Source: Longimicrobiales bacterium (lineage in GTDB: Bacteria; Gemmatimonadota; Gemmatimonadetes; Longimicrobiales; Gaopeijiaceae). From it: a DNA stretch of 64,000 nt. Location: contig JAWLHJ010000003.1 in the NCBI GenBank assembly GCA_041690395.1, positions 576,001-640,000 on the forward strand, given 5' to 3'. The notes beneath the pieces are model-generated. The model saw only the letters and a program-made list of their open reading frames with translations. It had not been told where the DNA came from and ran no database searches. A program made the translations under genes and the position numbers. Shown piece by piece: positions 1-64,000 of this stretch; position 1 is the stretch's first letter; every line of letters begins with the position of its first letter.

Positions 1-1
1 C

Positions 2-1921
2 ACGCTCCAGCTCGACGGCAGTACGCATATGGTGATCGGGGTGATGCCCCGGACGTTCGAGAACGTGACGGCGCCGCATGCCCGCGCGTGGGCACTCCTC
101 CAGTACGACGACACCCCGGTTTCGTTCGAGACCCGGGAGTGGGGCCGTCACCTCGACATGATCGGCCGCACAGCCCCCGGCACGGGTGTGACCGACGCCC
201 GGGAGGAGCTGGGCGAGATCGCCGGGGATCCCCTCCCCGACTTCCCGCGACCGGAATGGGCGGCGCTGAGCCGGGGACTCTCGGTGCGCCCGCTCCGGGA
301 CGCGACGACGGCGGACGCGCGCCCGACGATGCTCGTGTTCCTGGGCGCCGTGGGCCTCCTGGTGATGGTCACGTGCGCGAACCTCACCCTCCTGCTCCTG
401 GCCCGAAGCGCCCGCCGCCGGGGGGAGTTCGCCATGCGTTCCGCCCTGGGAGCGGGACGGAGCCGACTCGCGCGCTACCTCCTCACGGAAAGCCTCCTCC
501 TTTCCACCGTGGGCGGCCTCCTGGGATTCCTGTTCGCGCACCTCGGGGTCACGATGCTCGTGGCCCTGAGCCCCGCATCGTTGACGCGCGTGGACGCGGT
601 AGGCCTGGACGGCACGGCCCTGGCCTTCGCGCTGGGGCTCACGACCCTGGTCGGCGTCGCGTTCGGACTCGTGCCCGGCCTCCACCGTTCCGCCAGCCGG
701 CCGCAGCACATGCGCGAAGCCGGTCCCGGTCTCTCCCGGAAGAACCGAACCTCCCGTCGCACACTGGTGGTGGCACAGGTGGCCATGGCCGTGGTGCTCC
801 TCGTGGGCACCGGCCTCATCCTCCGCAGCACGCAGCGACTCTTCTCCGTCCCACTGGGCTTCCAGCCCGCCCAGGTGTTGGTCCTCCAGGTGCACGGAAC
901 GGGCCTGCCCTCCGGAGACGCGGCCACGCACGGCTTCTTCGACCGGGCCCTGGACGCCGTCGGATCGGTGCCCGGCGTCGTGTCCGCGGCCATGACCAGC
1001 CAGCTTCCCCTGAGCGGCGATGCCGACGTGTACGGGGTCGCCGTCACCGACGGGAACGATGTGGAGGGTGCGAACGGGCCGGCCCACCGCTACGCCGTGT
1101 CCCCTGGATACCTGGAAACCATGGGCACCCGGGTGCGGCGTGGCCGTGCCCTGGCGGCAACCGACGTGCCGGAGGCGCCTCCGGTCGCGGTGGTCAGCCA
1201 ACGGCTGGCCTCCCGGCTGTTCGGGGAGGGGAATCCCATCGGCCGCGTCATCCAGGTGGGCCCGCCTCGACCGGGCGGCTACACCATCGTGGGTGTCGTG
1301 GACGACGTGAAACAGACCTCTCTCTCCGAGGAAGACCTCGACGGGGTCTACATCCCCGCCCACCAGTGGCACTGGGCCGACCGGGTGCGTTGGATGACGG
1401 TGCGTGTCGCGGGAGATCCGGTGGAGGTCCTTCCTTCCATCCGGGACGCCATATGGTCGGTGGACGGCGACCAGCCGGTCGTGGGGGCGCAGCCCATGGA
1501 CACGCTGGTCACCCGTTCCGAGGATCGGCGTCGGTTCGTGCTCATGGTGATGTTCGCGTTCGCTCTCGCGGCGACGGCCCTGGCGATCATCGGTCTCTAC
1601 GGGGTGATGTCCGGAATGGTCGCCGAGCGCCTGCCCGAGATGGGTCTGCGGGCCGCCCTCGGAGCTCCGAGGGAGCGCATCGTGGGCCTGGTGTTCCGTC
1701 AGGGCATGATGATGACCGCCGCGGGTGTGGCCATTGGGGTGCTCGGAGCGGCCGCTGCGGGCAAGACGCTGACGACGCTGTTGTTCGAGGTGTCCACGCT
1801 CGACCCCGTCACCTACGTGGCGGTCGGCACGCTCCTGGTCGTGGCGGCCGGCATCGCGTGCATCGTGCCGGCCATCCACGCGGCCAGGGTAGACCCCGCC
1901 CGGACGCTGAAGGCCGACTGA
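2..1921 (+). CDS. ADOP/MacB-FtsX family duplicated ABC permease, 5'-truncated by the window edge
   Basis: Frame open from base 2; two FtsX-like repeats (CANLTLLLLARSARRRGEFAMRSALGA; GLYGVMSGMVAERLPEMGLRAALGA) and C-terminal PAxxAARVDP. Confidence 0.9.
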   Translation, partial: TLQLDGSTHMVIGVMPRTFENVTAPHARAWALLQYDDTPVSFETREWGRHLDMIGRTAPGTGVTDAREELGEIAGDPLPDFPRPEWAALSRGLSVRPLRDATTADARPTMLVFLGAVGLLVMVTCANLTLLLLARSARRRGEFAMRSALGAGRSRLARYLLTESLLLSTVGGLLGFLFAHLGVTMLVALSPASLTRVDAVGLDGTALAFALGLTTLVGVAFGLVPGLHRSASRPQHMREAGPGLSRKNRTSRRTLVVAQVAMAVVLLVGTGLILRSTQRLFSVPLGFQPAQVLVLQVHGTGLPSGDAATHGFFDRALDAVGSVPGVVSAAMTSQLPLSGDADVYGVAVTDGNDVEGANGPAHRYAVSPGYLETMGTRVRRGRALAATDVPEAPPVAVVSQRLASRLFGEGNPIGRVIQVGPPRPGGYTIVGVVDDVKQTSLSEEDLDGVYIPAHQWHWADRVRWMTVRVAGDPVEVLPSIRDAIWSVDGDQPVVGAQPMDTLVTRSEDRRRFVLMVMFAFALAATALAIIGLYGVMSGMVAERLPEMGLRAALGAPRERIVGLVFRQGMMMTAAGVAIGVLGAAAAGKTLTTLLFEVSTLDPVTYVAVGTLLVVAAGIACIVPAIHAARVDPARTLKAD

Positions 1922-2001
1922 GGCGTCCGGTTCGACCGACCACCACCGAACCCACAACGGCGCGGACTCGTACTACGCGGCCCGCGGGTTCCGCTGCGCG
2001 C

Positions 2002-3366
2002 TCAGCGTGTGACGGGATCCTCGGCGCCCCCACGACGACCGGGGGCGTCGAGCGCCTCGATCGCGTCGGCGTACCGCCGATTCACCTCATGCCTATCGTT
2101 CTCCTCCGGGAGCCCCTCGCGTGCTCCTCGTACGATCATCTCGGCATGTCGGCGAAGCGCCTCGCGATCATCCAGGCGGTCTGTGAATGCCGCCACGGTC
2201 GTGATGGCCTCCAAGAGCCGGATGGTGACCGCCGCGTCCGTCCGGGCGCTCTGCCGGATCTGATTGAACGCGGAGTCGACGACATCCGCGAAGGAGACGA
2301 CAGCATAGACCACCCGGACCCGGCCATGCTCGTCGTAGTGGAAAGGCGACGGAATCTCGCGCCGCGCCATGCGGGACAGCGCCGACGCCAGCTGATCCAC
2401 GCACCGCACGGCCGTGAACGGATCGTTCACTCCGGGAGACAGCGCGCGCACCGCGATCTCCACGATCTGATGGACCGAAAACTCGATGTCCTGTCCGGGC
2501 GTCCGCGTGATCCCGAGTATGAAGGCGTCGTTCACCCGGCGCATGAGGCGCTCGGTGACTCGGACCGCCGGCCAGACGCGCACGAGAGGCCCGTGCTCGA
2601 CGACATACGCGCTGGGCCCCTGATCGACCTTGAAGACGACGTCCTCCTCGGTGCCGAGCTTCACGAGGGCGCCGACGTCGACCGAACGAACGTATCCGTC
2701 CTCGGCGGTGAGGATCTTACGCGCCTCCTCGTCGAACCCCGGGGGAAGGACCGCGCCTTCCGACTCCTCCGACCTGTCCCGAGCCGCCGGATCCCAGCGG
2801 TCCGGAAAGATGTCGTCGATGTCTCGCATCAACTCCCGGCCGACGCGCGCCACGACGTGGTCCGCCTGGATCGAGAGTGAGATGTGATGGATGAAGTAGA
2901 TCAAGACCCCCACGCTCACCACGGCGAGCGCCACCCCGAGTGTCACCGCCAGGTGGGGCACGAAGAGGTTGTCCTCCGCGCGCCGAATGGTCCGGAGCAC
3001 GAGCAGGCAGTACAGGAACGTCGCCACGAACGTGCCGAGCACGACCTGATTGATCGTATCCCGCATGAAGTTCCGCAGCAGTCGCGGGCCGAGCTGAGAC
3101 GAAGCGAGAGATAGCGCGATCAGTGTCATCGAGAAGACGACGCCGGCGATGGTGATCATTGACCCGGCGATGGTTCCGAGGACGGTGCTCGCTCCCTCCG
3201 CGCCCCCGGTATACAAGAACCCGAAGCTTTCGCGCCACTCGTCCGACTTGGTGCGATCGAGCGCGACGGCGCCGACGGCGAGCAGGGCCGCGCCGCCGCT
3301 CATCACACCGGGAATGAACCAGAAGCTCGAGCGCACGAGCTGCCACCATTTGACCAGGCGGTTCAT
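2002..3366 (-). CDS. DUF2254 family predicted membrane protein
   Basis: SFWFIP, ASSQLGPRLLRNF and IAVRALSPGVNDPFTA motifs. Confidence 0.85.
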   Translation of the reverse strand: MNRLVKWWQLVRSSFWFIPGVMSGGAALLAVGAVALDRTKSDEWRESFGFLYTGGAEGASTVLGTIAGSMITIAGVVFSMTLIALSLASSQLGPRLLRNFMRDTINQVVLGTFVATFLYCLLVLRTIRRAEDNLFVPHLAVTLGVALAVVSVGVLIYFIHHISLSIQADHVVARVGRELMRDIDDIFPDRWDPAARDRSEESEGAVLPPGFDEEARKILTAEDGYVRSVDVGALVKLGTEEDVVFKVDQGPSAYVVEHGPLVRVWPAVRVTERLMRRVNDAFILGITRTPGQDIEFSVHQIVEIAVRALSPGVNDPFTAVRCVDQLASALSRMARREIPSPFHYDEHGRVRVVYAVVSFADVVDSAFNQIRQSARTDAAVTIRLLEAITTVAAFTDRLDDREALRRHAEMIVRGAREGLPEENDRHEVNRRYADAIEALDAPGRRGGAEDPVTR

Positions 3367-3510
3367 CACGGCCGCCTACCCAGGAGCAAGGAACCATCCA
3401 GGACATCTGACTCCATGCGAACTCCGGGATCTCGGGGATCAGGGCGTCGCGTCCCTCATTCGTCGACGTGGATCACTCGAAGGTTACCACGCCGGGGGTA
3501 TCCGCGCCCC

Positions 3511-4965
3511 CTACCACCCGCCGCCCGAGCCCCCGGGCCGCACGAAGTCCGTCCCTTCCCAACACCGGTCCTCCCGGTACCCGGGGATCTCGGGCCGCTC
3601 GCAGAAGCGCTCGGCCGACTCGGGACGCAGATCGATGAGACGGTTCAAGGCACCGTCGGTCTTGTGCAGGTCGAACGAATCGTAGAGCACCCCACCCGTG
3701 GTGCGGGACTCGTAGACCAGCCGGTCCCACTCCACCCGAATCGTCTGATAGAGCTGCGTGTCCTCACCGATCCGGTCGAGGACCGCCCGCGCGTCGTCGG
3801 AGGCGAAGTACATCTTCGGACCCGAGACCGAGACGACGTACATGGTGCCCGTGTGACCGGCCCACGCCATGGTGCCTTCGAAGAGGTTGGACCCGCGCCC
3901 GTAGGCGTGGTCGTGCCCCTGGAGCACCAGGTCCACGCCGTACTCCTCGAACAGGGGCTGCCAGTGCTCCTGGAGCGCGGGATTGTCCCGGCCGCGCGCC
4001 ACCGAGAAGACCGGGTGGTGGAAGGTCACGACGGTCCATCGGTTGGGATTGTCGGAGAGCAGACTCTCGAGCCACCGGGCCTGGTGCTCGACCTGATCGG
4101 GCGCCTCGTCGTAGACCGCCTCCACCGAGTTGAGCGCGATGAAGCGCACCCCTTGGTAATCCACGGAGTAGACGGTGCCTTCCATCCCGTCCGGTCCGTT
4201 CGGCGGGAGCGTGAACTGAACCGGCCAGTGGGGCGACAAGCTCCGCCTCTCCTCACCCACCTCGTTCACCTCGTCCACATACTCGTGGTTCCCTGTCGCG
4301 GGCAGGCTCGGGATCATTCCGTGGAGCCATCCCCCGGCCTCGAACCACTCGCCCCACTCGTCGTCGTGGCTCCCTTCGCGCAGGTTCACGAGGTCGCCGG
4401 CGAAGACCATGAGCCGCGCTTCCGGCAGGTCCAGGGCGGCCTGCCGAATGGTGCGGGAGAAGTGTGACTTCACCGCGTTTTGCGAGTCACCGAAGTACAG
4501 GAACGAGAACGGCGTGAAGTCGGTCGACGCGGTCCGGAACTGAAACCACTCGCTCCACGTCCCGGCGCCACCCACCCGGTATGCGTAGAGCGTGTTCGGA
4601 CGCAAATCGCTGAAGACCACCGAGTGGTGATGGGCCACGCCGTTCTCCGCTTCGAGCGGGGTCGTGGTGCCCGGTACGGACCGGGCGCCAAGGTGCAGCC
4701 CGGGCGTGGCGGTCGCGACCGCGATCTCTGCGACGGCGGTGGTGACCCCCGTGCCCGTGCGCCAGGTCACCGCCTGCGTACGGGCCGGGTCGCCGACGAA
4801 GGTCAGGACGATGCGGTCCGGGTAGCCGGTCGGTTCGTATCGGGGCATGCCGTCCACGACGAGCGTGTTCTGGGCCTGCGCGGTCGCCGCGATCAGGAGG
4901 AGGGGGAGAACGGCCACCGCCACGGCACGAGCGAAACCGACGGGTGATGCGAGCTGGTACGGCAT
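3511..4965 (-). CDS. Secreted purple-acid-phosphatase-like metallophosphoesterase with FN3-like N-domain
   Basis: Signal peptide ending AQA; GDSQ, GDLV, GNHE and GHDH motifs; GAGG before the ATG at 4965. Confidence 0.85.
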   Translation of the reverse strand: MPYQLASPVGFARAVAVAVLPLLLIAATAQAQNTLVVDGMPRYEPTGYPDRIVLTFVGDPARTQAVTWRTGTGVTTAVAEIAVATATPGLHLGARSVPGTTTPLEAENGVAHHHSVVFSDLRPNTLYAYRVGGAGTWSEWFQFRTASTDFTPFSFLYFGDSQNAVKSHFSRTIRQAALDLPEARLMVFAGDLVNLREGSHDDEWGEWFEAGGWLHGMIPSLPATGNHEYVDEVNEVGEERRSLSPHWPVQFTLPPNGPDGMEGTVYSVDYQGVRFIALNSVEAVYDEAPDQVEHQARWLESLLSDNPNRWTVVTFHHPVFSVARGRDNPALQEHWQPLFEEYGVDLVLQGHDHAYGRGSNLFEGTMAWAGHTGTMYVVSVSGPKMYFASDDARAVLDRIGEDTQLYQTIRVEWDRLVYESRTTGGVLYDSFDLHKTDGALNRLIDLRPESAERFCERPEIPGYREDRCWEGTDFVRPGGSGGGW

Positions 4966-5144
4966 GGAACGCCTCGAGACTCGGGAACGGGAATGAATCC
5001 CCGAATCATGACGGCCCATCCCTAAGACGGAGTCACGTTCCGGTCACGGGTCGGCAACGCCCCACTGGCGCTGGTGCCTTCCGAGCCCGGTTGCATCGAC
5101 GCCATGTGCCATGCCTTCCACCACCGGGCCACCTCGGGTAGATT

Positions 5145-5167
5145 TCTTCATGATTTTTTCATGAAGA
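5145..5167. promoter_or_regulatory. AT-rich perfect inverted repeat TCTTCATGA-N5-TCATGAAGA, probable transcription-factor site
   Basis: Seen directly between the divergent phosphatase gene and the uORF/TonB receptor; TTCATGA also repeats directly at 11-bp spacing. Confidence 0.6.
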
Positions 5168-5198
5168 CGACTCCGCGAGCGTACTCGAAAGACGTCCG

Positions 5199-5678
5199 AT
5201 GATTCTGTCCCGAAGCCGGCTGCGCCTCCCCGCCGCCCTCGTCACCTGTCTCCTGCTCCTTACCGGTGCAGGTGAAGTGCTCGGCGCGTGCTACTGCGCG
5301 CACCGGGGCGGTGAGGCCATGGAGGGGCACGGCCCGGCGCACGGGGCCGTAGAGGACGACCTTCCGGCAGCGGGCCCCCACGGGCACGGCTCCGGACACC
5401 GGTCTTCGGTGGAGACCACCCTCCATTTGGACGCGGTCGCCGAACACCCCGACGAGCACGGAACGGAGAACCCGGCGAGCAGCGCCTGCCGGGCCCTCTG
5501 TGCGCTGGCCTGCAGCAGCAACGCCGGTCCGACGCCGGACGTCACCGAGCGCGCGCCCGACCTCGTCACCTGCGCGGCCGCCGCGCCGGCTCCCGCGGTC
5601 GAGTCGATCGACATGGTGCCGCCAACGGCGCGCCCCCACATCCTTCCCCTCTCCCAGGCACCCCCCACGACGTCCTGA
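5199..5678 (+). CDS. DUF2946/CruR-CutF-like exported His/Cys-rich upstream ORF ending in a QAPP arrest-like motif
   Basis: N-terminal hydrophobic segment, CYC, His-rich tract, CRALCALAC, C-terminal PHILPLSQAPPTTS; directly upstream of a TonB receptor. Confidence 0.65.
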   Translation: MILSRSRLRLPAALVTCLLLLTGAGEVLGACYCAHRGGEAMEGHGPAHGAVEDDLPAAGPHGHGSGHRSSVETTLHLDAVAEHPDEHGTENPASSACRALCALACSSNAGPTPDVTERAPDLVTCAAAAPAPAVESIDMVPPTARPHILPLSQAPPTTS

Positions 5679-5777
5679 GGCGCGAGCCGCCCCCGAGGGG
5701 GCCGCGCTCCACCCATCAGGACGCTCCGGACCGCGACGTCCGGAGTCCACCGCTTCTTCGTGGACGGGAGTCTACCC

Positions 5778-8096
5778 ATGCATTCGTGTATCTCACGAGC
5801 AGCGCCCGCGGGCGCGCGCTCCATGTTCCTGGCCTTGCTCGTATTCTTCCTCGGCGCCTCTCCGGCCCTCGCCCAGAGCGGCACGCTGAGGGTGTCGGTC
5901 TCGGACAACGAGAATCGCCCGCTGGCGAACGCGGCCGTGCGCGTCGACGGCACGCGTCTCGGTACCTTCACGAGTGGCGACGGAACCGCGACCATCTCCG
6001 GCGTGCCGGTCGGTGATCGCTCGATCACCGCGTCGCTTCTCGGATACGGCGACGAGCGCTCGAACGTGACGATCGTCGCAGGCGGCACCGTGAACGTGGA
6101 TATCGTCCTCGTCGCGGCGCCCTTGCAGGTCACGGGCATCGAAGTCTCCGTCCTCCGCCCAGACCTGAGCCCGGACGTCCGGGTCGCTGAGAGCGAGCTC
6201 CAGGAGGAGAATCCACACGACGTCGGAGCGGTGATGCGCTCGCTTCCGGGTCTCGACGCCATCCGCAGGGGTGGCCTGGGCCTGGACCCCGTCGTACGGG
6301 GTCTCCGGGACACGCAGGTCGGGGCGTACGTCGACGGCATGCGTACGCTGCCGGGAGGACCCGGCGGGATGGACACGCCGCTCTCCCACGTCGACCCGTC
6401 CGCCATCAAGGGGATGGAGGTCATGAAGGGCCCCTACGCGCTCACATGGGGAGCCGGCAACATGAGCGCCATCCGGGTCGAGACCCAGCGGCTCCCGCTG
6501 CGCGGAGCGGCGCCCGTCTCGGGGCAGCTCCGCGCCGGATACGACACGAACCTCTCCGCCACTGAGACGGGCCTGGAGCTCACCGGCACGGCCTCCTCCA
6601 TCGCCTACGCTGCATCCGGTGCCTGGCGCGAAGGCGGCGACTACGTCTCCGGTGCCGGCCTCGAGACCCCGTCCAGCTTCACGAGCGGCGAGGTTCGCGG
6701 CCGCCTCGGCATCTTCACCGGGCCCGCGTCGACGTTGACGGCGTCCGGCTGGTACCAGGGCCAGCGGGACATCGACTACCCCGGCCGTCCCCTGGACGCC
6801 GCATTCTTCGATACCTACAACGGGTCGCTGCGTTGGCAGCACCAGCCGGCCGCCGGCGTGGTCCGGTCCCTCGACGCGATGGCCTACGTGTACACCGTGG
6901 ACCATGCGATGAACAACGACGGCAAGCCCACGGCGCTGGCCAATCCGGACCGCATGCCCCCGTTCGCGATGGACATCCTGACCGTCGCCAACACCGGGAT
7001 GGTCGGAGGTCGCCTGGCCACCGAGCTCGCCCCGGGCGGTGACTGGACCCTCGAGCTCGGGGGCGACGCCTATGCGGCGGACCACGACGCGTCGGGGGTG
7101 ACCCGGAACCGCGACACGGGGATGGTCATGATGGAGCGGCTCATCTGGGGTGGCGCGCGCCTGTCCAACATCGGGCTGTTCGCCAAGGCCGATCACCCGC
7201 TCGGGCGCCTGTCGGCTTCGGGAACGATCCGGGTCGACCATGTGCGGGCCGACGCCGACTCGGCCAGCACGTTCTTCACGGACAACGCATCCGCGGAGCT
7301 GGCCTCGACGGAGACGAACCTGAGTGGCGCGTTGACCCTTTCGCTGCCGGTGACGTCGCGTTGGTCCCTCTCGGGCGGCGTGGGCTCGGTGGTGCGCACC
7401 GCGGACGCGAACGAGCGCTTCTCCGATCGCTCCCCTTCGAAGCGGGCGCAGATCGGAGCCGAGTTTCTGGGCGATCCGGGCCTCCGGCCCGAGCGGAGCA
7501 CGCAGGTCGACCTCTGGGTGGACGCCCGGTATCCGCGCTGGGCCGCTTCGGTGAACGTCTTCTGGCAGCGGATCGACGACGCCATCACCATCGAGGCCAC
7601 CGATCTGCCGCGGATGAGCGCCATGAGCGCTCCCACGGTCTTCCGGTACGTGAACGGAGACGCGCGCTACCGGGGCGCCGAGGCCTCCGGACAGCTGTCG
7701 CTCACCGATGCAGTCACCGTCTCGGCGTCCACGGCGCATCTCTGGGGCGAGGACGTGACGCTGGACGAGCCGGCGCTCGGCGTGTCCCCGTGGCGCGCCG
7801 ACCTCGGCGTCCGCTGGGAGCCCGCGACGGACGCCTTCCTCCAGCTGTCCGGCCGCACCGTGGCGAGTCAGGAGCGGGTCTCCACCACCCGCGGCGAGTC
7901 ATCGACGCCGGGCTACGAGACCGTGGACGTGCACGCCGGCATTCCGCTACCCGGCGGAGTCACCGCGCGCTTCGGGGTCGACAATCTGTTCGACCGGGCC
8001 TACACGAATCACCTGAATGCACGTAACCCGTTCACGGGCTTCGCGGTGGCCGAGCCCGGGCGCGTGCTCTTCGCCAGGATGAGCGTGCGCTTCTGA
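5778..8096 (+). CDS. TonB-dependent receptor, OprC/NosA copper-receptor-like, with N-terminal carboxypeptidase-regulatory-like domain
   Basis: Plug motif DPVVRG...VDG...MDTPLSHVDP, HAM motif, GVDNLFDRAYTNHLN, EPGR, terminal F; GGGAG before the ATG. Confidence 0.85.
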   Translation: MHSCISRAAPAGARSMFLALLVFFLGASPALAQSGTLRVSVSDNENRPLANAAVRVDGTRLGTFTSGDGTATISGVPVGDRSITASLLGYGDERSNVTIVAGGTVNVDIVLVAAPLQVTGIEVSVLRPDLSPDVRVAESELQEENPHDVGAVMRSLPGLDAIRRGGLGLDPVVRGLRDTQVGAYVDGMRTLPGGPGGMDTPLSHVDPSAIKGMEVMKGPYALTWGAGNMSAIRVETQRLPLRGAAPVSGQLRAGYDTNLSATETGLELTGTASSIAYAASGAWREGGDYVSGAGLETPSSFTSGEVRGRLGIFTGPASTLTASGWYQGQRDIDYPGRPLDAAFFDTYNGSLRWQHQPAAGVVRSLDAMAYVYTVDHAMNNDGKPTALANPDRMPPFAMDILTVANTGMVGGRLATELAPGGDWTLELGGDAYAADHDASGVTRNRDTGMVMMERLIWGGARLSNIGLFAKADHPLGRLSASGTIRVDHVRADADSASTFFTDNASAELASTETNLSGALTLSLPVTSRWSLSGGVGSVVRTADANERFSDRSPSKRAQIGAEFLGDPGLRPERSTQVDLWVDARYPRWAASVNVFWQRIDDAITIEATDLPRMSAMSAPTVFRYVNGDARYRGAEASGQLSLTDAVTVSASTAHLWGEDVTLDEPALGVSPWRADLGVRWEPATDAFLQLSGRTVASQERVSTTRGESSTPGYETVDVHAGIPLPGGVTARFGVDNLFDRAYTNHLNARNPFTGFAVAEPGRVLFARMSVRF

Positions 8097-8105
8097 CGGG
8101 TAGGC

Positions 8106-8140
8106 GGGCCCCGGTCGGTGAAGGACGCCGGCCGGGGCCC
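8106..8140. terminator. GC-rich hairpin between convergent genes
   Basis: gggccccggtcggtg / cgccggccggggccc inverted repeat; no U-tract. Confidence 0.5.
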
Positions 8141-8154
8141 CCGCCGACGGCGCG

Positions 8155-8961
8155 CTACGCCGCGACCACCGTCGTCATCCGGACGCCGCCCCGCAGGATC
8201 CCGTCCTTCACGAACGGGGCGCAGGCATCGACGAAATCGCGCTCGAACAGCGCCCTACCCTCCGCGTCGAGCTTCGTGACCGCCGCGGCCACCGGCGTGC
8301 TCAGCACGTAGTGCCACAGAAACTCGCCCGGCTCCCCGAGATCGAGCGGGGTCTCGTCCGACCGAACCTCCACGTGACGAAAGCCCGCCTCCTCCGCCAT
8401 GGCCCGCAGCTCGTCGGCGTCGTGGAGGGAGAAGACCGTGTCCACGAAGCCCGCGCCGGCGGGGTCGACGTGCCGTCGGAGTCCGTCCGCCATCGCCTGG
8501 AACGGAGGCGGCGTGGGGCCGGGCACGTTGGCCACGAAGCGGCCGCCCCGCGCCAGCACGCGGCGGATCTCACGGAGCGCCGCCACCCGGTCCATGAAGA
8601 ACTGGAGCCCCATGCCGCACAGGACCACGTCGAAGGAGCCGTCCTCCAGCGGGATCCTCTCCGCCGGCGCTTCATGCCACGTGACGGACGCTTCGGCGGG
8701 GACTGCGTCCCGCGCGACGGCCAGCATGGCCGGGTTCGGATCGAGGCCGGCCACGGAGCCCTCCGACCCCACGCGCTCCGCCGCGAGCCGTGTGACGATG
8801 CCGGTTCCGCAGGCCACGTCGAGCACCCTCGCCCCGGTCCGGAGCCCGGCCGCCTCCAGGAGTCCCACCGCCACCGGATGGCCGATGGTCGGCACGAAAT
8901 GCTGCTCGTAGCGCTCGGCCGCCTGGCTGGCGAACGTCGCTTCGTAGGATGCTTCGGACAT
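8155..8961 (-). CDS. Class I SAM-dependent methyltransferase (UbiE-like)
   Basis: VLDVACGTG motif I, GLDPN, FDVVLC. Confidence 0.9.
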   Translation of the reverse strand: MSEASYEATFASQAAERYEQHFVPTIGHPVAVGLLEAAGLRTGARVLDVACGTGIVTRLAAERVGSEGSVAGLDPNPAMLAVARDAVPAEASVTWHEAPAERIPLEDGSFDVVLCGMGLQFFMDRVAALREIRRVLARGGRFVANVPGPTPPPFQAMADGLRRHVDPAGAGFVDTVFSLHDADELRAMAEEAGFRHVEVRSDETPLDLGEPGEFLWHYVLSTPVAAAVTKLDAEGRALFERDFVDACAPFVKDGILRGGVRMTTVVAA

Positions 8962-9040
8962 GGGGACACCTCTGCCGTGGGCGTGTGAAAGGGCGGAGCG
9001 CAGCGTGTCGAGGAAATCTCCAGGAACCAGGGCTCCGGCG

Positions 9041-9095
9041 CTTCGGGGAGAACACCCAAGCGGAGGCGGAAGGGGTCGTGGGTGGTTCCACCCAC
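9041..9095. promoter_or_regulatory. Paired putative operator boxes between the LuxR gene and the methyltransferase gene
   Basis: Perfect palindrome GTGGGTGG-TT-CCACCCAC at 9078-9095 and related GGGGAGAACACCCA at 9045-9058. Confidence 0.45.
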
Positions 9096-9100
9096 TCCAA

Positions 9101-10756
9101 TCAGACCAGGTCGTGCTCGTACGCGTAGGCGGTGGCCGCCGCCCGCGACGACACTCCGAGCTTGGCGAAGATGTGGGAGACGTGTCGCTCCACCGTCCGC
9201 TCGCTGATGAAGAGCTCCTCGCCGATCCGCCGGTTCGTGGCGCCGGACGCCAGGCACCGGAGCACCTCCGACTCCCGCGGCGTGAGTCCATGCTCGTGAG
9301 CGGTGGCCGTGCCCGGGTGTGCCTGGACCGACACGTCCTCCCCCTCCGCCCGGAGGCGGGCCAGGTCCGCTTCGGCGCCCAGCCGTTCCAATGTCCGGAC
9401 GGCTCCCTCCAGCTCGAGACCCGCGGTGTCCCCGTCCCCCAACACCCGGCAGGCCCGGGCCAGCAGGATCTGGATTCGTGCGGCCTCGTAGGGCGCGTCC
9501 AGCGCTTCCCACGTCGTCTGAGCCGTCCGGAGCTCGGACGAGGCGGCCAGGGCGTCCCCCTTCTCGAGCAGGACCGCTCCCCGTGCACCCGCCGCCAGCG
9601 CCAGGAGCAGAGGCGCCTCGAGATCCCGGGCGACGCCCGTCAGCGCTTCGGCGGCCTTCCGGGCCGCATCGATGTCTCCGGCAGCCAACATGATCTCGAC
9701 GCATGCCGGTAGAACCCGCCATTGCTGGGCCGGCGTGACGGCCTCCTCCACCACCCGGCGAATGGCGGCTTCGGCGTCCCCGATGCGTCCCTCGGCCAGA
9801 CGGAGCAGCGCCAGACCGGGCTGGGGAGTGCGTCCGCGGACGCTTGCCTCGCGGTACGCCTCCTCGGCCTCCGAGAAGTCGCCTCTCAGCCGGTGGACCT
9901 CCCCTCGCTGGTAGAAAGCGGCTCCCGCTCCCGGCTCCGCCGACGGACCGGTGAGGAGGCGACACGCCCGCGCAGCTTCTTCCAGGGCATCGGGCCAGTC
10001 TCCCTGTAGCCGGAGGATCTCCGAGCGGCGCACCAGGCATTCGCCGCGGAACGGGACGAGCTCCGGCTGCGAGGCACACCACCCGCTCAGCGCCGCAGTC
10101 CACTCCTTCGCTCGACCGAGATCGCAGATCTCGTGGCATGCCTGGATGACGGCGCAGTAGATCGTGCCCACGGCCACGGGACCCAGTCCCCCGGCATCGA
10201 CCGCGGCCATGGCTTCGTCCAGCAGGGCCACCCCCTCCTCGATGGCCCCGGACCGGATCCGAGCCTGACCTCGCCCCAGGCGCGACAGGGCCACGAGGTC
10301 CGCGGATCCGAAGCGCTCGCCGATGTCTCCGGCCTCCTGGAACGCCTCGCCGGCCGCCGCGGAGTCGCCTTCGGCCAGCAGGCGGAGGCCCCGGGGGAGA
10401 AGGACGAAGCCTTGTTCTTCGCAGTCTTGTCCGCATCCATCCAACAGGCTTTCCGCCCGGGAGATCCACCCACCGCCCCGGGCACGCTCACCTCGCATGA
10501 GGAGTTGAAAGCCCAACCAGAAAGCACACCGAGCCGCGCCTACGGGATCGTCCTGCTCCAGGTACTCACGATGCGCACCACCCAGAGCGTCGACGCTCTC
10601 GTCCCAGCGGCCCATGAGGTAGGCGGCGACGGAGAAGCGCTCGAGGACGGCAGGCTCCAGGCTCTGGTCCCGGTGCGCGCCCACGAGCGCCTCGTACGCC
10701 TCGGCCCACTTCCGGTTACGGAAGGCCTCCAGGCCCCGATCGCGCGCGTCGGACAT
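9101..10756 (-). CDS. LuxR-family transcriptional regulator (TPR-like helical region plus C-terminal HTH)
   Basis: GLTPRESEVLRCLASGATNRRIGEELFISERTVERHVSHIFAKL. Confidence 0.9.
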   Translation of the reverse strand: MSDARDRGLEAFRNRKWAEAYEALVGAHRDQSLEPAVLERFSVAAYLMGRWDESVDALGGAHREYLEQDDPVGAARCAFWLGFQLLMRGERARGGGWISRAESLLDGCGQDCEEQGFVLLPRGLRLLAEGDSAAAGEAFQEAGDIGERFGSADLVALSRLGRGQARIRSGAIEEGVALLDEAMAAVDAGGLGPVAVGTIYCAVIQACHEICDLGRAKEWTAALSGWCASQPELVPFRGECLVRRSEILRLQGDWPDALEEAARACRLLTGPSAEPGAGAAFYQRGEVHRLRGDFSEAEEAYREASVRGRTPQPGLALLRLAEGRIGDAEAAIRRVVEEAVTPAQQWRVLPACVEIMLAAGDIDAARKAAEALTGVARDLEAPLLLALAAGARGAVLLEKGDALAASSELRTAQTTWEALDAPYEAARIQILLARACRVLGDGDTAGLELEGAVRTLERLGAEADLARLRAEGEDVSVQAHPGTATAHEHGLTPRESEVLRCLASGATNRRIGEELFISERTVERHVSHIFAKLGVSSRAAATAYAYEHDLV

Positions 10757-10872
10757 CGTGACACCATCCCTCTGGGGGAGCGGAGGTGGACGGGGTTCGG
10801 TGCGAATGTAGGGGCTACCGAAGCGCCAGGACATTCCGTCGGCGCCGGATTACCTGCGGGCCCCGACCCCCA

Positions 10873-11679
10873 TCAGAACTGGAAGCGCCACCCGACCGAG
10901 AGGTCCAGCGCGTCACGGGCGTCGCCGTCGAGCGGCACCCGAAGGAACAGAGTCGAGCCCTCCGCCGTCTGCTGCAGCGCCACCCCGAGGTCGAGGTAGG
11001 AGGTGAACTGCCGTCCGAACCCGTCGTCTCCGGTCACGTCGTACGAGACGTTGAGGTCGGCGCGCAGCTCGGTGCTCCCCGCGGGCACGCTCCCCCACCC
11101 GGCCACGCGCGCATAGACGAACAGATTCTCGAAGTCGGTGGGCATGACGGCGGCGCCTCCGAGTCGAAGGCCCACCCGGCCGCCGTCCTCGAGCGCTCGC
11201 GAGGGAATCCAGGCACCCCTGAAGGAGACGGCGTCGTCGCTCCACTTCTCGAGCTCGTTCAGCCACGGAAGGGCGCCGACGAGAACGGCCAGGTCGGGAC
11301 CTCCGACGTTCGACGCGGTTGGGAGCGTCACCCCGAGGAAACCGGTGAGGTCGTTCGGCTCCCCGAAAAGGAGGGACGCGCGCAGGTTCCCGAGATAGAA
11401 GCTCGTACCGTTCGCGCCGTCGGTGCCGGCCACGGCGAGCGGGACGCCGATCGCGACCGCCCGCCCGGAGTTCAGGGGCAGCAGGACATCGGCTTCGATG
11501 TTGGAGCTGTAGAAGTCGAGGCCGTCGAACGGGAGGAACGGCTTCTCGAGCTGGAGCACGAACCCCGGGTCGTCCACCGGCGCGGGGACGAAGGTCTGGG
11601 CGTTCACGTCCGGCGCGGTCGACAGGAGCATGGTGAGCAGTCCGAGCCACACGGCCGGCGTAGCGATACGGTCCTTCAT
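10873..11679 (-). CDS. Hypothetical outer-membrane beta-barrel protein
   Basis: Signal peptide (..VNAQ), amphipathic strands, C-terminal VGWRFQF. Confidence 0.6.
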   Translation of the reverse strand: MKDRIATPAVWLGLLTMLLSTAPDVNAQTFVPAPVDDPGFVLQLEKPFLPFDGLDFYSSNIEADVLLPLNSGRAVAIGVPLAVAGTDGANGTSFYLGNLRASLLFGEPNDLTGFLGVTLPTASNVGGPDLAVLVGALPWLNELEKWSDDAVSFRGAWIPSRALEDGGRVGLRLGGAAVMPTDFENLFVYARVAGWGSVPAGSTELRADLNVSYDVTGDDGFGRQFTSYLDLGVALQQTAEGSTLFLRVPLDGDARDALDLSVGWRFQF

Positions 11680-11894
11680 CCGATTCCCCTTGCATTGATT
11701 GACGGATCGTCCGACCCGAGGGACTACACGACCTCGTGCACATAGGTTGCCGGCGGGTGTCGTACCGCTCAGCACACCCCACCCCCTGGCGGACCCACCG
11801 CCCCTCCCCTCACACTGACAATGTCCGGGAGCGGAACGTCCGCGGACGGGAAGCGGGCTCACCCTCCCATCCCGCAGGACAGGAGGATGTCGCC

Positions 11895-13325
11895 ATGATC
11901 GAGACCACGATCCACACGCGCGCCGGAGGCACCGTCACGGTTCCCGGCACCACGCTCGAGACCCTGCGCCAGAGTGTGTCCGGCGAGGTGATCGTCAGCG
12001 GCGACGGCGGGTACGACGAGGCCCGCGCGATCTGGAACGGTATGATCGACCGGCGCCCCGCGGTCATCGTCGCGTGCCGGAACACGCGCGACGTGCAAGC
12101 CGCGGTACGCTTCGCGGTCGAACACGACCTACTGACGACGGTCCGGGGCGGCGGCCACAACATCGCGGGAAGCGCCGTCGCGGACGGCGCCATGATGATC
12201 GACCTCTCCCGGATGCGCGACGTGCGTGTCGATCCGAAGCGTCGGGTCGCGCGCGTCGAGGGAGGCGCGCTGCTCTCCGACGTCGACGCGGCGACCCAGG
12301 AGCACGGACTGGCGGTGCCGCTCGGCATCAACTCCACCACGGGCGTGGCCGGGCTGACGCTCGGCGGCGGGTTCGGTTGGCTGAGCCGGAAGCACGGCTT
12401 GACCGTCGACAGCTTGATCTCCGCCGAGGTCGTGACCGCCGACGGCAGGCGGGTCGTCGCCAGCAAGGACGAGAACGAGGATCTCTTCTGGGCACTCCGC
12501 GGCGGCGGCGGCAACTTCGGCGTGGTGACCGCCTTCGAGTTCCGACTCCACCCTGTGGGTCCGGAGGTGCTCTCGGGACTCATCGTTCATCCGTTCGAGG
12601 ACGCTCCCTCCGTCCTCCGTCAGTATCGGGCGTTCACGGAACAGGCCCCGGACGACGTCTCCGTGTGGGTCGTGCTCCGCAAAGCACCGCCGCTGCCCTT
12701 CCTTCCGGAGGAGTGGCACGGACGGGAAGTCCTGGTGCTGGCGGCGTTCTACGCGGGCTCGATGGAGGACGGTGAGCAGGCGCTCCAGCCGGTGCGTGAC
12801 ATCGGCAACCCGATCGCGGACGTCATCGGACCGCATCCGTACACGGGATGGCAACAGGCCTTCGATCCGCTTCTCACCCCCGGGGCTCGCAACTACTGGA
12901 AGTCGCACGACTTCACCGAGCTCGACGACGGCATGCTCGACACCGTGTTGGAGCGGGTCGCGGCTCTTCCTTCCCCGGAGTGCGAGGTGTTCATCGCCCA
13001 CCTCGGCGGAGCCACCGGTCGGATCTCGCCCGACGCGACCGCATATCCGCACCGCGCCACGCGCTACATCATGAACGTCCACACGCGGTGGAGCGATCCG
13101 GAGGGCGACACGCCTTGCGTGAAGTGGGCGCGTGAACTCTTCGAGGCGGCGGCGCCGTACTCGACGGGTGGCGTCTACGTGAACTTCATGCCGGACGACG
13201 AGGTGGCCCGGATCGGCGCCGCGTACGGGCCGAACTACGATCGCCTCGTCGAGCTGAAGCAGCGTTGGGATCCGGACAACCGCTTCCGGGCCAACCAGAA
13301 CATCCGGCCGGTGACCGAGGCCTAG
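11895..13325 (+). CDS. FAD-linked oxidoreductase, BBE/6-hydroxy-D-nicotine oxidase family
   Basis: RGGGHN, GLTLGGGFG, DLFWALRGGGGNFGVVT, YVNF..KQRWDPDNRF; AGGAGG RBS. Confidence 0.9.
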   Translation: MIETTIHTRAGGTVTVPGTTLETLRQSVSGEVIVSGDGGYDEARAIWNGMIDRRPAVIVACRNTRDVQAAVRFAVEHDLLTTVRGGGHNIAGSAVADGAMMIDLSRMRDVRVDPKRRVARVEGGALLSDVDAATQEHGLAVPLGINSTTGVAGLTLGGGFGWLSRKHGLTVDSLISAEVVTADGRRVVASKDENEDLFWALRGGGGNFGVVTAFEFRLHPVGPEVLSGLIVHPFEDAPSVLRQYRAFTEQAPDDVSVWVVLRKAPPLPFLPEEWHGREVLVLAAFYAGSMEDGEQALQPVRDIGNPIADVIGPHPYTGWQQAFDPLLTPGARNYWKSHDFTELDDGMLDTVLERVAALPSPECEVFIAHLGGATGRISPDATAYPHRATRYIMNVHTRWSDPEGDTPCVKWARELFEAAAPYSTGGVYVNFMPDDEVARIGAAYGPNYDRLVELKQRWDPDNRFRANQNIRPVTEA

Positions 13326-13367
13326 CCGCCCTTCCCCCTCGCCGCCCGGGCCCGCATCGTAGGGGCG

Positions 13368-14222
13368 ATGATGGATCCCAGCGGGGGGAACGACATGCAT
13401 GGTGATCGAGCGGAGTCCCCGGGGGGGCGGCGGCGCGGCGCCGAACCGGCACGCGCGCTCGTCCTGCTCGCTGCGACGTCGTTTTGTGTCTGGGCGGATG
13501 CCGTATCCGCCCAGACCATCCTCAACGTGGAGCGGCTCCAGCCGGGTGACGTGGAGGGAACGCACTGGGGGGTGGAGGGAGAGTTCAGCCTCAGCCGCGG
13601 CAACAACGAGATCCTCGACGTGCTGGGCGGCGTCGTGCTCGGGCATCGATGGGAAGAAGAGTGGCTGAGAACCTTCGTGGGGTTCGACTACCGCTCGGAG
13701 ACGGGTGGGCCGGACGAAAGCGACCAATATCTCCACGTGCGCTACAACCGCTGGTGGACCGACCGCTGGCAGTCGTTCCATTTCGTGCAGTATCAGGCGA
13801 GTCGGACCAGCCTGCTGCAACGACGGGCGCTGGTCGGAAGTGGGATCCGTCACCGACTCGTGGACGGGCGCACGACGTTCGACGTCGGGACCGGCGTCAT
13901 GCGGGAGGAAGAGGACCTGGACGAGGAGCGGCTGTCCGGCACCCATCCGGCGCGACCGCGGGTATGGCGCATGGCCAACCTGCTCGTCGGAACGCGTCGG
14001 CTGAGCGAGGTGCTCCGCCTCGTGGGCGTGGCATACGTGCAGCCGGATCTGTCCGATTTCGGGGATCTCCGCACCCTCACCGACCTGTCGCTCCAGATCG
14101 CGCTGACGGACAACGTGGACCTCACCCTCCGCGGCGAATGGCGGCGCGACTCGAGGCCCCCGGCCGGGGTGCGCCGGGACGACGTGGTTCTGAGCACGGG
14201 CTTCACCGTGTCGTTCCGATGA
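13368..14222 (+). CDS. DUF481 family outer-membrane protein
   Basis: QTILNVE after the signal peptide, GN, HVRYN, YVQP; beta-barrel pattern; start uncertain. Confidence 0.7.
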   Translation: MMDPSGGNDMHGDRAESPGGRRRGAEPARALVLLAATSFCVWADAVSAQTILNVERLQPGDVEGTHWGVEGEFSLSRGNNEILDVLGGVVLGHRWEEEWLRTFVGFDYRSETGGPDESDQYLHVRYNRWWTDRWQSFHFVQYQASRTSLLQRRALVGSGIRHRLVDGRTTFDVGTGVMREEEDLDEERLSGTHPARPRVWRMANLLVGTRRLSEVLRLVGVAYVQPDLSDFGDLRTLTDLSLQIALTDNVDLTLRGEWRRDSRPPAGVRRDDVVLSTGFTVSFR

Positions 14223-14259
14223 CGCCCATGTCGTTCCGGGTGACGAGGCTATCCCGCCG

Positions 14260-16347
14260 GTGACGACCACGGCCCTCCGGGCGATCGGGGCCGCTCTCAT
14301 CGTCCTGTCCCTGACCCCGGTCTTCCGGATCCTGACGCCGGAGGAAGATGCGCCGGTTCGAGCCGCGAACCTCTCGATCGCCGAGGGGTCGCTCGAGTTG
14401 ATGTGGTGGGGCAGCCTCGTCGTCGTTCTGCTTGCGCTCGTGCTCACGCGGGTGGTCCCCGAGATACCCGGGCGCGTCGGGCGGGCCGCGGCGGAGGTGC
14501 TGTCCCGTCCATCGCCGGCGGTCTTCGCGGCCTGCGTCGCGTTGGTCGCCACGGTCGCGGGCGTACTCGTGGTCGGCGTCCTGTTCCAGTGCCTCCTGAC
14601 GAACGTCGACGAGATGGCCTCGTTGATCCACGCGCGCTACCTGGCGCTCGGACGGCTCGCCGGACCGGCGCTCCCCCTGCCGGAAGCCTGGCTGATCCCG
14701 AACATGCTCATCGTGCCGGAAGGTTGGGTGTCGCAGTACCCTCCGTCACATCTGGCCGTGATCGCCGTGTTCGACCGCATGGGGGTCCCGCTCGCCACCG
14801 GGCCGGTGTTTTTCGGCGTAATGGCCGGTCTCGTGGCCCTCACGCTCCCCCGCCTCGTCTCCGAGCGCGTCGTCGCCATGAGGGCCGCGGCCGTGCTCAC
14901 GGCCCTGAGTCCCATGCTCCTCTTCCTCGCCGGTGGCCTGCTCAGCCACCTGACGGCCGGTGCCGCCCTGACCCTGGCGGTCTATGCGGTGATCCGGGCG
15001 AGAGACGGCCGGGCGGCCTGGGCGGTCGTCGCAGGGGGAGCGATCGGCGTGGCGGTCAGCGCGCGACCGCTCACTGGGCTGGTCCTGGGGGCCCTGTTTC
15101 CAGTCGCGCTCTGGTGGCCCCGCGTCCGTGGCGGCGCGACCGGGCTCGGGGAACGGGTCCAGGCCGGCGGCCTCGGCTGGGGGGCTCGGCGGGTGGCGGC
15201 CCTCGTGGCCGGTGGGATCCCCTTCGCCGTCCTTCTCGGCGCATACCATGCCCGCGTGTTCGGAGGCGTGACCCACTGGGGATACCTGGCGGCCTTCGGT
15301 GCGGATCACGGCCTCGGCTTCCATCCCGATCCCTGGGGATACGACTACGGCCCGCGGGAAGCGCTGGCACTGACCTCGACCGATCTGGTCCAGCTCGGTG
15401 TCCAACTGCTCGAGACACCCCTGCCCCTCACGGCGGTCCTCGGGGCGTCGCTCCTGGTCGGGCGCGGACTCGGTCGTGGAACGGGCTTGCTCGCGGCGTG
15501 GGCGTTGATTCCGGTCGCGGCGAACGCCGTCTACTGGTTCCATGCTCCCCGCATGTACTACGAGTCCGCCCCTGCGTGGATCGCGCTCGCGGTGCTGGGT
15601 CTCCTGGGGATGTACGGACGCGCGTCCCCGGAAGCCGGACATCCGGCCCCACGACGTCAGTGGACGGCGCCCGCGCTGGGGTGGGTCACCCTGCTCGCAC
15701 TCGGATGGGGAGTCGCGCTCGGCACCCCGGCCCGGTGGACCAGCTACGCGTGGGACGACGCGACGCTGGCTTCCGTGCGCGCACCCGATGCGCCCCCCGG
15801 CCCACCCGCGCTGGTGTTCGTCCACACGCCCTGGACAGAGCGGATCACGGCGACCCTGCAGGGAGCGGGTGGCATGAGACAGGACAGTGTCACCGTGGCC
15901 CTCCGCCGGAACGACACATGCTCGCTGCACGCATACGCGGCAGCCCGCGAGCGGCGGGTCCGCGAAGGTGCGTCGGATGAGCTCCCGGTGGTGGACCTGC
16001 AGCACCGGGCCGGCGCGCCCGAGGGGCTGGGCCGCCACGCCACGGAGGGCGGCACGGTGATCCGCCTCCGCGCCGGGGAGAACCTCACCGATGATTGTGC
16101 GCGCGAGCTGGCCTCCGACCGCTTCGGCACGGTGGCGCTCGCTCCGCTCCTCTGGCAGGGTGACCTCCCGGGCGACGAACGGGGAGACCCGATGTTCGTC
16201 CGCGACCTCGGCCCTGAGAAGAACGCGGTCGTGCGAGCGGCGCATCCGGACCGGGCGCCGTTCGTCTTCGCGCCGCGGGCGGTCGGCGCCGCCCCGGAAC
16301 TGGTCCCATACGAGGGAGCGATGCGCCTGCTCTGGAGCAGGCGCTAG
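14260..16347 (+). CDS. Polytopic membrane protein, GT-C (family 39/ArnT-like) glycosyltransferase-like
   Basis: DE motif in first loop (NVDEMASL), SQYPP, many TM helices, RP motif. Confidence 0.6.
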   Translation: MTTTALRAIGAALIVLSLTPVFRILTPEEDAPVRAANLSIAEGSLELMWWGSLVVVLLALVLTRVVPEIPGRVGRAAAEVLSRPSPAVFAACVALVATVAGVLVVGVLFQCLLTNVDEMASLIHARYLALGRLAGPALPLPEAWLIPNMLIVPEGWVSQYPPSHLAVIAVFDRMGVPLATGPVFFGVMAGLVALTLPRLVSERVVAMRAAAVLTALSPMLLFLAGGLLSHLTAGAALTLAVYAVIRARDGRAAWAVVAGGAIGVAVSARPLTGLVLGALFPVALWWPRVRGGATGLGERVQAGGLGWGARRVAALVAGGIPFAVLLGAYHARVFGGVTHWGYLAAFGADHGLGFHPDPWGYDYGPREALALTSTDLVQLGVQLLETPLPLTAVLGASLLVGRGLGRGTGLLAAWALIPVAANAVYWFHAPRMYYESAPAWIALAVLGLLGMYGRASPEAGHPAPRRQWTAPALGWVTLLALGWGVALGTPARWTSYAWDDATLASVRAPDAPPGPPALVFVHTPWTERITATLQGAGGMRQDSVTVALRRNDTCSLHAYAAARERRVREGASDELPVVDLQHRAGAPEGLGRHATEGGTVIRLRAGENLTDDCARELASDRFGTVALAPLLWQGDLPGDERGDPMFVRDLGPEKNAVVRAAHPDRAPFVFAPRAVGAAPELVPYEGAMRLLWSRR

Positions 16348-17213
16348 GCCGGAAGAAGACCCTCCATACGCAGGAACGCGAGGACCTCGTCGACCGTCTC
16401 CGGCCACACGGAGAGGCAGTCGTTGTGGCCGCATGCCATGGGGACCACCTCCAGACCTGGGCGCGCAGCGGCGATGCGCGTCGCGTTGGCCAACGGCAGC
16501 ACCTCGTCGCGGGTGCCGTGCATGAGCAGCACCGGCCCCCGGTAGGCCGCCACGGCGCTCACCACGTCGAAGCGGTCCCGCACGAACCAGCGCGGCACCC
16601 GGAAGGAGCGCCAGGCGACGTCCGCCGCCGAGCTGAGCGTCGACACGAGTACCAGCGCATCGAGGGGTCGGCGGAGCGCCAGGTCGGCGACAGCACCCCC
16701 ACCGAGGGATCGGCCGATAGCGACGATGGGGTCGTCCGGCGGACGGCGCTCCGAAACGTGGTCGTACGCGGTCTCGAACACCTCGCCGATGGCGTCGCGC
16801 GAGGGTCGCCCGTCGGATCGACCGTAGCCCGGATACTCGACGAGGAGCGTGGACACACCGCCGTCCCGCAGGCTCTCCATCGGCGTGCTCCAGTCCTCGA
16901 TACGCTCCCCGTTCCCGTGCGCGAAGAGCGCGACCGGTGTGCCTGGGCCGGCGTCGAGCAGCCATGCTTCCACACGGCCGAACGAGACGTCGAGCCAAAC
17001 GCGCTCCACCCCCGCTGGCGGCGGAGCGTCGGATACGGCCGGGCCCATACCGGCTCCCGGAAAGACGATACTCCTCTGTACGCTGAACACCAGGAGCAGG
17101 TATCCAGCGTAGGCGACGGCGGCCAGCCGCGCAGCGCCCCAGACCAGGTCGAGCCAACGCCCGTCGCCCATGCTCGTGTCCACTTGGTCCGGGGCCTCAG
17201 CCCGGACGCTCAT
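16344..17213 (-). CDS. Alpha/beta hydrolase (ABHD/Bem46-like)
   Basis: HGNGE, EYPGYGRS, GRSLG, HGTRDE, GHND. Confidence 0.9.
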   Translation of the reverse strand: MSVRAEAPDQVDTSMGDGRWLDLVWGAARLAAVAYAGYLLLVFSVQRSIVFPGAGMGPAVSDAPPPAGVERVWLDVSFGRVEAWLLDAGPGTPVALFAHGNGERIEDWSTPMESLRDGGVSTLLVEYPGYGRSDGRPSRDAIGEVFETAYDHVSERRPPDDPIVAIGRSLGGGAVADLALRRPLDALVLVSTLSSAADVAWRSFRVPRWFVRDRFDVVSAVAAYRGPVLLMHGTRDEVLPLANATRIAAARPGLEVVPMACGHNDCLSVWPETVDEVLAFLRMEGLLPA

Positions 17214-18210
17214 CCGAGCCGAGCCGCAAACGGAAGCCGATCACGGTCCCCGCGTCCTCGAAGCCAGCGGCTCGATGGAACGCGAGGCTGGCGGCGTTGT
17301 CCGCCTCCACGTCCGAAGCCAGCTCACGGAGGCCCAGGGCGACGCCCCACGCCTCGGCGAGTCGAACCAGGGCCGTGGCCACGCCCGTGTGGCGTGCCTC
17401 CGGATCCACCCAGATCCCCTCGACATACGCGACCGGAGAGGTGACGCACCCCTCGGCGTAGGCCCGGAGCCCGACCTCGGCGAACGCGCGCGGCTCACCC
17501 TCCGGGCTCTCCGCCACGAAGGTCACGGCGGACGGATCCGGGCCATCCAGGAGCGCGTCGACCTCCTCGGCCTCCGAGTCCGGCCAGAGCGCCTGGCGCA
17601 TCCGGACCAGCGAGGGCCGGTCCCGGGGCTCCGCCCGCCGGAGCAGATATCCGCCGACCGTCCGCTCGAGCGGGGGGTCCACGCCGACGAGTCGGGGATC
17701 CGGCCAGGCACCTCCGCCACGCAGGATGCCCGCCGTCGCGATCACCTGGCCCGCGTGCCTGCGGGTGTGCTCCGCGGCGTGGAACAGGAGGCCTCGCACG
17801 TTGCTCGGGAGTCCGGCGCGGCCGACCTTCCGCTCCTCGCCGAGGGATTCCGGCGACGTGGCCCGCAGCACGTCGAGCGCACGGCCGATCGCGGTCCGTA
17901 CTCCGTCGAGGAGCGTGTCCGCGGAGACCGGAGGACTGCCGGGTTCCGCCTCGGCCGCGATCGCACGCAGCTGACCCGCGCTCAGCGCCTCACCACTCAC
18001 GTACGTGAACAGGCGGTCGAGGCTCCCGACTACGTGCCGCAGGTGGAATCCCACGGATGCGACGCCCCCGGGTCGCGCCCAGAGTCGCGCGGGGTCCAGG
18101 CCGCCCGCGGCACGCTCGAGCTCCTCGCCCGCGTCGAGGAGCGCGTGCGCGACGGGCATGAGGGCCTCGGGAACGCCCTCGACCGGCCCGCGGAGCCAGG
18201 CCTCAGTCAC
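17197..18210 (-). CDS. Fusion of a DinB-family domain and an AAC(6')-I-like GNAT acetyltransferase
   Basis: FHLRHVVGSLDRL and HAAEHTRRH (DinB); YAEGCVTSPVAYVEGIWV..ELASD..N..SLAFH..GF (AAC(6')-I-like). Confidence 0.8.
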   Translation of the reverse strand: MTEAWLRGPVEGVPEALMPVAHALLDAGEELERAAGGLDPARLWARPGGVASVGFHLRHVVGSLDRLFTYVSGEALSAGQLRAIAAEAEPGSPPVSADTLLDGVRTAIGRALDVLRATSPESLGEERKVGRAGLPSNVRGLLFHAAEHTRRHAGQVIATAGILRGGGAWPDPRLVGVDPPLERTVGGYLLRRAEPRDRPSLVRMRQALWPDSEAEEVDALLDGPDPSAVTFVAESPEGEPRAFAEVGLRAYAEGCVTSPVAYVEGIWVDPEARHTGVATALVRLAEAWGVALGLRELASDVEADNAASLAFHRAAGFEDAGTVIGFRLRLGSDERPG

Positions 18211-18213
18211 GAC

Positions 18214-19062
18214 TCAGCACGCTGCGGGGCGCCGGGACCGCTCGGGCTCGCGACTCCGGCCGAACAGCCCCCCGATGCGACCCCGCACCTCGTCTTCGGC
18301 CCGGTCCCTCATGGCGTCGCCGGCCCGGTCCCGGAGCGCGTCCAGCGTGGCGCCCACGATGCGCGATCCGGGCGCGGCTCGCTGCACGTCCTGGACCGCC
18401 TCGAACGCCTGGTCGTACGCCCCATGATCGAGCAGGCACAAGGCTTCGGAGAACGCCACCATCGTGTCGAGGTCGTCGATGCGATTCTCCTCCTGCCGCT
18501 CGCGCAGCCGGGCCCGCTCGTCCTCCGTGAGCACCAGCTCGAAGCCCTCGACGAGCTGGTCGGCGAGGCTCTGCTGGAGGTCGAAGAGGGCGTCCTGCTG
18601 TCCCGTGACCTGCGCCGTGGTCACGATCTCGGCGGTCTCGACCCGGTCGATGCGTGTATCCAACCGCATCTCCGGGTCGACGGTCACGAACGCGCCCGCG
18701 ACGACGTACTCCGCTCCCATGATCATCCCTACGCTCTGGGCCGACGACGGATCGGCGTAGGCCGACTGTTGCAGATCGAGCTCGGCGAGCAGCTCCTCGA
18801 GACGCTCGCGCTCGACGAGTCGAATGCGCTCGATGACGGAGAGGTCCGAGATCGTCATGCTCGACAGAGCGCGCCCGAGATGGTCGAAGCGGGGATCGCC
18901 CGTGTTGTTGTCGAACCGCAGGACGGCGACGACGCGCCTCTCCTCCGGGGCCTCCTGGAACGCGGCGGCCGAGGCCGGCGCGAGCGCGATGCCGCAGCAG
19001 ACGGTCAGACCCGCGACGAGGCGCGTGACGACAGGGAGGAGCCGACGTGGATGGGCGATCAT
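18214..19062 (-). CDS. Exported CsgG/HfaB-like domain protein
   Basis: VAVLRFDN..LVERERLEELLAEL..GAEYVVAGAF; signal peptide. Confidence 0.7.
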   Translation of the reverse strand: MIAHPRRLLPVVTRLVAGLTVCCGIALAPASAAAFQEAPEERRVVAVLRFDNNTGDPRFDHLGRALSSMTISDLSVIERIRLVERERLEELLAELDLQQSAYADPSSAQSVGMIMGAEYVVAGAFVTVDPEMRLDTRIDRVETAEIVTTAQVTGQQDALFDLQQSLADQLVEGFELVLTEDERARLRERQEENRIDDLDTMVAFSEALCLLDHGAYDQAFEAVQDVQRAAPGSRIVGATLDALRDRAGDAMRDRAEDEVRGRIGGLFGRSREPERSRRPAAC

Positions 19063-19213
19063 GCTCGGACGGGCTGGAGGATCATGCGGCGCCGCCGTCG
19101 GAGCGATGCGCCGAACCGAACGCGAATTTCCGTGGCGGCGCCCGGACCCGCAACCCGTCGACGGGCGGGCTGCCGAAACCGCTCACCGGCCGAGGCGTCG
19201 TCGGGCGGACGGC

Positions 19214-19933
19214 CTACGGGACCGGCACCCTCTCCGGCAGCGTGTCCAGCAGCGCCCGCACGATCCTCGCGGGAAAGGCGCCGTTCTCGCCCACCAGCGC
19301 CTGGCTCACTTCGATCTCGATGCCCAGGTAGCGATCCACCGGAAAGCGGCGCCTGAGTGTCGTCGTGAGGCCGTCCGAGCTCCCACGGTACGGGTGGTTC
19401 CGCCGGACGCGGAAGTCGGGAAGCGCCTCCCGGAGCCGCCTCGTCCATGCCGCAGCCACTACGCGCTCTGAAGCACGGGCCGGGTCGTAGAGGAGTGCGA
19501 GGTCGGCCCGGCGCGCCACGCCCCTGAGCACCGGCGTGAACGAATGGACGCCCAGGTGGAGCACGTCGTGGCCCTCCGCCACCAGCGCCGTCACCGCCGT
19601 CTCGACCCGGTCCCTGTGGGGGGTGTGGTAGCGCGCGAGCAACCGGGCGCGCTCGTCGCGGGGGAGGGTCCGCGTCACCTCCGAGAAGACGGCGGGGTTG
19701 GTCGGGGACCGGTTCAGGTCGACGAGCAGTCTCGTGACGGTCGCCACGTGGCAGGGCGCATCGAGCGCGTTGGACAGGGAGCGCGCGAGCTCCGCGCTGC
19801 CGGGATCCCACCCGCGATGGGACGCGAGCAGAGCCTTCCGGTGGCGGAACAGCGGCCCGTAGGGCGCCGGCACGTCGTTGCCGCCGTGCTCGGCCGAGAT
19901 CAGGGCGCGAAGGGCTCGTTCGCGTCGAGGCAT
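19214..19933 (-). CDS. N-formylglutamate amidohydrolase family protein
   Basis: EHGGN, HRGWDPG, RLLVDLNRS, HSFTP, EIEV. Confidence 0.85.
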   Translation of the reverse strand: MPRRERALRALISAEHGGNDVPAPYGPLFRHRKALLASHRGWDPGSAELARSLSNALDAPCHVATVTRLLVDLNRSPTNPAVFSEVTRTLPRDERARLLARYHTPHRDRVETAVTALVAEGHDVLHLGVHSFTPVLRGVARRADLALLYDPARASERVVAAAWTRRLREALPDFRVRRNHPYRGSSDGLTTTLRRRFPVDRYLGIEIEVSQALVGENGAFPARIVRALLDTLPERVPVP

Positions 19934-21222
19934 GCGGACAGATCTCGGTATAGGGCGCGGAGCTCGACGGACGCCCGGCTCCCGCCCGAGCCCGCAAGCG
20001 CGCGCTCGTCGACGGCCTCGACCATGCGGCGCGCAAGCGGCCCGCGGTCCAGCAACGTGCCGAGCGACTCCGACCAGTCGCCCGATCCGTCGGACGGCGG
20101 GAACCGGTCGACGAGCGTCCGCCACGCGTCGCCGGCGGTGAGCGGCTCCGTTCCGAGCTCGAGCACACTCAGGTAGTCCCGATCGTCGATGCGGGCGAGG
20201 TCCGCGTCCACGATGCATCGGCCGAGCAGCTCGGCCAGACGGTCGTGATCCGGATCGAGTGACACGTCACGCTCGGCCAGCGGACCCACCGCCAGGGCCC
20301 GCACGACCTCGGTGACGGCAGCCACCACCGCCAGATCCGCCGCGGGACACTCCTGGGTGTCGATGAGGCGGATCTCGATGGCGCCGCGGTCGAAGCGCGC
20401 GATGGCGCCGCGGGCGTTCACCCACTCGTGGCGTAGCACCCCGTCGGGGTCGAGCGATTCGAGGTCGGCGTAGATGCGCCCGAGGATCTCCCGCTCGTAC
20501 GCCGCACGCGTGAACACCGCCTCGGGCACCACCGCACCCGCCACGGACGGGACTCGCCGCGCGTTGCCACGGTACATGAGGAGCCGCGTATCGAGCGCCG
20601 GCCCGCGCCCGCCGTCCATGAAGGGCGACGACGCCGCCAACGCCGGAATCAGCGGCAGGACCAAACGAATCGCGGCGTGCAGCCGCCCGAACTCCTCGTC
20701 CCCACGGAACGGGAGGTTCACATGCGTACTCTGCAGATTGGCCCATCCGTGGCCGGAGCACCCGAAGATCCGGTCGAAGGTCCGGTAGACGTCGGTGTAC
20801 TCGTGAGGCCAGAGGCGCGTCTCGGTGGCGGGGTCCATCCACGGATGCATACCGCCGGGCAGAAGCCGGGCTCCCTGCTCCGCGAGCGCGGCGTTCGCCT
20901 CCCGCACCCCGGTGTGGAACGCTCCGGCGAGGCCGGCCAGCCGCTCCGCCGGGCCGTTGGTCTTCAGCTCGAGGACGTGGAGTGCGAGCTCGTTCGACCA
21001 CGCGATCGGTCCGCGCTCGATCTCCGATTCGGGAGCGCCCGCCACGGTCTCGATGAGCCGGTCGCAGACGGGGCGCAGATCGAGGGTCTCCCGGTCCGCG
21101 ATCATGTATTCGATCTCGATCCCGAACGCCTCGAACAGCCCCGGTCGGTCCTCCTTGGGGAGCACGGTCGTCGGCTTCCCGCCCTCCTCGCTCATCGTCC
21201 GGTCCCGTCGCTCATCGTCCAT
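19900..21222 (-). CDS. Glutamate-cysteine ligase family 2 (GCS2) carboxylate-amine ligase
   Basis: FGIEIEY, ELKT, GMHPW, HVNLP, ALAASSPF, IEIRLID. Confidence 0.85.
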   Translation of the reverse strand: MDDERRDRTMSEEGGKPTTVLPKEDRPGLFEAFGIEIEYMIADRETLDLRPVCDRLIETVAGAPESEIERGPIAWSNELALHVLELKTNGPAERLAGLAGAFHTGVREANAALAEQGARLLPGGMHPWMDPATETRLWPHEYTDVYRTFDRIFGCSGHGWANLQSTHVNLPFRGDEEFGRLHAAIRLVLPLIPALAASSPFMDGGRGPALDTRLLMYRGNARRVPSVAGAVVPEAVFTRAAYEREILGRIYADLESLDPDGVLRHEWVNARGAIARFDRGAIEIRLIDTQECPAADLAVVAAVTEVVRALAVGPLAERDVSLDPDHDRLAELLGRCIVDADLARIDDRDYLSVLELGTEPLTAGDAWRTLVDRFPPSDGSGDWSESLGTLLDRGPLARRMVEAVDERALAGSGGSRASVELRALYRDLSACLDANEPFAP

Positions 21223-22687
21223 TCCCCTCGGAGCCGCGACGGTCGAGCCGGACCCTGAACCAACGGGCGATCTCGTCGTAGATGACGTCCTTGAGCACGG
21301 CGTCCTCGTATCCGGCGTCGAGATTCGGGTTGTCGTTGACTTCCATGACCACGACGCGCCCGTCGATCTCCTTCAGGTCGACGCCGTACAGCTCGTCGCC
21401 GAAGAGCGACGCCGCCCGGAGCGCCGTATCGAGCACAGCCTGCGGCACCTCCTCGAAGGGGACGGCTTCCACCTTCCCGTACTTCCGGTCCCGCTCGCCG
21501 CCCTGGACGATCTGCCAGTGTCCTTTCGCCATGTGGTAGCGCGCCGCGAACAGGGGCCGCCGGTCGAGCACCCCGATCCGCCAGTCGAAGTCCGAGGGCG
21601 TGAACTCCTGCGCCACGACGAGCTCGGACTCCTCGAGAAGCGCGTCGAGGCGCTCCTGGACCTCCTCCGGAGTCGTCGCCTTGACCACTCCGATCGAGAA
21701 CGCCCCGTCCGGCTTCTTCAGCACCAGCGGGAGCCCGACCCGCTCGACCAGCTCGTCGCGGTTCCCCTCGTGCACGACGAAGGTGCGGGGCGAGGGGATG
21801 CCGTTGCGGACGAAGAGCTCGGCCTGGTAGACCTTGTTGGTCGCGCGCACGATGGCTTCCGGCTGGTCCATGACCACGAGACCCTCCGCGACCGCCCTGG
21901 TCGCGAAGCGATATGTGTGATGGTCGACGCGGGTGGTCTCGCGCAGGAAGAGCGCGTCGAACTCGGCGAGCCGGCCGTAGTCCTCGGGCTCGATGATGCT
22001 GCAGTCGATACCCTGGCGGGCCGCGGCCCGCACGAAGCGCTTTATGGCCCGCTCGTCCGATGGAGCGCTGGGGTCGTCCTCGGACCAGAGGATCGCCAGG
22101 TCGTACTGGAACGCCCGGGTGCGGCGGGGCGGTCCCTCCGGTCGCGCGAAGAACTCGTTCGCTCGCTTCAGCACGAAGTCACGGTGCTTGTCCGGGATCT
22201 CCGACGCGGCTCCCAGGCGCAGGTTCCCCAGGCGCCACCATCCCTCTACGCGCTGGAACTTCGCGAAGAGGAACGGCGCGGGGAATTGGTTGAAGATGGC
22301 CCTGCACAGCTTGTCGTAGCGGGTCGCCACGTTCCGCCCGAAATAGATGCTCAGGCGGAACTCGTCGGCACGGAGCCGTCCGAGCACCTGCTGCATCTCG
22401 CGCTCCAGATCCTCGTCTTCCGAGGCGATGCGGATGAGCGGGGACTGGGTGAGCGCCTGGACGGTCGACACGGACGGGAGGGGCCTGTGCCCCCGGGCGG
22501 CGGCCAACAGCGACACGTAATACCCGACCGACTGGTATCCCAGGCGACGGCACAGATTGTACACGGCGGCCCGGCGCATGGCGGCGAACCGCGGCTCGAC
22601 CAGGTACTGGCGCGCGGCCACCACCTCGGCGCCGTCGACGTCGAACGGCCAGCGCTTCGGGTTCTCGACGACGATCAGCGACTTCAC
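21212..22687 (-). CDS. RimK-family ATP-grasp ligase with RLAN N-terminal domain
   Basis: GYYVSLLAAARGHRPLPS (RLAN); LKKPDGAFSIGV, DWRIGVL, YGVDLK, EVNDNPN. Confidence 0.9.
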   Translation of the reverse strand: MKSLIVVENPKRWPFDVDGAEVVAARQYLVEPRFAAMRRAAVYNLCRRLGYQSVGYYVSLLAAARGHRPLPSVSTVQALTQSPLIRIASEDEDLEREMQQVLGRLRADEFRLSIYFGRNVATRYDKLCRAIFNQFPAPFLFAKFQRVEGWWRLGNLRLGAASEIPDKHRDFVLKRANEFFARPEGPPRRTRAFQYDLAILWSEDDPSAPSDERAIKRFVRAAARQGIDCSIIEPEDYGRLAEFDALFLRETTRVDHHTYRFATRAVAEGLVVMDQPEAIVRATNKVYQAELFVRNGIPSPRTFVVHEGNRDELVERVGLPLVLKKPDGAFSIGVVKATTPEEVQERLDALLEESELVVAQEFTPSDFDWRIGVLDRRPLFAARYHMAKGHWQIVQGGERDRKYGKVEAVPFEEVPQAVLDTALRAASLFGDELYGVDLKEIDGRVVVMEVNDNPNLDAGYEDAVLKDVIYDEIARWFRVRLDRRGSEGNGR

Positions 22688-23421
22688 TCGTACTCCAGCG
22701 CGTCGTCTTCCCGGGGTTGCACCACCAGGAGGTTCGCGTCGTACGTGAGCACGCCGAGCATGATCGCCCCGAGCAGCCGCATGAGCCCGACCCTGTAGCT
22801 TGGGCTCTGAAAGCGTGGATTGTCGTGCAGCGGGTCGGCGACCAGCACGGAGTCCGAGACCGGGTCGTAGCCGTGCAGGACCACGAAGTGGCCGGTCGCG
22901 CTACCCCGGACCGAGTCGTATCGGGAGCGACCCTCGCTGAACACCTCGCGGGCGCAGTCGTACAGGTACGTGGCCGAGAGGCCGGTCATGATCGGGAGCC
23001 CGTCCATGAGATGCTCACGGATCAGGTCGGGGCCGAGCTCTTCGAAGCGGACGCGCCCGCCGCCGAGGAGGAAGTCCACGTACGCCCGGGTCGCCGCGCG
23101 CAGCGTGGGATCGGTCTTCACCTCGGCCTGCTCGCGCAGCCGCTCCACGAGCCGAGGCGGATCGTCCTCGAACCAGGTCGGATCGAAAAGGCCCAGGTTG
23201 TACGTGTAGAGCGTAGCCCGGTATCCGCGCTCGAGCGCATGGAGCCCGAGATAGGCCCCCAGCGTCCCGCCGGTCGCGAGCGGGGTGACCTCGGAGATGA
23301 CTCGGTCGAGCGGGACCGAGTCCCCGTGGAATCCGTAGACCGCGTGGAGGCATGTTGGCCCACACGTCTCGTCGTCCGGCTGCCGGAGGATCTCGAGTCT
23401 GAGTTCGGTATGCGGGGTCAT
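22684..23421 (-). CDS. Peptidase C39-like (papain-fold) protein
   Basis: QPDDETCGPTCL, GHFVVLHGYD, ADP catalytic pattern. Confidence 0.85.
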   Translation of the reverse strand: MTPHTELRLEILRQPDDETCGPTCLHAVYGFHGDSVPLDRVISEVTPLATGGTLGAYLGLHALERGYRATLYTYNLGLFDPTWFEDDPPRLVERLREQAEVKTDPTLRAATRAYVDFLLGGGRVRFEELGPDLIREHLMDGLPIMTGLSATYLYDCAREVFSEGRSRYDSVRGSATGHFVVLHGYDPVSDSVLVADPLHDNPRFQSPSYRVGLMRLLGAIMLGVLTYDANLLVVQPREDDALEYE

Positions 23422-23475
23422 GTAGGCGAAAGATACCGAAGCGCCCCACGCCGAGGGAGACGTTACTTTGCCGGC

Positions 23476-24129
23476 ATGAGACCCGAACGATTCCAGCGTA
23501 TACGCGACGTGCTGCTTCGGCGGCAGCCCGACCTGACGGTCCTCATGGACCGGGTGAACAAGTCGCACAACTTCTCCGCGATCCTCCGGAACTGCGACGC
23601 GGCCGGAGTTCTCGACGTGCACGTCGTACCGCCCGAGCACGGGTTGGACCTCCATCACGCCACCTCGGCGGGAACCAAGAAGTGGGTGGGCGTGCATCCC
23701 CACACCGACATCGGCTCGGCGGTGTCACATCTGCGGGACCGGGGATTCCACCTGGTCGCCGCCCACCCCACCGCCGACGCCGTCGACTTCCGTGACTACG
23801 ACTTCACCCGGCCGACCGCCCTCGTCATGGGCGCCGAGCTGCACGGGGTCTCGGACGAGGCGCTCGCCGCGGCCGGCACCCACGTGGTGATCCCCATGTT
23901 GGGCATGGTCCATTCGCTCAACGTCTCGGTGGCGACCGCCCTGCTTCTGTACGAAGCGATGCGCCAGCGGGAGGCAGCCGGTATGTACGCGGAGAGTCGG
24001 CTCTCCCCGGAAGCGCTTCGTGCCCGGCTGTTCGAATGGGCCTACCCCTCCGTCGCTCGCCGTCTCGAGGCCGAAGGACGCCCCTACCCCGACCTCGACG
24101 CGAACGGGCAGCCTCTCCCCACGGACTGA
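23476..24129 (+). CDS. trmH: tRNA (guanosine-18-2'-O)-methyltransferase
   Basis: RQPDLTVLMD..HNFSAILRNCDA, GAELHG, IPMLGMVHSLNVSVA, LFEWAYP. Confidence 0.9.
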   Translation: MRPERFQRIRDVLLRRQPDLTVLMDRVNKSHNFSAILRNCDAAGVLDVHVVPPEHGLDLHHATSAGTKKWVGVHPHTDIGSAVSHLRDRGFHLVAAHPTADAVDFRDYDFTRPTALVMGAELHGVSDEALAAAGTHVVIPMLGMVHSLNVSVATALLLYEAMRQREAAGMYAESRLSPEALRARLFEWAYPSVARRLEAEGRPYPDLDANGQPLPTD

Positions 24130-24217
24130 GGCCGACGCCGGCCCTCGAAGTCGAGCGTCCGCCCCCAGGACATCTGGCCCGGGGGCGCTGTGTGCACGTT
24201 TGCGGCCTCACGTGTAT

Positions 24218-24328
24218 TTGCCGCGAACCCGAATATCGTTCACGATGCCCAAGTTGAACGCTTCAGAGGGCAGCGCGACGATACGCACGGCACACCATCC
24301 GTTCACCAGAGGTATATGGAACGCTTCA
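24218..24328 (+). promoter_or_regulatory. Promoter TTGCCG-N17-CACGAT with two 24-bp operator-like boxes CGTTCAC-N12-GAACG
   Basis: Boxes at 24237-24260 and 24300-24323, each followed by CTTCA; the first covers the -10, the second covers the RBS and ATG. Confidence 0.6.
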
Positions 24329-25263
24329 AGACGAAGGCGGCCCTGACGAGCTCCGAGACGGCCGAGCTCCTGAGCGTCCATCCGTCCACGGTGAAACGGT
24401 GGTGCAACGACGGGCAGCTGGCGTTCGCCACCACGGCGGGTGGGCACCGGCGGATCCGCCTCGACGACGCCGTCGCGTTCTCGAAGAGACAGGGCATCCG
24501 GACCGTGCTCACCCCGTTCGCGCCCTTCGAGCCCCACGCATGGTCCGCGCTGAGCGCGGCGCGGCAGGACGGCTCGTTCCGGCCGCTGCACACGCTCGCT
24601 CTCGGGTGGGCCCTCCGCGGCGACGTCCGGCGGGTCGAACAGCTCTATACGGCCCTCGGACGCTCGGAGGACATCGGGTTCTGCTCTTTCTGTGACGAGG
24701 CGATCCGCGGCCTCATGGACCGTGTCGGCCAGGCCTGGGTCGACGGGCGCCTGCGCGTCGGAGACGAGCACGTCATCAGCCAGATGATGATCGACGTGTT
24801 GCTACGCCTGCGTCAGGAGCGGCTCGACGACGCGTACGACCCCTACGCCAACGGCACCGCGCGCGTGGCGGTCGTCGGGACGCTCGAGGGGAACCAGCAT
24901 CATCTCGGAGCTCTGTGCGTGCGTCTCCTGCTGGAGCGGCTCGGATGGAGGGTGCACTACCTGGGTCCCGACGTCCCCGCTGACGACTTCGGGATGATCC
25001 AGAAGGGGCGAGGAGCCGATATCGTGTGCATCTCGCTCGGACCGGGTCATTCGGTCGGCGACGTCGGACGAACGGTCACGCTGCTCGGGTCGCTTTACGA
25101 CCGCTCCAGGCCCTATCGGCTGGTGTTCGGAGGCGACCCCACCGGCACGCCCCGGGCCGGCTACCTCGAGGGCCCCTTCCAGTCGGTGGACATCTTCGAT
25201 TCCTGCGCGGAGCTGCAGGCCAGGATCCACGTCACCCCCAGCAAGCCCGAGGAGGCCCGATGA
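24316..25263 (+). CDS. CarH/LitR-like cobalamin-binding MerR-type regulator
   Basis: HTH (TVKRW..GGHRR), W-x9-EH (WVDGRLRVGDEH), B12 motif NQHHLG, YLGPDVP; heads the carotenoid operon. Confidence 0.85.
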   Translation: MERFKTKAALTSSETAELLSVHPSTVKRWCNDGQLAFATTAGGHRRIRLDDAVAFSKRQGIRTVLTPFAPFEPHAWSALSAARQDGSFRPLHTLALGWALRGDVRRVEQLYTALGRSEDIGFCSFCDEAIRGLMDRVGQAWVDGRLRVGDEHVISQMMIDVLLRLRQERLDDAYDPYANGTARVAVVGTLEGNQHHLGALCVRLLLERLGWRVHYLGPDVPADDFGMIQKGRGADIVCISLGPGHSVGDVGRTVTLLGSLYDRSRPYRLVFGGDPTGTPRAGYLEGPFQSVDIFDSCAELQARIHVTPSKPEEAR

Positions 25264-26105
25264 AGCCCGAAGCGGCCCCCACCCATCGCACGGAAGCGGC
25301 CGGCCTCGTCTTCCTCTTCACGTTCACGCTCCTGGCCGTCATCGGGTACGGCGTCTTCGGGCTCAACCCCGGGCGCCTACCGTCCGACGGCCTCTCGCGT
25401 CGTCTCTACAACGTGTCGTTTCAGTTCTTCGCCCAGGCGCAGATCCTGATCGCGCTGGCGGTGCTTCTCATCCCCCTTGCCCGCCGATGTGGATGGCGGA
25501 TTCTCGGGCCGTTCGCCGCGGTGTACGTCCTGAGCTTCCTGTCCGAGCACATCGGAACGGGCTACGGCATCCCGTTCGGCGGATACGAATACACGGGGCT
25601 GTTGGGCGCCCGCGTCGGTCCCCGGGTCCCCGCGCTCATCCCGGTGAGCTGGTTCCTGATGGCCGTGCCCTCGTGGGTCATGGCCCGAGCCGCGCTGGGC
25701 GTGGAGTCGAGCCGGTCGTCCCGCGTACTCGCGGGCGCCACCTGGCTCGTGGCATGGGACCTGGCCCTCGATCCGGCCATGAGCGCGCTCACCCCGTACT
25801 GGAGATGGGAGGACACCGGGCCCTACTACGGAATGCCCTGGCTCAATCTGGCGGGCTGGTATCTGACGGGCGTCGTGCTGCTCGGCGTGCTCGACGGTCT
25901 GGCCGACTGGGCTCGCTTGCACGCGCTTTCCACCCGTTGGATGGCGGGCTTCTACGGTGCGATGGTGCTCATGCCCGTGGGAATGCTCGCCGCCGCCGGA
26001 GCCTGGCTCGCGGTCGTGGTGACGATCGTGGCGCTCGCCATGCTCGCGTCCATGTCGATGGTCCGGCCGGGCGCCGCGCCCGTGCCGGATTCGGTGGTCG
26101 CATGA
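25260..26105 (+). CDS. cruF: Carotenoid 1,2-hydratase CruF-like membrane protein (DUF422)
   Basis: E..G..GIPFGGYEY, VP..IP.SW, WDLALDP, W.W..YYGMPWLN..GW. Confidence 0.75.
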   Translation: MKPEAAPTHRTEAAGLVFLFTFTLLAVIGYGVFGLNPGRLPSDGLSRRLYNVSFQFFAQAQILIALAVLLIPLARRCGWRILGPFAAVYVLSFLSEHIGTGYGIPFGGYEYTGLLGARVGPRVPALIPVSWFLMAVPSWVMARAALGVESSRSSRVLAGATWLVAWDLALDPAMSALTPYWRWEDTGPYYGMPWLNLAGWYLTGVVLLGVLDGLADWARLHALSTRWMAGFYGAMVLMPVGMLAAAGAWLAVVVTIVALAMLASMSMVRPGAAPVPDSVVA

Positions 26106-28090
26106 GCATGGCACATGGTGTGACGTGGCACGACGTACGGCCGCGAGCGGACACTGACGGCCTTCTCGCCGCCCGGACCGCGGTCGAAGTGGGGCTGGAG
26201 TCGGCCCGGGGCCTTCTTCGGGACCAGGGAGTGACCGTACCGGAGCTCGACGGAAAGCTCCTCCGCCCTCTCGTCGCCTATGCGCTGCTCGGCCCGTCCG
26301 GACGGGCCCGTCCGGACGCCGGCTTCTGGCGCGGAGCCCGCGCCAGCCAGATGGTCCACGAGGCGTCCCTGCTCCACGACGACATCGTCGACGGAGCGCC
26401 GCGAAGGAGGGGTGAGGCGACAACGGCCTCGTCCCGAGGCGTCGGGACGGCCCTCGTGCTCGGCGACCTCTACCTGACCGGAGCCTACCGGGCCGCCGCA
26501 CAGGCTGGGAGGCCGGCGTTCCTCGAAGCCTTCATCGACGCGGTGGAGCGTACGGTACACGGCGAGGCCGAACAGGGGCGCTCGGTCGGCCGCCGCCTGT
26601 CTCCGGGTGACTACGACCGGATCGTCCGAGGGAAGGCCGGCGCGCTCTTCGGAGCCGCCGCGGTGCTGGCCGCCGCCCCCGACGACGCGCGCCGGGATGG
26701 CACCCTCCGGGCCCGGATCGACCTGGGCGAGCGGCTGGGGGCCAGCTACCAGCGTATCGACGACCTGCTGGACTACTGCACCGCCTTCGACACCGGAAAG
26801 CCGCCCCTCCAGGACTACCGCCAGCGCAAGTGGACCTGGGTGCTCGACCTCGTCGACGACGTCGAGGGCTTCGACAAGGAGGCCGACGAGGTCGTGCGCC
26901 GGGTCTTCGAGCCCGGCCCTGACGGCCGGATTCCGGCCCGCACCGCGCTCGCGGTGCTCGAGGTCGAGCGGGCCGCGCTGCTCCAGCAGGTCGAGCGCTT
27001 AGCGGCAGGCGACCGTGTCGTCGGCGCCATCGTCGATGGATGGCTGGAGCGGGCGGTCGACGCGGTGGCGCGACAGGCCGCTGACCGTGCCGACGGTCGG
27101 GTCGAGCCGGCCGCCCGGCGTGCGTCCCCACCCCCCGTGTTCACCGGCTCCCCGGAGGACGAGGTACGCTCGCAGGCCCTCGCGCTCGGAGGACCCGAGA
27201 GGTGGTCCGAGTACTTCGGCCGACACGCGAAGACCTTCCGACTCGCTTCCCGCCTCTTTCCCGCCGACGCGGCCGGCGTGATCGCCGGCGTGTATGCGTT
27301 CTGCCGCTTCACCGACGACCTGGTGGACGACCCCGTCGACGGCGCCGGCCCCGAGCGTGTCCGTGAGCGTCTCACCGCCTGGCGCATGCTCACTGAGCAG
27401 GCGTGGGAGGGCCACGCGACGGGGATCCCCGTGCTCGACGAGGTGATCGGTGGGGCGGCAGCCCGAGGTGTCTCCGCGCACTATCCGATGGCCCTGCTCG
27501 ACGGGGTGGAGATGGACCTCGACCGGACGAGCTACGAGCGCTGGCACGACCTCGAGCGATACACATTCTGCGTCGCCGGGGCCGTCGGCGGCTGGCTCAC
27601 CGAGGGCTTCGGCTTCCGGGACCCTACGCTCCTGCACTGCGCCCACTCGCTCGGTCACGCGATGCAGATCACCAACATCGCGCGCGACGTCGGCGAGGAC
27701 CTGGCGCGTGGACGGGTCTACTTGCCACTGGAGCTCCTGGCCGCGCACGACCTCGACCCTGTGGACCTCGGTATGCTGCCCGGGCTCGAAGGCCGGATGC
27801 CCGGCGCGTGGGTACGCGTGGTCGAGGCGCTGCTCTCCAGGGCCGACGCGCATTACGCCCGGGCGTGGCCGGGCATTCGGGCCCTCCCCGGATGGTATCG
27901 ACGGCCGGTGGCCGCGGCGGCGACCGCGTACCGCGGTATCCACGACGAGATCCGGGGCAACGGTTACGACAACCTGACGCGCCGGGCCCATACGTCACGG
28001 CCACGCAAGCTCTGGCTCGCCTTCGTAGGAGTGGCCGGAGCGCTCCGGGCGTCCGGTCTCCCCACTCGTCCCGAGAGGGCCTCACCATGA
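26102..28090 (+). CDS. Bifunctional polyprenyl (GGPP) synthase - phytoene synthase fusion (CrtE-CrtB)
   Basis: GKLLRP, HDDIVD..RRG, QRIDDLLD, then YAFCRFTDDLVD, MDL, VAGAVG, MQITNIARDVGED..GRVYLP in one ORF. Confidence 0.85.
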   Translation: MSMAHGVTWHDVRPRADTDGLLAARTAVEVGLESARGLLRDQGVTVPELDGKLLRPLVAYALLGPSGRARPDAGFWRGARASQMVHEASLLHDDIVDGAPRRRGEATTASSRGVGTALVLGDLYLTGAYRAAAQAGRPAFLEAFIDAVERTVHGEAEQGRSVGRRLSPGDYDRIVRGKAGALFGAAAVLAAAPDDARRDGTLRARIDLGERLGASYQRIDDLLDYCTAFDTGKPPLQDYRQRKWTWVLDLVDDVEGFDKEADEVVRRVFEPGPDGRIPARTALAVLEVERAALLQQVERLAAGDRVVGAIVDGWLERAVDAVARQAADRADGRVEPAARRASPPPVFTGSPEDEVRSQALALGGPERWSEYFGRHAKTFRLASRLFPADAAGVIAGVYAFCRFTDDLVDDPVDGAGPERVRERLTAWRMLTEQAWEGHATGIPVLDEVIGGAAARGVSAHYPMALLDGVEMDLDRTSYERWHDLERYTFCVAGAVGGWLTEGFGFRDPTLLHCAHSLGHAMQITNIARDVGEDLARGRVYLPLELLAAHDLDPVDLGMLPGLEGRMPGAWVRVVEALLSRADAHYARAWPGIRALPGWYRRPVAAAATAYRGIHDEIRGNGYDNLTRRAHTSRPRKLWLAFVGVAGALRASGLPTRPERASP

Positions 28091-29688
28091 CGAGGAAGCG
28101 CGCAGTCGTGATCGGAAGTGGCTTCGGAGGACTCGCTCTAGCGGCGAGGCTCCAAGCCGCGGGCCTCGACGTCACGCTTCTGGAGAAGCGTGACCAAATC
28201 GGCGGGCGGGCGTACCAGCTACGAGACGGCGGGTACACGTTCGACATGGGTCCGAGCCTCATCACGGCCCCCGACATCATCGACTCGATTTTCAGGGCCG
28301 CGGGCCGACGACTCGAGGACTACGTCGATCTGATGCCGCTCGACCCCTATTACCGCATCTACTTCCACGACGGAACGCACATCGACTATACCGGGGACCA
28401 CGCCGAGATGAAGGCGCAGATGGCGCGCTTCAACCCGGGTGACGCGGAGAACCTCGACCGGTTCCTCGACGCGGTCCGCCCTATCTACGACGCGGTGATC
28501 GGCGACAAGCTGGGCTCGAAGCCGTTCGACACCATCGGGTCGATGATGCGCTTCCTCCCGCGCGTCGCGCGGCTCGGGGCGTACCTCCCGGTCACGACGT
28601 TCGTGAACCGGTTCTTCAAGGACTTCCGGCACCGCTTCATCTACTCGTTCCATCCGCTCTTCGTGGGGGGCAACCCGTTCGACACGCCCTCGATCTACCT
28701 CATGATCCCGTTTCTGGAGCGCGAAGGCGGGGTCTGGTTCACGAAGGGGGGGATGTACTCGGTCGTGGAGGCGCTCGGCCGGCTCCTCATCGAGCAGGGC
28801 GGACGCATCGAGACCGGCCGGGAGGTGCGCGAGATCGTGGTCCGTGACGGTCGCGCGGTCGGCGTGGAGACCGACGGCGGCCGAATCGACGCGGACGTCG
28901 TCGTGAGCAACGCCGACCCGGGCCACACGTACGGCTCGCTGGTGCCGGCAAGACACCGACGCCGCTGGACGGACGGCAAGCTGGCCCGCACCCAGTGGAG
29001 CATGAGCTGCTTCCTGCTCTACATCGGCACGCGCAGGCAGTACCCCAAACTGGCCCACCACACGCTGATCCTCACCGAGCGCTACGAGGGTCTACTCCGC
29101 GACATCTTCGGCGCCAAGGTCCTGCCCGACGACTTCTCGATGTACCTGCACGCGCCGACCCGGTCCGATCCGTCCATGGCACCCCCCGGGGGCGAGAGCA
29201 TGTACGTGCTCGTCCCGGTGGCGAATCAGGCCTCGGGTATCGACTGGAGCGCGCGCAAGCAGGAGTTCACGGACCGCGTGCTCGACGTTCTCGAGGATTG
29301 GGGGCTGGACGACCTGAGGGCCTCGATGGACGTGCTTCACGTCTTCACCCCCGACGACTTCGAGACGCAGCTTAACGCGACGCTCGGGAACGCGTTCGCG
29401 ATCGAGCCGCGCTTCACCCAGACAGCCTGGTTCCGCCCCCACAACCGGAGCGAGGACGTGGAGGGGCTCTATCTGGTAGGCGCGGGCACCCACCCCGGCG
29501 CCGGCGTCCCGGGCGTGCTGCTCAGCGCCGAAGCGACCTACGGCTGCGTCGCCGCCGACCTGGGGCTGCCGGACCAGTGGGACTGGGACGAGCCCGGCAG
29601 GGTGGCGCTCTACTCCACCACTTCGGGTGACGGGCCGTCTTCGACCCGGCCGAGCTGGAAGCGAAGCGATTCCTCGACGCCCTCGTAG
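28087..29688 (+). CDS. crtI: Phytoene desaturase
   Basis: VIGSGFGGL, FDMGPSLIT, LYLVGAGTHPGAGVPGV. Confidence 0.93.
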   Translation: MTRKRAVVIGSGFGGLALAARLQAAGLDVTLLEKRDQIGGRAYQLRDGGYTFDMGPSLITAPDIIDSIFRAAGRRLEDYVDLMPLDPYYRIYFHDGTHIDYTGDHAEMKAQMARFNPGDAENLDRFLDAVRPIYDAVIGDKLGSKPFDTIGSMMRFLPRVARLGAYLPVTTFVNRFFKDFRHRFIYSFHPLFVGGNPFDTPSIYLMIPFLEREGGVWFTKGGMYSVVEALGRLLIEQGGRIETGREVREIVVRDGRAVGVETDGGRIDADVVVSNADPGHTYGSLVPARHRRRWTDGKLARTQWSMSCFLLYIGTRRQYPKLAHHTLILTERYEGLLRDIFGAKVLPDDFSMYLHAPTRSDPSMAPPGGESMYVLVPVANQASGIDWSARKQEFTDRVLDVLEDWGLDDLRASMDVLHVFTPDDFETQLNATLGNAFAIEPRFTQTAWFRPHNRSEDVEGLYLVGAGTHPGAGVPGVLLSAEATYGCVAADLGLPDQWDWDEPGRVALYSTTSGDGPSSTRPSWKRSDSSTPS

Positions 29689-31016
29689 GCGAACCGGAAG
29701 CCCAGCTCCGTCGCCTTCGCCGGCAGCACGCGCTGCCCCCAGAGGAGCGTCTCTTCGCCCATCTGCCCGAACGCGGCCTTCACCGCGAAGCCCGGGATGG
29801 GAATCACCGTGGGCCGGCCGAGGACGCGCCCCAGCGTCGACGTGAAGGTGGCGTTCGTGACCGGATGAGGGGACGTGGCGTTGACCGGTCCGCTGGCGGA
29901 CGGATCGTAAAGCAGGTGCAAGACGAGCGCGACGAGGTCGTCCAGGTCGATCCAGCTCATGTACTGCTCGCCCGAGCCGAGCCGCCCCCCGGCGCCCATC
30001 TTGAACGGAGTGAGCATCTCGCCGAGCGCGCCACCGGCCGGGCTCAGCACGACGCCCGTGCGCAGCCGCACCACCCGAACGCCCGCACGCTCGGCGGATC
30101 GCGTGGCCATCTCCCAGTCACGGCACACCTCGGCCAGGAAGCCCGTGCCGGCTTCGGCTCCCTCACGCAGCGTGGCCGAGCCGCGATTCCCGTAGAAGCC
30201 CACGGCCGAACCTGAAACGAGCGTCCGGGTTCCGCCCTTCAGCTCGGCCAGGGCGCGGGCCAGCAGCTCTGTGCCCTTGACCCGGCTCTCGCGGATGGCC
30301 TGCTTCCGCTCGTCGGTCCAGCGGCCGGGCGCAATCGGCTCGCCGGCCAGATGCACGACGGCATCGACCTCCGCGAGTCCATCGCGGTCGATCTCGCCGC
30401 GACTCGGACTCCAGTAGAGGTCGTCGGGGCCGAGCTCGTCCTTCCGTCGCACGAGCCGGACTACCCGGTGCCCTCCCGTCGTGAGGAACGCCGCGAGGTT
30501 CGAGCCGATCAGCCCGGAGGCTCCCGAGATGGCCACGGTCAGTCGGGGCCGGCCCTCGTGGGCCGCGTGGCGGTCCAGGTCCGTCTGGAGCCGACGGTGC
30601 CGGAACGCGAACATCCGGTCTAGCTCGTGCTCGACCATGGAGGGCACCACCGCCTGACCGGCGAAGCCCAGCGGCGCCTCGAAGTCGACCTCGTCCTCGA
30701 GCAGGGTCCCGCCGTCCTCGGTGGGGAGGAACCGATGCGTATGCTTCCACCGCTTCATCGGCCCGGAGATCTGCTCGTCCGAGAACGCCTGTCCTTCGAC
30801 GAAGTCCCGATGCCGGAGGTGCCAACGAAAGGTCGTCGGCCCTACGCCGACCTCGAGCTCCACCTCCGCGCCATCGCGTATCCCGCCCTCACGCCGGATC
30901 ACGCGGCTGTCGGCCCAAGGGGGTGTCAGCCGCTCCAGCGCCCCGGGGCGCTCGTGCCACGCGAAGACGTCCTTCGGTGCATGGCCTTCGACGATACCTC
31001 GGTAGGTCAGCTTCAA
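29610..31016 (-). CDS. SRPBCC-domain plus TIGR01777 NAD-dependent epimerase-family fusion
   Basis: WHERPGALERLTPPW, W.H.H.F; ISGASGLIG, HLAGEPI, LRTGVVL; TTG start overlapping the upstream TGA. Confidence 0.85.
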   Translation of the reverse strand: MKLTYRGIVEGHAPKDVFAWHERPGALERLTPPWADSRVIRREGGIRDGAEVELEVGVGPTTFRWHLRHRDFVEGQAFSDEQISGPMKRWKHTHRFLPTEDGGTLLEDEVDFEAPLGFAGQAVVPSMVEHELDRMFAFRHRRLQTDLDRHAAHEGRPRLTVAISGASGLIGSNLAAFLTTGGHRVVRLVRRKDELGPDDLYWSPSRGEIDRDGLAEVDAVVHLAGEPIAPGRWTDERKQAIRESRVKGTELLARALAELKGGTRTLVSGSAVGFYGNRGSATLREGAEAGTGFLAEVCRDWEMATRSAERAGVRVVRLRTGVVLSPAGGALGEMLTPFKMGAGGRLGSGEQYMSWIDLDDLVALVLHLLYDPSASGPVNATSPHPVTNATFTSTLGRVLGRPTVIPIPGFAVKAAFGQMGEETLLWGQRVLPAKATELGFRFAYEGVEESLRFQLGRVEDGPSPEVVE

Positions 31017-34000
31017 CGGGTGTTCTCCAGCGAGGGAAAGATCTTTGCGAGGACATCGCCCAGCCCGTCGGGCACCTGCTCGACGGGCACCACGACCGTG
31101 GCCAGGTCCTCGAGCTTCGCACGGACCGCGGGCGGAACCGACGCGCCGGCCCACGCCACGACCGGAAGCCCCTGGTGCGCCCGGTCGCCCCGCACGCGCT
31201 CGAGCAGCTTCACGCCGGCCACGGCCGGAGGCGTCGCGTCGAGGAGCATGGCGTCCGGGACCTCCAGCCGCAGCTCCTCGATGGCCTCGGTCGCGTCGGG
31301 GGCCGTGAAGACGTTCATACCCTTGTCCTTGAGGAACATCACGAGCCGGTCGCGCGCGTCGCCGGGCTCGGCCACGACCAGGATCCGCCCCCCTCCTTCC
31401 TTCCGCATCAGGTGCCGCCAAACCACCCGGAGCAGGTCGTCCCGCTCGAAGGGCTTGGTAATGAGATCGACCGCACCGAGCAGCCTGCCCCGCCCTTCCC
31501 CCGCCACCACGCTGATCACGACGACCGGGATCTGCCTGAGATCCGGATCGGCCTTGATGCGCTTCAGCGCCTCCCAGCCGTTGAGGCCCGGCATGAGCAG
31601 ATCGAGCGTGATGAGGTCGGGTCGGTGGTCCTTCGCGGCAGCGATCCCTTCCTCCCCGCCCGACGCCGTCACGACCTGGCACCCGAACTCCTCGAGGTAG
31701 TGCTGGGCGAGAACGCGCGAGTCGCGCTCGTCGTCGACCACGAGGACCTTGAAGTCCTTCATCGCGGCGGAACGGCGGGGCTCCCCATCGCCGTGCACGA
31801 CGTCGGCCGTGCCGTTCCCGTCGAAGCTCCCGTCGTCGCCCGCGGAGGGCGCCATCGCCGCGGCGGCGAAATCCCGGGCCGTCGCCGGGGCCGCCTCCGC
31901 CGGATGCCGGCGAACCGACTCGACTCGCTCTTCCTCACGCACCGGCCGCCCCGCGCGCTCGCCCAGGACGATCCGGAAGGTCGATCCTTCTCCGACCTTG
32001 GACTCCACGAGGAGGTCGTACCCCATGAGCAGACAGATCGACCGAGACAGCGCCAGGCCGAGGCCCGTGCCGCCGTATTTGCGTGACGTGCCGGCCTCGG
32101 CCTGTTGGAACGCCTGGAAGATGGCTTCGAGCCGGTCTTCGGGGATGCCGATGCCGGTATCCACCACGGCAATGGCCGTCGGCGTCCTCCCGTCGGCCGC
32201 TGTCTCGAGCCGGACGGTCACGGACCCCTCCTCGGTGAACTTGAGGGCGTTGCCGACCAGGTTGATGATCACCTGCTTCAGCTTGGCCGAGTCGGTCTGC
32301 ACGAGCGCCACGTCGGGCGGCACCTCGCTCAACAGCCTGACCGCACCGTCCTTCGTCCTGGCCTGGCCCTCGAGCTGCTGGACGGTCTCGACGCAGAGCT
32401 CGCCGAGATCCACGTCCTCGATGATGAGCTCCATGCGACCGGCCTCCACCTTGGCCAGGTCGAGCACCTCGTTGATCAACGCGAGCAGGTGCTTGCCGTT
32501 CGAGAGGACCCGGTCCAGGAAGCCCACGTCCTTCTCGTTCAGCCGGCCGTCCTTGTTCTTCAGCAGGATGTTGGTGAAGCCGATGACGGAGTTGAGCGGG
32601 GTCCGGAGCTCGTGGCTCATGTTGGCCAGGAAGTCGCTCTTGGCCTTGTTGGCCGCCTCCGCTTCGTCCTTGGCCACCCGCAGCGCCTCCTCGGCGCGAA
32701 CCCGGGGCGTGACGTCCTTTCCGAAGAAGACGGCTCCCGACACGCCCTCGAGCGACTGGATCGGGTTGGCGTAAAGCTCGAAGTACCGGAGCTGGCCGTC
32801 GACCTCGTCCGTCCGCAGGGCGACGTGGCGCTCACCGCCGAGCGTCCGCTCGTAGAGCGCCTGGTACCAGGGCAGATCCTCCGGGGGGAAGAGCTGCTCG
32901 GGCAGCTGGCCCACTCCGGGCTCGTTGCCGCTGCGCGCCTCCATGGCGAGCGCGAACGCCGAGTTGAACGTGATGAGCCGGTGGTCCCGGTCGACGGACC
33001 AGATGGAGTCTCCCGTGTTCTCGACGAGGGCGCCGAGGTTGGCGCGAGACTCCGCGAGCTGCCGTTCCGCGAGACGCTGCTCGGTGACGTCCCGGAGGAT
33101 GCCCTGCGTGGCCACGGGCTCGCCGTTCACGAGCTGCGCCTGCGCGCTGCCGGAAAGGATCACCACCCGACCGTCCTTGGCCACGTACTCGACGTTGAAC
33201 CTTCTCGGCCGCTCCCCCGACACCACCCGGTCGAACTCCTCTCGTAGCGTGTCCCGGTGATCGGGACGCACGATGTCGAAGAGATCGAGACGGTCCAGGT
33301 CTTCGTCGTCGTAACCGAGCACGCGCTTCCAGGAGCTGTTGACGTACAGGATACGCCCATCCCGTGTAACGCTCTGGATGAGATCGTTGGCGTTGTCCAG
33401 GAACTCCTGGAGCCGTTGGTTGCTCTCCTTGACCGCCTCTTCGGTGCGCGACCGGACCGCGATCTCGCGCGCGAGGCGGTCATTGCTCTCCGTGAGCGCC
33501 CCGAGCACCTGCCCCTCGCGCCGGAACGTGACATAGACGCTGGACAGGAGACCCGTCAGGATGGCGGCGTGGGACGCGATCTTGAGCAGGTGGGCGGCAT
33601 CGTACATCGCGTCGAAGCGCTGATACGAGAACGCCATGAAGCCCGCGTGCACGAGCCCCGAGATGAGGAGCGAGACCAGCAGCCAGTGGTCGAAGACGTC
33701 CCGGCGCCAACTCCGCTTCCCCAGGAAGCCGACGAACGCCAGGAGGAAGAAGAGTGCCGGAAGGAACTCACCCGGGCGGGTGACGACCCGCGTCGGGAAC
33801 GTGAGCGACGACAGCGGCACGTTCTCGAAGAAGAGGAGATTCAGGAGCGTGAGCGCGAACGCGCTCCCGTATACCGACGCCTCGTTGATGGCTTCGCTGC
33901 CGTCGGCCTCGTCGTCCTCACGCACCTCCTGCCGCCAGGCCAGGAGGCTGACGAAGAGGAACAGGGAGAGGAACACCCTCTCCGCCGTCCAGCTCCACGC

Positions 34001-34453
34001 GAACAGGGTGGCATCGTCCACGCCCGGGTGCCGCGCGGCCAGCGCTCCCACGAGCGCTTCGCTCGTAATGAGCGTGTGGTTGAGGTTGAGGATCGCCGCG
34101 CCCAGGAACCCCGTCCCGATGAGCAGGAAGGTCGCCTGCTTGCGACTGTAGTAGCGGACCAGCGCGAGTGCGCCGATGAGCGCCGCGAGCACGGTGGAGA
34201 TCGACTCCATGACCGTGTGCGCGGTCGGGCCCGTGCTCCACACCAGATTCTCGCGGAGCACGAACGCTCCGGCGAGCAGCACGACGAACAGCACGCCGTA
34301 GAGGATGACGTGCTCGGCGCCCCGGTCCGGACCGGCGAGCGCCTCCTCCGTGACGGGCGCGACCAACGGCGAGCCGTCCCCAGGGGCCGAAGCGGCTCCC
34401 CCCGGGTGGTCGGTCACCGGGCCGGCCGGTGTCAGTCGGTCGGGGTCAGCCAA
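31013..34453 (-). CDS. Hybrid sensor histidine kinase (MASE3-like membrane domain, 2 PAS, HisKA, HATPase, REC plus degenerate REC)
   Basis: ANMSHELRTPLN, NLVGNALKFT, DTGIGI, GGTGLGL, ITLDLLMP. Confidence 0.92.
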   Translation of the reverse strand: MADPDRLTPAGPVTDHPGGAASAPGDGSPLVAPVTEEALAGPDRGAEHVILYGVLFVVLLAGAFVLRENLVWSTGPTAHTVMESISTVLAALIGALALVRYYSRKQATFLLIGTGFLGAAILNLNHTLITSEALVGALAARHPGVDDATLFAWSWTAERVFLSLFLFVSLLAWRQEVREDDEADGSEAINEASVYGSAFALTLLNLLFFENVPLSSLTFPTRVVTRPGEFLPALFFLLAFVGFLGKRSWRRDVFDHWLLVSLLISGLVHAGFMAFSYQRFDAMYDAAHLLKIASHAAILTGLLSSVYVTFRREGQVLGALTESNDRLAREIAVRSRTEEAVKESNQRLQEFLDNANDLIQSVTRDGRILYVNSSWKRVLGYDDEDLDRLDLFDIVRPDHRDTLREEFDRVVSGERPRRFNVEYVAKDGRVVILSGSAQAQLVNGEPVATQGILRDVTEQRLAERQLAESRANLGALVENTGDSIWSVDRDHRLITFNSAFALAMEARSGNEPGVGQLPEQLFPPEDLPWYQALYERTLGGERHVALRTDEVDGQLRYFELYANPIQSLEGVSGAVFFGKDVTPRVRAEEALRVAKDEAEAANKAKSDFLANMSHELRTPLNSVIGFTNILLKNKDGRLNEKDVGFLDRVLSNGKHLLALINEVLDLAKVEAGRMELIIEDVDLGELCVETVQQLEGQARTKDGAVRLLSEVPPDVALVQTDSAKLKQVIINLVGNALKFTEEGSVTVRLETAADGRTPTAIAVVDTGIGIPEDRLEAIFQAFQQAEAGTSRKYGGTGLGLALSRSICLLMGYDLLVESKVGEGSTFRIVLGERAGRPVREEERVESVRRHPAEAAPATARDFAAAAMAPSAGDDGSFDGNGTADVVHGDGEPRRSAAMKDFKVLVVDDERDSRVLAQHYLEEFGCQVVTASGGEEGIAAAKDHRPDLITLDLLMPGLNGWEALKRIKADPDLRQIPVVVISVVAGEGRGRLLGAVDLITKPFERDDLLRVVWRHLMRKEGGGRILVVAEPGDARDRLVMFLKDKGMNVFTAPDATEAIEELRLEVPDAMLLDATPPAVAGVKLLERVRGDRAHQGLPVVAWAGASVPPAVRAKLEDLATVVVPVEQVPDGLGDVLAKIFPSLENTR

Positions 34454-34806
34454 CGCTCGATCGCGCCGATGAGGACGTCCTCGTCCACGATCGGTTTGGT
34501 GACGTAGTCGTTGAACCCCGCGGCGAGGTACTTTTCACGGTCTCCCGCCATGGCGTGGGCGGTCAGCGCGATGACCGGCAGATCCTTGAGCGACGGCTGC
34601 TGCCGGATCCAGGCGAGCACCTCGGTCCCGTCCATCTCGGGAAGCGAGATGTCGAGCAGGATCAGGTCCGGCACATCGTCACCGAGCCGGGCGACTGCGT
34701 CGACGCCGGACTCATACTCGGAGATGTCGTAGCGGTCCTCGAGGAGCGCCTGGACGAGCATCCGGTTGTCCGGGTTGTCCTCGATGACGGCGACCTTATG
34801 ACTCAT
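34432..34806 (-). CDS. Single-domain response regulator (DivK-like)
   Basis: IEDN, LLDISLP, ALTAHAM, TKP. Confidence 0.9.
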   Translation of the reverse strand: MSHKVAVIEDNPDNRMLVQALLEDRYDISEYESGVDAVARLGDDVPDLILLDISLPEMDGTEVLAWIRQQPSLKDLPVIALTAHAMAGDREKYLAAGFNDYVTKPIVDEDVLIGAIERWLTPTD

Positions 34807-35161
34807 TGTGGATTCCTCGTTCGATCGATTCGAGTTCGGTGACTGCGGCCGCGAACGCTTCCTCGAGGCCCGGCAGGCTCTCCACGACCGGAGCCATCTG
34901 CCCGTCGGCCGCGGCGAGCTCGATGGCGGCGGCGAGGGTACGCACGCGCTCGGCTCCGAGATTCGCGGCGCTCGACTTGAGGGAGTGCGCGCCCATCTCC
35001 GCCTCCCGGATCAGGTCGTCGCGCACGCCGACGCGGATCTGCTCGACCCGCTGGCCGGCGTTGCTGATGAAGAGCCGGATCATCTGGGCGACGAGCTTGT
35101 CGCCCCCCCACTCCCGTAGGCGGTCGAGCGCCTGGGGATCGATCGACGGTGCCTGCGTCAT
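34796..35161 (-). CDS. Hpt phosphotransfer protein
   Basis: AHSLKSSAANLGA. Confidence 0.9.
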   Translation of the reverse strand: MTQAPSIDPQALDRLREWGGDKLVAQMIRLFISNAGQRVEQIRVGVRDDLIREAEMGAHSLKSSAANLGAERVRTLAAAIELAAADGQMAPVVESLPGLEEAFAAAVTELESIERGIHNES

Positions 35162-35814
35162 GGCGTCCTCGCGTTGCGGATGGCGCGGACACCGGCCGCC
35201 GCGCCGTCGGGGTGACCATAAACGGCCGATCCGGCCACGAGCACGGTGGCGCCGGCATCCACGAGGGTCGCGGCGTTCGAACGGTCCACGCCTCCGTCCA
35301 CCTCCAATTCGGCCCCGGAGCCGGCCTCGTCGAGCATGCGGCGGGCGCTCGCCACCTTCTCGACGCTGCGCTCGATGAACGCCTGTCCTCCGAAGCCGGG
35401 ATTGACGCTCATGATCAGGAGCAGATCGAGCTCGTCGAGCACCTCACCGACCGCTTCGATCGGCGTGGCCGGATTCAGCGCCACGCCCGCCTTCGACCCG
35501 GCCTGGCGGATCCTCTGGAGCGTGCGGTGCAGATGCCGGCACGCCTCGGCGTGGACCGTGATCACGTCCGCTCCCGCCTCGGCGAAGGCGTCCACGTACC
35601 GGTCGGGATCCTCGATCATGAGGTGCACGTCCAGCGGAAGCTCGGTGGCCCGACGGGCTCCTTCGACCACCACCGGTCCGATCGTGATGTTAGGCACGAA
35701 GTGGCCGTCCATGACGTCGACGTGGATCCAGTCGGCACCGCCGGCCTCCACGGCCGCGATCTCCTCGCCGAGCCGCCCGAAATCGCTCGACAGGATGGAC
35801 GGAGCGATCTTCAA
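35158..35814 (-). CDS. rpe: Ribulose-phosphate 3-epimerase
   Basis: IAPSILS, HVDVMDGHFVPN, MSVNPGFGGQ, VDGG; TTG start. Confidence 0.95.
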   Translation of the reverse strand: MKIAPSILSSDFGRLGEEIAAVEAGGADWIHVDVMDGHFVPNITIGPVVVEGARRATELPLDVHLMIEDPDRYVDAFAEAGADVITVHAEACRHLHRTLQRIRQAGSKAGVALNPATPIEAVGEVLDELDLLLIMSVNPGFGGQAFIERSVEKVASARRMLDEAGSGAELEVDGGVDRSNAATLVDAGATVLVAGSAVYGHPDGAAAGVRAIRNARTP

Positions 35815-36515
35815 GGATCTCTCCTCATGACGCGGACGCCCTGGCGTGACGCGATCACGACCTCGTGGGCGAGCCCCAGGAAGAGTCCCGTTTCGACCAC
35901 ACCGGCTCGCGCCTGGAGCGCACGGTCGAGCGCTCGCGGATCGGGGATCCCGTCGGCGAACCGGCAGTCGAGGACCACGTTGCCGTTGTCGCTCGTGAAG
36001 GGGGTGCCGTCCTCGCCCCGGCGCACCGTAACCTCCGCGCCGTTCGCGGTGAGGAAGTCGATGTGGGACTCGTGCTCCCACGCCACGACCTCGACGGGCA
36101 ACGGCGAGCGCGTCCCGAGCCTGTCGACGCTCTTGCTGTCGTCCGCGATGATGAGCAGGTGGTCCGCGGCCTGGGCGACCATCTTCTCGCGTAGCAACGC
36201 ACCGCCCATCCCCTTGATGAGATCGGTATTGGGGTCGACCTCGTCGGTCCCGTCGACGGCGAGGTCGAGCCGCGCATGGGCGGCCAGCGACACCAGCGGG
36301 ATCCCCAGGCGCCGGGCCTCGGACTCGGTCCAGAGGGACGTCGGCACGCCCGCCACGTCCTGGACCCGGCCGGTCTTCAAGCGCTCCCCGAGCAGCTCGA
36401 GGAAATGGGCGACGGTGCTCCCGGTCCCGAGGCCGAGACGCATCCCGCTCTCTACGTGGTTGGCCGCCTGCTCGGCGGCCAGTCTCTTGAGGTCTTCGGC
36501 GGTCACCGAATCCAT
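35811..36515 (-). CDS. rpiA: Ribose-5-phosphate isomerase A
   Basis: GLGTGST, DGTDEVD, IKGMGGALLREK, DNGN, GVVETGLF. Confidence 0.95.
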   Translation of the reverse strand: MDSVTAEDLKRLAAEQAANHVESGMRLGLGTGSTVAHFLELLGERLKTGRVQDVAGVPTSLWTESEARRLGIPLVSLAAHARLDLAVDGTDEVDPNTDLIKGMGGALLREKMVAQAADHLLIIADDSKSVDRLGTRSPLPVEVVAWEHESHIDFLTANGAEVTVRRGEDGTPFTSDNGNVVLDCRFADGIPDPRALDRALQARAGVVETGLFLGLAHEVVIASRQGVRVMRRDP

Positions 36516-36638
36516 GGTCGCGCGCGCTCCCGGGTACGGTCTCTGAAGGCAGGTCGCGCCGGATCCCCCGAGGGGGCCGCGCCGCGAAGTCCACGCAATG
36601 TACCCACGCCCCGGTGGGCATTCCAGCCACGGCCAGGG

Positions 36639-36668
36639 TTGACAACGGCAACCGACCGCGGCGATGGT
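36639..36668 (+). promoter_or_regulatory. Sigma70-type promoter for the aroF leader
   Basis: TTGACA (36639-36644), 18-bp spacer, GATGGT (36663-36668), then 6 nt to the leader ATG. Confidence 0.6.
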
Positions 36669-36674
36669 AGCGAC

Positions 36675-36752
36675 ATGGATCGCGCACTCACCCACGGCTA
36701 CTGGTATTACGCTCGCCCCCTCCCGGGAGCAGGCGTCCTCGTGCGCGACTGA
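36675..36752 (+). CDS. Aromatic-amino-acid attenuator leader peptide MDRALTHGYWYYARPLPGAGVLVRD
   Basis: YWYY cluster at 36699-36710 upstream of a terminator and aroF. Confidence 0.8.
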   Translation: MDRALTHGYWYYARPLPGAGVLVRD

Positions 36753-36778
36753 GCCACAGTCCCTACCGCGACGCTTCG

Positions 36779-36808
36779 AAGCTCCCGACCTGGTCGGGGG
36801 CTTTTTTT
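36779..36808 (+). terminator. Intrinsic attenuator terminator upstream of aroF
   Basis: AAGCTCCCGAC-CTG-GTCGGGGGCTT stem followed by a T-tract. Confidence 0.85.
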
Positions 36809-36854
36809 GTGCCTTCGAGCAACGGGACCCGAGCGCCAAATCAAAGGAAGCTAC

Positions 36855-37904
36855 ATGATCATCGTCACCGTGCCGGGCGCCACAGACGCCCAGATCGACC
36901 ATATCAGGGAGCGCGTGGAAGCCGCGGGGCTCCGCACCCACCTCTCCCGAGGGGAGCACCGCACCGTCATCGGCTGCGTCGGCGACGAGGTGCTCCTCCA
37001 GAACGTACCGCTCCTGTCGATTCCAGGTGTCGACACCGTGCACCCGGTTTTGAAGCCCTACAAGCTCGCCTCGCGTGAGTTCGTCGCCGAGGCCACCCGC
37101 ATCCCCCTCGGTGCCGGCGAGCTGGGCGGTCCCGAGGTGCTCGTCATCGCAGGACCTTGCTCCGTCGAAGGGCCGGAGATGCTGTCCCGCACGGCGGAGC
37201 GGGTCGGCGCCGCGGGCGCCGGAGCGCTCCGAGGCGGCGCCTTCAAGCCGCGTACGTCGCCGTACTCCTTCCAGGGCCTCGGAAAGCGGGGCCTCGAGCT
37301 GCTCGCCGAGGTACGCGAGCAGACGGGACTCCCCGTCGTCACCGAAGTCATGGACACGCGCCAGGTCGAGCTCGTCGCGTCGTACGCCGACGTCCTGCAG
37401 ATCGGCGCGCGGAACATGCAGAACTTTCCGCTGTTGACCGAGGTCGGCCGGCTCCGGCGCCCGGTGCTCCTCAAGCGCGGCCTGTCCGCCACGCTGAAGG
37501 ATCTCCTCCTGGCCGCCGAGTACGTGATGAGCCAGGGGAACCCCAACGTCATCCTCTGCGAGCGGGGCATCCGCACGTTCGGCACCGAGACCCGGAACAC
37601 CTTCGACCTGGCGGCGATTCCCGTGCTGAAGCGCGAGACGCACCTCCCGGTCATCGCCGACCCGTCCCATGCCGGAGGACGCAGCCATCTCGTGCCCGCG
37701 CTGAGCTACGCGGCGGTGGCCGCCGGTGCGGACGGCCTGATGATCGAGGTGCACCCGGATCCCGAGAACGCGACCTCGGACGGCGATCAGTCGCTCGACT
37801 TCGACGCGTTCGACGCGCTCATGGACGGGCTTCGTCCCTTCGTGGACGCGGCGGGCAGATCGCTCCGCTCCGCTTCGATCCGCTCGGCGGCGAGCGCGAG
37901 CTGA
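36855..37904 (+). CDS. aroF: DAHP synthase type I-beta with N-terminal regulatory domain
   Basis: [43 protein letters not shown]. Confidence 0.93.
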
Positions 37905-39253
37905 CGGCGCACGGCCCGCTCCGACGAGCCGCCGTCGGTGTCCCTCGACTCCAGCGACGCGGCCCAGTCGAGCCGGGGTGGGTCGTCGCCGAAGCGCGCG
38001 TCCTCGGCCACGAGGCGTTCGGGCGGTAGCGCGTCGAGCGTGACGCCCTCCCGCTCGGCCGCGCGGACCAGGCGTCCGACGGTTTCGTGCGCCGTACGGA
38101 ACGGTACGCCTCTGCGGACCAGGTGGTCGGCCAGGTCCGTGGCCAGCATGACGGTGTCGAGGGCGTCGCGCATGGCTTCGGGGCGGAACTCCGCCGTACG
38201 GAGGGCACCGGCGACCGCGGGGAGCGTGAGCAGAAGGGTGTCGACGGTGTCGAAGAGGGGCGCCTTGTCCTCCTGCAGATCCCGGTTGTACCCGGTGGGC
38301 AGTCCCTTCACGAGTACCAGCAGCGAGGTCAGGGCGCCGACCAGACGGGCCGACTTGCCGCGGGCCAGCTCGGCCACGTCGGGATTCCGCTTTTGCGGCA
38401 TGAGGCTCGAGCCGGTGCTGTACTCGTCGGACAGCCGGAGGAAGCCGAACTCGGCGCTGGTGAAGAGCACGATGTCCTCGGACAGCCTCGAGAGGTGCAC
38501 GCCAATCATGGCTCCCGCGTACGCCAGGTCACACATCCAGTCGCGGTCCGACACGGCGTCGAGGGAGCTCTCGGAGACGCGGCGGAAGCCGAGCTCGGCC
38601 CGGAGGGCCTCCCGGTCGACCGGGAACGGGCAGCCGGCCAGCGCACCGGACCCCAGCGGCAGAACGGAGGCCGCCTCCTCGGCCGCCCGCAGACGGTCGA
38701 GGTCACGCAGGAACGCGAACAGGTGCGCCAGAGCCCACTGGGCAGCGCGCACGGGCTGCGCCCGCTGTAGGTGCGTGTAACCCGGCATGGGGTGGTCGAC
38801 GCCCCGTTCCGCCAGGCCGTGGAGCGCACGGACGACCTCGACGAGCCCCTCGCGTATGCGACCGATCGCGGCCATCCCCCAGAGCCTGGTGTCGGTCGCG
38901 GACTGGTCGTTCCGGGAGCGGCCGGTGTGCAGCTTGCCCGCGACGCCCCCGACTTCCTCCCGGAGCATACGCTCCACGACCGAATGGATGTCCTCCTCCG
39001 GCGCGTCGGCGAGCCCGTCGCGCTCGATCCGTTCCGCCACGCCCGCGAGCCCGACGGTCAGGCGCTCGACCTCTTCCGGGGTGAGCACACCCGCCCCACC
39101 GAGGGCCCGCGCCCACGCAACGCTGCCGCGTACGTCTTCCCGCCAGAGCCGCTGGTCGACGTCGAGGCTCAGGTTCAGGCGCTCCATGTCGGTGGACATG
39201 CCCTGCTCGAAGCGACCGCCCCAGAGCGGCGCGTCCCCTCCGTCGCGGCTCAT
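37787..39253 (-). CDS. argH: Argininosuccinate lyase
   Basis: [38 protein letters not shown]. Confidence 0.95.
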
Positions 39254-40452
39254 CCGTCAGCCTGCTCGTCGCGCCGCGCCGCCGCGCGAATCGGCAATCC
39301 GAACAGACGGATGAAGCCGGCCGCGTCCGCGTGGTCGTACGTCGCAGCGTGGCCGAAGCTGGCGAGGTCCTCGCGGTAGAGCGACGTCGGGCTCGATCGT
39401 CCCACCACCCGCGCCGAGCCCTTGAGAAGCTTGAGCCGCACGGTTCCGTTCACCGGCTCCATGAGTCGGTCGGTGAGCGCCTGAATGCCCTCGCGCTCGG
39501 GGGTCCACCACCGCCCCTCGTACACGAGGTCCGCCCAGCGCCGGGCCACCTCGTCCTTGAGCGCCTCCGTCCGGCGGTCGAGCGTGATCGACTCGAGGTC
39601 ACGGAGCGCCTGATAGAGGAGCGTGCCGCCCGGAGTCTCGTACACCCCGCGCGACTTCATGCCGACCAGCCGGTTCTCGACGAGGTCCGCGCGGCCGATG
39701 CCGTGTCTGGACCCGAGGTCGTTCAGGCTCGTGAGCAAAGTCACGGCATCCATCCGCTCGCCGTTCACGGACACCGGCGTGCCGGCCTCGAAGCCGATCT
39801 CCACGTACTCCGGTGCGTCGGGCGCGTCTTCCGGCGCGGTGGTCCAGGTGAACATCTCCGGCTCCGGCTCCAACGACGGGTCCTCGAGGGGACCGCCCTC
39901 GTGCGAGATGTGCCACAGGTTCTCGTCACGTGAGTAGAGCTTCACCTCGTCGACACCCGTCAACTTGATTCCGCGGGCACGGGCGTAGGCGAGCGCGTCC
40001 TCCCTCGAGCGGATATCCCACTCCCGCCAGGGTGCGATGATCCGGAGGTCGGGCGCGAGCGCCGCATATGTGAGCTCGAAGCGCACCTGGTCGTTCCCCT
40101 TCCCCGTGCACCCGTGGGCCAGGGCGTCGGCGCCCACCCGGAGCGCCACGTCCACCTGGGCCTTCGCGAGGATGGGACGGGCCATCGCCGTCCCGAGCAG
40201 GTAGGTGCGCCCGTACACGGCGCCCACGCGCAACGTCGGCCACACATACTCCTCGACGAACACCTTCCGCAGATCCACACCGTGGAAGGCCGAAGCGCCC
40301 GTCGCGAGCGCCTTCTCCTCCAGCCCCTCGAGCCCGCCCTTCTGCCCGACGTCGCCGGCCATGCATACGACATCGGCGTCGTACGTCTCGCGGAGCCAGG
40401 GCACGATGACGGAGGTGTCGAGACCACCCGAGTAGCCGAGCACGACCTTCAT
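39250..40452 (-). CDS. argG: Argininosuccinate synthase
   Basis: YSGGLDTS, HGCTGKGNDQVRFE, ENRLVGMKSRGVYETPG. Confidence 0.97.
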   Translation of the reverse strand: MKVVLGYSGGLDTSVIVPWLRETYDADVVCMAGDVGQKGGLEGLEEKALATGASAFHGVDLRKVFVEEYVWPTLRVGAVYGRTYLLGTAMARPILAKAQVDVALRVGADALAHGCTGKGNDQVRFELTYAALAPDLRIIAPWREWDIRSREDALAYARARGIKLTGVDEVKLYSRDENLWHISHEGGPLEDPSLEPEPEMFTWTTAPEDAPDAPEYVEIGFEAGTPVSVNGERMDAVTLLTSLNDLGSRHGIGRADLVENRLVGMKSRGVYETPGGTLLYQALRDLESITLDRRTEALKDEVARRWADLVYEGRWWTPEREGIQALTDRLMEPVNGTVRLKLLKGSARVVGRSSPTSLYREDLASFGHAATYDHADAAGFIRLFGLPIRAAARRDEQADG

Positions 40453-40498
40453 GTCATCTTCCTCACTTCATTGGATGGGTGGCGGGTGTCAGGTACAC

Positions 40499-40628
40499 AA
40501 AAAAAGAGGCCCGGGGGCTGGAAGACCGGTCACTTCCCGCCAAAGTGCCGGGGGGCCTCGTGCCCCGAACTCCCGCCCCCGGTCCCCTTTCGGAGTCCCG
40601 TGGCGTCGCGTCAGCCGTGCTGACGACG
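40499..40628 (-). promoter_or_regulatory. Structured argG 5' leader with a terminator-like stem plus U7 tract and a competing helix
   Basis: GAGGCCC/GGGCCTC followed by T7; alternative pairing CCGGGGGCGGGAG / CTTCCAGCCCCCGG. Confidence 0.55.
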
Positions 40629-40631
40629 TAT

Positions 40632-40667
40632 GTTGGATAATTATGCATCCAATCTGTATGGAGTCAA
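40632..40667 (-). promoter_or_regulatory. argG promoter (TTGACT-N16-CATAAT) overlapped by an ARG box
   Basis: TGCATAATTATCCA (40647-40634) matches the ArgR operator core; argR is adjacent. Confidence 0.75.
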
Positions 40668-40688
40668 GGGTGTGTCGTGGCGCGACGA

Positions 40689-41135
40689 CTACCGCGCCAT
40701 ACGTTCGAGGCGCTCCTTTACCGTACCAAGGACCTCCGGGTCCCGCAGAACGAGCAGAATGGTATCGTCGCCGGCGAGGGTGCCCAGCACCTCGGGCCAC
40801 TCCTCCCAGTCGATTCCGGCGGCCACGGTCTGCGCTCCGCCCTTCATGGTGCGCACGACGAGCAGGTGATCGACCCCCTCGGCGCTGTGGAAGAGCGTCG
40901 GGAGCAGCGACTCGAGCGGCGGCGTCCCTTCCCAGTCGTCCGGGACCGCATAGTGGGGCGCCCCGTCCGCCCCGGGGACCTTCACGAGCCTGAGCTCGCG
41001 GATGTCCCGGGACAGCGTCGCCTGCGTCACGTCCGTGCCGCGCTCGACGAGAAGGGTCCGAAGCCCTTCCTGGCTGTTGACGCGATGCTCGCGCAGGATC
41101 TCGAGGATGAGCTGGTGACGGTCCCGCTTGCTCAC
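40689..41135 (-). CDS. argR: Arginine repressor
   Basis: VTQATLSRDIREL, GTLAGDDT. Confidence 0.95.
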   Translation of the reverse strand: MSKRDRHQLILEILREHRVNSQEGLRTLLVERGTDVTQATLSRDIRELRLVKVPGADGAPHYAVPDDWEGTPPLESLLPTLFHSAEGVDHLLVVRTMKGGAQTVAAGIDWEEWPEVLGTLAGDDTILLVLRDPEVLGTVKERLERMAR

Positions 41136-41581
41136 GCCACGGCCCGCGCCGCGAAGTCCCGTAGGCGCTCGGGCTCGAAGCCGACACTCCGCTCCGCCTC
41201 CTCCCCGGCAGAGAAGAGGATGACTGTCGGGATGCTCCGGATGCCGTACCGACCCGCGACCTCCGGGGCACGATCCGTGTCGACCTTCACCACGAGCATC
41301 TTCCCCACGTGCTCATGGGCGAACTCGTCCATGAGGGGCGCCACCATGCGGCAGGGGCCGCACCAGTCGGCGTAGAAGTCGACCATGACCGGCACGCCGG
41401 CCCCCAGCACCGTGCGGTCGAAGTCGTCCTCGGCCACCTTGAGGGGCCGATCCAGGAGCATCGGCTTCGAGCACTCCCCGCACTGCGGCCGGTCCGCCGC
41501 ACGCGCCACCTCGACCTGGTTCAGCTTCCCACAGAAACCGCATCGGACCGTCGCCTGTCCGTCCGTTCTCTTCGTCGACAT
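41132..41581 (-). CDS. trxC: Thioredoxin 2 with N-terminal zinc finger
   Basis: CGFC..CGEC plus WCGPC. Confidence 0.88.
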   Translation of the reverse strand: MSTKRTDGQATVRCGFCGKLNQVEVARAADRPQCGECSKPMLLDRPLKVAEDDFDRTVLGAGVPVMVDFYADWCGPCRMVAPLMDEFAHEHVGKMLVVKVDTDRAPEVAGRYGIRSIPTVILFSAGEEAERSVGFEPERLRDFAARAVA

Positions 41582-41642
41582 CCGTCCTCTCTCGTCTGAT
41601 TACGTCCGACCGCCAACGACTGAATATGGCGCAAGGACGCCG

Positions 41643-41686
41643 GAGGGGGGACGGGTGCGACGCACCGGCCGCCCCGTCCCCCCCTC
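41643..41686 (-). terminator. Hairpin downstream of the TonB receptor
   Basis: gaggggggacggg / cccgtcccccctc inverted repeat. Confidence 0.5.
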
Positions 41687-41689
41687 GAA

Positions 41690-44473
41690 TCAGAAGATCT
41701 CGTACCGCAGCCGGAGCATCGCGAAGCGACCCATGGTCGGGACACCGACGAACGAGCGGTATCCGGTGTCGAAGATATTGTTGACCGAGAGCTGAAGCGT
41801 CGCGGCCGTGCCGGGAACCTGGTATCCCACGTTCAGGTCGAAGATCGTGAAGTCGTCGACGCACGGCTCGGAGAACTCGCTCGGCGCCACCCCGGGGATG
41901 CACTCGTTCCCAACGTAGCCGGCCGATTCGGCGGGGAATCCGGCAGAGAAGCGAGCCCGACCGTTGGCGGACAGGCCCGTCCGCACGTTCCGGTACGCGA
42001 GCCCGAGCGACCCCTTGTGCTTCGGCGCGTTGAGCGCGATCGGGGCACCGCCCTCGATCTCGAAGTAGTCGTCGCTCACCCACGAATACGTGCCGTTGAC
42101 GGTCCACTCGTCGTTCACGAAGGCCTGGATCGCGAAGTCGCTCCCCCAGAGATCGAGGTCGCCCACGTTCCGGTAGGTGACGATCAGGTCGGCCGCCTGG
42201 GCGCCGACCTCGTCGGAGGACACGACGCCGGCCGGGATCTGAGCGATGACCGGCGCGAGCGCGGCGGCCGTGGCCTGCGCCTGAGCGGGATCCATGCCGT
42301 CCTGGATGAACCGCGTCGCGATGAAGGTACCCACGTCCTGGCCGTTCAGCAGGAGCAACGGCGTCTGGACCTGCAGCGGCGATACGAAGTCGTTTTTCTG
42401 CATGTAGTAGACGTCCGCCGTGATCTTCACCCTGTCGTTCAGCACCCCGGTCCATCCGATCTCGTAGGTCTCGGTGTAGCTCTCCGCGATGCCGGGCACG
42501 TCGGGAATGCGCGTCGACGCCAGCGGGCTCAGCTCGCCCGGATTGTTCACGTCGAGGAGCATGCGCGCGATGTCGCCGTTCGTCGGATCCCAACCGCTCA
42601 TCTGCGCCGCCATCTGCGGGCTGATCGCGCTCTGGGCCTGGAGCACGCCGATGAGGAGATCCCACATGATGCCGACATCCGCCGGCAGCAACTGCCCCGC
42701 ACCCCCGAACTCGGCGGGATTGAACGGCGAGCGCATCCCGCGCAGCGTGCCGTCGGGGTCCTGAAAGGAATAGCCGTCCTTCCCGGTGCCGTAGGCCCGG
42801 GTCGTGTACCCCAGCTGACCCAGGGTCGACGGTGCCGCGCCGCCGGAGATGTCGAGGAAGAAGTTCAAGCTCGACGGCGTGGAGAAGGCGCGGTTGTAGG
42901 TCGCCCGGAAACTCTGTTCCTCGGTCGGGCTGAACACCAGCGCCGCCCTCGGAGAGAACACGTTGTCGTCCAGCAGCGAGTGCGAGTCGAGGCGCGCCGC
43001 CACGATGAAGTCGAGCTGGTCGGTCAGCGCGGTCTTGGACTGCACGTACGCGCCCCACTCGTCGATGTCGTCCTCGTCCTCGTAAGAACCGTTGATGCTC
43101 CCCTCGGTATCCGGGCGCGTCGCGAAGAAGTCGACGCCGTAGGTGAAGTCCTGACGGCCGTCGGCCAGGGCGAGGCCGTGCTGGCCCTGGGCGACGAAGA
43201 GCGTCGACTTGTCGATCAGCGGAACCCCGTCGCGCAGGAGCCAGGTGTCACCGGCGTCGCTGCGGTTGTAGTACGCCTGCGTGAAGAAGCGCCCCTTGTT
43301 CAGCCGCGCCTGGAAGTAGTCGTAGACCCAGTCGCTGGTCTGCCCGGCGCCGAGCCCGGTCAGCTCGATGCCGGTCGCGCTGGTACGGCCGTAGGTCCCC
43401 ACGAGCGTGCCGTCATCGGCGAACCGCCAGTCCGCGCGCGCCTCGAGCCCGTACCGGCTGATGTCGAAATCACGGATACCCACACGGGCGCACGCCTGCT
43501 CGGCCACCGCGGTCGAAAATCCACGGATCGCTTTGTCCTGGAGGCACGCCGGCTCCGACTGCTCCCGGGCCTCCTGCTCCACCGGATCGGTATAGGGCCA
43601 CTCCGTTCCGGACAGGTACTGACCGGAGAGCTTGACCCCGAAGTCTTCCGCGACGAGAAGGGCAGTTCGGAACGTCCCCTGGAAGACATCACGCTCACCC
43701 GCGCCGAGCGTCACCGTGGTCTCCTGGTCGTCGAGCGGCGACTTGGTCAGGATGTGCACCACGCCGTTCGCCGTGTTCGGCCCATAGAGCGCCGAGCCGG
43801 GTCCGAGCACGACCTCCATCCGGTCGACGTCCTCGTCGTTGGAGGGGAGGAAGTGCATGAGGTTCACCCGCAGCGACGGCACGCCGGCGAGCCGGTGGTC
43901 CGTGAGCATGTGGAGGCCCCCGGAGAAGATGTTGTTGAAGCCTCGGACGACCACGTTGGTCGACTGCACGCCCTGCGTGATGATGTCGACGCCCGGTGCG
44001 CCTTTCAGGTGGTCGGCGAGCGTGGCCGCCGGACGCTCGGTGATCTCGGCCGAGCTTACGTTGTACGTGGACGCGGGCGCCTCCGTGGACTTCTCGGGCG
44101 TGCCGCGGGACGCCGTGATCACGAGGGCATCGAGCTCCTGGGCCTGGGAGAGCAGCTCCATGTCATACGTGGTGGTCTGACCGGCCGACACGGTGACTCC
44201 GTCGAACCGCGTGGTCCGGTATCCCACGACCGTGACGGTGAGGTCGTAGCCGCCCGGAGGGAGGCCGATCCGGTAGCGGCCCTGATTGTCGCTCAGCGTC
44301 CCCGTGGCCTGACCGGCGCCGAGCACCTGAATCTGAGCGGCGGAGATCGGGGCGCCCGTCTCCGCGTTGGTGACGGTCCCGGTCAGGGTGCCCTGCTGAG
44401 CGGCGACCGCGCCGGCGAAGGCGAGGACCGCCGCGGTCGCAGCGACCAGGGATCCAACGAAACGTGCGGACAT
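41690..44473 (-). CDS. TonB-dependent receptor
   Basis: Signal peptide, carboxypeptidase-regulatory-like domain, RGFN..DVDRMEVVLGPGSALYG, NNIFD, terminal YEIF. Confidence 0.92.
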   Translation of the reverse strand: MSARFVGSLVAATAAVLAFAGAVAAQQGTLTGTVTNAETGAPISAAQIQVLGAGQATGTLSDNQGRYRIGLPPGGYDLTVTVVGYRTTRFDGVTVSAGQTTTYDMELLSQAQELDALVITASRGTPEKSTEAPASTYNVSSAEITERPAATLADHLKGAPGVDIITQGVQSTNVVVRGFNNIFSGGLHMLTDHRLAGVPSLRVNLMHFLPSNDEDVDRMEVVLGPGSALYGPNTANGVVHILTKSPLDDQETTVTLGAGERDVFQGTFRTALLVAEDFGVKLSGQYLSGTEWPYTDPVEQEAREQSEPACLQDKAIRGFSTAVAEQACARVGIRDFDISRYGLEARADWRFADDGTLVGTYGRTSATGIELTGLGAGQTSDWVYDYFQARLNKGRFFTQAYYNRSDAGDTWLLRDGVPLIDKSTLFVAQGQHGLALADGRQDFTYGVDFFATRPDTEGSINGSYEDEDDIDEWGAYVQSKTALTDQLDFIVAARLDSHSLLDDNVFSPRAALVFSPTEEQSFRATYNRAFSTPSSLNFFLDISGGAAPSTLGQLGYTTRAYGTGKDGYSFQDPDGTLRGMRSPFNPAEFGGAGQLLPADVGIMWDLLIGVLQAQSAISPQMAAQMSGWDPTNGDIARMLLDVNNPGELSPLASTRIPDVPGIAESYTETYEIGWTGVLNDRVKITADVYYMQKNDFVSPLQVQTPLLLLNGQDVGTFIATRFIQDGMDPAQAQATAAALAPVIAQIPAGVVSSDEVGAQAADLIVTYRNVGDLDLWGSDFAIQAFVNDEWTVNGTYSWVSDDYFEIEGGAPIALNAPKHKGSLGLAYRNVRTGLSANGRARFSAGFPAESAGYVGNECIPGVAPSEFSEPCVDDFTIFDLNVGYQVPGTAATLQLSVNNIFDTGYRSFVGVPTMGRFAMLRLRYEIF

Positions 44474-44612
44474 GGGGCCTCACACCGTGATTGGACAGGC
44501 GTGCGCGCAGGGTGGCGAACTCACTACGAAGCTACCGCTCCGGCGGTGCCCGGTGCAATCGAAATCTGCATCGGGGTGGCCTCGCGAGGGACGTCCCGAC
44601 ATCATCGTGGGC

Positions 44613-45578
44613 ATGAAGACTCCGCCATTCACCAGGACCCGACTCGAGGAGGCCCGCGCCGACCTCGGCCACGCCGTCCACCGGACCCCTCTCATCCACT
44701 CGACGACGCTGTCCGAGGTGGCCGGCGTCCCCGTGCACCTCAAGTGCGAGAACCTCCAGAAGACCGGCTCGTTCAAGGTGCGTGGCGCGCTGCACCGCAT
44801 CCGGCAGCTCGATGCACGAGAACGCGAGCGGGGCGTGATCACGATCTCCGCGGGCAATCACGCCCAGGCGGTCGCTTGGGCGGCCTCCGCGGCGGGGGTC
44901 GCGAGCACGGTGGTCATGCCCGAGGCCGCCTCCCGTACGAAGGCGCGCGCGAGCCGCGGCTACGGCGCGGAGGTGATTCTGCACGGCACGCCCGGAGAGG
45001 CGTTCGAAAAGGCCTTCGAGCTGGCCGAGGAACGGGACCTGACCTTCGTGCATCCGTTCGACGACGAGCACGTGGTCGCAGGTCACGCCAGCTGCATGCT
45101 CGAGATCCTCGAGGACCTTCCGGACGTAGGGACCGTGCTGGTCCCGGTCGGAGGCGGCGGGCTCGCGTCCGGCATCGCGTCGGCGGCGGCCGTGAAGGCG
45201 CCGGACGTGGCCGTGTGGTGCGTCGAGCCGGAGGGCGCGGCGGCGATGCACCGGAGCTTCGAGCTCGGCCGGGCCGTTCAGCTCGACTCGGTGTCCACCG
45301 TGGCCGACGGGCTCAAGGCACCCATGGCCGGGAAGCTGAACTTCGAGATCCTGCGGGAGTGGTCCCGTGGCGTCGTCCTGGTCGACGACGACGCGATCGT
45401 CTCGGCCATGAAGCTCCTGCTCGAGCGGACGAAGCTACTCGCCGAGCCCGGCGGCGCGGCGGGCCTCGCCGCGCTCCTGACCGGCGCGACCCCCGACCCG
45501 CGCGGGCCGGTGGTCGTCGTGCTGAGCGGCGGGAACGTCGACGCCGAGCTCCTCGGGACGTTGTTACTCGACGGCTAG
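44613..45578 (+). CDS. PLP-dependent threonine/serine dehydratase (no regulatory domain)
   Basis: KCENLQKTGSFKVRG, SAGNH, PVGGGGL, SGGN. Confidence 0.9.
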   Translation: MKTPPFTRTRLEEARADLGHAVHRTPLIHSTTLSEVAGVPVHLKCENLQKTGSFKVRGALHRIRQLDARERERGVITISAGNHAQAVAWAASAAGVASTVVMPEAASRTKARASRGYGAEVILHGTPGEAFEKAFELAEERDLTFVHPFDDEHVVAGHASCMLEILEDLPDVGTVLVPVGGGGLASGIASAAAVKAPDVAVWCVEPEGAAAMHRSFELGRAVQLDSVSTVADGLKAPMAGKLNFEILREWSRGVVLVDDDAIVSAMKLLLERTKLLAEPGGAAGLAALLTGATPDPRGPVVVVLSGGNVDAELLGTLLLDG

Positions 45579-46013
45579 CAGCTCGACGTCGAAGATCAGG
45601 ATTCCTTCCGACCCCCTGCGGAAGTAGGCCAGCTGGGGCGGAATCACGAGCTTGCGCTCGCCGCCGACCCGCATGCCCCGGACACCTTCATTGAACCCTG
45701 CGATGACCTGGTCCATGTCGATCTCGAACGAGATCTCCCCTGAATCGAGCGTCGCTCCGCTCCGGTAGCGAACCAGGTATGCGACCGTCACCTGCGACCC
45801 CGGCTCCGCCAGCGCGCCGTCCCCCACCACCAGGTCCTGGTAGTAGAGTCCCGAGTCCGTCCGCGTCATCGCCTCGAGATCGACGTCCAGCGACTCGTGG
45901 AAGAGGGCCGTCTCGATCCGCTCGAACTGGGGCGCGGTCGCGCTCGAGCACGCACCGAGCACCAGGACGGCACCACAGGCCACACCCCATCCCCACCGCT
46001 TCAACATGTCCAT
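45564..46013 (-). CDS. FKBP-type peptidyl-prolyl isomerase lipoprotein
   Basis: Lipobox LGAC; VIAGFNEG..GMRVGGERKLVIPPQLAY. Confidence 0.88.
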   Translation of the reverse strand: MDMLKRWGWGVACGAVLVLGACSSATAPQFERIETALFHESLDVDLEAMTRTDSGLYYQDLVVGDGALAEPGSQVTVAYLVRYRSGATLDSGEISFEIDMDQVIAGFNEGVRGMRVGGERKLVIPPQLAYFRRGSEGILIFDVELLAVE

Positions 46014-46023
46014 TCTCCGTTGG

Positions 46024-47595
46024 TCATGACGTCGGGCCCCGGCCCCCGAGCATCCGCTCGAGAAGCGCGGGATCTCCCTGGATCGCCGAGCGACGCTGGT
46101 AGAGCCTGAGGCCGGACAGGCCTCCGAGCTCGGAACCGTTTCCGGCCCGGCCCGGCCCGCCGTGCATCAGGGCGGGGATCACCATGCCGGAGCCGAGGGC
46201 GGCACCGGCGACACCGCTGGACCCCAGGTAGATCCGTCCGTTCCACTGCGCGAACCGGGTCACGACACCTTCGAGCCACTCCGGGTCGTCACCGTACGCG
46301 CTGGCCACGAGGCTTCCCCGGCCGAGCGCCACCAGCTCCGCGGCGTCCTCGGGCGTCCCGTCGTACGGCAGAATCGACGAGACCGGCCCGAACACCTCCC
46401 GCTGATGGACCACCGTCGCGGCCCGGGCGTCGTCGAAGCGCACGAGCGTGGGACGCACGTAGTACCCCTTCCCCTCGGGCGCGCCGACGCCGTCGACGGG
46501 CTCCGAGCCACCGAGCAGCACGGTGCCCTCGGCAGCCAGCGCGTCGATGCCCTGGCGGTTGTCGCGCAGCTGACGCGCGCTCGTGACCGGGCCCATGGTG
46601 ACCGACGGGTCCGCCGTGTTTCCGACGACGACCTCCTCGAGGCGGGCCACCAGGTCCGCCGCGACACGCTCCACCTGATCGGCCGGCACGAAGATGCGCC
46701 GGACCGCGGTGCACTTCTGGCCGGCCTTCTGGGTGATCTCGCGAACGACGTCCTTCAAGAAGAGCCCGTAGAGGTCGGAGTCGGGATCGACGCCCGGGGC
46801 CAGGACCGCGCTGTTCAGCGAATCCGCCTCGACGTTCACGGTCACGTTGCGCTCGAGGATCTCCGGCATGGAGCGGAGATGCAGCCCGGTATCGGCGGAC
46901 CCGGTGAACGCCAGCACGTCCTGCTCACCGAGGTGCGACAGGAGGTCGCCCGGCGCGCCGCAGACGAGTTGCACCGACCCCTCCGGCAGGACGCCGGCCT
47001 CGTCGAGAATCTGGATCATGCGCCACGTGACGAGCGCGGTGCTCGTGGCCGGCTTCACGATGACCGGCATCCCCGCGAGCAGCGCGCACGCCGCCTTCTC
47101 GCCGAAGCCCCAGCCCGGGAAGTTGAACGCGTTGACCAGGACCGCCACGCCCTCCTTCGGCACCAGCACGTGCCGCCCCGCCCAGTCACCGTCCCGCGAG
47201 AGCGGAACCGAGTCGCCGTCGGGCATCAGCCTGGCGTCGCCCAACCCCTTCCCGAAGTGCGCGTAGGCGGCGAGCGTCCCGGTGGCGCCGTCGACGTCGA
47301 ACTTGGCGTCGCCCTTGGTGTTGCCGCCGTTCCTCTTGGCCATGTCGAGGAGCTCGTCACGGTGTTCGCCGAGCGCCTTGGAGATCGCCTTGAGGAGCGC
47401 CGCCCGGTCACCGAGCGTCAGCGCCCTGAGCGCCGGCCCGCCGACCTCACGAGCGTACCGGACCGCCGCGGCCAGATCGAGGCCCTCCGTGGAGGTTTCC
47501 GCGATCGGCTCCTCGGTCGAGGGATTCACGAGGACGGACGGCTCGCCGGAGCCTTCCTGCCAGCGGCCGTTCACGAAGCTCTTGAGCGTGATCAT
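46024..47595 (-). CDS. PaaZ/BoxD-like aldehyde dehydrogenase (3,4-dehydroadipyl-CoA semialdehyde dehydrogenase family)
   Basis: NAFNFP, FTGS, EADSLN, GQKCTA, EVFGPV, HGGPGRAG. Confidence 0.85.
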   Translation of the reverse strand: MITLKSFVNGRWQEGSGEPSVLVNPSTEEPIAETSTEGLDLAAAVRYAREVGGPALRALTLGDRAALLKAISKALGEHRDELLDMAKRNGGNTKGDAKFDVDGATGTLAAYAHFGKGLGDARLMPDGDSVPLSRDGDWAGRHVLVPKEGVAVLVNAFNFPGWGFGEKAACALLAGMPVIVKPATSTALVTWRMIQILDEAGVLPEGSVQLVCGAPGDLLSHLGEQDVLAFTGSADTGLHLRSMPEILERNVTVNVEADSLNSAVLAPGVDPDSDLYGLFLKDVVREITQKAGQKCTAVRRIFVPADQVERVAADLVARLEEVVVGNTADPSVTMGPVTSARQLRDNRQGIDALAAEGTVLLGGSEPVDGVGAPEGKGYYVRPTLVRFDDARAATVVHQREVFGPVSSILPYDGTPEDAAELVALGRGSLVASAYGDDPEWLEGVVTRFAQWNGRIYLGSSGVAGAALGSGMVIPALMHGGPGRAGNGSELGGLSGLRLYQRRSAIQGDPALLERMLGGRGPTS

Positions 47596-47709
47596 GTCTC
47601 GGGTCCACTCCGGAATGTGCGATACGGGGACCCGAACAGTAGAACGAGGGCCGGAGCGGACAAGGGGGCGCGGCTCGTAGCGCGCCCCCCCGGTCCTACC
47701 CCGCCGTGG

Positions 47710-48882
47710 TCAGCGGCCGCCCGGCCGGTAGCTCCGTACGGGGGGAAGCTGCGCACCCGTCAGGCCCTCGGGCTCCTCTTCCCCCACGACCGGCATCCGC
47801 AGCGTCCCGACCCCGTCGATGGTCGCCTCGATGACCTCGCCCGGCTGCAGGAAGCGCTGCTCACCCCGCACCGCCGTGCCCATGCCGGTTCCCCCCGAGG
47901 TCCCGTTGTTGATCACGTCGCCGGGAAACAGCGTGATGATCGAGGAGCCGTACTCGATGAGCTCCCACAGCGAGTGGATCATGTCGCCGGCCATCCCCTC
48001 CTGCATGCGCTCGCCGCCGACGCTCAGCGTCTGCCTGAGGATCTCCATCGGGTTGCCGTAGAACTCCTTGGGCACGATCCAGGGGCCCATGGGCGCGAAG
48101 GTGTCGTGCCCCTTCCCCACGAACCAGTCGGACTGGAGGGGATTTCCGCCCGGGGGCCGCCCGCCGCGGTCCGAGATATCCATCGTGACCGTGTACCCGA
48201 ACACGTGCGCCTCGGCGTCGTCCGCGGAAATGTACTTGCCGGCCCGCCCGATGACCGCTCCGAGCTCCACCTCCCAGTCGATCCGGTCGCGACCGTACGG
48301 GAGCACGATCGGCTCTCCGTTGCCGACGACGGCGCCCCGGCTCGGCTTGAGGAAGAGGTACGGCACACCTCGGTTCTCCCGGCGCTGCCGCAGGGCTTCG
48401 GCCCGCTCCTCCTCGGTGCCGGTCTCGTCGACGTGGGTGTAGAAGTTCACCGCGGCGTTGAGGATCTTGCCCGGATACATGATGGGCGGGAGGGTCCTGA
48501 GGTCGCCGACCTCGTGCACGTAGTCAGGCCGCGCCGCGCCCAACGCGTCGTCGGCCACGAGCTGATTCACCAACTCGTAGAGTCGGGCCTTCATGCCGTA
48601 CTCGTAACGCTCGATCAGCTCGAGCATGTCTGCCGGCATCGGCAGGCGTGGATATTCGGGGCGGCGCTCCAGATCGGCGTTGGCGCGCTCGAGGTCCACC
48701 ACGAAACGGTCTCGCAGGACCACGCCGACCCGCGGCTCGTCGTCGATCTCGAAGGTGCCGACCTTGAACGGCTCGGCGACCGAGGGAGCCTGCGCCTCGC
48801 CCCCGGCAGGCAGAAGCGCCAGGCACACGAGCCAGCCGCAGAGCCGGAGGGCCTTTGAAAGGGACGGAACGGACGTGCGCAT
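47710..48882 (-). CDS. Fumarylacetoacetate-hydrolase family protein with predicted signal peptide
   Basis: FLKP, DWEVELG, DISDR, KGHDTFAPMGP, GDVI..GT; N-terminus ..LALLPAGGEAQ. Confidence 0.85.
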   Translation of the reverse strand: MRTSVPSLSKALRLCGWLVCLALLPAGGEAQAPSVAEPFKVGTFEIDDEPRVGVVLRDRFVVDLERANADLERRPEYPRLPMPADMLELIERYEYGMKARLYELVNQLVADDALGAARPDYVHEVGDLRTLPPIMYPGKILNAAVNFYTHVDETGTEEERAEALRQRRENRGVPYLFLKPSRGAVVGNGEPIVLPYGRDRIDWEVELGAVIGRAGKYISADDAEAHVFGYTVTMDISDRGGRPPGGNPLQSDWFVGKGHDTFAPMGPWIVPKEFYGNPMEILRQTLSVGGERMQEGMAGDMIHSLWELIEYGSSIITLFPGDVINNGTSGGTGMGTAVRGEQRFLQPGEVIEATIDGVGTLRMPVVGEEEPEGLTGAQLPPVRSYRPGGR

Positions 48883-48947
48883 GACCTTACCTCCAGAGTG
48901 GGGACTCTACGGATAAGGGGCAGTGTCGGGGGGCGGGCCGCCCGGTG

Positions 48948-50006
48948 TCAAACGGACGCGGCCTCCCGCGGGAGATGGACGTCGAACGTGGTTCCCGCCT
49001 GCGGCGACGAGGAGACCATGATCGATCCGCCGTGCGCACGCGCGATCTCCCGCGCGATGTAGAGTCCGAGCCCCAAGCCTTGCTTGGGTCGGTCGGCCCG
49101 ATCGGTGCTCGCAGGATGAACGAAGGGATCGAAGAGCCGCTGCCGATCCGCGTCGGGAATCGCGCTTCCTGCGTTGTGGATGGAGGCGACCACCTCGTTC
49201 TCCTCTCCGATCAGAACGACGGTCACCGGCGCCCTGTCTCCGTGCAGCACCGCATTCTCGACCAGGTTGGACATCGCCTGCCCCAGGCGTCCCGCGTCCC
49301 ATTCCCCCTCGAGCTCGCCTCGTGCCTCGAACCGGAGATCGCATTCCGGATGTGCCGACCGCGCCTCTTCGACGATCTCGCGCGCGATCTCCTTCAGGCA
49401 GGTACGGGACCGGACGATCGGCATGCCGTCGCCGAGTCGGCACCGTGAAAAGTCCAGCAGGTCGTTCACCAGGTCCGTCATCCGTTGACCACTACTACGG
49501 ATCCTGGTCGCGAGCCTCAGGTCACGCTCGGTCAACGCTCCTCGCTTCACCAGATACTCGGATGCCATGAGCAGGGCGCCGAGCGGGGTGCGGAGGTCGT
49601 GGCCCAGCATCGCGAGGAACAGCTCGCGCCTCTTGCGCGCCTGGATGCGCGCCCGGGCGATCGATTCCATCAGGCCCTCGTCGATCGTCTTGTTCAACGA
49701 GATCAGGCCGTTCACTTCCGCGAGAGACGGCGAGCGGTGAGCCGCGACCCACTGTCGAACGAGCCTCGCGCGCGCGTCGCTGCACTTGTCGATCTTTTCC
49801 TTCAGGCCGATATCGTCGTCCAGGAGATCTTCGATTTCCTGCGTGGTGACCTTGGGCAGATCTCCCGGCGACGCGTCGTCGCCCTGGCGAGGCAACTCCC
49901 TCGGAAGCTCCGCGATCCTCTCCGAAGCACGTTCCCGGACCTGCTGGAGGGCATCCGCAAGGCGGCGACCGGTGTCCTCCGACTCCGTGTGGAGCGGGTC
50001 ACTCAT
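48948..50006 (-). CDS. Soluble orphan sensor histidine kinase
   Basis: MLGHDLRTPL, NLVENA, GLGLGLYI; helical N-terminus with no TM segment. Confidence 0.85.
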   Translation of the reverse strand: MSDPLHTESEDTGRRLADALQQVRERASERIAELPRELPRQGDDASPGDLPKVTTQEIEDLLDDDIGLKEKIDKCSDARARLVRQWVAAHRSPSLAEVNGLISLNKTIDEGLMESIARARIQARKRRELFLAMLGHDLRTPLGALLMASEYLVKRGALTERDLRLATRIRSSGQRMTDLVNDLLDFSRCRLGDGMPIVRSRTCLKEIAREIVEEARSAHPECDLRFEARGELEGEWDAGRLGQAMSNLVENAVLHGDRAPVTVVLIGEENEVVASIHNAGSAIPDADRQRLFDPFVHPASTDRADRPKQGLGLGLYIAREIARAHGGSIMVSSSPQAGTTFDVHLPREAASV

Positions 50007-50121
50007 GCCGACCTCCCTGGTCCTCGGCGTGTCCCCCGACGCGCTGTTAAGCTCATCTTCAACATAACGCAAGGACCATGCCGATCGCGAACCCGTCGGG
50101 ATCGGTGGCAGCGGTGCCCGC

Positions 50122-51441
50122 CTACGGAAGCACGACCCCGGGACCGTTCCGGGTGAGCGCGCGGCACGCCTCGAGGAGCTCCGCCCCGAGCCCCCGGTCC
50201 AATCCACCCCACGTGAACAGACCCTCTACCTTCGCGTCCAGCGCATCGTCGTCCAGGGGGCGGTCCGGGTCTCCCGTTGCCGAGACCACCCTCGCATGGT
50301 GCGTGCCCCCCGCTCCGCTCCGCGCCTCCACCCGCGCGCCCCAGCGCTCGGGGTACGCGTCGGCCAGAGTCTCATTCACGCCGACGGTCACGCGTCCGAG
50401 CATCGCCCGCACGTCCTCATCCTCGAGCGCCACGGCATCGAACGCATCCAGGCCGGGCGTCCCACGCACGAGGGCGCGGGCCACGGCGTACTGAAGGCTG
50501 AAGCGCGCCTCGTGCGGCGTGTTCGGGTCCGGCCGATCGGTCACGTCGAGCGCGGCCGGGTAGCTCTCCACGGACACTCGCTCGGGGGCCACGCCACCCA
50601 GGGCCGCCCGTACCTCGAGCGCCGCGTCGATGGCCGGGTGCACGTGGCGGCAGCACGGGTAGGGCTTCATCGACGTCTCCGGGAGCTTCCACGTCGGAGC
50701 GCCGGCGCACACGACATCGGGCCGCGCGTCGGGGCACAACGCCCGGAACAACCCCTTCTCTCCTTCCAGAATGTGCTCCGCACCCGTCAGCCCTTCGGCC
50801 GCCAGGAGCGTCGCGCGAAGCCCCGCGGCGGCCGCATGGCCGGCGTGGAGTGGCTTGCTCATGGCGCCTTCCGCGTTGAACTGCCAAAGCCCCGCCGCCT
50901 GCGTTCCGGCGCTCCCGAGCGAGTTCACCCAAGCGTCCTCGTCGAGCTGCAGCAGAGAGGCTGCGGCCGCGGCCGCACCGAAAGGGCCGGCCGTCGCGGT
51001 ATTGTGGAAGATCCGGTAGTGCGCGGGGCCGAGCGCCTCGCCTACGCGGATCATCACCTCGTAACCCGCGAGCACCGCGCCGAGCACGGCGTGTCCTGCG
51101 GCCCCGATCTCGCGGCCCAGGAGGAGCGCCACCGGAACGACCACGCACCCCGGGTGCGTCACCGAGGCACGGTGGAGGTCGTCCGTCTCGGTGACGTGCG
51201 AGCGCGCGGCCGCCAGGAAGACGCGCCCCTCCAGGTCGCGGGCGCGGGCTCCGTAGGCCTCGAGGATCCGTCCCTCGGGGGTGGCGGCACCGGCGACGTA
51301 CGAGCCCAGCCAGTCGCGCACGAAGCGCTCGGCCTCCACACGGTCCAGATCGGTGACGGGGCGCGCCCGGACGTATCGCGTGAGGCGCCGGGTGAGGCTC
51401 CCCTCCTCCCCGGGGTCACGGGCCGACGAGGCTGCGGTCAC
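50122..51441 (-). CDS. MmgE/PrpD family protein
   Basis: DDLH..HPG, FHNT, SKPLHAG, KPYPCCRH, FSLQY. Confidence 0.9.
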   Translation of the reverse strand: MTAASSARDPGEEGSLTRRLTRYVRARPVTDLDRVEAERFVRDWLGSYVAGAATPEGRILEAYGARARDLEGRVFLAAARSHVTETDDLHRASVTHPGCVVVPVALLLGREIGAAGHAVLGAVLAGYEVMIRVGEALGPAHYRIFHNTATAGPFGAAAAAASLLQLDEDAWVNSLGSAGTQAAGLWQFNAEGAMSKPLHAGHAAAAGLRATLLAAEGLTGAEHILEGEKGLFRALCPDARPDVVCAGAPTWKLPETSMKPYPCCRHVHPAIDAALEVRAALGGVAPERVSVESYPAALDVTDRPDPNTPHEARFSLQYAVARALVRGTPGLDAFDAVALEDEDVRAMLGRVTVGVNETLADAYPERWGARVEARSGAGGTHHARVVSATGDPDRPLDDDALDAKVEGLFTWGGLDRGLGAELLEACRALTRNGPGVVLP

Positions 51442-52559
51442 GTGGCGAACTCCTTTCTGAGGGCCGCGCCGTGCTGGTCGAGCCCCGGTACGGGCCCGTC
51501 CACTTCGTCCTCACGCCAGCGCGTGGCGGGCGCGGGCATCCGCACCGGCCCGTCCGGGGTGTCGACATCCAGCAACTCGAGCTGCGGATGGTCGGCGAGC
51601 TCGGCCACCGTGCGGACACGTCCGAACGCGATCCCGCCGCGCTCCAGGCGCGCAACGAGCTCCGACGTCGTCCAGCCTCCGAACACCACCTGGAGCTCGG
51701 CCACCAGGTCATTGCGGTGCCGGACCCTCGCGGGATTGTCCTGGAACCGCGGATCGGACGCCAACTCGGGCCTCGCGAGCACGTCCGCGCAGAGCCGCTG
51801 CCACTCGCGCTCGTTCTGGACAGCCACCATCACGGTGTCGCCCTCGGAGGAGGTGTACGGTCCGTACGGTGCGATGCCGGGGTGCCGGAGACCACTCCGC
51901 GAGGGCGGACGCCCGCCGTACACCTGATGCAGGTACGGCACCGACATCCAGTCGGCGATCGACTGGAACAGGGATACCTCGAGGGCACGCCCTTCCCCGG
52001 TCGCGTCCCGCACGCGGAGCGCCTCGAGCACCGCCGTGTAGACGTGCATGCCCGCGGCGATGTCGCACACCGAGATACCGACGCGCGCCGGAGACTCCTC
52101 GGTGCCGGTGACCGCCGCGAGCCCGGCTTCGCCCTGCACGAGGCTGTCGTAGGCCTTCATGTGCGCGTAGGGGCCGTCCCGGCCGTAACCGGAGACGTCG
52201 CACGTGATGAGCCGCGGGTGGGCGGCCCGAAGCGCCTCCGAGCCGAAGCCCGCGCGCTCGGCGGCGCCGGGGGCGAGGTTCTGAACGAAGACGTCGGCGC
52301 GCGCGATCATGCGCCGGAGCAGCGCTGCCTCCGCGGGGTTCTTCAGGTCGAGCGCGACCGACTCCTTCCCTCGGTTGAGCCAGGCGAAATACGCGCTCCC
52401 TCCCCGCACGACCCGGTCGTAGCCACGCGCGAAGTCGCCGTCCGGACGCTCCACCTTGATGACCCGGGCGCCCGCGTCGGCCATCTTCCGGGTCGCGAGC
52501 GGCGCGGCGACCGCCTGCTCGACCGAGACGACCCGCACCCCCTCGAGCGGGAGCGTCAC
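51438..52559 (-). CDS. Family III (CaiB/BaiF) CoA-transferase
   Basis: [38 protein letters not shown]. Confidence 0.9.
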
Positions 52560-53878
52560 GCGCCGACGCCGCAGAAGCGCACGGCCGCCACGGCGAGCGT
52601 GCGTGCGACGGCCGCCAGGTCGTCGATGGCGACCCACTCGTCCGGACGGTGCGCCCGCCGGATGTCTCCCGGACCGAACAGCACCGTGGGGGTCCCGCCG
52701 ACCATCGCCAGCGTGCCCATGTCCGCGCCGTAGGTCATCCCCTCGAGGGGCAGGTCGCGGCCGACCACCGCGCTCCCGGCGGACTGGACGGTAGCCACCA
52801 ACGGATGCTCCGGATCGGTTCGGGCGGCGGTGAAACGCCCGCCCCACCACGAAAGCTCGGGCGGATGGTCGCGAAGCCACGGATCGCCCCGGGCCGCTTC
52901 GGCCACGGCCCGTTCGAGCTCGCTGCGCGCGTCGGCCTCGTCTTCCCCCGGAGCGACACCGTAGCGCCCCTCGAAGGTCAGGTGGTCGGCGACGGACGAC
53001 GCCCAATCGCCGCCCCGGACCGTCCCGACGCAGATCGGGAACGGGAAGGCGTACGACGCGAACAGCGGATCACCTCCGAAACGGCGGTTCCGGTCCTCCT
53101 CGAGCCAGCGGATACCGGCCATGATCGTGGGCAACTTCTCGATCGCGTCGACCCCCTCCTCCCGCACCGCCCCGTGTGCCGCGAGCCCCCGGATACGCAC
53201 CCGGAAGTTCAGGCATCCGGCCTGGGCCGGCGCCACGGCGAGCCTCGTCGGCTCCATGACGATGGCGCCGTCGCCCCGGTATCCTCGGAGAACGGACGCC
53301 AGCGTGCCGAGGCCGCCGTCCTCCTCGCCCACGACGCTCTGCAGATGGACGTCGCCGGCCAGCCTGAGGCCCGTCGAGCGCACCGCGCGGAGGGCATAGA
53401 GGGCGGCTACCAGCGCGCCCTTCATGTCCAGCGCGCCACGCCCGTACAGGCGGCCCTCCCGGACCGTCCCGGAGAACGGCGGATCGGTCCAGAGCGCCTC
53501 GTCACCGGGCGGGACGACGTCCACGTGCCCGTTGAGGACGAGGGTGCGGCCGGGTCCGGACCCGCCGGGCGCCGGTTCCGCGCCCGGAGCCGCCTCACGC
53601 GTGCCCGGCAGTGTGCCCACCAACCCGATCGCTTCGTCGCGCTCCAACTCGGCGCTGAACGACGGGTGGCGGGAGAGCTCCTCGAGATCGATCGTCCAGC
53701 GGTCCACCTCCAGGCCGGAGTCGGCCATCGTGGCGGCCATGAAGTCCTGAGCCGCCGTCTCCCGCCCGTTCCAGCTCGGAATCCGGACGAGCTCCTGAGC
53801 GGCTCGGACGAGCCCATTGACGTCCACCGCGTCCGCGACGTCGCGCTCGAGGTCGGTGAGGTCGGACGCGTCGCTCAT
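52556..53878 (-). CDS. ArgE/DapE-family M20 deacylase
   Basis: [29 protein letters not shown]. Confidence 0.9.
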
Positions 53879-55056
53879 CCCCGGGCTAGAGCCTGCTCCA
53901 GGTCCGCGATGAGATCCTCCGGGTCCTCGATACCGACCGAATAGCGCACCAACCCCTCGGGGATGCCCAACTCGGCCCGTTCCTCGGGGGTGCATTCGAC
54001 GTGGCTCGTGGTCGCGGGCGTGCCGGCGACGGTCTCGACCGCGCCCAGATTCGCGGCCAGGTGCGCCCACCGGAGTGCCGGCAGGAAACGTTTGACGGCC
54101 TCCAGGCCGCCATCGAGCGAGAAGCTCAACATGCCGCCGAACGCCCGCATCTGCCTCCGCGCCACGGCGTGCCCGGGGTGCGTCTCGAGGCCCGGATAAT
54201 GCACGGCGTCCACGCCCTCGGCATCCCGCAGCCACGTCGCGATCCGCATCGCGGAGGCGGACTGGCGCTCAACCCGCAGCGCCAGCGTCTTGAGGCCGCG
54301 GAGTAGCAGGTACGCCGCTTCCGGGTGCAGGCTCGCCCCGGCGATCTCGCGATGGCGGAAGACCTTCCGGACCAGGTCGGCGTCGCCGCAGAGCACGCCT
54401 CCGAGCGCGTCCGCGTGCCCGCCGAGGAACTTCGTGGCGGAATGGACGACGAGGTGCGCGCCCAACTCCAGCGGAGACTGGTTGAGTGGGGTGGCGAACG
54501 TATTGTCGACCACGACCGTCGCGCCCGCGGCGCGGCCCGCCGCCGCCAACCGGGCGAGATCGACCACCTTGAGCGTGGGGTTGGTCGGCGTCTCCAGGTA
54601 GAGGAGATCGCACCCGCCGGCGATCTCCGCCTCGATGGCGTCGTCGTCGGTCTCGGCGAGCGCCACGTCCACACCCCACTCCGGGAGGTGCCGGGTCAGC
54701 AGGACGCTCGTGCCCCCGTAGGTGTCCTTCTGCGACACGACCCGCGATCCGGGTCGGAGGAACGTCTGGAAGACATTGGAGATCGCGGCCATGCCCGTCG
54801 CGAACGACGTTGCCGCCTCCGCCGCCTCGAGCGCGCGGACCTTCTCCTCGAAGGCGGCCACGGTCGGGTTCGTGTTCCGGCCGTAGATGTGCCCCTCGCG
54901 CTCTCCCCGCGCCACGGCGACCCAGGCGTCGACGTCCCGGTACCCGAACGATACGGACGGCACGACCGGAACCTGGGTCGGCGCGCCGGGAGCGCGGCTC
55001 TCCTCCCCGGCCCAGACCGACAGCGTGGCCGGGCCGGGACGGCCTCTCCCCTCCAC
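53875..55056 (-). CDS. Cystathionine gamma-synthase/methionine gamma-lyase family PLP enzyme
   Basis: [34 protein letters not shown]. Confidence 0.9.
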
Positions 55057-55061
55057 GGGCG

Positions 55062-57695
55062 TCAGCTTCCCACCAGCGCGTTGAAGAGGAACTTGAAGGT
55101 CCCGTGCGTCTGGGCCCTGTGCTGCGTGCGGAAGCCGATCATGAGGATCTCGCCCTCACCGTGATCGATGTGCAGCATGGCCGCCCTTCCCGCGATCAGG
55201 TCCTCGCCGTCGAGCTGGCCGCTCTGGAGCACATCGTCCCGCCAGTACGACGCCACCCGGCGCACCCGCTCCCCGTCCGAGGAGCGCTCCACCTCGTAGA
55301 CCTGGTTGTCCCCGAAGAACACGACCCAGGCATCGTCCGGCATGCCCCACGCCATCGGATGATCGGTCTCCACGTCGACCCGCAGCGTCGAGCCGTATGC
55401 CCAGAACTCGGAGTTCGGCACGTCGGCGACGACGTTGCGAATCGGCACGTCGAAGCCGTCCAGGACGAGGTCACCAGCCTGGGCGAACGTCACGAGTCGT
55501 CCGCCCCCTCGCACGAAGGCCTCGAGCGCCTCGACACCGGCCTCCCCGAATCCGCTCCGGTATTCGGGCGGCATGGAGGTCATCTGCTCCTCGTCGTCGG
55601 AGCCCATCAGCGTCTCCAGATCGTCGTCAGGCACGATCAGGACGTCGATCCGGTCCGCGAGCCGCCCGGAGAGCACGTCGGCGTCCATGATCGTGTCGTA
55701 CGGGAAGCCGAAGTCCTCGATCATGAGCCGGGTCCACCCCTCGTCCATGTTGCCGCCCCAGTACCGCTGGAACATGCCCACGCGGAGGCGCGCGGCCTCC
55801 GGCGCGTACTCGTCGCCCGCGTCGACGTTCATGGCCAGGAAGTCGACACCGGTCTCACCGGCGATCCGCGAGGCCACCGCGTCGGACACGTCGGGCACCC
55901 AGAAGTCGCCGGCCGCGTGCGGCCCGTGGTCGCTCACGAACCGGTGCACGGTGACGCCCTCGTCCCAGAGCATGTTCACCGCATGGAAAGCGTCGTTGAG
56001 GTTGCCGGGGATGTGGAAGCCCTCGCTCCCCCGGGTCACCTCGCCCGTCGGGTCGGGGCGCGTCGCCACCAGGTCGAGTGCCGCCTCGACCTCGCCGCCC
56101 GCGGGATGGACCTCCACGCCCATGAACTCCGCGAGCACGTCGGCGCTCATGTCGTACGGGCGGATCGGGCTGCCGTCGGGGTTCCGCGTGTAGCTGTTCT
56201 GCGGATAGAACGTCCGGCCCAGCAGGTAGCGGATGACCCCCTGCTTCGGCTGCGCCATGGACACGACCCACGAGCCCGCCGGATAGAAGCGGCCCTCGTG
56301 CACGAAGTCCTCCGACGACCGATGCACGTCGACGCCCTGGAGGAGCAGCTTGTCCACGAGCTTGGTCGCGGTGAGCGGGTCGTGCTGGTCCGCCGAGATC
56401 AGGTAGACCCGGGTCTCGGCCTCGGCGCCCCGCCGCGTCTGGGCGAGCGCCTTGCGCGCCGTGTTGCGCAGCTGGAGCTCCCGGTTCCGCGCCGCGATGT
56501 CCAGCGAGGCGAAGGTCGCGATGTTGATGTTGGTGACGATGTCGCGCGTGCTCCACCACCCGCCCGGCCAGGGGCTCGGGAAGGTGGTCTGCTCCTCGTA
56601 CTCCGGGAGCTGGCGCGATCCGGTGAGCTGCTCCGGATGCACGTAGATGGGCGAGGCCATGTCCGCGCTCGCCGACTCCGTCAGCATGCCGGCGATGTTG
56701 TGGAACGGCGTGATCCAGTGGAAGCCGAAGTGGCCCCAACCGGAGTAGATCGCCGCGCCGATCACCCCCTGGCGCCCCTCTTCCTCGAGGCGGTACCCCA
56801 TGTGCGCACCGTACCAGTCCATCTCGCGCCACACCAGCGGGTCGGCACCGGGCCGCACCGGCTCCGCATAGGGCGGGATGTACATGCGGGCGGTATAGCC
56901 GCCCATCTGGTGATGATCGATGAAGGCCTGCGGTATCCAGTCCCGGAACAGGATCTCCGCGCCGTACTGCGACTCGACCGTGGCCTGCATGAACGCGTCA
57001 CGGTTGTTGTCGTGCCCGATGTAGTGATGATAGAGCTCGGGAGGGCGCGTCGTCTCGTACTCGGTGCCGACCTGCTGCCGGTACCAGTCGGTGACGATGT
57101 GGTTGCCGTCCGGATTGAACATCGGGATCTGGATGGCCACCGTCTCGTCGAGGATGCGCATCATCTCCTCGTCGTCGCGCGTCGCCATCTCGTAGAGGAT
57201 CTCGACCGACGCCTGACTCGGCGCCACCTCGGTCGAGTGCAGCCCGTACGACTGGACGAGAACGACCTTGCCCCGCTCCACAGCGTCGTCGATCTCGGCC
57301 TGGCTCCGGCCGCGCGGGTCCTGCAGGAGCGCGTTCAGCCGCTGGATCTCGTCGAGGTTCGCCAGGTTCTCGGGGCTCGAGACGAAAATCACCAGGAACG
57401 GGAGCCCCCGGGTGGACGTGCCCACGTCACGGACCTCGATCCGGTCGCTCCGCTCGCCGATCATCTCGTAGTACGGAAGCATCTCGTCCCACCGCACCAG
57501 CTGCCGGTCTGCGCCCATCACGTGGCCGAAGTACTCCTCGGGCGACGGGATGGCCTGCGCGGCCGCGGACGCGACCGTGGCCAGGCTCAGCGCGACGGCC
57601 AGCGCCAGCACGGAAGCCGAGCGCAGGGTATCAGCCGCGCCTCGCTGCAGCGGTCGGAGAAGTCGGTTTCGTAGGGCCCTGGGGCTCGAAATCAT
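55062..57695 (-). CDS. Secreted M14 zinc carboxypeptidase with C-terminal glutamine-amidotransferase-like domain
   Basis: HSTE, NPDG, HDNNRD, DHHQM, DEGWTR; signal peptide; start uncertain. Confidence 0.85.
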   Translation of the reverse strand: MISSPRALRNRLLRPLQRGAADTLRSASVLALAVALSLATVASAAAQAIPSPEEYFGHVMGADRQLVRWDEMLPYYEMIGERSDRIEVRDVGTSTRGLPFLVIFVSSPENLANLDEIQRLNALLQDPRGRSQAEIDDAVERGKVVLVQSYGLHSTEVAPSQASVEILYEMATRDDEEMMRILDETVAIQIPMFNPDGNHIVTDWYRQQVGTEYETTRPPELYHHYIGHDNNRDAFMQATVESQYGAEILFRDWIPQAFIDHHQMGGYTARMYIPPYAEPVRPGADPLVWREMDWYGAHMGYRLEEEGRQGVIGAAIYSGWGHFGFHWITPFHNIAGMLTESASADMASPIYVHPEQLTGSRQLPEYEEQTTFPSPWPGGWWSTRDIVTNINIATFASLDIAARNRELQLRNTARKALAQTRRGAEAETRVYLISADQHDPLTATKLVDKLLLQGVDVHRSSEDFVHEGRFYPAGSWVVSMAQPKQGVIRYLLGRTFYPQNSYTRNPDGSPIRPYDMSADVLAEFMGVEVHPAGGEVEAALDLVATRPDPTGEVTRGSEGFHIPGNLNDAFHAVNMLWDEGVTVHRFVSDHGPHAAGDFWVPDVSDAVASRIAGETGVDFLAMNVDAGDEYAPEAARLRVGMFQRYWGGNMDEGWTRLMIEDFGFPYDTIMDADVLSGRLADRIDVLIVPDDDLETLMGSDDEEQMTSMPPEYRSGFGEAGVEALEAFVRGGGRLVTFAQAGDLVLDGFDVPIRNVVADVPNSEFWAYGSTLRVDVETDHPMAWGMPDDAWVVFFGDNQVYEVERSSDGERVRRVASYWRDDVLQSGQLDGEDLIAGRAAMLHIDHGEGEILMIGFRTQHRAQTHGTFKFLFNALVGS

Positions 57696-57799
57696 GGAGG
57701 TACTCCGCGATCGGTCTGGGGTTGAGGTCCCTTCGGGATAACGTCTTCGGCCCACGGATCGCAAGTGGCGCGCTTGTGCTTCGCGCCGATTCCGGACAT

Positions 57800-57834
57800 G
57801 AGAAAGCCCCGCGGACCAGGTGGCCCGCGGGGCT
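57800..57834 (-). terminator. Terminator downstream of tRNA-Asn
   Basis: AGCCCCGCGG / CCGCGGGGCT stem followed by TTCTC. Confidence 0.7.
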
Positions 57835-57843
57835 CTCGCATTA

Positions 57844-57916
57844 CTGGGGCGGGAGGGTTCGAACCTCCAACCTCCTGGTTAACAGCCAGGCGCTCTGCCG
57901 GTTGAGCTACACCCCA
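57844..57916 (-). tRNA. tRNA-Asn (GTT), CCA not encoded
   Basis: 73-nt cloverleaf: TGGGGTG/CGCCCCA acceptor stem, GCTC/GAGC D stem, CCTGG-CTGTTAA-CCAGG anticodon arm, GGAGG-TTCGAAC-CCTCC T arm, G73. Confidence 0.97.
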
Positions 57917-57973
57917 TACGCTTGGCGGGTTCGTGCCGATGACCCCCGCCGATCGACACTCCCCCACCAACGC

Positions 57974-58007
57974 AAAACGGCCGCGATCCCCTGGGGACCG
58001 CGGCCGT
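57974..58007 (-). terminator. Attenuator-type terminator between the Asn-rich leader and tRNA-Asn
   Basis: ACGGCCGCGGTCCC-CAG-GGGATCGCGGCCGT stem running into a U4 tract. Confidence 0.8.
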
Positions 58008-58030
58008 CTCGTCGTTCCGATTTCGTTCGG

Positions 58031-58108
58031 CTACGCGAGTCCGCGGTCGCAGTCCCCATTGGGATTGCGATTCATATTCGGATTCGAGTTGCCGCGCGTG
58101 TTGTTCAT
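58031..58108 (-). CDS. Asn-rich leader peptide MNNTRGNSNPNMNRNPNGDCDRGLA, putative attenuator of tRNA-Asn
   Basis: 8 of 25 codons are Asn (3 AAC, 5 AAT); ATG lies 6 nt after a -10 box; its 3' half is complementary to the terminator 5' arm. Confidence 0.78.
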   Translation of the reverse strand: MNNTRGNSNPNMNRNPNGDCDRGLA

Positions 58109-58114
58109 GCACCG

Positions 58115-58143
58115 ATTATCACGAGGAGGGTCCGATCCGTCAA
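58115..58143 (-). promoter_or_regulatory. Sigma70-type promoter for the leader/tRNA-Asn transcript
   Basis: TTGACG (58143-58138), 17-bp spacer, GATAAT (58120-58115). Confidence 0.8.
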
Positions 58144-58152
58144 GCCGTCTCT

Positions 58153-59133
58153 CTATCCGCCCGTCTGGGACAGCGCCACGAGCCCACCCGACCCGACCGC
58201 GCTCCCCTGGACCAGATGGTGCCGCTCGGGCTTCACCCGCAGCGTCTCCTCGATCAGCGGGCGGATGTCGTCGCCGGCGCGGAGCGGGTCGCGGAGATTC
58301 GTCTGGAGCGACCCGAACAGGCACGGGCGTAGCTGCCCGTCGGCCGTGAGACGCATGCGGTTGCAGCGGTCGCAGTAGTTGTGGCTCATCGGGGTGATGA
58401 CACCGACGGTGCCGGGCGCTCCCGGGAAGCGATGATAGCGTGCGGGTCCGTTCCCGAACGGCCCGTCCACCGGCTCGAGCTGTTCGATGGCGCGCACCCG
58501 CCTGAGCGCCTCGGCGCACGACACGAAGCTTCCGGCGCTCAGGTCGAGGTTCGCCCCCGTCGGCATCATCTCGATGAAACGGATGTGCCAGGGTCGCTCA
58601 CGCGTGATCCGGGCGAAATCCTCGATCTCGTCGTCGTTCTGACCCCGGATGAGCACGACGTTGATCTTGATGGGCGCGAAGCCCGCTTCCTCGGCGGCCC
58701 GGAGCCCGTCCATGATCTTGGGATACGAGCCCGGACGCCGCGCGATCTCGTCGACGCGGTCGGGCCGGAGCGAGTCGAGGGACACGTTCAGCCGGTGGAC
58801 GCCCGCGGCGCGTAGCGCGTCGGCGTGCTCCGCGAGCAGCACCGCGTTCGTCGACAGCGAGAGATCCTCGATCCCCGGCACCCTGGACAACATGGCCGCC
58901 AGCTCCGGAAGGTCGCGGCGCACCAGCGGCTCGCCCCCCGTGATCCGAACCCGCTTGAGCCCCATGCCGGCCATCGTGCGCACGATCCGCTCGATCTCCT
59001 CGTAGCTCAGGAGCGCTTCGCGCTTCAACCAGGGCAGCCCTTCCATGGGCATGCAGTACACGCAGCGGAGGTTGCACTTGTCGGTGACCGAGATCCTCAG
59101 GTACTCGACGCGGCGTCCGAACTGGTCGATCAC
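58153..59133 (-). CDS. moaA: GTP 3',8-cyclase
   Basis: LRISVTDKCNLRCVYC, TGGEP, CDRCNR..C, terminal GG. Confidence 0.95.
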   Translation of the reverse strand: MIDQFGRRVEYLRISVTDKCNLRCVYCMPMEGLPWLKREALLSYEEIERIVRTMAGMGLKRVRITGGEPLVRRDLPELAAMLSRVPGIEDLSLSTNAVLLAEHADALRAAGVHRLNVSLDSLRPDRVDEIARRPGSYPKIMDGLRAAEEAGFAPIKINVVLIRGQNDDEIEDFARITRERPWHIRFIEMMPTGANLDLSAGSFVSCAEALRRVRAIEQLEPVDGPFGNGPARYHRFPGAPGTVGVITPMSHNYCDRCNRMRLTADGQLRPCLFGSLQTNLRDPLRAGDDIRPLIEETLRVKPERHHLVQGSAVGSGGLVALSQTGG

Positions 59134-59600
59134 GATGCGTCTCCCGTCGTCGCGGTCGCGGACGCTCCGCCGGATCCCGGCGGCGCGGTCCCCTCGACCC
59201 AGCTCGCCTCGCCGTCCACATAGCGCTCCTTCTTCCACACCGGAAGGCGCTTCTTGATCTCCTCGATGACGTACCGGGACGCCTCGTACGACTCGGCCCG
59301 GTGGGGGCTCGACACCGCGATCGCGACACTCACCTCGCCGATGGCCAGCTCGCCGGTGCGGTGCACCACGGAGAGCCGGTCGGTCCCGAGCGTCTCCGCG
59401 GCCTCGCCGGCGATCTCACGCAAGACGCCGCTCGCCATGGCCTCGTACGCCTCGTAGTGCATGCCCCGCACGGAGCGGCCGTCCGCGTGGTTCCGTACGA
59501 CGCCCAGGAACAGCAGCACCGCCCCGTCCTCGTCGGAGCCGACGTGGGCGAGGACCCGCTCCGGGTCGATGGGGTCGGATTGCACGACGGCGCGCACCAC
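59130..59600 (-). CDS. moaE: Molybdopterin synthase catalytic subunit
   Basis: F.GVVR, YEAY, HRTG, SPHR, PVWKKE. Confidence 0.95.
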   Translation of the reverse strand: MVRAVVQSDPIDPERVLAHVGSDEDGAVLLFLGVVRNHADGRSVRGMHYEAYEAMASGVLREIAGEAAETLGTDRLSVVHRTGELAIGEVSVAIAVSSPHRAESYEASRYVIEEIKKRLPVWKKERYVDGEASWVEGTAPPGSGGASATATTGDAS

Positions 59601-59603
59601 GGC

Positions 59604-59855
59604 TCAGCCCCCCGCCACCGGAGGTATGAACGCGACCTCGTCGCCGGCCGACAGACGCTCGTCGGGTCCCGCGTAGGTCTGGTTCACGGCGACGGCCGGC
59701 TGCTCGGGGAGCCCGTCGAAAGGCGCTCCGCGGTCCCGGAGGCTTCGCACCAGATCCCGCACGGTCGCGTCCGGCGCCACCTCCACGGACAGCTCGGACG
59801 TGCCGAGCAGGTCACGGTAGGCGGCGAAGAACAGCGTTCGGACGGAAAGGGACAT
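59604..59855 (-). CDS. moaD: Molybdopterin synthase sulfur carrier
   Basis: FFAA, AVN, DEVAFIPPVAGG. Confidence 0.95.
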   Translation of the reverse strand: MSLSVRTLFFAAYRDLLGTSELSVEVAPDATVRDLVRSLRDRGAPFDGLPEQPAVAVNQTYAGPDERLSAGDEVAFIPPVAGG

Positions 59856-59945
59856 GTGGCCCGGGCGGATGGAGGGTCGCGGTGCGGCCGACCGGCGCCG
59901 TGATCACGCCGGTCACCTTCAGAGTGAGGGACCCCGAACCGGCGG

Positions 59946-60527
59946 TCAACGTTCCGCCGCGCCGCCCTTCCCGGAATGTCCGGACGATTCCCCACCGGGC
60001 CGCCTCCGCCTTTCGTCCTCCCCACCCCGGTTCCGGATGGCCCGGATGCGTCGCCCGATCTCGACCCTCAACTCGTACAGCTGCAGAACCTGGGCGGGCG
60101 ACAGAACCTCCTGGAGACGTGCCTGCTCCTCACGGACGAGCTCGGCCTCACGGAGCCGGAGCGCCACGAAGTGCTCGAGTAGCGCGGCCGAGGCGGAGTC
60201 GTCCGGCGTCTCGGCGGCGAGGAGCTCCTCCGCGCGTTCTTTGGCCTCCCGCTCCTCCCGCGCCAAGGCGTGACGCCTGACCTCGTACTCCCGTGCGATG
60301 GCCGACAACTCTTCGGCCTCCTCCTCCGTCAATCCCAACCGGTGCTGGATGATCTCGCCCATCCGGGCCCGTATCCGCTCCTCGAGCCGCGACCGGTCCT
60401 GCCCCTCCCTGGGCCGATCCGGCGTGCGCTGAGCCGACAGCGGGACGGAGGACGCGGCGAGCATGAGCGCTCCGGCCAGCACGAGAAGCCGGGTCGTCGA
60501 GCGGCCCACGTTCGAGCCGCGCGTCAT
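59946..60527 (-). CDS. Exported helical protein, Spy/CpxP-like
   Basis: Signal peptide, LGLTEEE and VLSPAQ (LTxxQ-like) motifs; third gene of the ECF module. Confidence 0.65.
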   Translation of the reverse strand: MTRGSNVGRSTTRLLVLAGALMLAASSVPLSAQRTPDRPREGQDRSRLEERIRARMGEIIQHRLGLTEEEAEELSAIAREYEVRRHALAREEREAKERAEELLAAETPDDSASAALLEHFVALRLREAELVREEQARLQEVLSPAQVLQLYELRVEIGRRIRAIRNRGGEDERRRRPGGESSGHSGKGGAAER

Positions 60528-60994
60528 GAGCCACCACCTACGTCGGCGAGATCCGCGAGCAGCGCTTCGAGCGCGTCGTCGGAGAGATCCTCGAGCACGA
60601 CGGAGCCGGCGACCGTGCCTTCCCCGAGTACCCAGGGCCAGCCCTCCTCGACCTCCATCGCGAACGCAGGGGCGACAACGCCGACGCCGTCGCCGGACGT
60701 GAGCCCGATCCCCAGCGCCAGAGCGGCCACGGCGGCCGCGGCCATCGCCCACCAGGGACGATGGACAGCCTGCCGGTCGAACGCCACGGCGCGCCGGACC
60801 CGCGTCGCCAGGTCGTCGGCCGTCGTCGGTCGGGACTCGAGAAGCGCGCGCACCAACGCCAGCTCTGCGTCGCACTCCGCGCAACTCGCGACGTGCGCCT
60901 CGAGCCGGACGCGCGCGTCGCCGGCGAGAAGTCCGTGCACGAGCTCGGGAATCGCTTCCCTCACCACACCGCAATCGATCGCATTCATGTTCAT
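60524..60994 (-). CDS. zf-HC2 (ZAS) membrane anti-sigma factor
   Basis: HVASCAEC (HxxxCxxC) plus one TM segment. Confidence 0.85.
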   Translation of the reverse strand: MNMNAIDCGVVREAIPELVHGLLAGDARVRLEAHVASCAECDAELALVRALLESRPTTADDLATRVRRAVAFDRQAVHRPWWAMAAAAVAALALGIGLTSGDGVGVVAPAFAMEVEEGWPWVLGEGTVAGSVVLEDLSDDALEALLADLADVGGGS

Positions 60995-61548
60995 CGCATC
61001 AGCTCCCTCAGGCGCCGGATGCCGTGGAAATAGTTCACCCTCGCCGCCCCTTCGCTCGATCCGGTGATCTCTCCGATCTCCCGGAAGCTGAGCCCCTCCT
61101 CGGTCCGCAGCGCGACGGAAAGCCGCTGCTTCTCGGGTAGCGTGCCCAACGCGGCCCGGGCGCGCCGGGCCTGGTCGTTCATGGTGGCCCTCTCGGCCGG
61201 ATCGGGGTGGTCGGTCACGACTTCCGCCGCGTCCTCGAGAGAGGTCTCGCCCCGACGCCCGGCCTTCCTGAGCGCACCCTTTGCCTCGTTCGCGGTGATG
61301 CGGAGGAGCCAGGTGCGGAACGAAGCGTCACCCCGGAAGCCGTCGAGCGCCCGCATCGCCTTCACGAACGCATCCTGAACGACGTCCTCGGCCGCCCCGG
61401 GCTCGCGCAGATAGGAGAGCGCGAGCCGGTAGGCACCGTCCTGGTGACGCCGGACCAGAGCGTCGAGCGCCCCGTCATCGCCTTGTTGAGCACGCCGGAC
61501 CAACTCCGTGTCGGGAATCTCCGAACCACCCCGCTCATCGTCATTCAC
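60991..61548 (-). CDS. ECF sigma-70 factor
   Basis: AEDVVQDAF, FRTWLLRI, LP..QR, GLSFREI. Confidence 0.92.
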   Translation of the reverse strand: MNDDERGGSEIPDTELVRRAQQGDDGALDALVRRHQDGAYRLALSYLREPGAAEDVVQDAFVKAMRALDGFRGDASFRTWLLRITANEAKGALRKAGRRGETSLEDAAEVVTDHPDPAERATMNDQARRARAALGTLPEKQRLSVALRTEEGLSFREIGEITGSSEGAARVNYFHGIRRLRELMR

Positions 61549-61669
61549 CGATGATCAGACGCTCGAAGGGGTCGATCCGTTAGGTGCGATCCGGAAGATG
61601 CTCCGACAACCCGCGCGTGTGGCACGGCCCGCAACCGTTCCTGGCGCGGTCAGGCCCGGTGGCCGGGCA

Positions 61670-61969
61670 TCACACCTTGGGCTTGTCGAGCTTCTCGACG
61701 CGCGCGCGGAGGTGCTTGGACGGCTTGAACACCGGAACGGAGCGGGAGGGAACCTCGACCTGCTCCCCGGTGCGTGGATTACGGGCCATGCGTGTCTTGC
61801 GCTTCCGGACCTTGAAGGTCCCGAACCCGCGGATCTCGATGTTCTCGCCCTGGGCCAGAGCGAGCTTCACCGCGTTGAGGAAGCCGTCGACGACGAGCGC
61901 GCAGTCCTTCTTGGTGATTCCTGGGCCAATGGCTTCGGTCACCTGTTCGACCAGGTCCGCCTTCGTCAT
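61670..61969 (-). CDS. HU/IHF-family DNA-binding protein
   Basis: MTKADL, IEIRGFGTF, ARNPRTGE, FKPS. Confidence 0.95.
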   Translation of the reverse strand: MTKADLVEQVTEAIGPGITKKDCALVVDGFLNAVKLALAQGENIEIRGFGTFKVRKRKTRMARNPRTGEQVEVPSRSVPVFKPSKHLRARVEKLDKPKV

Positions 61970-62062
61970 GCTCCCTCCAGAGCGGGTTCTCAAACTAGAA
62001 AGGCGCCGTCCGAGGGTCGGACGGGCGTGCCAGGGTAACGGGCGCGATCTTTCGCCGCAAGA

Positions 62063-63202
62063 CTACGGGAGTCGTTGCGCGGTAGGAACTTGCGCCTCCC
62101 TGCGCTTTTCCATGAGCGACACGAAGCGATCGAAGAGATACCGGCTGTCGTGAGGGCCCGGCGCGGCCTCCGGATGGTACTGCACCGCGAAGACCGGAAG
62201 CGTCCGGTGTTCGATACCCTCGACCGTATGGTCGTAGAGGTTCAGGTGCGTGAGGCGTAGCTCGGGCGCACCCGGAATGGTGCCGTCGTCGGCGCTCCGC
62301 ACCGCGAAGCCGTGATTCTGCGACGTGATCTCGACGGTGCCGCGCTCGAGGTTCTTCACGGGATGGTTTCCACCGTGGTGGCCGAACGGGAGCTTGTACG
62401 TCTCCGCGCCGAACGCCCTCGAGATCAGCTGGAGGCCGAGGCAGATCCCGAAGACGGGCACGCCGGCCTCCGCGAGCTGCACGATGGCGTCCCGCGCCTC
62501 GCCGACCGCGGCGGGGTCGCCGGGCCCGTTCGAGACGAAGAGGCCGTCGGGCGCTGCGGCCGCGACCTCGGCGGCCGACGTGTCCGCGGGAATGACGGTC
62601 ACGCGGCATCCGCGCTCGGCGAGCAGCTTGGGGGAGTGCGCCTTGACACCGAAGTCGTACGCCAGCACGTGGAAACGCTCTTCGCCCACCGCGGGAATCT
62701 CGTAGCTCGCTCGGGTCGAGACACCGACCGCGAGATCGAGGCCCTCCATCAGCGGATGGGCCTGGATCCGTTCCATGGCCTCGGCCTCGGGCGTGTCCGC
62801 CGAGGCGATGGCGCCGCGCATGGCCCCGTGCGAGCGGATGTGGCGGGTGAGCGCCCTCGTATCGATGTCGGTGATGCCGGCGACGCCGTGCGTTCCCAGA
62901 TAGTCGCCGAGACCGCCTTCGGCGCGCCACGACGAGTGCATGCGGGACGCCTCGCGCATGATGAAGCCGGACACCCGCGGACTCTCGGACTCCCGGTCCT
63001 CGTCGTTCACACCGTAGTTCCCGATCATGGGATACGTCATCGTCACCAGCTGGCCGGTATACGACGGATCCGTCAGGATCTCCTGGTATCCGGTCATGCA
63101 GGTATTGAACACGACCTCGCCGACGGTCAGGTCGGTGGCTCCCACGGAGAGGCCGTCGAAGCGGCGGCCGTCCTCCAGGAGCAGGTAGGCGTTGGATTCC
63201 AC
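62063..63202 (-). CDS. carA: Carbamoyl-phosphate synthase small subunit
   Basis: GEVVFNT.MTGYQE..TDPSY, SNGPGDP, GICLG, QNHGF, QYHPE. Confidence 0.96.
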   Translation of the reverse strand: MESNAYLLLEDGRRFDGLSVGATDLTVGEVVFNTCMTGYQEILTDPSYTGQLVTMTYPMIGNYGVNDEDRESESPRVSGFIMREASRMHSSWRAEGGLGDYLGTHGVAGITDIDTRALTRHIRSHGAMRGAIASADTPEAEAMERIQAHPLMEGLDLAVGVSTRASYEIPAVGEERFHVLAYDFGVKAHSPKLLAERGCRVTVIPADTSAAEVAAAAPDGLFVSNGPGDPAAVGEARDAIVQLAEAGVPVFGICLGLQLISRAFGAETYKLPFGHHGGNHPVKNLERGTVEITSQNHGFAVRSADDGTIPGAPELRLTHLNLYDHTVEGIEHRTLPVFAVQYHPEAAPGPHDSRYLFDRFVSLMEKRREAQVPTAQRLP

Positions 63203-63373
63203 TCGGGTCCTCGCGACGACGGAAAGCGACAGAGTCGCCGGAAACCTACCCAGGAGGGATGACCGGTCAAGCGTGGCGCTCCCCTACGCGCCGGCCCACC
63301 GGGTTGATTAGGTTGCCGGCCTCCGGGCGGCGCGCCGCCCTTCCCTACCCGAACCCCGCTCGCGGACCCGGTC

Positions 63374-63949
63374 TTGGACACGCTGTACGTACACGCCGAC
63401 GAATCCTGCCTCGGAAACCAGTTTCGTGAGCGCGCCAATCCCGGCGGCGCCGGCGGGCTCGTGGAGATCTGGCGGAACGGCGCCTGGGAGCGACGCGACT
63501 ACTGGATCTCGGAGCCGGACACGACCAACAACCGCATGGCGATCCGGAGCGCCATCGAGCTCCTCGGGGCCCTTCGGCGCCCCTGCCGTGTGATCTTCGT
63601 CTCGGACAGCCAGTACCTGGTGAAAGGCATCCGTGAGTGGCTTCCGGGATGGAAGCGGCGCGGCTGGAAGCGGAAGGGCGGACCCATCGAGAACCTGGAG
63701 CTCTGGCAGCGGCTCGACGGGCTCCTCCAGCGTCACGACGTGCAGCCACGTTGGGTCAAGGGCCACGCCGGGCATCCGGAAAACGAGTACGTCGACCACC
63801 TCGCCACGACGGCGGCGAAGGAGCTCACTCAGAGTGGTGGGCTGCTCCCGTCGGGGTTCGGCGAGTGGTTGGAGGACGAGCGCGAGCGCGGGAGGTACCT
63901 GGACTACATGGAGTTCACCCCGCCCGAGGAACGGTACGGAAGCTCCTGA
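63374..63949 (+). CDS. rnhA: Ribonuclease HI
   Basis: ADESCLGN, TTNNRM, SDSQY, WVKGHAGHPENE..D. Confidence 0.9.
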   Translation: MDTLYVHADESCLGNQFRERANPGGAGGLVEIWRNGAWERRDYWISEPDTTNNRMAIRSAIELLGALRRPCRVIFVSDSQYLVKGIREWLPGWKRRGWKRKGGPIENLELWQRLDGLLQRHDVQPRWVKGHAGHPENEYVDHLATTAAKELTQSGGLLPSGFGEWLEDERERGRYLDYMEFTPPEERYGSS

Positions 63950-63978
63950 GGGGGTTCGTGCCCCGGGTCAGGGTTTTT
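63945..63978 (+). terminator. Probable rnhA terminator
   Basis: CCTGA..GGGG / CCCC..TCAGG stem followed by GTTTTT. Confidence 0.5.
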
Positions 63979-64000
63979 CGTCGAGGACGGCTCCGAATCG

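Follow-up and report, generated by a model that had tools for sequence, protein, structure and literature searches.

Organization of the tRNA-Asn locus

In the window (the whole stretch of 64,000 nucleotides that was analysed, from the Longimicrobiales genome G000), ARAGORN and Rfam agree on a single tRNA gene, a tRNA-Asn(GTT) at 57844-57916 on the minus strand. Rfam, which scores this gene at 70 bits, matches nothing else in the window, and no match to a T-box motif or specifier stem was obtained there. The initial annotation had placed in front of this gene a promoter, a leaderless ATG, a 25-codon ORF with eight Asn codons, a set of competing helices and a terminator, and every one of these elements was recovered in its place. 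The gene upstream of the leader is moaA, and the features of the locus are as follows:

58138..58143, minus strand: -35 hexamer TTGACG (sequence and promoter consensus scan)
58115..58120, minus strand: -10 hexamer GATAAT, 17 nt from the -35 hexamer (promoter consensus scan)
58031..58108, minus strand: leader ORF of 25 codons with 8 Asn codons (5 AAT, 3 AAC) and an N-x-N-x-N run
58061..58070, minus strand: segment 1, overlapping the conserved Asn codons and pairing with segment 2
58041..58057, minus strand: segment 2 with its alternative register, pairing with segment 1 or with the 5' arm of the terminator (antiterminator)
57974..58007, minus strand: terminator hairpin, segments 3:4, with a U4 tail
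57922..57950, minus strand: hairpin in the 5' spacer of the pre-tRNA, present in the host's genus and missing where the tRNA directly follows the terminator
57844..57916, minus strand: tRNA-Asn(GUU), the divergent "type 2" isodecoder (ARAGORN and Rfam)
57800..57835, minus strand: terminator-like inverted repeat just 3' of the tRNA (sequence)

The ATG of the leader ORF, at 58108, lies 6 nt past the -10 box and the stop codon occupies 58033-58031; we infer that transcription starts at or adjoining the ATG and that the transcript is leaderless. Segment 2 proper corresponds to 58057-58047 and the alternative segment to 58048-58041. The leader promoter is the only consensus match between 56500 and 59500 (one found, 0.3 expected), and consensus scans gave no promoter after the stop codon of the leader ORF or between the terminator and the tRNA, in agreement with the single promoter on which the initial annotation relied. 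A simple terminator scan missed the terminator hairpin because its U tract has only four U. As a terminator-like inverted repeat lies directly 3' of the tRNA, the tRNA is probably the sole gene of its transcription unit. Among the neighbours listed, the genes downstream of the type-2 tRNA vary between relatives, and a leader serving a downstream protein gene was rejected on account of this variation and of the hairpin that follows the tRNA. In RNA run X4, one adapter-bounded contig of 165 nt covered 57831-57966 (spacer, tRNA and trailer) at a depth of 5, the leader being uncovered; of the RNA runs compared, none shared more than 0.12 of sequence words, and these reads speak neither for the switch nor against it.

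The leader ORF and its asparagine codons

Asn accounts for 1.8% of codons in the 1709 long ORFs of the genome and for 8 of 24 codons in the leader (binomial P 7e-9, calculated post hoc for this single ORF), and only four short Asn-rich ATG ORFs occur in the whole genome of 4.3 Mb. When 24 leaders were aligned, Asn was found at codon columns 11, 13 and 15 in 23, 24 and 22 of them, respectively, and the codons between varied. AAT makes up 83 of the 117 Asn codons of these 24 leaders, as against 10.5% in the long ORFs of this genome. A -35-like hexamer is located 35-36 nt ahead of the start codon in 24 of the 26 leader loci tested. What is conserved is a short upstream ORF enriched for the codons of one amino acid, and these are kept as codons. 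The leader of G237 (L084) has an intact promoter, helices and terminator, with Asp mostly replacing the Asn codons; this decayed form with one Asn, from an assembly that is 69% complete and has a partial gatB, was scored negative in the leader counts.

Folding of the leader RNA and predicted switch

Folding of the leader gave a z-score of -6.6 against 200 shuffled sequences, with energies of -12.7 kcal/mol for helix 1:2, -27.0 kcal/mol for the 2:3 duplex and -28.9 kcal/mol for helix 3:4. The three helices proposed in the initial annotation are present and covary in relatives, as judged from the alignment of 24 leaders. In the 3:4 terminator, 96.6% of cells are paired and 7 of 14 pairs are altered on both sides; when pooled, helices 1:2 and 3:4 show 89.5% pairing, and 9 of their pairs are altered on both sides. 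The 2:3 helix is 87.5% paired (23 distinct rows) and its covariation exceeds that of all 500 shuffles and is about twice that of slid controls, a comparison tilted towards the real register because the tested structure was taken from the sequence of the window itself; just 3 of its 12 pairs are altered on both sides. The 2:3 duplex beats shuffled sequences at P<0.05 in 18 of 24 leaders. The leaders therefore combine, in a conserved structure, a terminator with a mutually exclusive antiterminator. Helix 1:2 is 77.5% paired across leaders, and as 2:3 outcompetes it at equilibrium when no ribosome is present, the classical model would need kinetic effects to account for an off state in untranslated RNA.

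The effect of a translating ribosome was modelled by constrained folding, in which the ribosome is a blocked stretch with an assumed footprint. For the leader of the window, the model predicts that the antiterminator can form with the A-site codon at or before codon 17, which is the last Asn codon, and not from codon 18 onward. With a footprint of +9, all 24 leaders are predicted to switch between one codon before (-1) and two codons after (+2) the last Asn; over three footprints from +7 to +12 the range widens to -2 to +4 codons. In this folding model the placement of the Asn codons would allow a stalled ribosome to free segment 2 and a passing ribosome to cover it in all 24 leaders.

These data bear on the notion that there is no working switch at all, the hairpin being a constitutive terminator that releases a small RNA or a peptide and the tRNA being made from elsewhere. 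The short U tract, the weakness of 1:2 relative to 2:3 at equilibrium and the fact that transcript ends were not observed would be in line with it. However, the 2:3 helix covaries, the switch point falls at the last Asn, the peptide varies while its Asn codons stay fixed, consensus scans found no second promoter, and relatives in genus g83 that have no leader retain the leader promoter immediately ahead of the tRNA, so that we consider such a constitutive arrangement highly improbable.

Distribution of the leader among relatives

Loci of the type-2 tRNA were taken from the matches listed when sets of 41 and 251 genomes were searched (124 weaker matches lie outside). Counting only family loci for which 250 nt or more of upstream sequence was available, the leader precedes 25 of 104 type-2 tRNAs and is spread over 10 of 34 genera, the related genomes not being independent in these counts; conservation of the Asn-rich upstream ORF in relatives, on which the initial annotation had staked its reading, is thereby borne out. 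G003 also carries the leader. Because 79 of the 104 family loci are without it, leader control of the type-2 tRNA is apparently optional. The leader stands behind differing upstream genes in relatives, the commonest of which we take, from its sequence, to be malate-dehydrogenase-like. In genera g12 and g9 the tRNA begins within about 12 nt of the hairpin, which leaves no room for an intervening promoter.

In two other families, diverged Asn-rich ORFs precede 11 of 26 and 3 of 7 type-2 loci (14 of 33, one loose Asn-ORF match being left out of the counts); most are followed by a U-tailed hairpin and their promoter spacing is less uniform. In a third family, none of 4 type-2 loci has a leader. 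A collection-wide search for the leader pattern gave 19 matches, all in Gemmatimonadota or its sub-taxa including Longimicrobiales; the same tRNA lies in the locus for 16 of them and the other three end at a contig edge. Among 151 family genomes, all 17 matches to the covariance model above 60 bits stand before a type-2 tRNA, and the possibility that the same leader family precedes other genes was discarded, the weak matches being terminators or His and Met/Thr leaders. A quick tree of GlnRS from 41 family genomes, built without G014 and genus g6, places its 16 leader-bearing genomes together; their branch (SH-aLRT 99) also holds a single leaderless genome.

Some of the leaderless type-2 upstream regions are parts of elements inserted into the tRNA. 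Elements integrate repeatedly into the type-2 tRNA-Asn gene, a hot spot that they split at the anticodon loop (L145-L149, L151-L158; L324), and in several genera the intact type-2 copy carries the inserted element's upstream DNA. In G345 the 3' end of the type-2 tRNA is broken. G014 possesses two type-2 tRNA-Asn genes (L011 and L105), one with and one without leader.

Other leaders in this lineage

A scan of the whole genome for a -35-like hexamer followed by a leaderless short ORF and a terminator was passed by 23 of 1645 ORFs, and three of these combine TTGAC with an amino-acid-rich ORF, namely the hisG leader, the DAHP synthase leader and the tRNA-Asn leader. The aromatic leader lies in the window at 36640-36810 on the plus strand and consists of a leaderless ORF of 25 codons, among them three for Tyr as well as His and Trp codons, and a U-tailed hairpin; the DAHP synthase gene follows at 36807-37904, and this leader is likely an aromatic amino-acid attenuator. 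The His leader (G000:C2:746916-747200, plus strand) is leaderless, His-rich and followed by a terminator, and precedes a gene that we named hisG from its sequence. In G080 (L211), a His leader before what is presumably a hisG-like gene scores against the Asn-leader covariance model, which suggests a common origin of the Asn and His leaders. The same model picked a Met/Thr-rich leader with a terminator at L192 (G339:C9:314136-314301), before a gene that we take to be homoserine-dehydrogenase-like.

Because the same layout precedes hisG and the DAHP synthase gene, the tRNA appears to stand where this lineage would otherwise place a biosynthetic gene. Strong support for the attenuator reading of the initial annotation comes from conservation and covariation, from the leaderless geometry and the position of the switch point, and from the look-alike leaders before hisG and DAHP synthase; the attenuator itself is very probably real.

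Two tRNA-Asn isodecoders

G000 possesses two tRNA-Asn(GUU) genes. The canonical one, type 1, is located at C1:235595 behind a bare promoter, and type 2 differs from it at 22 of 73 positions. Type 2 has U1-A72, G2-C71, G3-C70 and G73, nucleotide 20a is absent and CCA is not encoded. None of 52 type-1 loci (30 + 22) has the attenuator leader; at 3 of the 30 there are unrelated TTG-started ORFs with a few Asn codons. A screen of all tRNA genes for upstream ORFs rich in the cognate codon, which had been proposed with the initial annotation, was positive for the type-2 tRNA-Asn and revealed nothing comparable elsewhere among the 49 tRNAs of the genome. A 17-tRNA array at G000:C1:919395-922679, which has a similar order in relatives (L019, L023, L028), is without tRNA-Asn.

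Type 2 is identical to the tRNA-Asp of G000 at positions 2-71, 3-70, 6, 26, 27-43 and 44. Eleven of the 22 differences between the two tRNA-Asn types match tRNA-Asp and nine go the opposite way. With identities of 50/73 to tRNA-Asp and 51 to type 1, a type 2 that is globally tRNA-Asp-like is ruled out by this overall identity together with the nine opposite differences. According to the accessible text of PMC9976931, G2-C71 is a minor and C38 a strong Asp determinant, and AsnRS recognizes G34, U35, U36 and G73; C38 is found in the type-2 tRNA of five genomes (G191, G233, G246, G334, G336). In the part of PMC1635274 that was available, amidation requires U1-A72 and the absence of nucleotide 20a, which is an antideterminant for GatCAB. 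Both tRNA-Asn types of G000 have U1-A72 and lack 20a; since type 1 also has U1-A72, these requirements of GatCAB do not exclude it. The extra D-loop nucleotide 20a occurs in type 1 of ten genomes (G318, G343, G339, G334, G336, G348, G338, G088, G060, G025), four of which also hold type 2, and type 2 is without 20a in 13 matches.

Although far removed in sequence from type 1, type 2 hardly varies within the family, and its A15-U48 pair and its D and T loops, which are not Asp-like, are unlike those of both type 1 and tRNA-Asp. These same features could be taken to mean that the switch is real and that type 2 has a task other than decoding on the ribosome, handing Asp or Asn to some other tRNA-dependent transferase. 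No partner gene for such a transferase was seen beside the tRNA among the neighbours listed, however, and the joint loss of type 2 with gatB described below points to amidation, which makes a role of this kind scarcely probable.

Genes of the indirect asparagine route and their co-occurrence with type 2

The genome of G000 (98% complete) contains asnS, one aspS, gatB and gatA, and a GlnRS-YqeY fusion, whose GlnRS we recognized from its sequence. AsnA and a real AsnB were not found in G000; a weak AsnB match is presumably a different, MnmA-like enzyme, judging from its sequence. With GatCAB (seen as gatA and gatB) and GlnRS present and AsnA and AsnB absent, G000 has the gene set of tRNA-dependent Asn synthesis. 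There is no Asn-rich leader before asnS or the gat genes, a loose ORF with two Asn codons lying 500 nt before aspS.

Family genomes were picked by tRNA status and gatB was then counted. It passes the cut-off in 56 of 59 genomes with type 2, the other three having partial matches, and in 1 of 25 near-complete genomes with type 1 only. On the GlnRS tree the joint absence of type 2 and gatB requires 4 changes, at least 3 of them forced by branches with support of at least 95. In 86 genomes of the class, from an evenly drawn phylum sample, type 2 occurs in 50 of 69 gatB-positive and 1 of 17 gatB-negative genomes, two genomes being without any tRNA-Asn match and one counted type 2 having a broken 3' end. 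Nineteen gatB-positive genomes of the class lack type 2; of the five near-complete ones checked, two have GlnRS and three are without it, and in these three gatB would be kept because GlnRS is missing and GatCAB is needed for Gln. Exceptions are G090 with gatB and no type 2, and G298 with type 2 and no full gatB match. Both gatB and type 2 are lost in G074, G120, G075, G070, G076 and related near-complete genomes. In five genomes without type 2 and gatB, AsnB-like genes are present in four and AsnA in none; G075 may need outside asparagine, as it has neither AsnA nor an AsnB-like gene.

Two other associations were considered and rejected. Absence of the leader does not go with absence of AsnRS, asnS passing the cut-off in 78 of 80 genomes (and being present in all 5 of those looked at from other classes), nor is it tied to the absence of AsnB, AsnB-like domains occurring in 15 of 29 leader-bearing or probable genomes versus 33 of 51 others (no association).

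The Asp-type acceptor stem and the C38 variants would also suit a valve that lets ribosomes move at the expense of fidelity, type 2 carrying Asp to Asn codons during Asn starvation, and induction only upon stalling would fit as well. Against this, type 2 keeps U1-A72 and lacks 20a, the two features needed for amidation in the available part of PMC1635274, and it vanishes together with gatB, the opposite of what a valve free of GatCAB predicts; such a valve is accordingly very unlikely.

Features of AspRS

We assume that the variable residue of the RRRD-L/H-G motif and the RPEG loop govern discrimination by AspRS. In PDB alignments this residue is Leu in tRNA(Asp) ligases and His in the tRNA(Asp/Asn) ligase 4wj3. 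The AspRS of G000 has Leu at this position, yet its RPEG loop is common to the non-discriminating 4wj3, and because this second loop is kept, the enzyme may charge type 1 too. In the class, 16 of the 17 AspRS sequences read have Leu, and the exception with His, G362, is without type 2. In other classes AspRS has His in 13 of 13 sequences, and no type 2 was found in 15 genomes, 7 of which gave no tRNA-Asn match to the search pattern. A wider proposition can be framed for the class Gemmatimonadetes, in which a near-discriminating AspRS would leave a dedicated, Asp-mimicking tRNA-Asn isodecoder as the sole efficient route into GatCAB, placed under a leader-peptide attenuator as a biosynthetic operon would be; we would give it even odds.

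Proposed function of the attenuator

Our preferred reading, to which we assign a probability of roughly 0.65, is that the attenuator gates a dedicated substrate of AspRS and GatCAB and thus asparagine synthesis. When asparagine is available, AsnRS would charge the canonical tRNA, the ribosome would reach the stop codon and cover segment 2, and the terminator would form. In a shortage of Asn-tRNA, the ribosome would stall on the N-x-N-x-N run, 2:3 would form and RNA polymerase would read into the type-2 tRNA. AspRS, aided by the Asp-type acceptor stem, would load type 2 with Asp, GatCAB would amidate this Asp by way of U1-A72, and the new Asn-tRNA would lift the stall. Asp-tRNA(Asn) carries a risk of mistranslation, and such control would let it arise only when it is needed.

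The initial annotation had proposed that a tRNA tunes its own abundance. The attenuator part of this proposal stands, and the purpose it assigned is probably incomplete in view of a second, canonical tRNA-Asn and of a gated isodecoder that follows GatCAB. As the canonical gene has a bare promoter and the gated isodecoder tracks GatCAB, asparagine synthesis on the tRNA is the more likely output, rather than decoding capacity alone. A plain feedback on supply would treat type 2 as an ordinary extra decoder charged by AsnRS, which the attenuator adds when Asn codons are read slowly; type 2 does keep the AsnRS determinants G34, U35, U36 and G73 named in the accessible text of PMC9976931, and AsnRS is nearly ubiquitous (78 of 80 genomes). 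But supply feedback leaves unexplained both the repeated loss of type 2 with gatB and type 1's constant want of a leader, offers no account of the lack of comparable cognate leaders among the rest of the 49 tRNAs, and would add uncharged tRNA, which presumably cannot cure a lack of asparagine. We therefore regard it as unlikely.

Relation to known systems

Leader-peptide attenuation is textbook control of protein-coding operons, with transcription attenuators such as trpL, hisL, thrL and pheM-pheST controlling amino-acid operons. The locus described here resembles these in its short ORF rich in one amino acid, its mutually exclusive 1:2, 2:3 and 3:4 helices and its intrinsic terminator, and differs from them in that a tRNA is gated, Asn is sensed, the transcript is predicted to be leaderless and no Rfam family matches. 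Enzymes of the indirect Asn route in C. acetobutylicum are reportedly under a T-box that senses tRNA charging (a study of 2012). In both cases an RNA sensor of tRNA charging would control the indirect Asn route, but in C. acetobutylicum the enzymes are controlled and the sensor is a T-box, whereas here the tRNA substrate would be gated by a leader peptide. For clostridia, predictions of T-box leaders ahead of some tRNA genes are also said to exist. A leaderless sensor ORF and a stalling ribosome are shared with the mycobacterial polycysteine leaderless short-ORF attenuators, as far as the accessible text on them goes (bioRxiv 10.1101/834739); those free the ribosome-binding site of a protein gene, whereas here a terminator would gate a non-coding RNA.

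The literature search, beyond whose reach most subscription papers lay, returned no account of leader-peptide control over a tRNA gene or of a dedicated tRNA-Asn isodecoder, and the accessible portions of PMC2494555 and PMC4695836 do not mention regulated tRNA genes. Judged from sequence, the mechanism would be of a known kind, and the tRNA target and the link to an isodecoder appear new within the literature searched. A tRNA as output would extend such attenuation to a stable RNA. If the wider proposition for the class holds, the locus would provide the first instance of a tRNA gene controlled by leader-peptide attenuation and the first case in which non-discrimination is encoded in a regulated tRNA and not in a synthetase; the type-2 tRNA would be in effect the asparagine-synthesis gene. 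The isodecoder result bears on the way in which bacteria that have AsnRS as well as GatCAB restrict a risky indirect route to times when it is required, suggesting control of a specialised tRNA, and the locus offers a short testable system of one tRNA pair, one AspRS, one GatCAB and a 140-nt leader.

tRNA-dependent Asn synthesis has been shown in Bdellovibrio with the same gene set (PMC4206432) and is stated for Thermus and Deinococcus (PMC2330236), in the parts of these papers that were available. As in these bacteria, AsnRS, GlnRS and GatCAB occur in G000 without AsnA or AsnB, and Asn would be made on a tRNA-Asn with U1-A72; they employ a relaxed or a second AspRS with an ordinary tRNA-Asn, whereas here a second isodecoder appears to carry the specialisation. 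The GlnRS of G000 with a C-terminal GatB/YqeY domain is encoded at G000:C7:158622-161183 (no such match in genus g6), and a GlnRS of this type is described for Deinococcus in the accessible text of PMC1865053.
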